A stretch of 63,227 nucleotides of DNA, filler included, from Reticulomyxa filosa (taxonomy: Eukaryota; Protista; Foraminifera): the NCBI GenBank assembly GCA_000512085.1. It is 13 parts of 13 records of this genome, joined end to end, with 100 filler letters (N's around TTAATTAATTAA, not from the genome) between each part and the next. Parts side by side here need not be neighbours in the genome. Positions count along the whole stretch, not along the records: positions 47,338 to 56,454 come from ASPP01009433.1; 12 more parts are not named here. The stretch is one strand, 5' to 3'. A program made the translations under genes and the position numbers. The notes under the pieces are model-generated. The model did no database searches. It saw only the letters and a list, made by a program, of their open reading frames with translations, and was not told the DNA's origin. Of this stretch, positions 1-63,227 are shown one piece after another (position 1 is the stretch's first letter; every line of letters starts with the position of its first letter).

Positions 1-1075
1 AAAAAAAATTTTTTTTTTTTCCCGAATTTATTTCATTTTTCTATTTTTCTATTTTTTTTTTTGCTTTTTTTGTTTTTTTTGTTTTCTGTGAGCGATTTTT
101 CTTGCGTTTGTATTCGTGTGTAACTGAGCTCGTACCATCATTATCTTTGTAAGCCTCTCTTAATGCGCCCCTTTTTTTGTGCGCTTAGGAAAAGTAAAAA
201 AGGGATCACGTGTCACACGTCATGAGTTTCATGTGCACGTTTTTAGTGTGTCTTTTTGTAAAGTGGCAGCATTGCGTTATCAAAAGTTCTTCGGTCGTAT
301 ATCGTTAATTAAAAAAAATTTTTTTGGGTACGGAATCATCCCTTAAGGGTTGTGCTTTAATTATTAGTTAACACGCATTGAGACTGATGACAATCGAAAT
401 GGAAATTCATCTCACAGCTTTCTCTAGGCACTAACTCAAACCTCTGTCCAAAAAAAATAGAGTACATATCAACTACAACGTTTCGCGCTGCCTTACTAGG
501 ACTTCTTGGTTGACAAATAAGTGTCTGCAAACGTCGGAAATGAATCAACGCAAATCAAGTGTATTATGTCAAACATTTTTAAAATTGATGGTGAAAAAAT
601 AGTGCAAGCTGAAAACAAAAGGAGCAATCCAACACCAGCACGGACTTGTAAAAAAATTTATAAAAGAAACTAATTGTGGATATTTTTTTAAACAGCATTT
701 AATTTTATTATATTTATTAAACAAACTTCCGATTATTGAAGGAATGCCAACTTTTTGAAAAACTGAGACTACAATTGAACAATGTCTAAAAATATTTCAA
801 CAGTTATAACTTGAATAGCTCTTTCAATAAGTTATGTTATTTGTCCACCGATTTAATACTGTTAGTCTGGTTTAGAGAAAACTGAAACAAAAGAAGGCAG
901 ACACATATTCTCAAGGTAATACAATTTTTTTCTTCTTGTGTTTAAGCCACTGCTTTAGATCGACCTTCAAGACATAAAAAAGAAAGGTACATTCATTTCA
1001 AGTTACAATAAAGAATGTTTAATGAAAGAAAAGAAATGTTGTTAACAATTCCTTTGTTGATAAAAAAAAATGTTA

Positions 1076-2450
1076 CTACCCCCAAAAATGAATAAAACCA
1101 CCGTATGAGCCATAACATAGATTAATATCGTCATTGATTTTATTTACTTTTTCTTTCTGTTTTATTTGCTGAAATTTAAGAGATAATATTCCAACATCCT
1201 TTTGATCATCTCCTTTGATCATATACAATTCTTTCTTATTTGATCGAATATCCCAAAAACGAATTGTATTATCATCTGATCCTGAACAAATTACATTTGA
1301 ACTACCAATTTTATTATTCCTTATTACAAATGGTGAGTATTCAACAGCACGTACTCCACCTTTATGTCCGTTGAATATTTGAATTTGCTCATAATATCCC
1401 ACAAACGAACACTGTGATCATTTGATCCTGATAATATTGTATTTGCACCACCACTAATTCCTAATTCATTTGATCCATACTTTATACTATTTACCCAATC
1501 TCCATGTCCTTTGAATAGAGTCAGTTGTTTGGTTGTTTCAATATCAAATACACGAATAATTTTATCATCAGATCCAGAGCAAATAGTATATCCATTACCA
1601 CCAATCACACCTATGCTATTACTTTCATTGTCATTATTACCTTTGCTTTGTAATGATGAAAAAGCTACACATCTAACAGTTTTTATATCTCCACTGAAAA
1701 TGTGTAACAATTTAAATGTCTCAACATCCTATAAATGAATAGTGTTGTCATATGATCCAGAACACAAATATCTACCACCATTAAATGGTGAAAATTCAAT
1801 ACAAAAAATAGCACTAGTATGTGAATCTAATATTTTCAATCGCTGATCTTTTTTAAAATCATGGAAATAAATGGTTTTGTCAAATGACGCAGAGCATATT
1901 ACATTACGGTGATAATTACAATAATGATATAATGAAAATTTCACACATTACACAAAAGATAAATGCCAATGTAATGATTGAATTTGTTTGTTAGTATCTA
2001 AATCCCATATACGAACAGTTGCATCACCTGATCCAGAACAAAGTAATTTAGCGCCATTAAATGTGAAATAATCAATACTATTTGTACACCAAGTATGTCC
2101 AATCAATGTTTTGAGACATCTAGATGATGAAATAAACGTGTCAAATACTATGAAAGTAATTACCTGTATTCAAATAAAAAGTATATCTTTGAATTGTGAT
2201 TGAAACAAAAAAGTAAAAAAACTAACATAATTGACGACAATTTTTTCAAATTCATGAATCCACCCTAATTTAAGTTTTGACATCCGAACCCAATATTTAA
2301 CAATTCTTTGGAACTTTTCTTCTTCTGACTGGCTCTATTACAAGCAATATAATAAATACAATAAAAACTGAGTTTTCTTGAAAGAATAAAAAAAAAGATT
2401 ACAAGTTCCAGTCGTGTTAAAGTTTCTTTTTCATTGTCAAGCGCGATCAT
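1076..2450 (-). pseudogene. WD40-repeat protein of an expanded family, disrupted
   Basis: Repeated GH..VxxVxFS..CSGSxDxTIRxWD units. In-frame stops at IHL*DVETF (~1729) and SFV*CVKF (~1948), frameshift at ~1395. 5' exons with introns carry the YWVRMSKLKLGWIHEFEKI module. Confidence 0.85.
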
Positions 2451-2689
2451 TCTTTCAACTTCTTTGGAGATTGTCTCAGATAAAAATGATTTGAACAAAA
2501 ATTTGAAAATTACAAAAAAAAAAAAGGATTTTTTTTTCTTGAAAAAACTCTTGACATTGCTAAATTTTCTTTCATAAAAAAAGACATATAATGAGCAATT
2601 TGTAATTACATTACTCAATTAGTCAAGAAGTAATATCTTTACAAACTTTAAAGAAAAATAAGTAATTTATCTATAGGAATAAGTACAAA

Positions 2690-2925
2690 ATTCACTATTC
2701 GGAAGACATTTAAAGACAATAAAAGGATTTGATATTTCATCCAATGGAAATAGTATTGTATCATTATCTAATGATAAGACAATTCGATTGTGAGATGTAA
2801 AATCAGAAAAGGAAATACAAAGATTTGAAGTATATTCTCATTATATAATATGTGTAGATGTTTCTCAAAATGGTAATATAATTGCATCAGGCTCTAAAGA
2901 TTGTGCTATTCGAATTTGGAGATAA
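2690..2925 (+). pseudogene. WD40-repeat remnant
   Basis: SSNGNSIVSLSNDKTIRL*DVKSEKEIQRF...SQNGNIIASGSKDCAIRIW, with an in-frame TGA at the WD tryptophan. Confidence 0.75.
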
Positions 2926-3269
2926 TCAAAATTTATGCAATAATAGATTATTTTTATTTTTTTACTATATAAATTTCTGTCTTAATTCTCTGAAATATTT
3001 GAACAAAAATACTTTTAAGTAAAAAGATTTCATTTAGTGTATTTAAATTTTATCAGTCATTAGGATTAAAATATCTTGTTATCCTTTCCAAACATGAAAA
3101 ATTGCATATTATTTTTTGTATGCAAAAAATGTCAAAATCGTTTAAATTTGTGTAAAATATGTGATCAAAGTTAATATTTTATCATTCAACTATCTTTGAG
3201 ACTTAGAAACAGAAATAACTCAATGTAAAATAAAAAAAAAACAAAAATCTCAAATGAATCAATACTTAT

Positions 3270-3600
3270 TTCTTAGTCCAAATTATTTTAAATGAAGGTT
3301 GATTCTTTTAAATTCTGTCAACTATTTTATATTTTGTTATTATAATTTAGTGAAAAAACAAGAGTAAAATAACACACAATTTATTAATTTCACTTTCCCT
3401 TTTTTTGTCTTCATTGGTTGTAACCAGAGCAAGGTAAGGATCAATTGAAAAACAAATAAAATCAATATAATCTCTTGTGAGTTCATTTTTCCATTTGTGT
3501 TCATTCAATAACCATACTCCAAATTTTTCATTTGACAATGTTTTAAATTTTTCAATTATCTTCGTTTTATCCTTTTGTTCTTTTTCGTTCTACCATTTCA
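3270..3600 (-). pseudogene. Fragment of a lineage-specific module, paralogous to 22744-23310
   Basis: IEKFKTLSNEKFGVWLLNEHKWKNELTRDYIDFICFSI closely matches IERFKTLSNKQLGVWLLNEHKWKNEITKDDIDSICFSI. NQPSFKIIWT is present in both copies. Confidence 0.7.
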
Positions 3601-3882
3601 TCAATTTGTTGAAGAGTAATATAATTTTACTTATTTTGATTATTCGTTTAATGATAATAATTTCAACTAAATTTTCATATCTGATTGAAAATAGTTGTTA
3701 TGTTTTGTTGAACAATATTAATTTTTGTTAAAATCTTTTTTAACTAGTTTTTGCAGTTCATTTTCATAATACTTCTAATTTTTTCTTGAAATTAGTCATT
3801 TTTATTATAATAAGTTAATCCTTTTTTATTCTTTCAAAAGGGTAATATCCACTTTTTTTTTGAAAGTTAAAAATTCTGCAAC

Positions 3883-5080
3883 ATGGATAACCAAAACACA
3901 GACCACTTTGAAACTTTGAAAGAGCTTCCTGCTCCACTTTTTCAAGCTCAGTGTGTGCTACACAAACACGAACTCCTCATTTGTGGGGGTTATAACCAAA
4001 GAGCTTGTTATTCTTATCATACAATCAAAAACGAATATAAGTTTATTTGTGAGTATCCACGTGATGTTGAATTGAATGGACACTGTGTAGTGAAACTGAT
4101 AGGTAACAATAATAAAGATAGCAATCAAGATACTTTGTTGTCTTTTGGTGGCTCTCCTAAACATACGTTGCGATGAAATATATAAGTATTTGGAGTAATG
4201 AAAATGAAATAAATAAATTGGATAATTACAATAAATGGATCCCTTTCACAGACAATCACAATAATCCAATTATCATCGGAAGATATAATGATAATTATTG
4301 GGGAGTGCGTGGAGTGATTGGTGGAAGAAATAACCATTTGTTATTTATTACCCATTATGAAAATAATATTAGTGTGTTTAATTTAAATACATTTCAATTT
4401 ATTAAATATCATACTTTACCAATTGCAACTAATAGTTGGATATGGTATCATTGCTTTGTATCAAAGTCAGAAAATGGGCAAGGAAAAGAAATGATGAAAA
4501 CAAATCAACAAAACTATACAATGTTGTTGTTTAAAGAGAATATAGGATTATCAATTAGATATGATGAAGATAAAAATACTTTTCAATTTCAGCAATTACA
4601 TTTATGTAATGACATTGCATCATTTAATTCTTATGCATATTTATGTATCAATGATATCATCTTGTTCTTTGGTGGACGTAGTTGGAATGGTAGTGTTATT
4701 TCAAAATCAGTGCACAAATATTCAATTCGAGAAAACAAATGGATGACATTTCAAAATATTCTACCCAGTCGATTATATAATTGTGTTGCAATACTGAGTG
4801 AAGATTACACTTATGTACACATCATCGGAGGGCAAAATGATAAATATATCACAGTATCAACTCACATGAAGACAAAAGTTCGCGTATGGGATGCTTCACA
4901 GTTGGTAATTTTTTTTTTGATCAAATATAAATAAATTTATTACGTAAAATAATAAATAATAAACAGTCAGAAGATGACATAAAATTTGTTATTCAAAGTT
5001 GGATTCGAATTTTAAAGATAAAATTAGGATGGATAGATGATTTTGACAAAATTATTATAAAATACAGTAGAAAGAAATAA
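3883..5080 (+). pseudogene. Kelch-like beta-propeller protein, frameshifted
   Basis: LICGG, LSFGG, VIGG, FFGG and HIIGG repeats with VHKYSIRENKW. 1-nt frameshift at ~4171. Intron ~4906-4966, last exon SEDDIKFVIQSWIRILKIKLGWIDDFDKIIIKYSRKK*. Confidence 0.8.
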
Positions 5081-6199
5081 ATTTTTACATGCAGAGAAAT
5101 GGTTTTAATTTTAGTTGATTTTTGTAAATTCTTTAAAAAGTTTACCAAATTTTTTTTTTGCTTTTATTTTTTGAAAGATTAACTAAAATTTAAATTTTGC
5201 ACAAATCAATATCACTTCAATTTAAAAGCAATTTTTTAGTTGTTATTTTCTTGATGACAAATTCTCTTCTTCAAGAATATATTTGATGACTAATTGCCAG
5301 ATCAATGCCTCGATTGTAAACGCTTGTCTAAACAGCGTTGTTGGCATGTAAGTAAAGTGTTTTCTTTTAATAACTATGAAATAAAAACCAAAAAACAAAA
5401 TATTTAAAGATCTCAGGGAATATGTTAATTGACAATGAACTAAAAGCACAAGCGGTCCCATCATGTCACAAATAAGACAAGACTTGGCAACAAGGCGAAT
5501 TCGCTTATTCTTTTAGACTTAAGATTTTGTGGCTTTGAAAACTGATCTCTCAGAGGTAAAAAACTCTTACTTGACAAACAAGCAAAACATAAACAAACTC
5601 TTAGCAAACAATTGAAGCAATAACATTTATCACTAACATTTAAAACGTTTTTTTTCCAATTATTTCACAGGTCTTCCTTCTATGTGTATAAACATTCCTA
5701 TTTATGTTCCTGAACAACATTTATCTAAAAATCTAAAAATGAACTAGCACATTTCTTGGATAATTCTGTGGACAATTGACAATACATTATTTCTAGGAAA
5801 GCAATAACTACAAAAAAATACCAAATAGAAACAAAAAATAATATTGAAGTTGCAAAAAAAAAATTACATCATATTTTACAAGGATTTGTTCAGTTGTTGT
5901 ACCTTTTTTTTTGTTAAGTATAGTTTTTTCTCCAGAGTCAAGAATGTCACAAGAATCAACAACAATTTAGGTTTTGTTCATTTTTCTTTTCTCAATCTTA
6001 ATATAGTTTTCTTCATTAATACAACAATCCTTGAACTAGGTCTGTCCAGTTTCCTGAAAGAATGCTGGGTTGACATAGGAGACAAGCAAACAAGTTAATA
6101 TGGTATAATCCAAGTACGAATAAGTCGTCTGGCTTCCTTAATAAAATAAATAATTATCGTGTTGATATTGATTTATTCGCTATATCATTTGAAGAAATG

Positions 6200-7600
6200 G
6201 ACATGCTAACGTATATAAAAACGCAATGCAAATATATTGAAAAAGACTTTATGATACAAACTAATAGTGTTACTGCATTAAAAGTTATTATGCGAGCATT
6301 TTGGGATACCACAAAAGAAATTGGTGATGAAAGAAGAAAAATGAACTGATCATGGACTGTATTTCAAATTTATTCAAGGCAAAAGGAACAGAATTTGCAC
6401 GTTTTCATCAGCAATCGTTATCATTTTGTAAAAAGAATGATACAGGTGGACTAGTCATGCCAGACCTGATCTGCTATTATCAATGGCAAAAAAAAATACT
6501 AAATATTCGAAACTTATGATTGTAGATTATAAACTGCACAAGAACTTCATCAATTAAATAAAACAAACAATAAATTAAAAATGGCACTTAGTAGAAATGT
6601 AGAAAAAAAAAAGTGAATGTGACGACAACGTTTTAGTTCCAAGTCTACAGGATAATAACGAAAAAATAATGGAGAAAAAGATACAATTAAAAAAAATTGG
6701 TGTCAAAACAAGTGACATCCAAAATACGTATACAGCAGAGGATTATATACGTCAGCATAATGACCAACTATTGCATTGGAATAAATACAATAAAACTACG
6801 CTGAAGAAATTTTGCAATGAAAAAAATATTAAAATAAGAAACATAGCAATAAGGAATTATGTAAACTACTTTAAAAAAAGTACCCCAGAAATGAGTATAC
6901 ATATGGCACAATTTTTGATTTAGTTGATATTATACTTCAAATATCAAGTTATTTAGTATGGACAGGAGAAGTGTTGATGTGATAATTGCTTATCCGGATC
7001 AAGTTTGTTTTGATATTGACCCTATTCCAAAACAACGACAAAATGGTTCCAAATTTAAAATAAAAGTTTTCAAATGTCTTAAAGAAAGTACATTTGATGG
7101 AGTCAATGATAACATCATACAGTGAGTATACGGTAATTGATAAAACAGATTCATTTGATGAAAATTTGCAAATATTTTATATGAACGATAAATACAGATT
7201 ATATGGTGCATACAAATGCTTAGTTAATAAAAAAAATTATTATATAAAATTTGGTTATTCAGAAAGAGAAAATAAAGAGATTGCACATGAATATTGGAAT
7301 TGTAAGAAATTAAAAAATAAGTCTTGTTCAATTGTTTGTGACGATTGCCATTTACTAAAGTTTTCAAACGCAAGTGTTGCTGTTTTAACTTTGGATTGCG
7401 GGCTAACTTTACAAGAATTGGTAAATGAAAAGAAAATTAATGAAAAGCAAGCTAAAGAAAAAGTCGAGTTAGTAAAATCAATATTGGACAAATTTAATTT
7501 CAAACATGGAGATTTGGAGTAAAGAAATATTTGTTTAAATTTAGATCAAGCAAATCAAATCAAAGTAATCGATTTGGAAAAAGGATTTTTTTTAACTTAA
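6200..7600 (+). pseudogene. Decayed PD-(D/E)xK nuclease-like plus protein kinase-like gene (Crinkler-like architecture)
   Basis: RPDLLL...LMIVDYK at 6462-6533. Kinase motifs YIK, HE, HGDLE*RN and KVIDLE at ~7240-7580, with a TAA inside the catalytic loop. Several frameshifts. Confidence 0.55.
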
Positions 7601-9774
7601 AAATATTATGCAAGAAAATCATTTATTTTGGACAATTATGTTTGTACTGAAATATACTTTTTTCTTTTGACATTGATTAGTTTTTTTTTATTTTCAACAT
7701 TATTTTTAACATTACAAAAAAATAAAGTTGTGCTATTAAAATTATTTATTCGTGCTTTTTTTTTGTTCCAATTGTTTGTTCATCAAATTTTTTATTCAAG
7801 TATTTTTTTTATGTAGCACTTTTTATCAAGTAATTCATCTAATTTTTTTTATAGTAATTTTTTATTTTATTAGAAGATTTTGTTCAATTGTAATTGTCCA
7901 TTCTGTGTAAAATAACCATTGAATATTTATGAGAAAATAAAATTCAGGATCAATGTATTCTATTATTTATAGAATCCTTAAAATCAATTTTCTTTATATA
8001 CAATATAATTAAATTTTTTCTTTATTATTTGAGAAAACCAATTTTGAACATTCAAGAATATATTATTTTTGAAATAATTAAAATCTAAAAAAAACGTTTT
8101 TAAAGATCTGTGTACAAATTGGTATTTCTACATCTGGTATAATCTTAATTGATTTATATATGAAAAAAATAAAAATAACAACTATGATATATTTAATAAT
8201 TAAAATTAGTATATTGTATTGTCATCAGAACAAATTGGATCTAGATCCTTAAAAATACTTTTTACTATAAACTTTATTTAAGAAAACAAAACTCAGGACC
8301 CAGATAAAACATTATAATATTTCTTTGAATATATAATAAATCATTTTTTTTAATTGTGTCATTGTTTTTTATTTATTATTGATAATAAAAAAATTAATTG
8401 ATAATGTTGTGATTTATACAAATTAGATTAAGACTGAAGTCACGCTACTTTATATTGCACAATCTTGTCATTTATAAAATTACTTGAAGTACGAATGTCA
8501 AAATAATGTAAATTAGATAATCCATTTGACGAGTTAATTGATCATATAGAAGCACTTGCTGAACATGTATCATATTGGTTATTAGCTGCATTTTAATTAG
8601 GCTGTAAATGTCTGAAACAAGTTTCTGCTTTAGCAAATATATTAATATGATTTTGACATAGGATATGCAAATTGGTTCAATGTGTAAATGTTTGAAGTGA
8701 TTATTTTGTATCAAATTACGTGTAATCAATTTTATTGATTTTCCAAAGCAAAAAATCTTCAGTTTAGAAAAAGAGATGTTAAGTAGATTTAAGTGGTAAA
8801 TCAGAGTTATAGTTATCAAAATATTCAAATAACAAATAACACAAATTTTGTTTATACAATACTATAACAATTGTGATAAAACTTTTTTCAAAAAATTCAA
8901 TTGTAATCGCATTAAAAAGCAAAAACAACGATTAAATCAACAAATCTTTTTTCCATAAACACCAAGCAATATATCAAATAAAATATTAAAAAAACAAAGC
9001 AATATCATGATATACATTATGACCCATTTTTTTCAGAGTTAGAACAGCTTTCGTATTCACAAATTTTTTTATTTGTCATCTCCAATTAAATAATTTTAAT
9101 GAATTTGTAATGATAATTGAAAACAATATTATATATTAGTTTCATCTAAAGAATATTTTTGTAAAGGAATACATTTCGAAAAATCAAAATTCTAGTACAA
9201 CTTCTTTTGCTAACCAATAAAGAATTGTAGTTATTTATTGTAAAGTCTACTGAATTGGAATATTAAATTACTAAATAAAACGTGAGAAATGCTCACGTCA
9301 AATTTTTTTTAGTAAGGAAGAGCTGAAGTTGGACGGGCGCGGAAAATCGAGATTTTTTTTTTCAGACGTTTTTTACACGGGTCCCAAACTTTTTCTCAAT
9401 CAAGTTTTTTTACCTTTTTTCAAGTTTTATTTAGTACCAAACGTTCGACTCTTTTAAAACCAAGACTATACAAGGTATGTTTTATTTATCTGTATAGAGA
9501 TCCCCTTTTTCTTTTTAACTTTACTCACTTTCAAAAATAAAAAAAACAACTATGATTGCGACTCCCCCTTTATTTGCTCTTATTGTTGCTGGCATTTTAT
9601 TTGTAATATTTTTTTTTAAGCATATCTACATGACTTGAAGATTACTAAAAAATAAACAAAAATATTATAAAATGTCATGGTACCAATGCAAGTGTAAATT
9701 ATTTACAGCCTTGCAAAATTTTAAAAAATCATTTGAATGAATGATATTTTTCTCCAACCTAAAAAAAAGTTATT

Positions 9775-9874
9775 NNNNNNNNNNNNNNNNNNNNNNNNNN
9801 NNNNNNNNNNNNNNNNNNTTAATTAATTAANNNNNNNNNNNNNNNNNNNNNNNNNNNNNNNNNNNNNNNNNNNN
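9775..9874. other. Artificial contig linker N44-TTAATTAATTAA-N44; further copies start at 10922, 12041, 20022, 23311, 37252, 41983, 45820, 47238, 56455, 60430 and 62012
   Basis: Twelve identical 100-bp N-flanked spacers that give stops in all six frames. Confidence 0.98.
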
Positions 9875-10338
9875 TGCATTTCCTGATGCGTCGTGCCGAC
9901 ATGGCGCACGGCATGCTGGATGGCGACCTGCTGGCCGCGCCGCTGGTGGCCGACTTCCTGTTCGACAAGGACGCCATGTTCGCCGAGCAGACGCTGGACA
10001 AGGACGAGCTGGCCCTGTACCAGCGTATCGTGCAGCGCTTCCTGCCCGAGCACCCGGTGCCGGATCTGGTGATCTACCTGCAGGCGTCGCCGGAAACGGT
10101 CAGCAAAAGGTTGGCCGCACGCTCGGCTGCGGGCGAGACCATTGCCATGCCGGAAGGCTACGTGCAGCGCATGCATGAGGCCTACAGTACCTTTTTTCAC
10201 GCCTACGAGGCGGCCCCGCTCCTGATCGTCAACACCGACCATCTTGATCTGGTTGAAGGTGAGGAAGATTTCGGGCTATTGTTGCGCTGCATCAGCGAGA
10301 TGCGTGGCCAGCGCAGTTACTTCAACAAGGGCGCATGA
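9875..10338 (+). CDS. Bacterial deoxynucleoside kinase (dCK/dGK family), 5'-truncated
   Basis: ADFLFDKD..FA, PDLVIYLQAS and LLIVNTD motifs. GC-rich codon usage. Lies directly upstream of panB, as in proteobacterial folK-dnk-panB-panC clusters. Confidence 0.88.
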
Positions 10339-10407
10339 CGCCCTGGGCGCGCCCCGGCCACAAGCTGGGCAACGCGCAACCGGAAGAAGCAACAAGGATA
10401 AAAACAC

Positions 10408-10921
10408 ATGAAAGTCACCGTTAACACACTGCACACCATGGCGGCCGAGGGGCAAAAAATCGCCATGATGACCTGCTACGACACCAGTTTTGCCAGCCTG
10501 CTGGACGGCGCCGGTGTCGACATCATGCTGATCGGCGATTCGCTGGGCATGGTCATCCAGGGCGAAGACTCCACCCTGCCGGTGTCGCTGGACGAAATGG
10601 TGTACCACACCCGCTGCGTGGCACGCGGTGCCAAGCGCGCGCTGGTGCTGGCCGACCTGCCGTTCGGCGCCTACCAGGAAAGCCCGGCGCAGGCATTTGC
10701 CAGCTCGGCGCGCCTGATGCAGGCCGGTGCCCACATGGTGAAACTGGAAGGCGGTGCCTTCATGGCCGATACCGTGCGCTTCCTGGTGCAGCGCGGCGTG
10801 CCGGTATGCGCCCACATCGGCCTGACCCCGCAGTTCGTCAATACCTTTGGCGGCTACAAGGTGCAGGGCAAGAGCGAAAGCGACGCCGAGCGCATCATCG
10901 AAGAAGCGCGCGTACTGGCCG
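10408..10921 (+). CDS. panB: 3-methyl-2-oxobutanoate hydroxymethyltransferase, 3'-truncated
   Basis: [35 protein letters not shown] and GGYKVQG motifs. AAGGA ribosome-binding site upstream of the ATG. Confidence 0.97.
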
Positions 10922-11333
10922 NNNNNNNNNNNNNNNNNNNNNNNNNNNNNNNNNNNNNNNNNNNNTTAATTAATTAANNNNNNNNNNNNNNNNNNNNNNN
11001 NNNNNNNNNNNNNNNNNNNNNTTTCATCTTTTCATCTTCTAATAGCACGACTCCATCTGATTTATTTTTATTTTTGTAGTGAAAATAATTCTTTTATCCA
11101 AACGCAATTTCGGACATTACTATGAATGAGAGAAAGGTGATAAAAATAAAGTAACGTACGCAAGCATTACAAATATCCAAAATTCTGCACAAAATGATAA
11201 TATTGTCAGAATCTATCAAATGCTTTAAAATCTCCAACTACACTGTCACGTAGTCTATCAAATAAAACAACAAAGGAATTTTATTATTATTAATTGTGTT
11301 TGTCAGTTCGTATTTGTTCCTCCCTTTTGTCCC

Positions 11334-11561
11334 TCAATCCCTCCCTGCCCGCGCCTCCATAGCTGATAGAAAGACTTCAAATGGGACAATGAACACGTGA
11401 TGGGAATATGTGGTTAAAAGTATGGCAAAGTCCAATAAACCGGCAATCAGATATCGATTTTGTGTGGCAATGAACTGTTGTAACATCTCGCCCATTCGTT
11501 TCAAAATACCACTCCATTCTATCAAATGGGTTGGGACACATTTCCATTCCAAGTTTGTCAT
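11334..11561 (-). CDS. Possible exon of a HUWE1/Tom1-like E3 ligase N-terminal region (DUF908-like)
   Basis: W..PTHLIEWSGILKRMGEML...LIAGLLDFAILLTTYS resembles the HUWE1 pattern ELYHWVDLLDRFDGIL...LLAVLNFTALLIEYS, as I recall it. Confidence 0.4.
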   Translation of the reverse strand: MTNLEWKCVPTHLIEWSGILKRMGEMLQQFIATQNRYLIAGLLDFAILLTTYSHHVFIVPFEVFLSAMEARAGRD

Positions 11562-12191
11562 GATAATTGTCGTTTCATTTCTTCTACCATTGGATGATGA
11601 TGTTCATTTGTTATATGTTATATATTTTGTATTTTGTATTGTTTGTCTGTCTTCGTTTCCATGCGCATGTAAGTGTATATTTGTGTATGTATGTTTGATT
11701 GTAGAACTCATGAAACTAATCCGAAATGGATCAGATCAAATCCATATCGTTATCGAAACTGTTTCTGTTGATGTTGTAGGTCCTTGTGAAGATAAATTGG
11801 ATTGTTGTGCTCCAATTTCAATTGCATAATGTTGATGAAACCATGGTATCATGGTCTTCTACACAGTAAATGATTTATTCTATTTCAGTTTTGTTGTTGT
11901 TGTTGTTGCTGGACCACTTAATTCAAACTGTTTTCCTTGTTGTCCAAAAGAAAAGGGAAAGAACAAAAAGACAAAATGTACAGATCGGATAATCTTGATC
12001 AATGATTGACAAAAGGACTCAAATCAATATCACAGTTTCGNNNNNNNNNNNNNNNNNNNNNNNNNNNNNNNNNNNNNNNNNNNNTTAATTAATTAANNNN
12101 NNNNNNNNNNNNNNNNNNNNNNNNNNNNNNNNNNNNNNNNAAAAAAAAATGATAATAACAATAACACATAAAAAAACAAAAAACAAAAAAC

Positions 12192-14800
12192 ATGACTCAG
12201 CAAATAGCGGAGGAACAGGGCGTGCAATGCGATGAACAAGAGAAACAACTAGGTGACGATACCAGAATTGAAGAACTCCCGGTCTCGAACAAGGAACAAA
12301 TGGACTTGTCCGTGCTGTATGTTGGCGACATGCGCCTGGAGATACTGAAACCAGAGTTTTACAAAGAACTGATCGAAATCATGAATCGTCAAGGACCAAT
12401 AAAGGTGTTACGAGCACTTCTGGACTCGCGCAAAAAACTCGAAGGACAAAGGACTCGTGAGCACAGCAGAACGCAAAGTAATAATAATAATAATAATAAT
12501 AACTGTATTCTTGACCTGACAGAAACGGTCGAGTTGTCGTTGAGTGGGATGGGGGCAGCAACAGCAATCCAAGTGCGACGAAAAATAGGCTTGCGAATTG
12601 GAGTGGACAGTTGGAATTGGAACGCCTGTTTTTGAAAGAGCCATTGTATCGGGTCATTGCTAAAATGCAACCCGATCTCGGACGCTTTCAGATATATCCT
12701 TTCGCCGAGGCTTTTGAAAAAGCTATTGCCAAAGCTGGAGCCAATTCTCAAAAACAATGGAGGCCGAGGCATGACAAAGGCATTGTCGTCGCATTTGCGC
12801 CGAGGATACAAGACGTGCTCTTGTTAATTCGAGACACGTATCATTCTGCTGATTTTTATCAAGTGATTGCCTCCTATCCGCGAACAAAAGATGAACAGAG
12901 TTTATTCGAAATATTTTTCAAATGCAAACACACATTTGTATATGTGTGGTGTATATTTTTTATATTTGTATTGAATGTGAATAATTTCAGTGTTTTTTTC
13001 CTCTCCCTCCCCGGAAATAAGAAAGCGAAGCGCTCAAAATTCCCGCTCAAGAAGGCAAAGAAGATACGCTTGTTGACGTCGATTATTCGATTGATCCCAG
13101 GTTTGTGCTCTTTGTTCTGCTTTTGATGCAGGTTATATTAATCAGCGATTTGGTGTGCTTGTGTACGGATGCCATGACAGACAATTCCTGTCGCTGTTAA
13201 ACAATGACACACTGACTCAGCTAAATCAAATCGCGCAAAAAAGCGCAACAACACATAAAATCGCTGCAACAAAACGAGTCGATCCCAACATGGACTGGCC
13301 GAATGAAAGTGTGTTGAAAAGCGATAACGAAAATAACAATGACAACGAAGACAATAACCGCAATGTCGTCACGGACAATGCCACGACGAATGACAACACC
13401 ACAAACAATGAGAACGAAAATGGCAACGATGGCGACAGTGACAATGATGGCGATGACGATGACAATCAGAATGATGACATTGGCTACGACGAGATCGATG
13501 CTTCAGGACAGACGGGCCCACCCGTCAACGCGACTATCAAAGACAGCACAAAGACAGAGCCACAAATGGAGCCAGCAAATGCCAATGCCTACCAATGCCA
13601 ATGCCAATGCCAATGCCAATATCAATGTCGATACCGATATCAATGCCAAAGAAAAGGAAGGCCGTCAATCATTGCCCAATAATCCTGCAAACGACGCGAC
13701 AGCGCCAAAGGAGAGTCTAACTCCACGAAAACGCCGTTGGCATAAGCTGGACAATCCAAATTACGTTCCAAACCTGCGTGACTTGTTGGTGAACGAGTAT
13801 TGGTTGAACCAGTTCCAACGATTCATTGAAAAGTGTCAGCCCTCGCGATTAAAGTATTTGTATTTCCTCATGCTTGGCGAACATATTTACAAATTCCGCA
13901 CCCGGCCTTATCCAAAGCAATTGCCGATACTAAACTGTGACAATATCGCCATTAAGCTGATCAAACAATGCAAACACAAAGAACAATATCAATACACGGT
14001 CAACGTGCCTCCAAAGAAATTGAGACGAACTGAACAAAGAGGCAGTGTTATTCACGTTCGTTTTGTATCTGTCATTGTTTGTTGTTTTGATTTGTTTTCA
14101 ATCCAATTGAAAAACAAAAAATAAAATAAAATAAAATAAATAGGTAAATAAATCAGGGCAAGTGTGTTTAATGAGTGATGAAGAGTTTTCCGCGGCGATA
14201 ATTGGATTGGACGAACTGCGAGGCATTGCGACAGCGATAGCGAGCGATGTACACGATAACAGCAATCTGTCAAAGGACGAGTCCACTGGCGTCTCTGAAA
14301 CGGATGCCTCTACGGAGGAGGGTGCAACGGCCTTTTCAAAGCCGCAAAGCGCTTTTCTTAAATGCACTACCAACGACAAAAGCAAATCCAGTAGTGCCAC
14401 CGTCAGCAGCAAACCCAATCCAAAAAATGACAAAACCGCCGCGAGACAAGAGCTAATGGCTGAATTGGAACAACTCAACCTCTCATTCAATATATTTGAA
14501 TTCTGTCGCGAAAACGAAACCAATTTCTACTCTTTTAATGACTATTGTCTTCTCATCTATTACAATTTTGTTAGAAAAGGCAGTCCATATTTAATTCAGT
14601 TTAGTGATAAACAGCTGATCATCGATATCGAAAAATTCTTATTCACAACAGTAACTGACCCCAAAGACACAACTCCCAAAAAGGCTTTGCAAAGCATCCT
14701 TCCTTTCAATATCTTTGACAAAATGTGGCTTGCTGTCTTTCGGTATGTTCACCAGATGTGTTATGAATCCTTTGTCATTTGGGTTAATGACCATTTCTGA
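12192..14800 (+). CDS. RGS-domain protein, multi-exon, with apparent frameshifts
   Basis: RGS first half LRDLLVNEYWLNQFQRFIEK..YLYF (~13770-13890). Second half LIYYNFVRKGSPYLIQF...IFDKMWLAVFRYVHQMCYESF (~14550-14790). Confidence 0.7.
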
Positions 14801-15403
14801 ATGCGTGCTAAAAAAAAAAACATGCTGAGTCAGTGTTGTTTTGTGTGTTCTAGCTCTTGTGATTTCCTTATTATTATGCTATTTTTATTTTTTTAATATA
14901 ATTTATTTTTTTTGTTTTTTTTTTTGTTTTTTTTGTGATGGTTTGTGTCTGGTACTTTGAAAGTTTTTTTGCTGTCGGCATTTCACTGAACCATGTTCCA
15001 TAATCTGACATTCTTGTATTTTACACAACCAAATCTCATTTCCTCGCTTCTTTTTTGCTTGGAGCCGATATAAATTTTTTGATTAAAGTTTTCTGCATCC
15101 TGTGTGTCACAATAGGAGTTTAGAAAAACAAAAAAAATAGTTTCTAGTGGTGAAAAAAGAATGGAAAAGTCAATTTAAGCTCAGGAGTAGCGGAGTTGTA
15201 ATTGATCAAACTGTTATATTTGCTACTCCAAAAAAAAAAAGGGGCAAAAAAAGCAAAAAAAAGCCTAATTTTTTTATTTTTAATTATGCAAAAAAATCTT
15301 TGTTAACTATGTTTTCGTTACATCAAATTCCAGTAATACAAGATCAGAAATCGCCCATTCGGCACAATAAAAATCAATCAAATATGAAGAGAGTATTTCT
15401 TCA

Positions 15404-16945
15404 GTGGAAATCTCAAGCCGAGAAAACGGAGTCCAAGGAAAGGAGAAAGTATTCGACGAGGGCCAAGAAAATGGGTATAATGGGAATGAAAATGAGAATG
15501 ACTACTCAGTATCGTCGAATTCGATCGGATCAAGATCGGCATCAATGGCGTCAATAAACTATTCAATGAGTCACCAAAAGAGTGCAAGTGGCTCCGAGTC
15601 ATTGATTGATCCGCTCCTCCTGATGGATGAGCTAACATGTCAACAAAAGACCACCGAGCTATCAAAGCTGTGGATGAAGTTGTTGCATCAATGGTTGAAA
15701 GTCGCGGCTCCAAATGAAAAAGAGGAGCTCCAAATCAAAGATAAAGATAAAGATAAAAATGAAGACAAAAAGCAAAAGCTGATACAATTACAGAAATGTG
15801 CAAAATCGTTAGTAAGCAAGTATCCAATTCCAAATTCCGTGAGGAGTCGTGCGTGGTTTATTTTGTCGGGTGCAATTTACCATATGAACTCGTATCCAAA
15901 GATTACTACCAACAGTTGCACACGAAAGCGTGCGACCCCCAAGTGGAACGCAACATCGACAAAGACGTGTGTCGGACTTTTGCGGGAGGACAGAGCCAGT
16001 ATTACACCTACGCATATGTGCAAGAGCATGAGAGGCCTACCACCATCTCCGCGCAATCCACAATGTCTTCTCCAACTATTGCCACGACACCCAGCAGCGC
16101 CACGACACCCAGCAGCGCCACGACGACAGTGACCGCCGATGACACAAGGGATACAATATTCGCTGACGAATTGAAACGCATACTGGTTGCATATGCAAAT
16201 TTGGACAAGGAATTGGGGTATTGCCAGGGCATGAATTATATTGCCGCTTTTTTGTTGAAAGGTGATATCCTTTTTGTCCATATCGTTTTTCTCTCCCCTT
16301 TTTTTTTTTTTTTTTTTTTTGACAATTAAAGATACAAACGTCGATATGTCCATGTTAGTTGTTATGTAATCCAAAATACACACAAAAAAAAAAAAAAAAA
16401 AAAAAGAGTTTGATTCAGAAGAAGAAGCGTTTTGGATGTTTTACACAATTTTAAGTGATGAAAAGTATTTTGCTCGCTCGCTGTTCACTTCAGAACTTCC
16501 AGGATACGTCAAGTGTGAAAAAGCGCTGGATGGACTGCTACGGCATCACTTGCCACGTTTGCAACGACACTTTGAATCCATGGGATGTCTTCGTGTCATT
16601 TTGTCTCCTTGGTTACATTGCTTATTTGCTTATCCAACCATTGACCCAATCGTCACTTGCCACATTTGGGACTTGCTTTTTGTCAAAGATTTTTCCATTT
16701 TTTTGAAAATTGCTTTTGTCATCTGCTTATTCCATGTGGAAAAATTACTCGCTTTTGATCTGACTGAAATTGTCGAATTTTGCAAATCTTTGCGTTTTTT
16801 GAATCCATTCATTGTACATGCCTGCATGTACATTAACATCAATCAAAGCCTCATCGACGATTGTCAAAGTTTGTATGACTCATCTTTAAACGATCCCAAG
16901 TCTTGCACTGTGTGCTCTACAACCAGTCAGTTAGCACAGTTTTGA
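15404..16945 (+). CDS. TBC-domain Rab GTPase-activating protein
   Basis: IPNSVRSRAWFILSG, IDKDVCRTF (Arg finger), GYCQGMNYIAAFLL (Gln finger) and EEEAFW. Intron ~16262-16407, one frameshift at ~15890. Confidence 0.92.
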
Positions 16946-17729
16946 ATTAATGACACAGCTTTTTTTTTATTCTTATTTTTTTGTATTAAATGAAGTGAAG
17001 GCGAGAGCGTTTTTTAAATTTATTTACTTCTATTTATCTTTAAATAAGGACAAACACGAACTTTTTTTTTTTGTGATTCCTCTATTAAAAAAAAAAATCA
17101 CTTTGATGTTTGGTTCATTGCTTTAATTTCAATGAGATAATGATTTTTATGTCATTGTGCTCGTTGAACTGCATCTTTTGTTTTGTTGACTTTCTTTTCT
17201 TTTTTCTTGTTACTTTTGAGGGCGAATTCCATTATTCGCCCTTTTCTTCATAACTTTGCGCACACTTTTTTTTTTTGTGCTTGACCACTTGTAGGGTTTG
17301 TTAAATAATTCTATCCGTCATTCGCATGCCAAGGGTACAAACACACCCTTGAAGTACTTTTCTTAAAAAATTAAAAATGCATAAATTTTTGCAAAGTTCT
17401 TATACAGTATCTAACACTAAGAAACGCAGGCCCAAAAGGGCCTTTGAACTCCTTTTTTAAAAATTTCTTTACTCATTAACTCAACAAACTTTTCATATTC
17501 TATTGCCTTACTCTTTATATTTGGTTTAGTTTAGTTTACTGTTGACTTTACTTCGAACAGTCACTTGCACTTTGCCTAAGTGAGCCCAATTTTTTAACTA
17601 ACAAGCTAAAAACTGTTTCGTGATAAAATCTAATTGAAACAATAATAAAGCAGAAAGCCTAGTAAAAAAAACTTGACTTCTATGTTTTGATTGTTGACGT
17701 CATTTACACTTTTATTTGAAAAAGGGAAT

Positions 17730-20021
17730 GTTGCAGGATACATCAACAATGGATTTTTCACAACTTTATGATTTGTTGTTTTCTCCGTATACTTTAACCT
17801 TTTATGCGAGGCATATCGAAGCACTTAACAAACTTTGCAGGGAGCGATCCAAAGGAATTGTTTAGACCCAATTTCTATTTTTGAAAGCATATTTTTTTTA
17901 TCCTCCTTTTCTAAGTCTTATAGTTGTTTCTATTCTTAAAAGGAATATGAATTTTTGTTAACAGTTTCCTGTCGAATTGCCTCATTTCACTAAACTCCTT
18001 TCATATTGTAGAATCAATGTGGAAAATGGCAAAAGTGAATTCGTTTATGTCTGTGCAAAATTAATTGAGTGCACCTTAAAACCATTCGTTCCTGTTCAGT
18101 CTTTTCAAGAAGTTCTGCTTTTTTTTGTCTCCTCGAATTCGTGTGCTCTGTTCCACTTTATATTATAAATATAGATTGAACACTATCAAATAATATGTCA
18201 ACACTTTGACATGCTAATTTTGCTGTTGGATTGCAATTATCCTGTCATCTTACTAGCCATCTTACAAGTTACAACAACTTGTTTTCCTATTTTAGCTAGT
18301 CAGCAAAAAGAAAGAGGGGGGAAAAAAGGGAGTCAGGGATTTTCTTCAGTGCGATGAAAAGAATCGAAATGAGAATTTCAGCTTGTCAGAAACGTTTTTC
18401 AAATATGATAATTCAGCACGCTTTCGGTATTAATCTTTCCCACTCTCACAAAAATTTCCATTAAAATATATAACACAACATTCTCAAAAGAGCGGTGCTG
18501 AACACTGGAATTGTTAGTAGCTTCCTGAAACTTTTCGACCGGTGGCAAACAAAGTTTATTCACTTTTTTTCATTTAAAAAGTAAATAATGCTTTATTCTG
18601 TACGCTACATAGAGAACTCAAGCTCAAGGATACTTCATCATTTGCTGAAAAACAAATAGGCATCACGTTGGTGAACTTTTTTAGCGACGTTTCCCGCTCG
18701 CCAAACGGCTGCAAACATTTACTCGAAAGTTAACATAAAAACTCAGCTTATTTTCAAATTTGAAATGAAAAAAACTAAAAATAAAATTCAATGAAAATAA
18801 TTGGAAGATGGCATTTTGAAGCGATATGTCATGCTTCATGCTGTGCGTAGTGGTTTGGAATGTGCAACATCCAGTATCAAAGTTTGGTATTTTAACTTAA
18901 AACAATTTAGGAAATAAATGACATAAATAGACACAACCAAATCTATAATTTAGATGTTGTACAACATTATCGAATTAATTCCAGATTTAGTTATATCACA
19001 ACTACAACAAGGCCACTTCAAGTATGTGTTTTTTTTTTTTTACGTAGACAATTTAAAACGTGGTCTTATTTTCAATTTTAGCGTGCTCAGTGAAAATTTG
19101 GATTATTTTTTACTTTATGGATATCGTCCGGAAGAAAAGTATTTACGCAATACAATTTTGGCAATTTTACTTTTAGTGTCAAAACGCCCTCAACAATTCA
19201 ACATTCAATATTTTTCAAGATGTACAGCAATTGACTCCATCTTACAATTTTTGACACAGTATAATAATGGATACAATTGCAAGCATTTTTCGCATGTATG
19301 TACAACTCAATCAATACTTTTGAGTCCTTTTTTTTTTAATACTATGGCTTACGAATATATGACAACAATGGTGATAGACATCCGACAATGAAAATTTTGA
19401 AATGGTTTGCCTAATGTTATCTTTTTTGCAAAGAATATGTCAAATTGCAAACTATCGTGAAATTTCCAAAATTATTAAGTATCGATTTGTACCTATTATG
19501 TTAGGACTCTATTTTAATCATGAAGAGCGCTATGAAAAAGAAACTGAGTCCCAAACGGGGACTCTTTCAAGGGGTCAAACGTCTTCCAGTTTAATAAATG
19601 ATCTTTATATCTTTTTGTTCGTGTATTGTATTTGAAGACAATGCATTGTTTTATCTATAAAAAAAAAAGTAAGTTCAAGTTTAACTCTAAGAAAATCAAT
19701 GAGCAAAACCGAACAAATGGGGAACATAATAAAGATGGAATGGAACAATATGCAAAAAGAACAATTGCAATTTTGGCTAATTAAAATATTTATTCGATTG
19801 ACAGATAGTATTCCGAATCATTTAATCGAATGTGACGTCCCAATGGCACTGCTTCACCACTGGATTTTCTTCTCTTTGACTACGTGTGAGAGCACTGAAT
19901 CACTCGATCAAACAACTGAGTTTACTTTGTGTTGCTTTCGAGTATTTTGACGCAAAAAAAGTTGTAAAAACAACAACAATCACAAATAAAGGGACATGCT
20001 GAATGATTTGACATTCTGCTT
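17730..20021 (+). CDS. CFAP69: CFAP69-like cilia/flagella-associated ARM protein, multi-exon, 3'-truncated
   Basis: Ordered motifs match CFAP69 as I recall it: ELPHFTKLL..C..LKPF, LYNIIE..VISQL, GYRPEEKYLRNTILAI, ENFEM and EWNNMQKEQLQ. Confidence 0.65.
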
Positions 20022-20121
20022 NNNNNNNNNNNNNNNNNNNNNNNNNNNNNNNNNNNNNNNNNNNNTTAATTAATTAANNNNNNNNNNNNNNNNNNNNNNN
20101 NNNNNNNNNNNNNNNNNNNNN

Positions 20122-20217
20122 GGATTGAAAAAGAAAGATAAGACAAAGAATGTTACATATGATTTGAATTTGTGTTATGGTTCAAAGTATGGTCCCATTC
20201 ATATTTGGGGATCATAA
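20122..20217 (+). CDS. 3' end of a WD40 family gene
   Basis: KNVTYDLNLCYGSKYGPIHIWGS* is the same C-terminus as the WD40 genes ending at 1076 and 46734. Confidence 0.75.
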   Translation, partial: GLKKKDKTKNVTYDLNLCYGSKYGPIHIWGS

Positions 20218-21265
20218 CAACATAGTTGATAAGTTTTCATTTGACATTTCATGAACACATTTATTATATCAAATAATTATTCAAAATTGAGTTCAAAGAT
20301 TGATATTCAATTTTGACATAATAAACTACAAAATTCATTTAACTCAACACATTCAATTCTTTTATTTTTAAATAAATATATATTGATAAGTCTCAGAAAT
20401 AAGAACATTAACAAAAATATTTTATGTATTGAAATAACTCATAGTGTCAAAATTATTCATTGAATGATTGGAAAGTTTTTTTTTATATAAACACAAATCA
20501 CGGGCTTAGCTTTGTTGTGCACGAAATAAAGAGCAAATCAGTAATTTGTTTTTAAGATATATTGAAAACTGTCGAGCTAATGACATAATAAGCAAATTAT
20601 GAATTGCGTACAACACTACATTGACTTTCAAATATTTTACATGTGCATCTTATTGAGAATAATTTTAATCAATTTTTCTTTTCGAAAATATAAAAAACTG
20701 GATATAACGTTTTTTTGCTTAGAATAATTCCAATTTCTTGATTGTTACAACTGATCTTTGACAGAGAGTATTGAATAAGAGGCCAATCTGGGACCTCGTT
20801 CCTTGTGTTCTCATTGTTAAATTAAATTGGACGAATATCATCAAAACAAAAAAAATTAAAGTGTCATAATTCAATTAATTGTATTATCAAAATTATGCAA
20901 AGCAAATATATTTTTCCAGATATCATATTTTAGAGTATGCTTTTACATCAATTGATATAATTACATTTAATACAATGGTAAAAGAAAGATACAACATCCG
21001 TGTTCCCGATACTTTCATTATTTCAAGACCGTCACAAACAATGTTTGGCAAATGGTATTACTTTTTCACTGAAAATTCTCGATACAATAATTCAACCTTT
21101 CATGCATTTTAATTTTCATTGCTCAAATTATGTGCAATTTTTTTGTTCATTAACCAAATAAAAATGTCAATGTAAAATATTTTTGTTTTCTCAAAAAGGG
21201 TCAGATCACAGCCCCTTTTTCTAAAAAAAATTAAACTAAAAAAAAATTTCCTAAATATTAACAAC

Positions 21266-23310
21266 ATGACCAAGCAAACTACAATACAAAACTCTCCTGA
21301 AAGAGAAACTGAACCAAGTCAACAGAGAACTACCCACTTTCAAACTTTGAAGGAGTTGCCCACTCCACTAGCAGATTCTCAATGTGTGCTACACAAACAC
21401 GAACTTTTCATTTGTGGAGATAAATATGAAAGAGCTTGTTATTCTTATCATACACTCAAAAACGAATATAAGTTAATTTGTGAGTATTCAAGTAATGTTA
21501 CATTATGTGGACACTGTGTAGTGAAACTGGAAGATAGCAACAGTAACAACGATAAAGACAACAATCAAATCACTTTATTGTCTTTTGGTGGAAAATATAA
21601 ACATACATTGGTGGATGAAATATGTAAGTGTTTGGAATGATGACAACAATAATGGTGAAAATCAAAATGAAACGAATAAGTCAAAAAAATTAAATGAATT
21701 ACACCAATTAAACAAATCAAATAATTACAATCAATGGGTCCCTTTCACAGACAATCACAATCATCCAATAATCATTGGAAGAGATCATGATGATTATGAA
21801 GGAGCGCGTGCATTGTTAGTGGAAATCAACAATAATTTGTATTTATCACGTATAAATATGATAATATTAGTGTGTTTAATTTAAATACATTTCAATATAT
21901 TAAACATGATAAATTACCAACTAATAATGATATATGGTTTCATTGTTTTATATCAAAATCAGAAAATGGACAAGTACAAGAAATGATGAAAACAAATCAA
22001 AAATATAAACAAAATTATCAAATGCTGTTGTTTTGTAAAGAGACAGGATTATCAATTGAATATGATGAAGATACAAAAACTTTTCAATTTCAGGAACTAC
22101 CTGTTTGTGATGATATTGCACCATTCTATGAATATGCATATGTGTGTATCAATGATGTCATTTTGCTCTTTGATGGATGTAATTGGAGTCGTAATGTTGT
22201 CTCAAAATCAGTGCACAAGTATTCAATTCGAGAAAACAAATGGATGACATTTCAAAACACTTTATCCAGTCCATTATATGATTGTGTTGCAATATTGAGT
22301 GAAGACAATACGTATGTGCATATTATTGGAGGATTTGATGGAAAGCAACGTATGTTAACACATATGAAAATTGATGTTAGTGAATGGTTGAGTGAAGAGG
22401 AAATGAAAAAAGGAATTGAATTGAAAGTGGAAGAAGATGAGAAGAAGAATGAAGATGAAGAAGAAAAAGATAGTGACAGTGAAATGAACAAAATTGTAAA
22501 AAAAAAAGGATGTAAAAGTTAAGTATTAATGTCAGTTGTAGTAATATGATTGTTTTGAACTTCTTATTTGATACAAGGAGCATGTATAAAAAATCATCTT
22601 TTTTAAGTTGAAAACTGGAAACAAATAACTATGTGACAAAAAGAAAGAATGTAAATGTTGAAATATTTTTTGTTTTGTTTTGTTTTGTTTGCATTTGATG
22701 TATATTAAAGTCAAACAAAATCCAGGAAAAGTGTAACAAAGCAATGAAATGGTGGAATGAAAGAGAACAAAAAGACAAAACAGAGATAATTGAAAGATTT
22801 AAAACATTATCAAATAAACAACTTGGAGTATGGTTATTGAATGAGCATAAATGGAAAAATGAAATCACAAAAGATGATATTGATTCTATTTGTTTTTCAA
22901 TTGCTCTGATCACAATTAATGAAGACAAAAAAGAAGAAAAGGAAGTTAATAAATTGTATATTATTTTACTCTTATTTTCTTCCATCTGAATTACAATAAC
23001 AAAATACAAAATAGTTGACAGCATATGTGCAAGTGGATAAAAGGAAGAAATTGATAAAAATGAAAAAACTGACATTTGAAGAGCTTTTTCGTCAAATTCA
23101 TAATTGTTTGGAATGGGAGGATATTCAAAAAATGAGAAATGAACATGTAAAGCTTGATTTGATCAATATGAAAGATAATATTATTGAATCAGACAATGAT
23201 GTGAAAAGAGAATTTAAAAAAAATCAACCTTCATTTAAAATAATTTGGACTCCATTGCAACCAATGATAATTGGAAAAACGAAAACAATTAAAAATGCAT
23301 TGGTAATGAT
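21266..23310 (+). pseudogene. Kelch-like propeller followed by a lineage-specific module; frameshifted, 3'-truncated
   Basis: Paralog of 3883-5080 with frameshifts at ~21613 and ~21850. Then an acidic linker and exons KWWNEREQKDK..., LTFEELF... and KTKTIKNALVM up to the contig end. Confidence 0.75.
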
Positions 23311-24640
23311 NNNNNNNNNNNNNNNNNNNNNNNNNNNNNNNNNNNNNNNNNNNNTTAATTAATTAANNNNNNNNNNNNNNNNNNNNNNNNNNNNNNNNNN
23401 NNNNNNNNNNAAAAAAAAATTATGTTTAAATCTTTATTTTTCATTGAGAAAATCTATTCTCTTCATATAGTGCAATTTATGTATTGCAGTTTTTTTTTCA
23501 ATCTACTGTATATCAACGATTTTATCCATTTTATGACATTTATCACAAAATATATAATAATTTATTTTTCCATCTCTTTTTGTATCAATAACTGATTTAA
23601 TTTTATCTTTAACCAATTTATAATGCTCTTTCGTTTCTTCAAAATAAATTAGTGATTAAACACTTCTATTATTTTCCTTTTTAGCTCATTTGTATTTCTT
23701 GTAATTTATTCAATTCTGCAATTTCTTTTCAATAATTAGCTCGTTTTCTTTTCATGTGAATTTGATCGATATAATAATGTTTATTTTCTTTCCAAAAAAT
23801 CATTACTACTTTATTTTGATTATTCCACCGGTAAATATTTAATATTATAATCAAATGTTTGTTTGTCATATTGATTCCACCATTGTAAGTTCTTTTTATA
23901 TTATTACATTTTATTTTAATAATTTGTCAATACAAATTCCATTTATCAATTCTCAAATTCAATATTTCTATTTTCTGTTTATTAATTTCTGTGAATGACA
24001 AATTTACCTTGATATTAAATGTGATTTTTATCAATTAATTTCGCCTTTCATGCTTTCAAGTTGTTATTTAATATCTCCTTCGTCATAACAAATTATTCTT
24101 TATTCTGTTTACAAATGATGGCTTTACTAACTAAAAATACTAATTAAAAAATAATTAAAAATCTATTAAATAACAAATTTGTGATTTCCTTTTGATTTTC
24201 CAATTACTATCTTAAATTGTTTCAAATAACTATTCAAATTAATTTATCACAATAATTTTCCAATAAAACTAATTTTCTTAATAAAATTCATTAAAAAATT
24301 TTCTTCAAAATATCAATAATTATATTCTTAAATATTTGCTTGTCCGACCTAAATCAATTCTAGAAAATAACTTTTGCTACAAGTTAAAAATGATGAATTT
24401 ACTATAAATTTTTTTAGCAGGGCTAATGTTCTGATCAAAGGAATTACTATTATAATTTGCAGTATTGTAGTTTGCAAAAATGATTGTTGTGTTTAGTATT
24501 GATATGTTTATGTTTTACCATTTACTTTGCAGGGCAATTCATGTTACATACTTTTTATTAATAGTTTACATTGTCAAAAAGTGAATATCTTCACTTGGCC
24601 AAAGCAAAAGGAAAACAGCAAATAGCAGAACAAATCACGT

Positions 24641-26550
24641 TCAAAAGAAGACCATTTGTTCGAAAATTTTTCTTTGATTTTCTGCATTGTCAGTGTCACT
24701 GTCTTCTGATTCAAAAGTTTGTTCAATGTTTTTATTGGCCCGAAGTTCGGACAAAGACAAAGAGACAGATTGTCGACTTTGTCTGCGGCTCTTGTGAGCA
24801 GTAGGAAGCAACACACGTTGAACATAGCGTTCGAACTCCTCATTCCTCTCTACAGCAGGCACCTGCGTTCCAAACACGACATCTATCCAAATGTTGAGAA
24901 CAATATCTCCGGCCATTGAGATAGCTTCAAAATGTTTCTCCACGTGTGCAATTGTTTCGTCAATCATAGTGCCAGCATTTTTGTACATATCTCCCCAACC
25001 TGCCTGACACCAAATTTTCAAAAACTCTGGTTTTAATTCGGGATGTCCTTGGAATCCGTACTAAGTCAATGAGTAAGGAGGAGAGGAAAGTGATGTTACA
25101 AACAAGCAAAAGGACAATAATAGCAATGCGTGACAACTGTAAAAGACAAAGAGGACTGAACAGTGCTTTTTCCGATTTTGAAAAGAGTGTTGTACAAATT
25201 CGTTTTAGCCAGCAAATGAATTTTTTCAAATCCGTGTTTGGTTTCCACATTAAATGGAAGTTCGAACGTATCTTGATGAAATAAGACAATTTTTTCATCC
25301 AATTGTTGGTGCCTTAGTGTTGCCATCAATGGATCTTGGCTTGTTTCATCGTGTTTTTCGGTCCATTGCCATTTCTTGAAGCCAATCTCCACGCCTTTGT
25401 TTTTGTTTATTTGTTATGTTTGTTTTACAAACACAACGATGGGGAAAAAGTCTTCATCTTGATACCTTGAGAGCCTTTGAACACCTTCCCACCAGCACAC
25501 TCTGCCAATAAGTGGCAGCCAAGACAAATTCCAAAGATGGGCACAGCCTGGAAAATCGCTTGACGAATAAATTCTTTTTCATTTCGAATCCAAGGATATT
25601 TTTCCTGTTCATGCACTCCCACATTTCCTCCCAAAACAATAATGGCGTCAAACATAGGTGCGGACAAATCCTCAAACGCGTTGTCATGAAAAGCGTATAT
25701 TACTTGATAGGGGATCTTTGTTTTCATTATTTTTATTCTTACTGCCATCATTCGAAGAACAGAGAAAAAAAAGAGAAAAAAAAGAGAAAAAACTTTGTGA
25801 GTGGCCAACACAGCAGCAGCAGTTTGAGGTGGCGCAATATTGTCATTTTGTATAATCAATACGCGCGGCATTGGAGGATATGGTCTGTTGCGACGTATAC
25901 TTGTTCGACTTTTGGCGTGTTGTACTTTCTCTGTGCCAATGGAATTGTTCTTTGTTTCTTCTTCCCCATCTTTTGATTTGGGCAAAGGAACTTCGTCAAT
26001 TGTGCCAATTGTACTCAAGTTCTAATTGTTATTATGAACCCCCCATACATACACCTACGTTGACATGGCAATGCCTATCTCTTAAAAAAAAAGTTATGTA
26101 CTGATATTTCATTAGGATTGAATTTGACAGAAAATGTCGATTGGAATGGTTGAATCAGCTTGTTGATATCATTGGCCTCACTGGAAATTATCGAATATTT
26201 GTCCAATTGCTTTTGTGTGGATCCTTGTCCAACATTAGAAACACCATTCGTTTGCTGGTTGAGTTCTTTGATTTTTGAAATATATGCACCAATGTTCGAG
26301 ATTTCCGCTGCAATTTCTTCATTTCTTAGCTTGCTCTTGTTTGCAAGCTCTTCTAACAATATTTGTTTCTTTGGGTCAGTTGTGCAATCATTTCATTAAA
26401 AGCTTGCTCGACCTTTGCTACTTCTGTTTTGTGGCGCGTTGCTAACAACACTGACAATTCCTGCAAATTCTCTTTCAAATTTTGCAGTTTGGTAAGATCA
26501 GTTTGATTTGAATTTTTCCCTGTTTCTGAAGTAGACATCGAAGATATCAA
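24641..26550 (-). CDS. Class I glutamine amidotransferase-like (GATase1) protein with an N-terminal coiled coil
   Basis: DAIIVLGG, IFGICLGCHLL (catalytic Cys), EIG, FHQDTF and GFQGHPE (His-x-Glu). The coiled-coil exon joins through a GT-AG intron at ~26024-26101. Confidence 0.85.
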
Positions 26551-27024
26551 TGAGTACCACCAAGAAAAAAAAATCTAACAAAACTTTTAAAGGGGGGACG
26601 CAAACCTGCCGTGAGGAACACAGCTGACGTGTGAACACAATTATATTGGATAAGAAATCTGGCAATATCATTGAGATCACTCTACTTTTCCAAAGAGGCT
26701 CAAACCAAGAAACCGGAACCAAGCAACACGGTGAGTTTTGAAATGAGAATCAGTGAAATTGATATTTGTCACTTTCTGCAAAAAGTTCTGAAATCATGGT
26801 TAAATTTTGCTGAACAATCACAGGAGAACCGGTTCTCCGTGTGTAAAACACAACAAAGCGTTTTAAAACAACAAAATGTGGACAAAAACTGCTCACATCA
26901 AATTCACCAAGAATACTTTCATTGTTTTGGTTTCAGCTGAATTTTTAATTTTTTTTGTTTATTTTTATTTTTTTGTTTTTTATTGTTTTGTTGTTTTGAT
27001 TTTTTTGAGATAGCTCGTCAATGA

Positions 27025-30000
27025 TTAACGAAAAGTTTTATTCTTGGTGTGTATGTTTTCCTTTCCATTTCTTTTTGTTTTTTGCCTAGACGAATGATAA
27101 AGAAGGCAAACAGTTGCAACAAAAACACAAAGAATTTCATTGTTTGGGATTAGAAAAAGAAAAGAAGATAAATTAACAGGTTGTTGAGTGGTAGTCTTTA
27201 GAGCATTTTGTCTCTCCGATTTGCGGTTCAACAAAAATGTGTCAACAAACTGCACACTATTGGGATTATTCCCAAAAACATCGTAAACATTGTCTCGTAT
27301 GCTTTTTTCTTCGTGGATTTCACACAACATTTGGATCACCACTCCGGCATCTACATCTTTGTTCATTTTTTCAATTTCAGTCCGACACCATCGTTCAAAC
27401 TCTCCTGACATTTTCAGAGGCTTTGCAATCAATGCAAAAAAAATTTTATACGTATTTCAAGTAGATAAATGTTAAAAAAAGCTATCGTACCGTTGTTTGC
27501 TCAATTTTTTTGGCTGTTTTTGTAAGTTTTTTTTGTTGATGAGATGTTGCTTCTGATTCTATGTGTTTTTCTTGTTTTACTGGCTGTGTTGTTCCTTTGC
27601 TTTTTCGTTTTGATTGTGCCTGAGGTGATGTCGAATTATTTTCTTTTTCAACAAGCGCAGATTGAGAGGTTTGTTGTTGCTGTTGTTGTTTTAGCCGATA
27701 TGCCATGGTATGTGAAGCAGAGACGCTGACAGTATTTCGTGGAATATTATTCGCAAGTACTTTGTTTCGATTGGAAGCAGAGATTGATTGTGTTGTTTGT
27801 GCTTGTTCGCCATCGACTATTGGTCCCTGGCGATTTTTTTGAGTTTGTGGTAATGGTGTGTGCATCGACGGTAGCGTTGGGGGCATTTGCGTATTTCTGT
27901 TTTCGTGATTGATGTCGTCGGACCCAATGAAAGACTGAGACTTTGTCGCTGCGCTGTCAGGAATAATTTTATGTTTCCACATAACGGTGATCGTCGGCTC
28001 GTTCACATGAGACGGTTGGACAGCCGCGGAGGGGACAGGTATATTTGTCTGTGAAACAGCCTGTTCTTCGGTCAAGGGGATCGCATTGGCGACGTTGGCG
28101 ACCTTCGATCCGCGCTTTCGTCTTTTTTGGGATTTCTATCGATATAAACAAATACAAATGACAACCCTCCTATTCGATTGTTTCTCTCTTTTCCTTTTTC
28201 TATTGTTCAATCGAAACTTTGGCAGGAATGTCGTTTGATTTTTGTGTCTGCTCTGTTATTGGAATATTCATAGGTTCGGTGAAGGCCCTCTCAATGAAAG
28301 GCGCTGATTCAATTATAGGCAAGACAACATTGGTTGCAGATGACTTCTGCGTCTCAACCTATTGTTCAACAATTTGTACAATGAGCAAAAAGGGATAATT
28401 GCAAGAAAAAGAAAACACAATTGAAACAAAGAGAAGATATCACCAATCCATTCATCGAAACTGCAATATAAGTCTCAGAATTTAAATACGATCTATGTGG
28501 GACGGGTGGTTTTCTGCGATGCAAATGGGCAGAGTCAATACTACCGCTTCGAATAATCGATTGCATTGGCTGAGGTTCCATTGAATCAATGGGAATAGGA
28601 CTATATGTGGTTTGTGTGTTGGTATATTCTGCCAATTGTGCAGATGGATCTGATTTTGTGGATTGAATCCCCGATGATTGGTGTAATTCATACCGCGGAT
28701 GAGAAAACGACTTTTCCAAAAATGTGCTCTTTGTCTCTTCTGTCAAATGACTATCATGAACGGGAGGCTTCGATCAAAACACATCACATGTTTACAAATG
28801 ACGAATCACAAACGAGAGGGATATGGCCAACATGAAAACAATATCCAGAATGCTCACAACCAAACAAAATATTCCAACTTCGAGCACACTTAACTGTGGA
28901 TTGATTTGGATGTTTGTTTTCAAACTCTTCTGGCTGTGTCCATCCCACAACGTATTCACTGCTTACATTGTTTTTAGTATTATATTGTTCGTACACATAC
29001 GAGTCATAATTGTAAGTATTGCGTTCGTCGTTTGCATATGGCTGCGCTTTGTCTTCCTGTGTGACAAAGTCCATCAACAATGCTTTTTGTGTGACATTCG
29101 CTCTTTGTTGTTTTCGTTCTCTTTAAACAATACGAGGAAAACATAAAAAACACGAACGTAAAAGCCGTGTTGGAGTTGTTCTTTATTGTCGATTTCAAGA
29201 GCAGAGCTGGATTTATTCAGAAATGGTGGAGCTGTTGCCCAATAATTGTACGCCTCTTCTTCTGATTGTGCATGAACTTGGGAAGTTTTCTAAGTGTGCA
29301 CACAAATTTGTCTTTTTTTTCATTCTCAGTTTTTGACATCTCACACACACAAATGCAAAACAAAGCAAATAAAACAACAAGAACCAATTTACAAAAATAT
29401 TGCTGTGTCTTTGTATTTGTTTCTTTCACGCACGAATGCACGGAAAAAAATATACGACACAAACTGTTGGGACTTGTTTGACATTGTAGCCATACTGATC
29501 CATCGAATCTTGCATGACATCATTTGTTGAAGTTTCAAGAGAGACTGCATTGGTGTCATGCAAATTTGAATGTGGAACAGTATTCGCTGTCTCATTTCTT
29601 GCGTGAATGGTGGCATACCGAAATGGCCTCATCCCTGTCAATGTCGTCGGCATTTGGAAATGTGTTGAGTTTGATTCCATTGGTTGGTCTTGATAGGGAT
29701 ACTTCTAAAAAATAAAAAAAAGGAAAAGAATTTCCCCGAAATTCAGACACATTTACAAACATCAAGACGCTTGACTGTTTTGCAAACAATTGGAAGGGAG
29801 TCCTACTTCTTACATGCGAGAACTAGACAATGAGGAGGGAATAAGTGAAAATAAAATAAAATAAAATAAACACAAGGAAAAGCTGATTGTTATGGATTAC
29901 ATCAAAGCTGTTTATCTCATTTATCAAATGGTGTCCCAGTGGCCCGTTCTCCTCGTCTTCGTCTTCGTTTTCGTGCTCTTCATTCTCTTCGTCTTCTCCT

Positions 30001-32140
30001 TCTTTGTCAAAATGATTGGGATATTCATTTTGAGTGGGGTCGTCATCCGTTATCACATTCATAGACAGTTTTTTGACCTCCTCTTCAAATTCGTCACTTG
30101 ACGGAGGGGTTTGATACCCTTGTTTCAATCGATTCGGTTCAGAGGGTACTTCCATATCAAATGCATAATCGCCATTTTTGTCGTGTTTTGTATGTTTCAA
30201 AGTGTTGATGTCGGGTAGCGTGTCAGTGAAATGATTTTCATTGGAGTTTGTTGCATGATTGGAGGATTTAAAGACAAGCGGTTCGTTTTCTTTTTTTTCT
30301 TAATCAATACTGGCTCTCCTTCGATAGGCCAGCAAGTTGGAATGACACTTAAAAACGCTATGTACATAACAGCACAACATGTCAAGCGCAAATTTTTTTT
30401 TCTTTTAAATGCTTTCGGGCAAATAAAAACAATAAAACAAACAGCAATCACATAAGGCCAACCTGGATGAGAAGCTTTAAACCATTGATGCAGTTCAATA
30501 AAATCACTGCTTTGTTCGCAACGAATAGGTAATTCTTTTTTGAAATATTTGCCGAAAAACCATTGCTCCATTCTGAATGCTGCAAACGGACCTTGAACAA
30601 AGCCTTGGGGGTCTTTATACCACCACTCATCCGATTTTGTGCTTGTTGCTGCTGTTGAGTTTTTCGTTGTTTTGTGGGCTTCGCTCAGCTTGCTACTATC
30701 ATTTGCATTGGTATTTTTTGCATAGCCGTTGAGTATGCCATCGACAATACTGTTGGTGTGTGTATTTACTATGTCTTTTTCATTGTTTTGTCGGCTCACA
30801 TTTTTCTGCGATTCTTCCACAGATTGATTCACTGTGTTGTCATCACTGCCGTCGTTCTTGTGGTCTTTATGATTTGCATTGTTGCTTTCGTTTGCAGGAG
30901 AAGAGTCTTCCTTTTGTTTTAGCAATTGGGCACGACGAGATATCCATCGACCAGCCGATTTTTCCTTTTTTTTTTTTGTGTCAACAAAGGAAATCGACGA
31001 TTTGCACAATATTAGCAGATGATAAGGAACAAAAAAAAGTCGAGCACTTTTTTTTTATTGCTTTGTTCCCTTTAGAGTCACGTATTTCGGGACATTACCT
31101 GCGGTATTGCTCGAGTTATGATGCCCATCCATATCATGACTGTTTTGTGGACTGCCACTAGTTTCATTTCGATCGGCTGACGGCCTTTGAAATGATTTGT
31201 GAATTGGGTTGTATGGTCCTTCTTTTTGCAATTGCTATTTGAGATGGGACACGAGTAAAAAACAAGCGTGAAAGTAGGCGCAGGGGAGAGAAAAAAACTT
31301 TACATGCATCCCTTTTTTTTTGAACATTATAGATTTGAACATAAATCTAGTTTCTAAAGGAAGAGAAACAAACTTTTTCCGTCTCTGTCAATTCCATGGC
31401 CAGTTGAGGCAACACAGGCTCTTGTAGTGCCATTTCAAAGTTCATCGTTTGATGTTTCTCTGGTATGTCACTAGAAACAACTTCTACTAAATCCGAAATC
31501 GCATTGTGTACGGTACTGTGTGTTCCACATTCTTATCTTTTTTTGACTCAATTTCCTCTCCCTCCTCCCCCCCCCTCTCTTGCCCCCTTCGGTATTAAAA
31601 AAAATTGTAAACCATTTCACCCTCCTCTAAATGGGCGTCTATTTATACGTAGCTAAATTTGCATCCATTTCAAAAAAATTTTTATTTTGCGATTTTTCTC
31701 ATTTGCAAAAAAAAAAACACATTACGAGGCCATAGAAAGAGTGGAGATATATATACGAGGAAAAAGCCCAACCTGCTTTGATCGTGGAATTGAGTTTGAT
31801 GGTTTGATTTAATGTTGTTAGTTTTGTTGCTTTCGTTGACTTGGTTTTGCTCATCAACAACACCGTTACGGGGTCGCAACGCTGTCGTGTTGTTGGCGTG
31901 TGCTTGATTGCCATTTATTTTATAAGCTGTGTGCAAAGGAGGTTGGGTTGATGACACGGGCCGATGTGAATTAGAATGAGAATGCCCATAAGATCGAGAA
32001 TTTGTATGTTCTAGTTCATGTCGCATTTTCACATTTTTATTCCCACTTCACCCAACGCACATATATGTGAAAGAAAAAAATTAAAAGAAAAAAGTACCGT
32101 TGATTGGTTGGTGACTTGGCCTGTTTTTTTTAGTTTTCAT
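27025..32140 (-). CDS. GIGYF/Smy2-like GYF-domain protein, multi-exon
   Basis: GYF domain WWYKDPQGFVQGPF..MEQWF.GKYFKKELPIR (~30520-30630). C-terminal FERWCRTEI...FVDTFLLNRK is typical of the family. Confidence 0.85.
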
Positions 32141-32693
32141 TTCGTTTGCTTTTAAGTACTACAAAAAAGCGCTACACAACGCACAACCCAACTTTGTCTG
32201 CCTCGTTCTCCAAGCAGAGGTAGTCATCTCTTCACAAAAGTTATTGATAACACAGAAAACCAAAGTACAAAAATTTCAATTTTCAGCACAAAGTGTAATT
32301 GATCAATTAAATCTTAATTTTTTAATTTTAAATTTACCGCTTTAATGCTTTTGAGTCTTTGTTTTAATGTGCGCGTAGGCACAGACGAAGAGAGCTCAAT
32401 TAATATATTATCACAACATTGATAAATAAAAACATGTAGGAAAATCCATTTTATAAAGTATTCGCTTCTTTATGTTGGACTTTCTTCTTATTTACAAAGT
32501 TTTATATGACATGGAGGTACTAAACCGAAAGATATTCCTTGCTACAATAAAAAATATTTGTATGTGAGGTATCCTGTACTCCAAATACAAACAAAACACT
32601 TCTTAAAAACTCGTAAGTTGAACAGAATTAAGGAACCCACCAGTTTTTGAAAAAGTATTGCACGTTGAAAGAAGATTTCGTGAACTTTAGAGA

Positions 32694-35479
32694 ATGTATC
32701 CAAACAATAACCAACAGCAACAACGCATTCCAATCCAAACCGGATTTGTGCAGGTCTCGCCCCAAACGACTTATGTTCAACAAGTCCCACAACAACAGTT
32801 CGTTTATCCAAACCAGCAAATGGGGTTCATTCAACAGCCCTTGATGCAACAACCGCTAATGCAGCAACCTTTGATTCAACAGCCGTTGATACAACAACCG
32901 TTTATGATGGTAATTTCCGTTCCTTTTTTTTTTCTCTCCCCTCAAACAAGCAAGTTATTTGCAACTTTTGAATAGTCGCCGTTACTTCAACAACAGCAAC
33001 AGCAACAGCAATTGGAATACCAACAATTAATGCAACAACAGCAGTTATTGCAACAACAGCAGTTGTTGCAACAACAACAATTTTTGCAGCAACAGCAATT
33101 ATTGCAACAGCAACAATTGTTGCAACAACAATTGAAAGATTACAACACCAAGCAAAGTCAATTGAACGCTTCGTACGTTACCACGGCACGAGGCAAAGCA
33201 GGCTTGGCTACGAAAAAAGACTCTTTGTTGCAAGCCCGTGCTCAATTTGAACAACAGCAAAGACAAATGCAATTACAACTCAACACCGGACAACAATTGC
33301 AATTCGGTAAAAAAAAGACCCCCCTTTTTATGATCTAAATTTAAATTGCCTTTGTCCTTTTTTTTTTTGGTAGGCCCACAGTTTTACGATCAATTGAATA
33401 AATTGAACAAAGCGCTTGAAGACATAGCAAACCAGTTGAAAGGCGTTGATGCAGAAGAGGAGAAGGTTTACGAGACGGAATTGCTGTTGTATCAACAACA
33501 ACAACAATTATCAACGTCCAGACAATCGTTAGGTAATGTCAGTGGCCTGGAAACGATTGAAATAGGTTTGCTGCAAGTTCCTCAAAAACCCTCCACTAAA
33601 AAGGTTAACGGAAATTTCGTTTGTTCTTTCATGTTAGTTTTCGTACTAAGTTTTTTTTATGGATAAAATCGTTATACGTTTTTTTGAAAGTAGTGTTCTA
33701 GTGGTTCAATGAGTAACCAGAGGACATTTTGTTTAGTTTTTTTTTGCCAATGTGATAATGTTTCTTTCGTGTTAATTTTTTTTTATACAGGCGCCTCCTC
33801 AGTACGTTGTGCAAAAGGAGCAAACGGTAAGCTTTTTTGTTTTTGAGAGCTTTAAGGAATACTTTGGTATACGTTTTCTCAAAAATTAAAATGTTTTGTA
33901 ATTGTTGTGTGAATGTTTTTTAGACCATTACGACTGTTGTTGATGTTCAGGTTTGTTGAATCTTTATTGATTTTGTGTTCATGGTTGCATACTTGATCTG
34001 ACATAACTATAAATAGAGCACGCAATACGATACAACAAAATCGGCCTTTTCGGCTATGTCCATATCTCCAACAACATGGAGTCAACCCCACCCAGACGCC
34101 AAAGGAGCCGTTACAGGCGAATCAAAGTACGACGAAGAAGCAGCAAAGAAAGATGCGGCTGCTTTGCGAAAAGCGATGAAAGGTAGTTGTTTTTTTTTTT
34201 AATTTTAAGGTTCAAAATGTATTTGTATGTAACTTTGTTTGAAAAAAAAAAGGGCTTGGATGCGACACGGCTGCGGTAGTGCAAATTACTGGAAATCGAA
34301 CATTTGCACAAAGACAAATGATAGTGAAGGCATTTGTTAACGTGGACGGAAAAGATAAAAGAAATTTGTTGAGTGATTTGAAGAGTGAATTGGGTGGCGA
34401 TGTGCAGAAGTTAGTATTGCCGTTGTATATGCATCCAGGTGAATTTGACGCTCATTTGATGCATAAAGCCATGGATGGGGTTGGCTATGATACTGAGTTG
34501 CTAGTGGAAGTGCTGTGCACCCGGTATGATGCCAAACTTGTGCTTAATTGACGTGGAGGGGAGGGAACATAAAAGAATTGTGAGAACTTTTGTTTATTTT
34601 CTCTTTTCTCACTCGCAGAACAAACCAAGAAATCGAGAACATGAAAGCAGCTTGGAAAGAAGCGACAAAATCAAAGCAAAGCTTGGAAGAGCGAGTTGGA
34701 GAAGAAACGAAGAAAATCCTAGGATCTGGTCATTTCCGCACTTTGTGTTTAAAACTTTTGGAAGCCAAGCGTCCTCCCAATAAAAAACCTGATGATATTC
34801 AAGTCCAAGCAGATGCAGAAGAAATGAATCAACTCCTTCTTGGCCACTCGAAAGTGAAAGACGTCAAAACCAAATTTGTTGAAATTTTCACTGGTACTGT
34901 TTTGTTAGGGAAACGTAAGCAAGGAGGTTTAAACATGGTTTGTGATCACAAAATATTTATATAGAGAGATCTTGGGCCCATATTTCCGCACTATCGGGAT
35001 CTTTTCAAGCCATTTCCAAGAAGTGGACGTTAGATTCTGCCATTAAGAAAGAGTTTGGAGATGGTGATACTACCACGGCATTGCGTGTAATCGCTGAGTT
35101 TTGCATTCAGCCGTTAAGTACTTTTAGACTTGTCTTTATGTTTGTAGTAACTTATATGGCTCAAAAAGCTGTGTCACAAAAACTTGGTCTTTACAGGTAC
35201 GATTTCTGGGCAGAAAAATTACAAACTGCAATGAAGGGTCTTGGAACTGACGACTCCAAGTTGATCCGTGTGGTTATCAGTCGATGTGAAGTGGATATGT
35301 CCAACATTGCTCAGGTAAGCAATTGTTTTTCTTCTCTTTTATTTTTGCAAATGGGCATGTTATATGTGTAAAAGGTGTTCGGACAACGTTATGGTAACGG
35401 AAAAACCTTGAAGAATTGGATTGAAAATGATACAAGTGGCAATTATCGCAGCTTGTTGTTGTTCTTGTGTGGATACTAA
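32694..35479 (+). CDS. Annexin with a long Gln-rich N-terminal extension
   Basis: Four annexin repeats across exons: LRKAMKGLGCD, MHKAMDGVGYD..EVLCTR, FVEIFT..SWAHI and AMKGLGTDDSKLIRVVISRCEVD..DTSGNYR. Confidence 0.93.
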
Positions 35480-36279
35480 AAACTTGTGTGTTATGACAGA
35501 GGATGTTAAGATGCAAAAAGTGATCACTTTTTCAAGATCAACATTTGCATACAAGTTGTGTAATTTCATTTTTCAGTTAACTAATCACTTCAAAATTAAG
35601 ATGTACGAGTTTGTCATCTTGTGAAAATACGAAATCTGTAAATAAGAAAAAGATGCTGCAACAGATATGTACGATTTTTGTGTGTACGTCTGACTTTTGT
35701 TCTATTGCCAACACGCTGGCCTCACATGTATAATACGGCATTATATACGACTTTTTAAATATAAAGTTCCTTTTTTTTATGTGTTCGGCTTTTTTCAGTC
35801 GCCATAATAAAACAATTTCACAAACACAAAGATCAGTTTTGAAATAATTTTTTTTTATGAAAGATAAAATTGTGTGGAAGTGATTGAGGCAGGTACCTTT
35901 AAAAATTCTGCAAGATAAATAAGAAGTAAATGATAAAACTCATAAAAAATATTAAAAAATGAATCTTGAGCATTGTGTCTTATTGTTTAGATTAAATTCG
36001 ATAAATTAATTTGTCAAAAACTCGAAACAAAATTAAAAAACCTCCACACCAAATAAAATTGCAAAGCTAAAATTTAATTTCACAATAAAAAAAAATTTTA
36101 ATTATATTTTTCTAATTTTTTAAAAACTACAAAAAATACAAGGCCAATTCTTTTTTAAAAAGTATCTACGTGATTCCTAAAAAAGATTAAAAAATTGCTT
36201 CTTGGTAATACATGTCCAATTTAAATGCACTGCTGAGAAATTTTAAAAATCATTTAATAAAACAATATTTTTGATCAAC

Positions 36280-37250
36280 ATGGAAAATGTTATTAAAACC
36301 AATTTCATATTTAAAAACTACAAAATTTGTAGATTTTTAAAAAACTATTGTTAAATGTTTATTTTTCATGGAGAAAATCGATTCTCTTCATAGATGTGCT
36401 ACTTATGGCAGTTTTAAAAATCAATCATATGTGTATTTTTTTATGAACAATTTTTTATCTATTATAACATAAGTAGGTTTCCAAAAACTAGCTAGGTATA
36501 CTTGTGATGTTATATTACATGATTCTTTTAAATAAGTAATTTTAATAATTCGTTTTGCATATAATCGAATGTAACATTAATTTATTTTATGTATCTTTAA
36601 TACTTTTTCCATTTGTACTTTGATTTTATCAAAATTTTGTGATTGAAGTCAATATAGTCAAGATCAATATTATCAATAAACTCGAAGGTATCAATCGTTA
36701 TGATAAGTGGCAATAACAAGATAATTCCAGGAAACTTATTGCTGAAAACAGTCTAGTAAGTCATTATTTGGCAAATGCGTCTGCACTAGGAATTAAGTTG
36801 AATGAAGTATCATTGAGACAACAATTATTGATTTTGCAAAAACATGTCAAAAAATAACAAAATCATTAGAAAGCAAAGAATCACAAGTTTATATAAAACA
36901 AGTACACATTGACATAAAAGTAGTTCCAAAAAACGAACAAAGTGAAATATATGCTGTTACGATATTGATACGAGAAGACTTAAATCCGATAAGTGGCTAT
37001 TATTAAAGATGCTTTGATTTCGAAAAAGCAGATCAAAATTGTACTTATATCCATACAATTGTTTTCGATATGTCGACGGAAATACAGTAAGATAAAAAAG
37101 AAAGTTGACACCTAAAATGCCACCTTATAGAGATGATTGTGTTTCTCCATGAAAAAACAACATTTAATCAAAATTTTTTTTTAAAAAATATCTACGAATC
37201 GTGTAGTTTTTAAATATCATTTTGGTTTTTTAATAAGTCTTTCCAATTTT
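36280..37250. mobile_element. Degenerate DNA-transposon remnant flanked by ~105-bp imperfect inverted repeats
   Basis: 36281-36383 is the imperfect reverse complement of 37135-37246. A DLNPI-like remnant sits at ~36977. A 34-bp block at 37102-37135 matches 46311-46344 with 1 mismatch. Confidence 0.5.
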
Positions 37251-37578
37251 TNNNNNNNNNNNNNNNNNNNNNNNNNNNNNNNNNNNNNNNNNNNNTTAAT
37301 TAATTAANNNNNNNNNNNNNNNNNNNNNNNNNNNNNNNNNNNNNNNNNNNNGTTGTATTTTTGTGATACAGTGCAATGTAATGCTTTACTTGGAGAAATA
37401 AGCAAATATGATTGTATTTTTAAGTGTACACTTTGTAGTTTTTATATATTATTATTTATAAAAGTGTCATTTTTACAAAGTGTAATATGAAAGTTTTAAA
37501 TTAATTTGTTGAGTAATTCTGCTAATGTCATTAATTAATGACAACAACAGTCATTGAATCGAAGTTACTTTTTGTGGA

Positions 37579-38367
37579 TCATTGAACTGTAGTTGTTACT
37601 TGATTGTTTTGCTTAATTTTTGGTGTGCAAAGATATTGTTTAAATGTTGTAAAAAATTTATCGAAGTGGTGATTAACAAACATTTTTTTTGCAATTTTTG
37701 TGGTGGTGCTGTTTTCAAAAAAGTAAACACAAAATTTTAATTTTGCAGTATTGCTTATTAATCGTTGTTTTATTTGATAATTGGACATCCATTCTGTACT
37801 GATTGTACCTTTTTTTTTATGTTCATCATTACTATACATGGAAAGTATTGTTTCCAATTTAGCAATTACTTCTTTCAATTTTATAATTTCGTTACGAAGT
37901 TCTACATTTTTTATTTTTAATTCGCTATTATAACTAGTAATGAGAAATGCAAGATAGCTTGCATTATTTTGATTTACATAATTGCCATTGTTGAATATCA
38001 ATCCTTGTAAGATTGAGATTTGATTATTTTCTGAAACATTAGCCTCCAAATTTTGCAATTTCATTTCATTTGCTGCTAGTATTTGTTTCTTTGATTCATC
38101 ACTTACTATACAATGTATTGTTTCAGTATGGCACTTGCGGTATACAATATGTTCGGGTCGTCTTTCGCAATTGCATATCAAAGAAATTGCAATCATATGA
38201 CCGCAGCAAGCATGAACTTGCAAAGATGATAGTTGGACCTTTGTAGCTGAAGTATTTTCTTTTTGTTCGCTGTTATTAATAGCCGACAAAGACGAGGACT
38301 GCCTACTCATAGTTGGAATACTTTCTTTTTGATACAAAAAGAAATTTTTATTCGATATGATCAACAC
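37579..38367 (-). CDS. Hypothetical protein with a Cys/His cluster and a coiled coil
   Basis: 262-aa open frame in very AT-rich DNA, with HACCGH..ICNC..H..CH and a heptad-like segment. Confidence 0.45.
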   Translation of the reverse strand: MLIISNKNFFLYQKESIPTMSRQSSSLSAINNSEQKENTSATKVQLSSLQVHACCGHMIAISLICNCERRPEHIVYRKCHTETIHCIVSDESKKQILAANEMKLQNLEANVSENNQISILQGLIFNNGNYVNQNNASYLAFLITSYNSELKIKNVELRNEIIKLKEVIAKLETILSMYSNDEHKKKGTISTEWMSNYQIKQRLISNTAKLKFCVYFFENSTTTKIAKKMFVNHHFDKFFTTFKQYLCTPKIKQNNQVTTTVQ

Positions 38368-38734
38368 ACAATATAAAAAAAGAACCTGTGCTCCTTAAAC
38401 CCTTAATTTTTTTAACATTGACATTGCTAATCGTGATTACTCTATTTCTGAGTCCAATTACTTTTGAAATGTACAATTTTATCAATTTGTATTTGCTGTT
38501 CGTGTTGTGACTTGGCAATAAAACAATACTGGTTAGAATTAATAAAACTTTTTAAAAATGCATGTAATGGCATGAACAAAAAAAAACAAGCTAAGATTTT
38601 CAAAATTTAACAGTATTAACATTTTACACAATGTTGCTTAAGATTAATGATTAAACTAATCGTTTTTTTATTAACCAAAAGATTTTGGTCCCTTTGAACT
38701 TATTTTCATTTTTTTTTCAAGTGAGCATCATCAT

Positions 38735-41076
38735 ATGGACAACAAGCTGGAAAAAACGCAAAGATGCAATGTAAAAAAAAGAGATTCTGCCTCAAATCAT
38801 AATCTAAATGAGAATGAAACTGAATCAGATAATGACAATGACAACAACAAAAACGCGCAACCAAAAAAGAACTCATATATGCAAATGATGGCGTTGTCTT
38901 ATAACGGTATGAGTATACTGAGAGAAGATGCATTATATTGAGATATATATATACATTATATATATGTGTAGAAACATCAGATGAAAACGACAAAGTTAAA
39001 ATCCTGTCATGTATGCTGGAAAAAATACTGCCTGAGCGATTGTCTTGGGAAAGCAGGTACCAAATGGCCTTGCTTTTCAAGAAGTGTTACTATTCCAAAG
39101 GAATGGAAATAATCAATCCGAGCAACAAAGACAATGGGCTTCACATAATCATACAAGGCACAGTGTTGATGTCCATGTATGAAGGAGATAACTCGGTTGT
39201 TTTGGGGCCAGGAGATCACTTTGGTGAAGACAAATACAAAACTGCTAGAGCTATCAGTAGTGTGACTGTTTTACATTCTGTAATTTGCGAACAGGACAAT
39301 TACAAAAGTGGTGACAGTCATATCAATGACAAAAATTGTGGCATCATTAACAAAAATAATTGTATCAGTGGCAGACATGATAATATCATTGATATCAGTG
39401 ACGACCATAGTGATACTGACAAAGGTGGTGATAATATATTAAAACTTGGGGACTCTCCAACACAAGTTTGTGAAGACGACAATGATAGCTATGGCAACAA
39501 ATCTGATTCAATTGTTGTTGATGGTGTAAGCCTATTGCAACAAAACACTGAAGAAGAAAAAATAAAAACAGAAAAAAAAATTCTTGCGCATAAAGAAACA
39601 GGCAGTGACAGTGATAACGAGAACGTGAGTGAAGAACTCGTGAAAAAGAGAAATGATTATATTAGTATGAGTCAAAATTATAATAAAATAGCTGATCAAG
39701 ATAATCATAATAAAAAAATTATGATGACAAATAAAAAGGGATCATATCGTGAATTTTATCTTTATGCAGACAAGCTAAACAACAAAACATTATGTGATAT
39801 AGCTGCCAATTGTACTCGATTAAGAGCACAAGGTTATTTTGGTAACATTGATGATTCAAATAATCCTATTTACAAGTATGAAGGTGATGCTCGTGACTTT
39901 TTTGCTGTCACATCAACACTGGACTATTCTCACCAATTTTTAAATTCAAGTGACAATAAAAAAAATAATTTTGCTGCATATCCATTTCCATGTAGAAATT
40001 TAACGGAAGCTAATTGTTCAAGAGGGGCATGTATCAAATGCCGTATATTTTTTTATATTTATCATAAATGTGAAAAAATTTGGATATTACCTTGTGGGCA
40101 TTACTTATGTAGATCGTGTTGCCATTCTTATTTTAATCAAATATATAATTTGCATTATCAATGGACAGAATCAATACAATTATCACATAACAATTTAATG
40201 GAAAAATGGAAACAGAAAGGAATAATTGAAAACATAAAACATGGAGATTACTTTAAAAAAATAATCGAAGCTATATGTACGGAAAAAATATTTAACAAAT
40301 ATGAAGAAAATAATCTTTGTCGAACATATATTTTATGTCCGTGTTCAAGACTTGAATGCAAAGAATTGAGACAATATTTTAGTGGAGAGAATGCAAATCA
40401 TAGCGAAAATAACAAGTATCCGAAATGTGCGCCTACTTTTAGCGACAAAACTGCTAATATACTTTTGCGATATAGAAAGTATTATCTTAAATGGAAAGGT
40501 TGTGATGATCATCATGATAGCAATGTGATCACAAAAAATAATGATGAACGTGACTGCAAAGAAAGACGAAAAAGAAATTCAAACAGGAACAATCAAACAA
40601 CTATTATTAACACGCGCAAAAACCAAAATCACCATAATGAAGATATTAATAAATCTTCTGAAAAAAATATATCTTCAAGATATTGTGGACAAATGAAACA
40701 AGAAGGTATTCAAACAAACAATACCGATTTAATATTGCATGCAGGCAAAAGGAGATTAAGTGATAATGATTGTACACCAAATAAAAGGAAAAAAAATATC
40801 TCTAATGACTTGAACAAACATGAAGGAAACAGTGAAGAGATATTGAAACAATTAGAAGAGATGGTTCAAATGGAAAAAATGAAATTGACTGAAATATTAG
40901 ATCATATAATTATAATAAATCAAAATATACAAAAATTAGCGGAAAAACAATCGGATATGGATCAAAAAATTGAACAATTTCAAAGACAACAAAATGCTTG
41001 CATTTTTCAACCTACAGTGCAACAAAATATTTCAAAAAATTACATCAATTCAACATCTTCTAATACCAATCGATAA
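38735..41076 (+). CDS. cNMP-binding-like domain plus RING finger and coiled-coil protein
   Basis: Intron 38907-38971. cNMP fold YYSKGMEII..GLHIIIQGTV..VLGPGDHFGE..TARA. RING motif CIKC..LPCGHYLCRSC, then CPCSRLEC. Confidence 0.7.
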
Positions 41077-41634
41077 TAAATGTTTATTTTTTTATTTATT
41101 TAAGGAAGCAATTTATTGCTTCTAAGTAAAATAAATTTTATTTTGGAAGGCTAGTTTTTTAACTTGTAATGCAAAATAATATAAAATAATCAATTCTACA
41201 AATGAGATTGTATGTACACTTTTTCATGTTTCATTTAACATGCAAACACCACTTTTTATTCAAAAGGACAATTAAGAATAACAAATGAAAATTCTGTAAT
41301 ATAATTCGATAGACAAAACATATATTTTTAATTATTACACATGTGAAAGGATATACACAACATTTATAAATAAATAATTAAGTTACCTTTTTTCGTTCAT
41401 TATCTGATAATTATTCTTCGATTAAGCAGTCTCTGGCTTTTACTCCGGCAAATTTAACATAAAAATCAAAACTATTATAGCAATGAATATTAATATGTTA
41501 CAAATCATTCAGAGTAAAATTTTTTAAACAAAGCCAAAACAATTCGGCTTAGCGTTATCCAAATTGGACAAAGTAAAAAAAACAAAAGTTTGTTGAAAAA
41601 TTTTGTAGCAAAACCGTGAGAAAGGAAGTAGACT

Positions 41635-41882
41635 CTAATAGATGCTATAGTAACGGATCTTAGATGCTAAAGAAAATATTAACGGAACTAATAGATGCTA
41701 TAGTAACGGATCTTAGATGCTCAAGAAAATATTAACGGAACTAATAGATGCTATAGTAACGGATCTTAGATGCTAAAGAAAATATTAACGGAACTAATAG
41801 ATGCTATAGTAACGGATCTTAGATGCTAAAGAAAATATTAACGGAACTAATAGATGCTATAGTAACGGATCTTAGATGCTAA
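41635..41882. repeat. 53-bp tandem repeat, ~4.7 copies
   Basis: Unit CTAATAGATGCTATAGTAACGGATCTTAGATGCTAAAGAAAATATTAACGGAA starts at 41635, 41688, 41741, 41794 and 41847 (partial). One substitution seen, in copy 2. Confidence 0.97.
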
Positions 41883-41948
41883 TTAGTGCTATTCTTGCGT
41901 TTTGATACTTGCTTTGTTGCAAATTGTATAGCTTTTTTAATTTTTTTG

Positions 41949-41982
<34 letters not shown>

Positions 41983-42082
41983 NNNNNNNNNNNNNNNNNN
42001 NNNNNNNNNNNNNNNNNNNNNNNNNNTTAATTAATTAANNNNNNNNNNNNNNNNNNNNNNNNNNNNNNNNNNNNNNNNNNNN

Positions 42083-42997
42083 CTTCTTTCTTTTTCTTAT
42101 TTTTTTTTTTAATGTTCTTTTTGTTTTTTTCATTTTTTTTTTTTTTATTGCCATTGTTATTATTATCATTGTTGTTATTATTGTTATTGTTATTGTTATT
42201 GTTATTGTTATTATTATTATTATTATTTGTATTCGTAGTATTGTGAGAATGAGCTGTCTTCCTTTTGCTATAATTGATTTTTTCGCATGTTTCATCAAAC
42301 AAAGGGATTTTCAAAGGTAATGGAGGCGCGAGTCCTGTGGACGTTGCTCCTAAAGACAACGTCAATGGCGCTGCGATTGTGTTGGTAGTGGTTGCAGTAG
42401 CTGCTGTTGTTGTGGTTGTAGTGGTCGTCGGTGCTGGCGAGATTGGGGGAGGAATGGCTCCTAATGGGGGTGGCGAGGATGGACACGGCGGAAATGGCAA
42501 CATTGTAACACTTTGGTGTTCCAATCTAGTTGATGCTTGTGGTTGATATCGAGTGTCTTTTATATAGGTTGAATTGTGAAATGACCCTGTATGAGATGTA
42601 GACCACTGTTTATTGTTATTATTATTATTATTATTACTCACAGTTGCAGTGTCGATCTTGTGAAAGAGATCAATGTGATGATGTTGTTCATTGAGATTGG
42701 GGAAAATGATGGCTTCCAACTCCCTTCTCCATTATTTTTCCTTTTCCCCTTGACATGAGCCCATCTCTTTCTATTTTCCCATGAAATCTATCGTTGTTGC
42801 TTCGAGTGGAGTGGAGGGAAAATAACGAAGCATCTTTCCAAAAATCTGCTGTTTCAAGTGACAATGGCAATACCATTCTCGCTGTTGTGTCACGTGGGTG
42901 TTCGAACAACTGGGCTGTCACTATCGCTGCGGTTGGTGTTTCTGTCAATGCTGGAAATAACAATGAAATATTCCCATTGTTTTCATGGTTACTATTA

Positions 42998-43059
<62 letters not shown>

Positions 43060-43390
43060 GTTATTATTATTATTAATATTGTTGTTGCTGTTGTTGGTAC
43101 TGGTGTTTCCATTGACATTCGCATTGACACGTCCGATGGATTCCCCGTTTGAACTACGATTCAATATCAAATCTGTTCCTTCCAGAAATGGCGAATCAAA
43201 CTTGGGCAGCAATGTCATTGCTGTCATGTTTCCATGGTTGAGTATGTCACTTCTTTTGGCCCATGTGGCGATCATTCCACTATTGCCATTGCTATTCATA
43301 ATCCCGTTCACAATTCCAATTCCACCGCCAATGCCACTACCACTACCATTGTTATTGTTATTGTTGTTGCTGTTGCTGTTGCCATTGTTA

Positions 43391-43424
<34 letters not shown>

Positions 43425-43906
43425 CGTTGTTATTGCCATTGCCACTCCCTTCGCCCCCTCTCGACATTGCGTTTGTTATGGTCATGTCACTCACTTCGCT
43501 ATGTCGATTCATATTTTGATCTTGGCCACCCGTGTCCGGCCGTTCCTATGTTTACATGTGTGTTATTCACGTACTGTTTCCTTATTCTACAACAAAGTTT
43601 TTTTTGGAAAAAAAAAAAAAAAAAAGAAAATATTTTTTTTATTTGACTATTTATTTTATTATTTGTTTATTTATCCTTTTTTTTTTTCATTTATGATTTT
43701 TTTCTTTTTTTTTTTTTTAAAAAAAGACTTCTCACCAGTTTGATAGATTTACTCGACGAATAAAAAATGGAACTACTGTCTGCTGAAAAGGATTGTGAAA
43801 AATTACGCTTTCGGGTATCTGTTGGTGGAATCGGGACAGGTGTCACACTTTGGACCCGGGAAATGTCTGGTAGGTACAAGAATTGACCCTCATTTGTCGA
43901 TGACAT
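42083..43906 (-). CDS. Low-complexity Asn/Ser/Pro-rich protein, function unknown, 3'-truncated
   Basis: Chain of minus-strand ORFs with (AAT)n tracts and a probable intron at ~43535-43735. No domain recognised. Confidence 0.5.
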
Positions 43907-44760
43907 CTTCTCCTTTTGTTTGTCCCACTTACTTTGGGATTATTTATCTCTATTGACGGCTTCTTTTTTTCTTCACTTGCTAGTGTTGTCACGTTCAAGT
44001 TTTCGAACAAACACAGTTTTTCGTTACAAAAACGAATTTTAGTACCCCCCAAACCAAGTAAAAAAAACAAGAAACAAACCAAACCTATAAATCAATTAAT
44101 CGAGAATTGCGCGTTGCTACAACGTGAAACGGCGAGAATTGCTATATTCTATTTTCTTTATCTTAATTTTGCCGACTACACAAGGAGAAAATAACTGTCA
44201 AACAGCAACACGAGGGGAGGGAAGGAAAAAAAAAAATGTTCAGCTAAGGCAACAACTATTTGAAACCAAGTATCTTTGCCACCTTTTGAATACTGCCAAT
44301 TTGAAGAAATCAACACATTTGGATCAAGATTAATTTTACAAACAAAAAACATTCACAGTCTTTTCAAAGTTTATATATTAATTTTTTTCCAACTGGAACT
44401 TGAAATGGCATTAAAGAAGTATAATCACTATTCCAACAAAAAAGCTTTGAGACTCATAACAAGTAATTTTGTAAGATATATGCGACGAACGACAGTATAA
44501 AAACTTGTAAGCAATACCGCCAATAAGGATCAATAATTCGTTTTGTTTGGTTAGAGTTTCTACATGATCTGCCAACGCAAAAAATTGAAATTAAAAACAA
44601 ATTTTTTGAAATGGCTAAGGAAGTTGATAAAAAAAAAAGTAGTTGTGTCAATATTGATTGAACTGAAGAAATGCACATGAATTAACAATCCGAAAAGACG
44701 AAAAGAGTGTAAAAGAAGGAAAGAATGAAAGACTGATCAAGATGTTTTGGATAGACAGAT

Positions 44761-45785
44761 TTACGATTTTGGAAAATGTTTAATTTTATTGTTTTGCCAG
44801 TTTGAATGTCCCATGGACGCATGTTGTGAGTGTTGATGAAGGTCCAGAGTATTTTTATCGGATTGATCCTTTGGAGTTTCATTGAGATGATGTGTTTGGG
44901 TTTTATTTTTGCTTTGAAATCTGCTGTTTAGTTTGATTAAAAACTTGGGACTCTGTTCGTGCTTGTTTGCACTTTGTGTGCTATTTAAAGGGATTGACTT
45001 TTCGTTATTTTGTTGTTGTTGTTGTTGTTGTTGTTGTGGTGTATCCCCACGTCCAATGTACGTATAACTCGTAGTGTGTTTTAGCTTTAGCATTTTCGAA
45101 CTGGACAGATCAGTGCCATTACCCGTATGGGCTACTTCTCTGTTACGACTATGGTCCATATCACCTGCTGTTGTAACAGCTCCAACTCTGTTGTTGTTGT
45201 TGTTGTTGTTGTCCCTCTTGGGATCTGGCAAAGCAGAGTTCAATTTGATTTTCTTTGTATTTTGTTGTGGTTGTGGTTGTTGTGGTTGTTGTTGTTGTTG
45301 AACGTTTCTCTTGACAACATCAGTATATCGCTGAGTGAAATGGCGTTGGGCAGACGACCTGGGAATGATATTGATCCGTTGTGTTTTATCTCCCGTGAAT
45401 AGGGCTGTGTTTGTCTGTGATGATGATGTGTCGATGGCAGGCAAGCAATGAGCAGAGTGTTGTTGAAGCGGATGAACACGCGACTTGATGTTAATTGTGA
45501 GATCGTGTTTCCTAGGAGGTTTGTGGTCGACGTCGTCCTCACGAGCATTTCCCCTGGACGCAGAACGTGGATGCGGCGAAATCATCTGCTTCCAGCGCGA
45601 CTCGTGACGAAATCTGTTTGGTTCGGTGGTAGTCAAACTGGAGGTTCGATTTAACGAGCTGTACTGTGTCAAAGGCACGTCTGGGAAGCGTGTGATATTC
45701 GTGGCTCGAGAGGCAAATGGAGTGTCTTTGCGTACTGGGTTTGTGCGAGTGGTTTCGTTGGTTTTGTGTTCATTGTTATTATTGC

Positions 45786-45819
<34 letters not shown>
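44761..45819 (-). CDS. Low-complexity Gln/Asn-rich protein fragment, 5'-truncated
   Basis: Open frame of over 300 codons with poly-Q and poly-N. No domain recognised. Confidence 0.5.
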
Positions 45820-45919
45820 NNNNNNNNNNNNNNNNNNNNNNNNNNNNNNNNNNNNNNNNNNNNTTAATTAATTAANNNNNNNNNNNNNNNNNNNNNNNNN
45901 NNNNNNNNNNNNNNNNNNN

Positions 45920-46344
45920 GTTTTCTTTGCAACATACTGTATAAGTATAGCTTCGATTTAGCTGTCGTCATATAAATGTAATGGAATTGTAAAAAGAAAA
46001 GCTGGATCTGGCAGGTCAGAAAAGATTCATCATGTCACAAAACTAAAAAGATAACGGATTAGTTTAAAGAAAATGATAGAACTGATAAATTTTCCTCATA
46101 GTTCACCAGACCTAAATCCAACTGAGAGCATTTGGTGGATAATTAAAGTGAAATTATATAAAGGCGAAAAAATTAACAATAAACAATAACTTTGTGAAAA
46201 TTTGAAAAAATATAGTGTATGTTTTGAAGAACAAACAAATTCAATCATACGTATATTGCAAATTGCAATCATTCAATAAACACACAAAAAGTACAGCAGA
46301 ATACAAAATAAAGTTGACACCTAAAATGGCACCTTATAGAGATG
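45920..46344 (+). mobile_element. Internally deleted IS630/Tc1/mariner transposase remnant
   Basis: KRKAGSGR at ~45990-46017, then FPHSSPDLNPTESIWWIIK at ~46091-46147 (SPDLNPIE signature). Candidate terminal sequence at 46311-46344. Confidence 0.8.
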
Positions 46345-46733
46345 TCTGTCTTTCAAACTAAGAAACCTTTCCTTTTTTTATATCTGTTGTTGTATTTTTT
46401 AAAAAAATTCAATAACAACAATATTTTAATATTTCGTGTTCTTCAAATCAGAAAGACATATATCATAAATTACTACAAAAACAATCTTGTTCGATTCTAT
46501 ACAAAAAAGACTATACTTGAAATATCTCAAAATTTATTTTAATATTTAGATACAATTTTATTATTTATGCTTTTCAATTCCTTAAACAACATTGAAGCAA
46601 CAAAATAAAATAAAACAAATCTTTTAATGCTTGCATTCAATCAAATCAAAAAAGTTTAATATACTATTACTTTTCTTTTAATCAAATCTTTCAAACAAAA
46701 ACACTTTCCTTTCTTATTTAATAAAAAATTAAA

Positions 46734-47237
46734 TTATCCCCAAATACTAATGTAACCATTGCATGAACCATAACACAAATTCAAATCATAAGTAGCATTC
46801 TTTGTATTCACTTTCTTTTTCAATACAATAAATTTAAGACAAGTTATTCCATAATCTTTTTTATCTCCTTTGATCATATATAATTCATTCTTATTTAATC
46901 GAACATCCCAAAAACGAATTGTATTATCTCTTGATCCAGAACATATCACATTTGAATTACCTATATTATTTTTTATTACAAATGGTGAATATTCAACAGC
47001 ATTAGCACTATCTGTATGTCCATTAAACACTTGAATTTGTCGACAAGACCGAATATCCCACAAACGAACACTTTTATCTGTAGATCCAGATAATATTGTA
47101 TTCAACAATTCATTAGATCCATATTTTACACTCCACACATAATTATCATGTCCTTTGAATACGTTGAATTGTTTTGTTGTTTCAATATCCCATATTCGAA
47201 TGGTTTTATCATATGACCCAGAACAAATTGTATATCC
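46734..47237 (-). CDS. WD40-repeat protein, 5'-truncated
   Basis: GYTICSGSYDKTIRIWD, ILSGSTDKSVRLWD and ICSGSRDNTIRFWD. Paralog of 1076-2450. Confidence 0.9.
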   Translation of the reverse strand, partial: GYTICSGSYDKTIRIWDIETTKQFNVFKGHDNYVWSVKYGSNELLNTILSGSTDKSVRLWDIRSCRQIQVFNGHTDSANAVEYSPFVIKNNIGNSNVICSGSRDNTIRFWDVRLNKNELYMIKGDKKDYGITCLKFIVLKKKVNTKNATYDLNLCYGSCNGYISIWG

Positions 47238-47579
47238 NNNNNNNNNNNNNNNNNNNNNNNNNNNNNNNNNNNNNNNNNNNNTTAATTAATTAANNNNNNN
47301 NNNNNNNNNNNNNNNNNNNNNNNNNNNNNNNNNNNNNAAAAGGATGATCTGGGACGTATTTGGTCCGAACTCGTATACAATCAACCCGATGGGGCCTTGG
47401 AATTAGTGCATCCGCAGTCGCAACCTACTGTTGGTATCTGTCCATGTCTTTTTTTCAATCTCTGTGTCTATGTCTATATCTATCTCTTTTTCATGTTGGA
47501 CAAAGAGGAAAGAAGGGAGAGGTTTTTTCGTTAATTGTTATTAGTAAAAAAAAAAAAAAAAACAACTTGTTTTTGACTT

Positions 47580-47864
47580 TTGGCAATGACAGAGACTGGA
47601 CTAAATAATGAAAAAGGGCAACATGAAATTGAACGATACAAAGAGTGCGTTCGCTATCTCGTCGCCGAAAATCGAGCAATGCAAACGAAAATATCTCAGC
47701 TTGCATCTGACTTAGCAAGTTCTTCGGATGAAATGAAAAAACTTGTTTTGCAGTCCACTGAGGATAGAATAAGAATTGTCGAACATCAACAACTGTTGAT
47801 GGAAGAAAATGAACAATTACGAGAACAATTGGCCAAGTTCGAAAAAAATGTGTCTCAAAAATAA
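47580..47864 (+). CDS. Coiled-coil protein, probable last exon
   Basis: Heptad-rich 94-aa frame preceded by intron-like A/T tracts. Confidence 0.45.
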   Translation: MAMTETGLNNEKGQHEIERYKECVRYLVAENRAMQTKISQLASDLASSSDEMKKLVLQSTEDRIRIVEHQQLLMEENEQLREQLAKFEKNVSQK

Positions 47865-49619
47865 CACTTAATCATTTCACACTTATCAAATAGTTTGTTC
47901 GCCCTGTGATACCTTTTTATTGTTCATTCAATTTTTAAAATGGCTCACAGGCTGCTTTGTTTTTGTTGATCTTGCATGTCTAGAATGTTTTCTTCTGTTT
48001 TTCTTTGAAATAAAATTCAACAACGAACATTTTCGAATACTTCCAATGGTCATACCTTGCAACAATATTTCTTTTTTTTTTTAGTCTTATTTTTCATTTA
48101 TTCATTTATTTATTTTGTCGAGGTTACTTTGTGCGTAAATTCTCTGCATACAATTTTTTTACAATAATTCAATTGCTTGCACTGATGCACTATGTGCCAG
48201 GGCTTTAAGTTTGTTTCGTGATTTAAATAAACTGTAGGAGATTTTTTTAAAAGTAGAAATATTATTTTTAACAACTATTTCTGTTTGCTAAAATCAAATC
48301 ACGTGATGTTAGACATATTTTGCAAATGTCATTGTCGGTTATTTTCCATTGTTTTGCGGCACATGCAACTTGCTGCATTCTCTACTCTCTTTTTGATATT
48401 GTTACGCCTGGTATTGTTTTTCGCTGCCTTGTAGAACATAATAAGTTTTAGCTTTGTAATGGAAGGCTGGGCTTGGCAGATAACGTCATTTCGCACAAAA
48501 TTTATTTTTAAGAACGGACCATGACTTTAACGACTTGCTGTTATTGATGATAAATTAATATAAAAAGAAACTATCAATGAATGTAGCATGCATTAAGTGA
48601 CATCTCATAACTATTCATTACTTCAGCAAAATTATAAGGTAAAAAAAGCAAAATATCTTGGGCGAAAAGAAACAAATTGGCACAAAAAGTTAAAAATATC
48701 GTCCCTTTCATACAAAAAAACTTCAGTAAATCATAACGGCGTCATAATTATTGCATTTGGAAAAATCAAATCATTTCTTCCTTTGAAGTCGTTTTAAAAA
48801 TGGATCAAACTGATATGAAAGTGAAAAAGAAGGTTTTAACATGATCTGGTAACTCCTTTTGACTATTTTATCTGTCCATGCATTGACTTAGCGTGTGAAA
48901 ATAATATGTGCTGTTACAATTAAAAATTAATACAAGCATATATGTGCGTATTCAGAAGAAGTTATCTAGACAGCAATTGCGTAGTGAAACTTATAGATAA
49001 TAAAGAATAACGTTGTTATCTTTTGGCGGAACATATCAACGCGATTATGAAATAAAAGTATTTGAGAAAATGAAAAGATATAATTATCAAAAGATTGCAA
49101 TAAATGGAAACACTTAATGAAAATTTTATTATAACAATTATACATTGAAAGGGTGAAGAAAATTATTGTGGGTAAAATATTACTAATTTCATTGAAATAT
49201 TGAGTTGCTGTATTAAGTCGTTTATTCAAATCATTGGTGTATTTGGTGAAGAGCTTGATAATGAAGATGACGACAAAGTCTTGGAAATATAAACACAAAA
49301 GTGGAAAGATTGACATATAATGAATGAAAATTAGATGAGAAATGGGCGATATAATAAGAACAAAAACTTGCTATTGAAAATATAAACGAAGAATTGAAAG
49401 GAATGAAAGAAAGAATTGAAATCACAAAATTTGAAAGTTGACAAATATATTCAATTATTTTATTGTTTATGAAATGTTATGATTATAGTATCACATTCAA
49501 ATGACTGAAACATTACATGATGTGACAAAGTAAAAAATATATCTTTCACGAAATGGTCAACAAATTGTGCTATTAATATTACATAATAAATTTTAATGTT
49601 TATGCGGCCAGGAAATCTA

Positions 49620-49930
49620 ACAGATATAAGTTGCAATGATTTCTATATTATATTTGGATCAGACGAAACAATTAAAATAAGGAATGCAGCAACAAGCACA
49701 AACGTAAAAGAATTTATTGGCTTTTCTGGTAAAGTATGCGCTGTAAAATTTTTTCCAGAAAACAAACTATGGTGAGTCATTTACAAGATAGCACAATACG
49801 ATAATTGGATGTTAAATTAGGAATAGAAATGCAAAAACTGGACACACCACACAGACTGTTTACGTGGATAGTTCTCTAGATGGAATACAATTGCATCATG
49901 TTCCAATGATGATGCGATTCAATTGTGGAC
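49620..49930 (+). pseudogene. Highly decayed WD40 remnant
   Basis: GSDETIKIRN..KVCAVKFFP and IASCSNDDAIQLW in different frames. Confidence 0.55.
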
Positions 49931-50764
49931 ACCTTTGTGAATGAAGAAGGTGCCAAATGTCATGGAAATAATTTCAAACTAGATAACTAGAAGCAATTAA
50001 AGGTTTTGTTTTGTCTTGTTGATATTATTATTGAAAAAAATTTTATAATTACTTAACGTTGCTCACACAATACAAGTTTAAATATTTTTTTTACTTCGTC
50101 ATTCGTCTTCATACAATACACTCAAAACAGTATGCGAAAATTATTTTGCAAAATAAATTGTTCCCTGTTCAAGAAAAAGGCTTTGTGTAAACAGTTATTT
50201 AAGTGCAAAATGATGACCCAAGTATTCACTTGCACAATAGATCATTTCCATACTTGATCTTATCATTTTTAACCTTCCTTATCAAAAAATCTATTTCCAC
50301 ACGGATTTTGCTCATTGACAAAGATATTAACAAAATCAAACGATAGATGCAAGGCAAAAAATACCTAAACTATTTTATAAAATTGTCAAACGTCATTGAT
50401 GATAACAACAATGGATAATGATTTTACAACATAAATGTTTTGAGGATAAAAATGACTGATCCCCAAACTTTGATTGATTTTTATCGTAGAAATGAAAATG
50501 ATGAACATTTCTATGATCGTTTTCACTTAAATCAATGGAATGCAAATGTGACTGTTACTTGTAGAAGTGTTTTTGAACGCTGTTTTAATCATTTTAAGCA
50601 AAATTCTTTTTGTGATTGGCCGAAAATGTTTATGAAATTTTTTGATTTTTCTTGAACGAAAGCCAAGATTAAAAGTAAAACAAAAAAAAAACAAAACACG
50701 AAAACGTCGATCTTTACTATTAAAAAGAAATAAACTGTATTGGTTGAGATCTAATCATAAATAT

Positions 50765-51895
50765 TCAAGGAGCAATAAGTGAAAGTTGCGCACACAACAT
50801 CATGTGATCACTGGGGTAGATATGACTCGGCAATTTTGAATCAAATTGTTCGACTTCTTCAATGTTCCACACATCCAGTACTCGTTGGACTTGAATTCTA
50901 GGAATCAAATAGGTTTTAGTTTCCTCTTGGAATTCCCCCCAAAAAAGGTAATCCAAATTGCATTTGATAATGCGATCAAGCCAAGCCACATAATGAGTAT
51001 ATTCCAGCTCGACTCCATTACCCCGATACAAATCATGGAATTTCAAGTATTCTTGCAAAAGCAGATAAGGATAAGCCAATGGTTTCACATTTTGTTCGTG
51101 TTTATGCGAAGAGTTGAAATCACCACATAAAAGGATGCAATGATGTTGTGAATATTTTAAGATGGCTTGAATTAGCAAATCGATTTGCTGTACTCTCCAA
51201 TTTTCACGGACATTATCACGTCCGGCCTTCAAGTGTGTTGTCCAAACGTCCAATTCTGTTCCCATTTGGCATTTCAAGCGAACGAACAAGGCAATAGTCG
51301 GACTCTTCTCGTTTAGCACGATGGTTTGGTTGGAGACATGTTCAAATGTTTTGACTTTCCAAAATATGGCGCAGCCATCGCTCATATCGAATTTGGAAAA
51401 GCGTGAAGTGTGTTTACGTGCAAAGACTCCAAAGTATCCAAATGCCTTCAAATGTTTCAGCCAGTAGTCGTCGAATAAGCAGAAATCGACCTCTTGCAAG
51501 CAGATAATGTCGCAATTCTTGTCCACTATTTCGGCGAGCAAGCGAGGAAAGCGGTACTCAAAGTCGAGATATTTCGCGTCGCATTTGAACGTGGTCTGAG
51601 GCGAGCCACCTTTGGACAGCGCGTCAGCCAAGCAGTTGAAAGTACCAATACGAAAAGAAAGACTCTTATTATTATTATTATTGTTATTATTGTTATCTTT
51701 CTTTTGATTATTCTTTGCAATTTCTTCCTCTCCCTCTTCTTCTTCTTCTTTTTTTCCATCCTTTCTCAAACACATTTTTTTTTGCGGATCGCAGTCAATC
51801 CATTTGCGTTGCGGCAATGGGGGTTCAATTGCATTTATAATTGATCTTGCCAATATTATATCTTTATCATTTGTCTTTTCATCGTTATTCTTACT

Positions 51896-51947
<52 letters not shown>

Positions 51948-52353
51948 GTATCATTATTATTATCTCTTTTTTTGTGAGGACTGCTTTTGCATCCAAACAA
52001 GGTATTTGCCAAAAGCGAATGATCATACGACATCAGTGCGTCAATGGAGGCGACGACGGCGGCTTTGATCTGTGGAATACCTTTATGTTCGCGGACGCAC
52101 TTGGCCAGGTTGTCGCTGCTGTCGGCGGGGTCGGCAAAGGGATTGATGACGTAGAGCGCAAAGCGTCGAGGGTTGTCAATCCAGCTTCCGGAGAGGACGT
52201 CCATTCCTTTGCGACAAATGATGGATGCATTTTTGGAGCTGTGATTGCAATGATGGAGCCACTCGTTGATAACCTGCAAGAATCGCAAAAACAAATCAGC
52301 GACGCAAGTGTTGTTGGGAAGGACGATAGCAGGATAGATGCAATCGACAAGCG

Positions 52354-52386
<33 letters not shown>

Positions 52387-53764
52387 GAATATCTTTTTTA
52401 TAAAAGCGAAAGATAACAAAGAGAGCAATGTGAATCCAGCCATAGCCATTGATGGTAGAAGATGTGCTATGGCAAATATTGAAATGCTGCGTCCAAAGTT
52501 TGACAGCAAACAAATAATTGCGAACAAGAGTTGAACAAACAGAAGAAGAAGAAGAAGAAGAAGAAGAGTCATCATTGACACAGCCATATCGCATCCATTG
52601 TCGCAGCTGTTCCGTTTGCGAGCGCAACTTGCGACAATCCAAGCCCACAGTGGCATCCATTGATACTGCAAATTGCCACACAACTGGTTGCTGCTGCTGC
52701 TGCAGCTGCTGTTTGACACATCTCAATTGGATATCAAACGCCAACACCGCCTTTGGCACAGCCGCCTCACTCACCACATTGCGATATCCAAATTGAATCC
52801 TCATCACATGCGTGGCATCATTGTCTTTGTCCTTGTTTTTATTGCGGACACATTTCCAATTAACACTTTTGGCATTTGCATCTTTCACACTTGCATCTTT
52901 CACATTTGCATCTTTCACATTTGCATTTGCATCTTTGTCTTTATGTTTGACCTCCTCCATTTTCAAAAGCTGCTCAAACGGCTTCATTTGTCGCGATTTG
53001 TCAACCAGACGCTGCAGCAACGCGACGCACGTATCCTTATCAAGACGTATCCCTTGCGTGGCATCTCTGATCACGATAGTGACGTCCAGGTCACTGTGAT
53101 GTGTGTCCAATCCATACGTGGACGACCCAAACACATGACAAGTCAGACCATTGCCATTGTTATTATTATTATTATTATTACCATTGTCATCGTTGATCAA
53201 TTCGAGCAATGCTTCAAAGTAGCGACAGCACTGTGCACGTGCGAGCTTCTCCAACTTGCTGCTCTTGAACTCGCTGCATGCTTGTTCGATACTCGCATTC
53301 AAAATCTCGTACACTTTCGTATACCATTGAGCTTTGTTTAGACATATTTCATTCATTAACTCTCTTGCATCCATTTTTGCTGTTATTTCTTCTGTTGTTG
53401 TTGTTGTTTCTTTTCTGCTTTGCTCTTGTGTCAATAACTCCTCTGTCTTCTTACACAGGAAATTATCTGTGCAAATCCCCGAGTTTTTGAACAGGTTGTC
53501 GATACGCTTCTCTCGATCCCATAAGGTCTTGTTTCCATATCGGAAACGCAAAATTCGGTGAAATGGTATGTCGCCTCCATTTTCTATTGGCACAAACTCG
53601 TCAAACTCCATCTCTCGGATTTTCTGGTGTCTACCCTCATATACTATAAACACGTTCTTCGTGCTCAATGGCAAGTCCTTGTCCCATTTCAAACGATTAA
53701 ACACATCCACGCTTGTGCGCAGCTTGCTTTTAGGACCTTTGTTACCTACTGTTATTTGCGACAT
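50765..53764 (-). CDS. MJ1316 domain + non-canonical poly(A)/(U) polymerase-type nucleotidyltransferase + nocturnin/CCR4-type EEP phosphoesterase fusion
   Basis: MJ1316: LRTSVDVFNRLKWD..IVYEGR..DIPFHRI..WDR. NTase: VFGSSTYGL...SDLDV and SMD; VKLW..INGYGW; YVINPF..NLA. EEP: TFNCLA, ICLQEVD, DGCAIFW, THLKAG, CGDFNS, LDYLF, YPSDH. First ATG at 53764. Confidence 0.9.
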
Positions 53765-56700
53765 TGTTGTTTTTTCCCAAACAAAAATGTGCAAAAATTT
53801 TGAAAAAGACGGTTAAGTTATGAGCTTTTTTTTTGTTAACTCCCCCCCCCCGCCTTGTCCCGTTTTCTTCTCCCTGAATTTTCATATACTTTTTGTATAA
53901 ATCAAAAGAAATTGTGTAGATTTTCAATTTTTTTTAAAAAAAGAGTCACAGTCTAAAAGTGTTACATCTTGAGCATGAGTGTATAAAAAAAACACGCTAC
54001 TCCATAAATATACAATGATAAGGTTCCGGAAGTGCAACAATTGATGATTTTTTTTTTTTGAAATAGTTTTTAAAGATTTTTTTATCGGAAAAATTTTACA
54101 AGTAGAAGGGAAAAAAAGGTTCGCACAGTATTCAAAAATCCAAGCAAATTATGAAAATCAAAGAGTTTTGAAACGTGATCCCCAGTTTGATTTACGCGTT
54201 CAGTTTCGACACTGTTGTATCAATCAAAATTTTCTAGCGTGTTCAAGCTGAATTTGTTTTTATTAATTTTTACAACGCACGTACTGATGAAACTCGCTCT
54301 GTCAACAAAATTTCTGTGTGCTGTGAAAAACATTATTCTTTTTTGAAATAGAGCAACTGGGATGAAGTTTACTTCCGATCACTCAGCCTACCTAATTCTG
54401 ATAAGAAACGAATATCCCACGCGTTTGATTTGTTTTATATTCAAATATTTTGCTAATATTTTCACAAAGGTGAAATAACATATAATTTAGATTTTTTAAT
54501 TTGTTTCATCTCCATAACGCAACGTCTTTCTTGTTGCTAAAAGTAAGAACAAAAAAAAACTAAAAATTCAAAAAAGCCCCTTGTCATAATTTTCTCCATC
54601 AAGACATGAATACAACCAAATCCAAAAAAAAAATATTTGGAGAGGATAAACTGTCCTCAAAGTATAAAATCATAACAACAGAGAACCAGTATTGGAAAGC
54701 ATACTTGATACAATCAGCGAACAAGCTTTACGCAAGTATTGTTTGTGATATTGTACAAAGGCAGGCCGATTTACGCTCGTGGGAAAAGAGTTGCGAACGA
54801 GGAGAAACACAAACGGGGACTAATCGAAGCGTACAGTGACAATTCTAGCAAAAATCATCAGAATTTGATGGTAGTACTGTGCCGCTGGCACTTACAGCAG
54901 AGTGCTTGGGGTCTTCTCCCCTACTCGAAACTAATAGTCTGTTCGAATAAGTGGCCGAATGTATCACAACACGGCGATGCGCAGTAAAACGTTGTCCAAA
55001 CTGCAAGGCTGTGTTGACATGATTTTGCATTCTCAAAGCATGCATTTAATCCTCTGTCTAAAGACAGCACCGCATACAAAAAACTGGCTCGCGATCAATC
55101 CAGCATGCCAGCCTACACGTTGATAAATTTCACGGTTCTAAAAGAAAAAATTTGATTTACTAAAAAAAATAGATATCGGATACGAAGCATTTATTACATT
55201 ATAGCAAAATTTCCATAGTGCTTTGGTCTCACCAAATATTTCGAACAAAATTTTTTCATTTCTGTTTGATGAGGTTTTTTGAAATGAGGATTGCTTTGTC
55301 TTTTTTTCAAAAATTAATGAAAAAGTAATGATAAATTAATTATGTTGAAAAATATTTTTTAATTTAAAAAATAAATTTTGTTGTTTTGGTTGTGTTACTG
55401 CGATGTTCGATTCTCCAAGGACCACAATGTAGACTAAGCTTCTTTGTAATATTTGCACAATATTTTGTTTTAATCTTTCATTTCTAGTGCAAAACCTAAC
55501 TTCTGCAATAAATTTTATAATCCAGTATGTAAAACGGCAAAATAGATTAAAAAAAATCTTTGTAGTAACGATGTGACTACGATGAAAATACAAATATAAT
55601 AAAACATAAACAGACATAAAATTCATAGACACAACTGTGCCGCCGGAAAAAGTGAATTCTATTTTTTCAATTCTAGTGCATGTCAAAAATAAAATAATAC
55701 ATTTGCTACTATCTAATCTTATTTACCGAAACAGCTCGATAAACAATATCACACTATTCACTATCTTCATAATACTAATAAACTTAACGTTTTTCACAAA
55801 AAAACATAAAAATCTAACAAATATTTAAACTGTTGATTGCAGCAATAAATTAAAGTCATCATGCTACTTCATAATTAAAAAAAAATTTGTAAGGCATAGA
55901 AACATAGGTTAAAACTCCACCGTTTGACAAAAGACCGATAAACATATTTTCTGCAGAAAAATACAAAGAAAATTTTGAATAAAGATTTCGTTTGAGTTTG
56001 CGAAAGTTTTAGTGGACGCAAGAATGTATGAAGAGGTAATGATTGTACAAAGATTTAAAGATATACAAACGTTCGTCAGTCAAAATCTTTGGCTAAATTC
56101 AAAAGAAATTTTCCAAAATATGATTTGGATCAAATTGTTATGACATTTGTTATGATAAATGGGACGAAATTAAAAAACTTGGTATTGTAATTGATGATGA
56201 AGTGAAATTAAATGAATTTATGATAATGTTAATGATGAAAACAAAATGATAGTGATTGTGCAAGCGATAAATCGCAAACTGGGAACTCACAAAGAATTTC
56301 AACTTGTTTAAAAAGTCCATTCAAAGATTAAATAAAAAACGGAAATTATGAGAAGTAAAAGAAAAAACATTGGTAGTATCAACATTAAATACAATACATT
56401 AAGACAAAAGAGCAAGAGGAATAAGTACAGTATGTTGCAAAGAAAACTGAACGCNNNNNNNNNNNNNNNNNNNNNNNNNNNNNNNNNNNNNNNNNNNNTT
56501 AATTAATTAANNNNNNNNNNNNNNNNNNNNNNNNNNNNNNNNNNNNNNNNNNNNCATAAAGTCTCAGTATAATACATTTGTCAAAGAAGTAAAAGAATTA
56601 AAAGTTTATGTCCATAGTTCTGTTTTTGAAAATGTAACACAATATTTTCAAAAAAAAATAGGAAATACAATTATAATCTAAATTCAAGTTTTTGTTTAAT

Positions 56701-57810
56701 AAAAAACACGCGAAAAAACATTATTACTATCATTTGAAAAAACTGGACGTGTGAGGTTATTATCTTTAGTTAAAGGCATTCCAATCCCTTGACTCTGGGC
56801 ACGAACAATGTTGGATGATTCTTGAAGTTGTTCCATTTGTGCAATGAAATTTTTTGTTAAGATTGATTCTTATAATACTTCTTTGTAAAAACTCTTTTTT
56901 GAGCTGGAGTAACACCTTGAACTTTTTTGTTAGTACAATAAGTTTCCAACTTAACTCAATCAATTTTTATTTTTTATGATTATTTCATAAGTGTAACAAA
57001 GTTTTTTTTTAAATTACATTTTTTTCACTTAAAAAAAAAAAAAAACAGAAATTTGCTTCTAGAGCAAATCTGGAGAGACAATCTAATTCTCACAATGGAG
57101 ACAATTTAAAAAATATACCGGGTAATTTATTTTGTTGTGTGTTCCCATTTCTCTTCATTCATAACAACATTTTTTTATACACTTGCGTTTTGAAAAAAAA
57201 CAACGGTGAGCAGCCCAAAAAAAGTTCAGTTTTAAATGATAATCAAAAGAATATCTCTGTGTTTTATGGAATGCAATTGGTGGGGGAGAACGGCTTGTAA
57301 TACATAAGTCTGGAAACGGGCAATATCCTTGATAACACAGATATGGAACCTTTGAGGGTGTTGGGTGATCTTGGTGCAAATAACATTTGCTTAAGTCTGT
57401 GGGCATTCAATTTTGACAGCCATATAGAGGTAGCCATTCAAGATGTCTCGTGCTGGCTTTTTTTTACTCAGGATTGGATTGCTTCGTTTGATTGCTCTTA
57501 TCATAACTCTTTGAGACAAAACGTTTAATTTTCTGTTTGTTTTTTTTTTCAAATTACCTTTGTATGCTTTGCTTATTATATTTTATATATATGTGTAAGT
57601 AAGTATGTGTATATACATAAACATAGGCCGAAATTCTAATGAAAAAGAAATCGTTAGGAATATACAAAAATGACAATTGTGGAGACATTAACTGTACAAG
57701 TTCATCAGCATGTTACTGGAATGGTGAGTAGGCAAATAAGCAACTACATATAAATACACACAAATATATATATATATAATTGAATTTTTTAAAAATAAAT
57801 AGGTACATGG

Positions 57811-58278
57811 ATGTTTGAGTTTAAGGATGTATCATCGGCAACATATTATCTGTTTGAAATCTACGAAAGCCAACAGTATGAAGCGGTGATATCGACGATG
57901 CCATGCGATTCGAGCAACTGGTTGGCGATAAGCAAGCCGATAAAGAAGACGACGGCGATGGGATTGGGACAAAATTTTGTATTGGCGACGCAAGTGCGAT
58001 GGAAGATGCAAGGGAGCACGTCATATAGCGTCGGTGTGGGACAGTTGTCCATTTGTCACAATGATCAAAGTGGCTGCAACTATCCAAGTCACACGCATTC
58101 ACCCACTAAGACCTGTCAAGCATTGACCAATTACCCGATCGTACCCACCGCACACACTCGAAGTCCATCCAAGACGCCAGCTATGCCCAAGTCCACACGT
58201 CTTCCTACACTCCAACTACTATCTACTTTCCACTGGTATTGTACATACTATTATATCCATCAAATGGGATTTTTTTAG
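57811..58278 (+). CDS. Exon of a Cys-containing, Pro/Thr-rich hypothetical protein
   Basis: 155-aa ORF with SPT/PT motifs, flanked by intron-like sequence. Further Cys-rich exons lie upstream from ~57270. Confidence 0.4.
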   Translation: MFEFKDVSSATYYLFEIYESQQYEAVISTMPCDSSNWLAISKPIKKTTAMGLGQNFVLATQVRWKMQGSTSYSVGVGQLSICHNDQSGCNYPSHTHSPTKTCQALTNYPIVPTAHTRSPSKTPAMPKSTRLPTLQLLSTFHWYCTYYYIHQMGFF

Positions 58279-58519
58279 CTCATATATATATATGCGTATA
58301 CTTTTTTTTTTTCAAAAAAAAACAAACTAAAAAAAAGGGGGGATGATAATTAAAGATGGGTCATAAATAATATTAATGGTTCATAATTCATGTTGTATAT
58401 ATATGTATATATAATTACATGTGCATATTGTTTGTATGATGTCGATCAGCGCATACCAAGTCAACAACCAAACAACCCACGAAAAAATCTTCGGAATATC
58501 CATCGTATTCGCCAAGCAA

Positions 58520-59000
58520 CGCCACGACACGATCTCCAACAAGTTTCATTATACATGTATTGTATGCGTATCTGTTGGCAAGCCTGTGTTGATCGAGGGT
58601 TCAACAGGCTGTGGCAAGTCGTCGATGATGTATTATTTGGCTACGCAATTGAATCGATGGGACCGAGCTGTTCGAATATTTTTGGACGATCAAATGGATG
58701 CTAAATTGAAGTGTGAACAATCTCAAACAAGCAAACTACGCAATATCGCGTTTTATTTTTTTTCCCTACTACCTCCCTCAAAAGTTTACGCACATTATGT
58801 GTGCAAAAACAATGTTTGTAATTAAATAGACATTATTTGGCACATACATGTGCACATTGACGCCAGTTGATTTTGTATGGCAACTGTTTCAGTTTCTGAC
58901 GACGAGGAACAGTTCGCATAGTCAAATGAGCAACGACTTGACAGTTATTGACAATTTGTGGTTGAAGATTGAGTTGATGGGAGACTTATATCACACAACT
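58520..59000 (+). pseudogene. MDN1: Midasin (Rea1/MDN1) first AAA domain fragment
   Basis: KPVLIEGSTGCGKSS (Walker A), RIFLDDQMDAK, then after an intron TLFGTYMCTLTPVDFVWQ. The Walker B region is missing. Confidence 0.65.
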
Positions 59001-60000
59001 ATTCAAAAGTATCCAAATCAATGCAATAGCAATAGTAATAATAATGATAATGATAATGATAACAACAATAATAATAACAACAATAATAATAATAACTACG
59101 TGGAACTGTGTTCACAAATTAGTATGGCTCATCAGGTAAAGTTGGAAGAGTACTTACAACACGTGGGGTCGTCTTTCTTCTTTCAGGCAATCGCTTTTGC
59201 CGTGTGGCTATGGAGGATCAGACCAAAGATTGCACTATCACAAAAGAATTTAAATGTATCGTCATTGTCTTCAAAGAAGATATGGAGAATTCAATTACGC
59301 CATTTATTACAGTACTGGTTCAATCTTTTTTTTTTGAAGTTGAATGACAGTCAATTTTCAATACTTTTTTTGCGTATTTTGATGAAATTTCATCACTTTC
59401 AATAAAGTGATTCACTTCCTGATCACTATTGAGAGTAATGATATTTAACAAGAAGTTGTTGTCCATCTTGTCAGATTTTTTGCATATATTTTTATGAGAA
59501 TGCATTGAAAGAGTAAAATTTAAACTGATTGGTTGTCAGGTTGTTTTTTTGGGTGGATGTTTTCGATTACTAAATTTGAGAACCTACAATAGTTTTGTTT
59601 TTTTTTTGTCGCTACTCAACTCTTTAAATCAGTCTCTGCGCTGGTCTCCTCCTCCCCTACTAAACGCGTGTCACAGTCTTTCATGTCATTAGAAGCGCTA
59701 TTATTCACCAATGATGTTTTGTCCATCATCACTGATTTGTCTGTGTAACTTTTTTTTCCCTCACACGCAAAAAATAAAATAAAATGAATTTGAGCATTAG
59801 TATCTTTTTCTTTTTTTTCCAAATCACCAATATCACAAGATTTTTAAAAATTGTATTTGCATTGATGCTGGCTACACTTAAAAACTAAAATTGAACAATT
59901 AACACTAATCAGTTTAGAAATAACTATATATTTTATTGTAATTCTTCTTTTAATTGAGAAGCAATATGATTTGGCGTTTCCTTGGACACAAAAAATTGTC

Positions 60001-60429
60001 ATGTCAAAATCATCAAGCACATCAGACATTTTATATCAAAGCCCCCAAGGAGGAATGAAAGGTGTTGTCTTCAGAGATATTGTCTTTTCTTCTTATGCTC
60101 CTGATGGAGGTTTATATGTTCCAGAGAAAGTTACGTGGACCTGGAGTTGTGAGTAATCCAAGAAACGACAGAAAGAACAGATGTTAACAAATAAAACATA
60201 GATTCCAGTTGTGACACGTGAAATCTTGCAACAATGGAGTGTATTAAGTTTTCCAAAATTGTGTGCAAAAATTCTGTCTTTATTTGTGGACGAGATATGT
60301 TCGTCAGCATTTGAGCACTTTCACCATTCCGAAAATCGTCCCAGTGAAGAAAGTGGGTCCATTATTTGTGGCGGAGGCATTTCATGGGCCGACATTGGCT
60401 TTTAAAGATATCGGCTTAAGTGTATGTCC
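60001..60429 (+). CDS. Threonine synthase / THNSL2-like PLP enzyme, 5' part, one frameshift
   Basis: YAPDGGLYVP and EAFHGPTLAFKD (PLP lysine). Intron ~60130-60202. Confidence 0.9.
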
Positions 60430-60582
60430 NNNNNNNNNNNNNNNNNNNNNNNNNNNNNNNNNNNNNNNNNNNNTTAATTAATTAANNNNNNNNNNNNNNN
60501 NNNNNNNNNNNNNNNNNNNNNNNNNNNNNTTATTGTGTTTACTACCAACTTTACTGTAAGACTCTTTTACTCTTGAAAAAAC

Positions 60583-62011
<1,429 letters not shown>

Positions 62012-62111
62012 NNNNNNNNNNNNNNNNNNNNNNNNNNNNNNNNNNNNNNNNNNNNTTAATTAATTAANNNNNNNNNNNNNNNNNNNNNNNNNNNNNNNNN
62101 NNNNNNNNNNN

Positions 62112-62630
62112 TTGTTGTTGTTGTTGTTGCTGCTGCTTTCCAACCGCAATGGCTTTATCGACTAATGCATAAAGTGGACATATACTCGAGTCTACCAATG
62201 GCAGCACGTGCTGCTTGATTTGGTGGATACCTTCGTGACACAACAACACACACTCCTTAGCGATCTTTGAACGATAGCTTGTCGCCTCTTGTATTTTGTA
62301 GTCATTTTCGTTCTCATTTTCGTCTTCATTCGTGTCGTTATTATTATCATTATTATTATTATTATTATTATTATCGTTATTGTTATCGTCACCGACGTTC
62401 AACCTCAACCCTCCCATCCAATTCATTCGCTCTTCTGTGTTCGACCTTTGCGTGCTTGTTCTTCTTCCCATTGCTGCTTGAGTCCATTTCTCTATTTTTC
62501 TCGTCACGATCTCGTATGCTTTTTTCAACTGCATTATCTCTTGCTGATAACTCGTCACAAATAAATTGCGCTCCAATTCCGTCAACGCTGTCGTCTTCCG
62601 ATTCACCAACTCTTTCATGTATCCTCGCAT
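62112..62630 (-). CDS. Divergent 14-3-3-like protein, truncated
   Basis: DMRGYMKEL...LTELERNLF..Y and YRSKIAKECVLLCHEG...QHVLP match 14-3-3 helices 2-4, with an Asn-rich insert. Confidence 0.65.
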
Positions 62631-63227
62631 GTCTTTTTACATTTTGTCACACAACATCACAAATCCTCTTCGTTCATCCTTTCTCTTCTTTTCTTCACTC
62701 ACGTCCCTCCTGCTAGTGCAAAAAAAAAAGTAATAACACCTTTATACTGATGACATTTTTGCGCAAGCATTGCTTGAAATATATAATGTGCCAATGTTTG
62801 TTTGATTGGAACATTTTTTGCCATTTTTTCAATTTTTTTTCTAAAAAAAAAAGGGATTTGAACAACCCAGTGTTTCCATCGTTTGTTCTTTTTGCTTTGT
62901 TCAAATCTGCATAAATTATTCACCTTTTTTTTAATCCACTAAAATCATCATGTTTACATTTTGTTTTAAGTTTATACTTATAACACTACAGCGTGTTGCA
63001 GCCTAAAGGATTTTCTCAACTTCAAATATCACTTTTTACAAAGAGAGCTTGTGATCAGAGAGACTGACCTTTCCTCTCTTTTTTTGCTCCCTTTTTGCCT
63101 GAAGCAAAAAGAGTGCCTTACTTCAAAAACAAGGTGTGCAAAGAAAATTATTTATTATTGCACTTCAATTATTAAAAAACTTTATTTTGGAAGACAGCAA
63201 ATTAATATGTTACTAGAAAAGTGATTT

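Follow-up and report, generated by a model that had tools for sequence, protein, structure and literature searches.

MJ1316, a TENT-type nucleotidyltransferase and a nocturnin-sister EEP in one 999-residue chain: a candidate RNA 3'-end heal-and-tail enzyme from Reticulomyxa filosa DNA

It is a long-standing dispute whether the substrates of nocturnin-type enzymes include RNA or are confined to NADP(H). Nocturnin holds the adenine of NADPH between R290 and R367; deadenylases have a Trp at the position of nocturnin's Ala, and neither nocturnin nor Curled cleaves poly(A) (10.1101/534560). In Chlamydomonas PMR1, where K replaces only R290 and S369, activity on NADP(H) is 50-fold lower (PMC10760936). 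ANGEL2, another CCR4-family EEP, clears 3' phosphates from ends that MTPAP then polyadenylates in mitochondrial non-canonical RNA processing (PMC9525292); another example of healing then tailing is the pair ELAC1 and TRNT1, acting in that order (discussed in PMC7897491). The MJ1316 domain has been described as recognising 2',3'-cyclic ends, and in eukaryotes it fuses with diverse RNA-repair domains (PMC6514570, through which we draw on the MJ1316 RNA-repair fusions of Burroughs & Aravind 2016).

We analysed a window of 63,227 nucleotides from Reticulomyxa filosa, made of 13 parts of the assembly GCA_000512085.1 joined end to end. Its minus strand carries, at 50765..53764, an uninterrupted single-exon open reading frame of 999 amino acids plus stop (ATG at 53764, TGA at 50765), bearing out an earlier note that had read one unbroken frame of about 1000 codons here. 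The two other frames of the same strand contain 41 and 102 stops, the flanks hold short or broken frames only, and the random chance of such a frame, computed at the stop frequency of the flanks, is about 1e-27. Pfam places MJ1316 at residues 16-84 (E 6.6e-12), an MTPAP-like palm at 155-269 (1e-5) and an EEP domain at 708-987 (6.3e-11), and GC by codon position is similar across the three domains. The earlier note had proposed these three domains with intact active sites, and that description holds: FGSS is at 53131, SDLD at 53095, SMD (D370) at 52657-52655, THLKA at 51238 and PSDH at 50815, and the catalytic residues are all present. Profile searches, suggested in the same note for each domain, matched all three, with weak matches for the nucleotidyltransferase (NTase).

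The ESM Atlas contains the 999-residue protein letter for letter, which indicates only that a gene was called at this locus. Read support comes from one run and one 223-bp contig, which lies within the EEP part (51324-51546) with 3 differences, and none of these reads spans either domain junction. In this contig a G>A change at 51496 would replace Q757 by a stop codon; the depth there is 2.5, in the low-depth range that carries an error warning, and the variant is probably an error. Rfam gave no match to the locus, and its repeats are low-complexity runs only. The AT-rich flanks include a decayed WD40-like frame.

The MJ1316 domain (PF04457; residues 12-89, 53498..53731, minus strand, as are all features below) scores 46.4 bits in Pfam against a cut-off of 26.3, and in the alignment its conserved R, D, G, H and WDR residues are intact (R24, D28, G64, H69, W82-D83-R84, R87 and D89). 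Its binding of RNA ends with a 2',3'-cyclic phosphate is a prediction of the literature. The search for solved structural relatives of this domain found none. Related MJ1316 domains recovered in the same homologue search are fused to NUDIX, to a DEDD exonuclease plus CCCH, to Tpt1 (RNA 2'-phosphotransferase) and to EEP+2H+PAP. As the domain starts at about residue 12, the protein would appear to have no space for a mitochondrial presequence.

The NTase follows. Its catalytic palm lobe (residues 155-375, 52640..53302) reaches 27.6 bits for MTPAP-like_central, against a cut-off of 27, in a scan restricted to the NTase part, and its top fold matches are without exception TUT/GLD-2/mtPAP/Cid1. The FGSS...SDLD signature (53084..53131) supplies F212-G-S and the catalytic D225 and D227, and the third aspartate, D370, sits in an SMD at 52655..52657, where the earlier note had located them; all are retained in the homologues that cover them, as FGSS..SDID in P0004/P0154, FGS..SDID in L008, and SMD or QMD around the third. 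A low-complexity insertion built of DANVK-type 15-nt repeats interrupts the palm (residues 270-320, 52805..52957). We rejected the idea that it is a hidden intron, because P0004 has an insertion of similar size, in frame, at the same place. The C-terminal, PAP-associated lobe (residues 380-580, 52025..52627) contains K422 and a motif invariant in the family, TINGYGW.HIA, which matches TLSSYGY of Cid1. The nucleotide-recognition loop, V-I-N-P-F...D551-N-L-A-K-C-V-R (52091..52150; PF...NL[AT]KCVR in the family), was mapped to Cid1 by motif and not by structural superposition. An Asn/Glu/Lys-rich linker (residues 596-700, 51665..51979) leads to the EEP, with a conserved P-x-R-x-W motif directly before it.

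Searched against PDB, the NTase family profile had TUT7, Cid1, CutA and URT1 as its only relevant matches, all weak (E 0.05-0.8), and its Atlas structure matched HESO1/MTPAP/TUT clusters at a TM of about 0.6. Confidence was low in our AlphaFold models (pLDDT 35 for the single-sequence model, 42 for the NTase), of which the NTase model served for fold class only; in that use it matched TUT1/TUT4/TUT7/GLD-2/Cid1 with Z of 8.6-10.6, ahead of canonical PAP (7.5-7.6) and among or ahead of OAS2, OAS1 and cGLR chains (Z 6-8.5). No sequence match was found to PAP alpha, PAP gamma or Pap1, or to PAP_central, in contrast to P0055, an MJ1316 fusion protein which has both. The PAP-associated lobe, with its nucleotide-recognition loop, comes without the RNA-binding domain of canonical PAPs. 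Given the catalytic triad, the family motifs, the profile matches and the fold ranking, we assign the domain to the TENT/TUTase fold as a predicted divergent TENT, to which no subfamily can be assigned.

By motif mapping onto the nucleotide contacts of Cid1 (PMC3479196), the NTase keeps F88/S90, the triad, K193 (K422 here) and Y212 (Y441), whereas K197 is replaced by Q, S211 by G and N171 by R or Q, and E333 is absent. The residue before the conserved N, which corresponds by motif to H336, the His that marks a UTP-selecting TUTase (PMC3479196), is D or G throughout the family. For this reason the NTase would fit neither the His type of TUTase nor the Asn type of PAP, and its sequence gives no prediction of the nucleotide added; with several Cid1 contacts missing it may also be slow or atypical. 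The earlier designation as a TUTase or non-canonical PAP is therefore kept as far as the non-canonical TENT/Cid1 fold is concerned, and the TUTase label is dropped.

The EEP domain (residues 701-999, 50768..51664) carries the N, E, H, D-x-N, D and D-H catalytic residues (N710, E758, H844, D882, N884, D938, D986 and H987) and the sequence of the CCR4 group, which comprises CCR4, nocturnin, ANGEL and PDE12. Its nearest solved relative is nocturnin (E 1.5e-17), and in profile searches nocturnin again led (3.4e-36), with CCR4/PDE12 at 2e-25 or weaker and ANGEL2 at 2e-19. We built midpoint-rooted trees of 147 and 51 EEP domains, with rows drawn from searches seeded with the 999-residue protein. Twenty-three sequences, the domain included, form a clade (support 99 and 99/94). 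A further split (79/99) sets this clade, together with nocturnin, apart from CCR4/PDE12/ANGEL, and it lies outside the clade that contains the named nocturnins (99/85), with the root not fixed. The closest named paralogue, from the foraminiferan Bolivina argentea, groups with the 999-residue protein at 100/98. Two markers distinguish the clade, THLKAG (51221..51238 here) and [WY]-x-[GA]-[WF], the latter within YTHYVAWLDR (50972..51001), and we refer to it as the WxGW clade.

Residues of nocturnin were numbered from an alignment to 6mal with an offset of 119, which puts K288/R290 in THLKAR and K365/R367 in TWKIR. The catalytic residues are invariant, and the WxGW clade retains K219, K288 and A289 (K784, K846 and A847 here), but R290 is G in all 23 members (G848 here), K365 is a small residue (V926), and R367 is aromatic (W, F or Y; W928 here) in 20 of the 21 members that cover the position. 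By this mapping, the Ala that separates nocturnin from the deadenylases would be A289; the corresponding position is Ala in 22 of the 23 members, Ala847 among them, and Cys in one. The domain is thus nocturnin-like but not a nocturnin, because it belongs to a separate clade (99/94) and lacks the NADPH-binding R290 and R367. Nor does it group with the CCR4/CNOT6/PDE12 deadenylases, having no Trp and no LRR in Pfam and forming a separate clade, or with ANGEL1/2, since it has THLKAG instead of THLL-Y/F-N-P and again branches apart. The earlier note, which had called THLKA and LPSxxYPSDH closest to nocturnin and had asked for a phylogeny against NOCT, ANGEL, PDE12 and CCR4, was right about the nearest solved relative; the trees place the domain beside nocturnin and not within it.

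Other members of the WxGW clade suggest what it may act on. Two are fused to KH+CCCH+RRM (P0019, P0034) and two to CCCH (P0007 and P0044, the latter from the diplonemid Sulcionema specki), and these fusions point to RNA substrates for the clade, which is our strongest support for a role on RNA. Stand-alone WxGW EEPs also exist (L004, L007, L009), so that fusion to MJ1316 and an NTase is not required for EEP function. Our limited literature search found no published description of the clade. The subfamily is possibly undescribed, and we regard it as a more valuable lead than the fusion itself.

The three-domain arrangement recurs. For the NTase region an exhaustive representative search recovered the relatives P0004/P0154, P0005 and P0009, whose contigs were compared by tblastn, with the spliced homologues L001, L002 and L008 compared exon by exon. 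Word-index protein searches returned CCR4-type EEPs only for the full-length query and nothing for the NTase alignment, and pattern scans for the NTase or EEP in viral contigs and JGI metagenome contigs had no match. In L001 and L002, which come from marine metagenomes and are 97% identical to each other, MJ1316 begins in two short upstream exons and its tail opens a single frame that continues through the NTase into most of the EEP; a final exon completes the EEP. In L003 (Tara) an assembly gap separates MJ1316 from one frame that holds the C-terminal part of the NTase and the EEP. Single junctions are seen in L006, where the NTase C-lobe continues in one frame into an EEP with one frameshift inside it, and in L008, where MJ1316 is followed by FGS..SDID at the contig end; L005 has the C-terminal part of the NTase only. 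Over the NTase and EEP, pairwise identity among these lineages is 26-54%, and their intron pattern varies. Between L001 and L002, pN/pS is 0.15 for the NTase (26.5 synonymous and 14.5 non-synonymous changes) and 0.04 for the EEP exon part, and the pair is under purifying selection. As judged from these sequences, the order is conserved in a small family from several, probably foraminiferan, species, and is not a one-off; the enzyme itself belongs to a protist lineage, probably the Foraminifera. The earlier note named fungal MJ1316 fusions with canonical PAP and 2H domains, but none of this order with a Cid1/Trf4-type NTase. The known PAP and 2H fusions do differ in their components. A limited literature search found no published description of the MJ1316-TENT-EEP architecture, and a prior mention in Burroughs & Aravind 2016 is possible.

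We suggest that the protein is, on balance probably, a one-chain enzyme that heals and tails RNA 3' ends, a mechanism whose substrate, order of steps and outcome we infer. MJ1316, in its proposed role, would dock on a 3' end left by a metal-independent nuclease, with a 2',3'-cyclic or monoester phosphate. The nocturnin-sister EEP, with Mg2+, would then remove the terminal phosphate, most plausibly a 2'- or 3'-monoester, in a pocket where the lysines and the small Ala of nocturnin persist and the place of the arginine clamp is taken by an aromatic residue. A tail requires a free 3'-OH; in the last step the TENT-fold NTase would extend the newly freed one with untemplated nucleotides, either to mark the fragment for decay or to ready it for repair or maturation. 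Nocturnin-like chemistry favours a monoester, which another enzyme may have to produce, over a cyclic phosphate as the putative substrate; an EEP without the ANGEL motif, in a protein without a 2H domain, offers no explanation for the opening of a cyclic phosphate. The earlier note had arrived at the same logic of binding cut ends, removing the 2'/3' phosphate and adding a tail, and that logic is supported. Its alternative, a joined writer and eraser, is weakened.

That alternative would make the EEP a 3'-5' exonuclease, as are CNOT6L, PDE12 and trypanosome LCCR4, which would trim tails or CCA ends for the NTase to rebuild, so that the pair would control how long the tails of MJ1316-bound RNAs are. 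EEPs of the CCR4 family that lack LRR are indeed able to trim RNA 3' ends (LCCR4, PMC7897491), RNA-binding fusions occur in the clade, and W928 is an aromatic that could stack a base. We nevertheless consider it unlikely, because the Trp of the deadenylases (THIHW/THLYW) is replaced by Ala or Cys in every member of a clade that sits on the nocturnin side of the tree, and nocturnin and Curled themselves leave poly(A) intact. A separate possibility, and also an improbable one, is that the EEP is a metabolite phosphatase for NADP(H) or another 2'-phospho nucleotide in a loose fusion, or that the NTase is a non-catalytic RNA-binding scaffold. Nocturnin as nearest solved relative, the retained K219/K288/A289, the stand-alone paralogues and the loss of some triphosphate contacts by the NTase speak for it; however, nearly the whole clade has exchanged the clamp on the NADPH adenine for G and W/F/Y, the milder change in PMR1 already accompanies a 50-fold drop in activity on NADP(H), and the NTase, under purifying selection, keeps its triad in every homologue that covers it.

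Fusions of a maker with a degrader are common in conflict systems, and the NTase might in principle sense broken RNA and make an oligo- or cyclic nucleotide, like OAS or cGLR, for the EEP to degrade, like PDE12. OAS2, OAS1 and cGLR are among the structural matches, but TUT/GLD-2/Cid1 rank higher by structure and are the sole relevant matches by sequence profile, the TINGYGW and PF...NLAK motifs are of TENT type, and the EEP lies outside the PDE12 group, so that we give this reading little credence. Least credible of all is an assembly chimera, or a gene decaying in this genome, even with many broken frames in the genome piece, no junction-spanning read, and a low-depth contig with a possible stop. 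The frame is open for 999 codons with all catalytic residues intact and with similar GC by codon position, and a chimeric assembly is very unlikely because the order recurs in L001/L002 and L003, two-domain links are found in L006 and L008, and the L001/L002 pair is under purifying selection; separate genes or a chimera, which the earlier note had named as grounds for discarding the idea, are countered by an identical domain order in independent assemblies.

Beyond the heal-and-tail enzyme itself, we tentatively put forward a broader proposal, somewhat less likely than not: that the WxGW clade, found in several protist groups, is a so far undescribed family sister to nocturnin whose members act as phosphatases of RNA ends (2'-P or 3'-P) and not of NADP(H), and that its fusion in foraminifera with MJ1316 and a divergent TENT gave a self-contained heal-and-tail enzyme, independently of the MJ1316-EEP-2H-PAP fusions. 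As a new branch of the CCR4 family the clade would be open to test. It would also bear on the nocturnin debate, since this sister clade swaps exactly the arginines that clamp NADPH and is repeatedly fused to RNA-binding domains. The compact MJ1316 is of interest too, as ligand binding by it would bear on the domain's proposed role.

The closest parallel in logic is ANGEL2 followed by MTPAP, in which a CCR4-family EEP clears the 3'-terminal phosphate and a non-canonical PAP tails the end. There the two activities reside in separate proteins, and the EEP described here is not an ANGEL, lacking the L-Y/F-N-P motif and belonging to another clade. If our reading is right, one polypeptide does the work that elsewhere takes ANGEL2 with MTPAP, or ELAC1 with TRNT1. 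With nocturnin and Curled, which are NADP(H) 2'-phosphatases, the EEP shares THLKA, the equivalents of K219, K288 and A289, the C-terminal LPS..YPSDH and the catalytic residues; it differs in its separate clade, in the G, small and aromatic residues that replace R290, K365 and R367, and in the fusion of its clade to RNA-binding or RNA-tailing domains. Similarly, the NTase has in common with the TENT family (Cid1, TUT4/7, TUT1, GLD-2, HESO1, MTPAP) the fold, the triad, the equivalents of K193 and Y212 and the PF...N loop, but is only 10-20% identical to its members in structural alignments, has neither His nor Asn at H336 and no E333, has replaced K197 and S211, and carries the long palm insertion.

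The closest parallel in composition is the MJ1316+EEP+2H+canonical PAP fusions (P0055/P0056), which likewise combine MJ1316 with an EEP and a Pol-beta NTase in a single chain and imply the same logic of healing and tailing. The 999-residue protein does not belong with them. Their NTase is a canonical PAP (PAP gamma, 5e-14), whereas the one here has the TENT/Cid1 fold; their EEPs score 14-25 bits on the present EEP profile, against 93-186 for CCR4/ANGEL/nocturnin, and so come from another subfamily; and they include a 2H domain, absent here, in a different domain order. Because NTase type, EEP subfamily, 2H and order all differ, the simplest reading of the sequences is convergence, in which MJ1316-TENT-EEP would have been assembled independently of MJ1316-EEP-2H-PAP. 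The pairing of an end sensor, a phosphatase and a tail writer would then suggest two origins from different parts.

On the plus strand around the ORF, which is itself read from the minus strand, the window carries short, broken or truncated frames. The nearest, a 71-aa frame (50420-50655) without a Pfam match, is convergent with the ORF and points toward its 3′ end across a gap of about 110 bp. Next to it lies a decayed gene with coiled-coil and WD40-like character (48966-49990), in which reading by eye picked out numerous stops and frameshifts among remnants such as GSDETIKIRN and NTIASCSNDDAIQLW; further out is the 3′ end of an intron-containing gene truncated at the piece edge (47338-47864), whose final exon encodes a 94-aa coiled-coil with weak, coiled-coil-only Pfam matches. 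On the other side, the pieces of a broken frame (54600-55050) matched nothing in Pfam, and their Cys/His motifs (C..HL...C, C..C and KRCPNCKA) resemble those of a RING-type zinc finger.

One read variant, G>A at window position 51496, would convert Q757 (CAA) into a stop. It comes from a single contig of run X1 at a depth of 2.5, and is probably an error.

The MJ1316 domain is interrupted by an intron in two lineages, in marine metagenome contig L001 (928-986, after IVYK) and in L008 (about 655-780, after ISYQ), apparently at one shared position; the window ORF and Tara contig L003 lack it. The gene caller translated straight through the L008 intron, which is in frame. Elsewhere, MJ1316 is joined to a Tpt1/KptA RNA 2′-phosphotransferase domain (P0068) or to NUDIX (P0058, P0089, P0101 and P0137), or, in P0061, which also carries a CCCH finger, is flanked by DEDD exonuclease domains.

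A single sample, SRR24907496, encodes two foraminiferan-clade EEP paralogues without the NTase (L004:845-2290 and L007:1946-3214), one a CCCH-finger–EEP protein and the other a stand-alone EEP of Bolivina type; this pair suggests that genes of this lineage have been duplicated and their domains shuffled. Outside the foraminiferan clade fall 16 members of the WxGW EEP family, the nocturnin-sister clade (P0008, P0010, P0012, P0017-19, P0022, P0024, P0034-35, P0037, P0043-44, P0071, P0138 and P0152; L009:24-1484), some fused to KH, CCCH and RRM domains and one from the diplonemid Sulcionema specki. The WxGW EEPs are a candidate for a so far undescribed branch of the CCR4 family.
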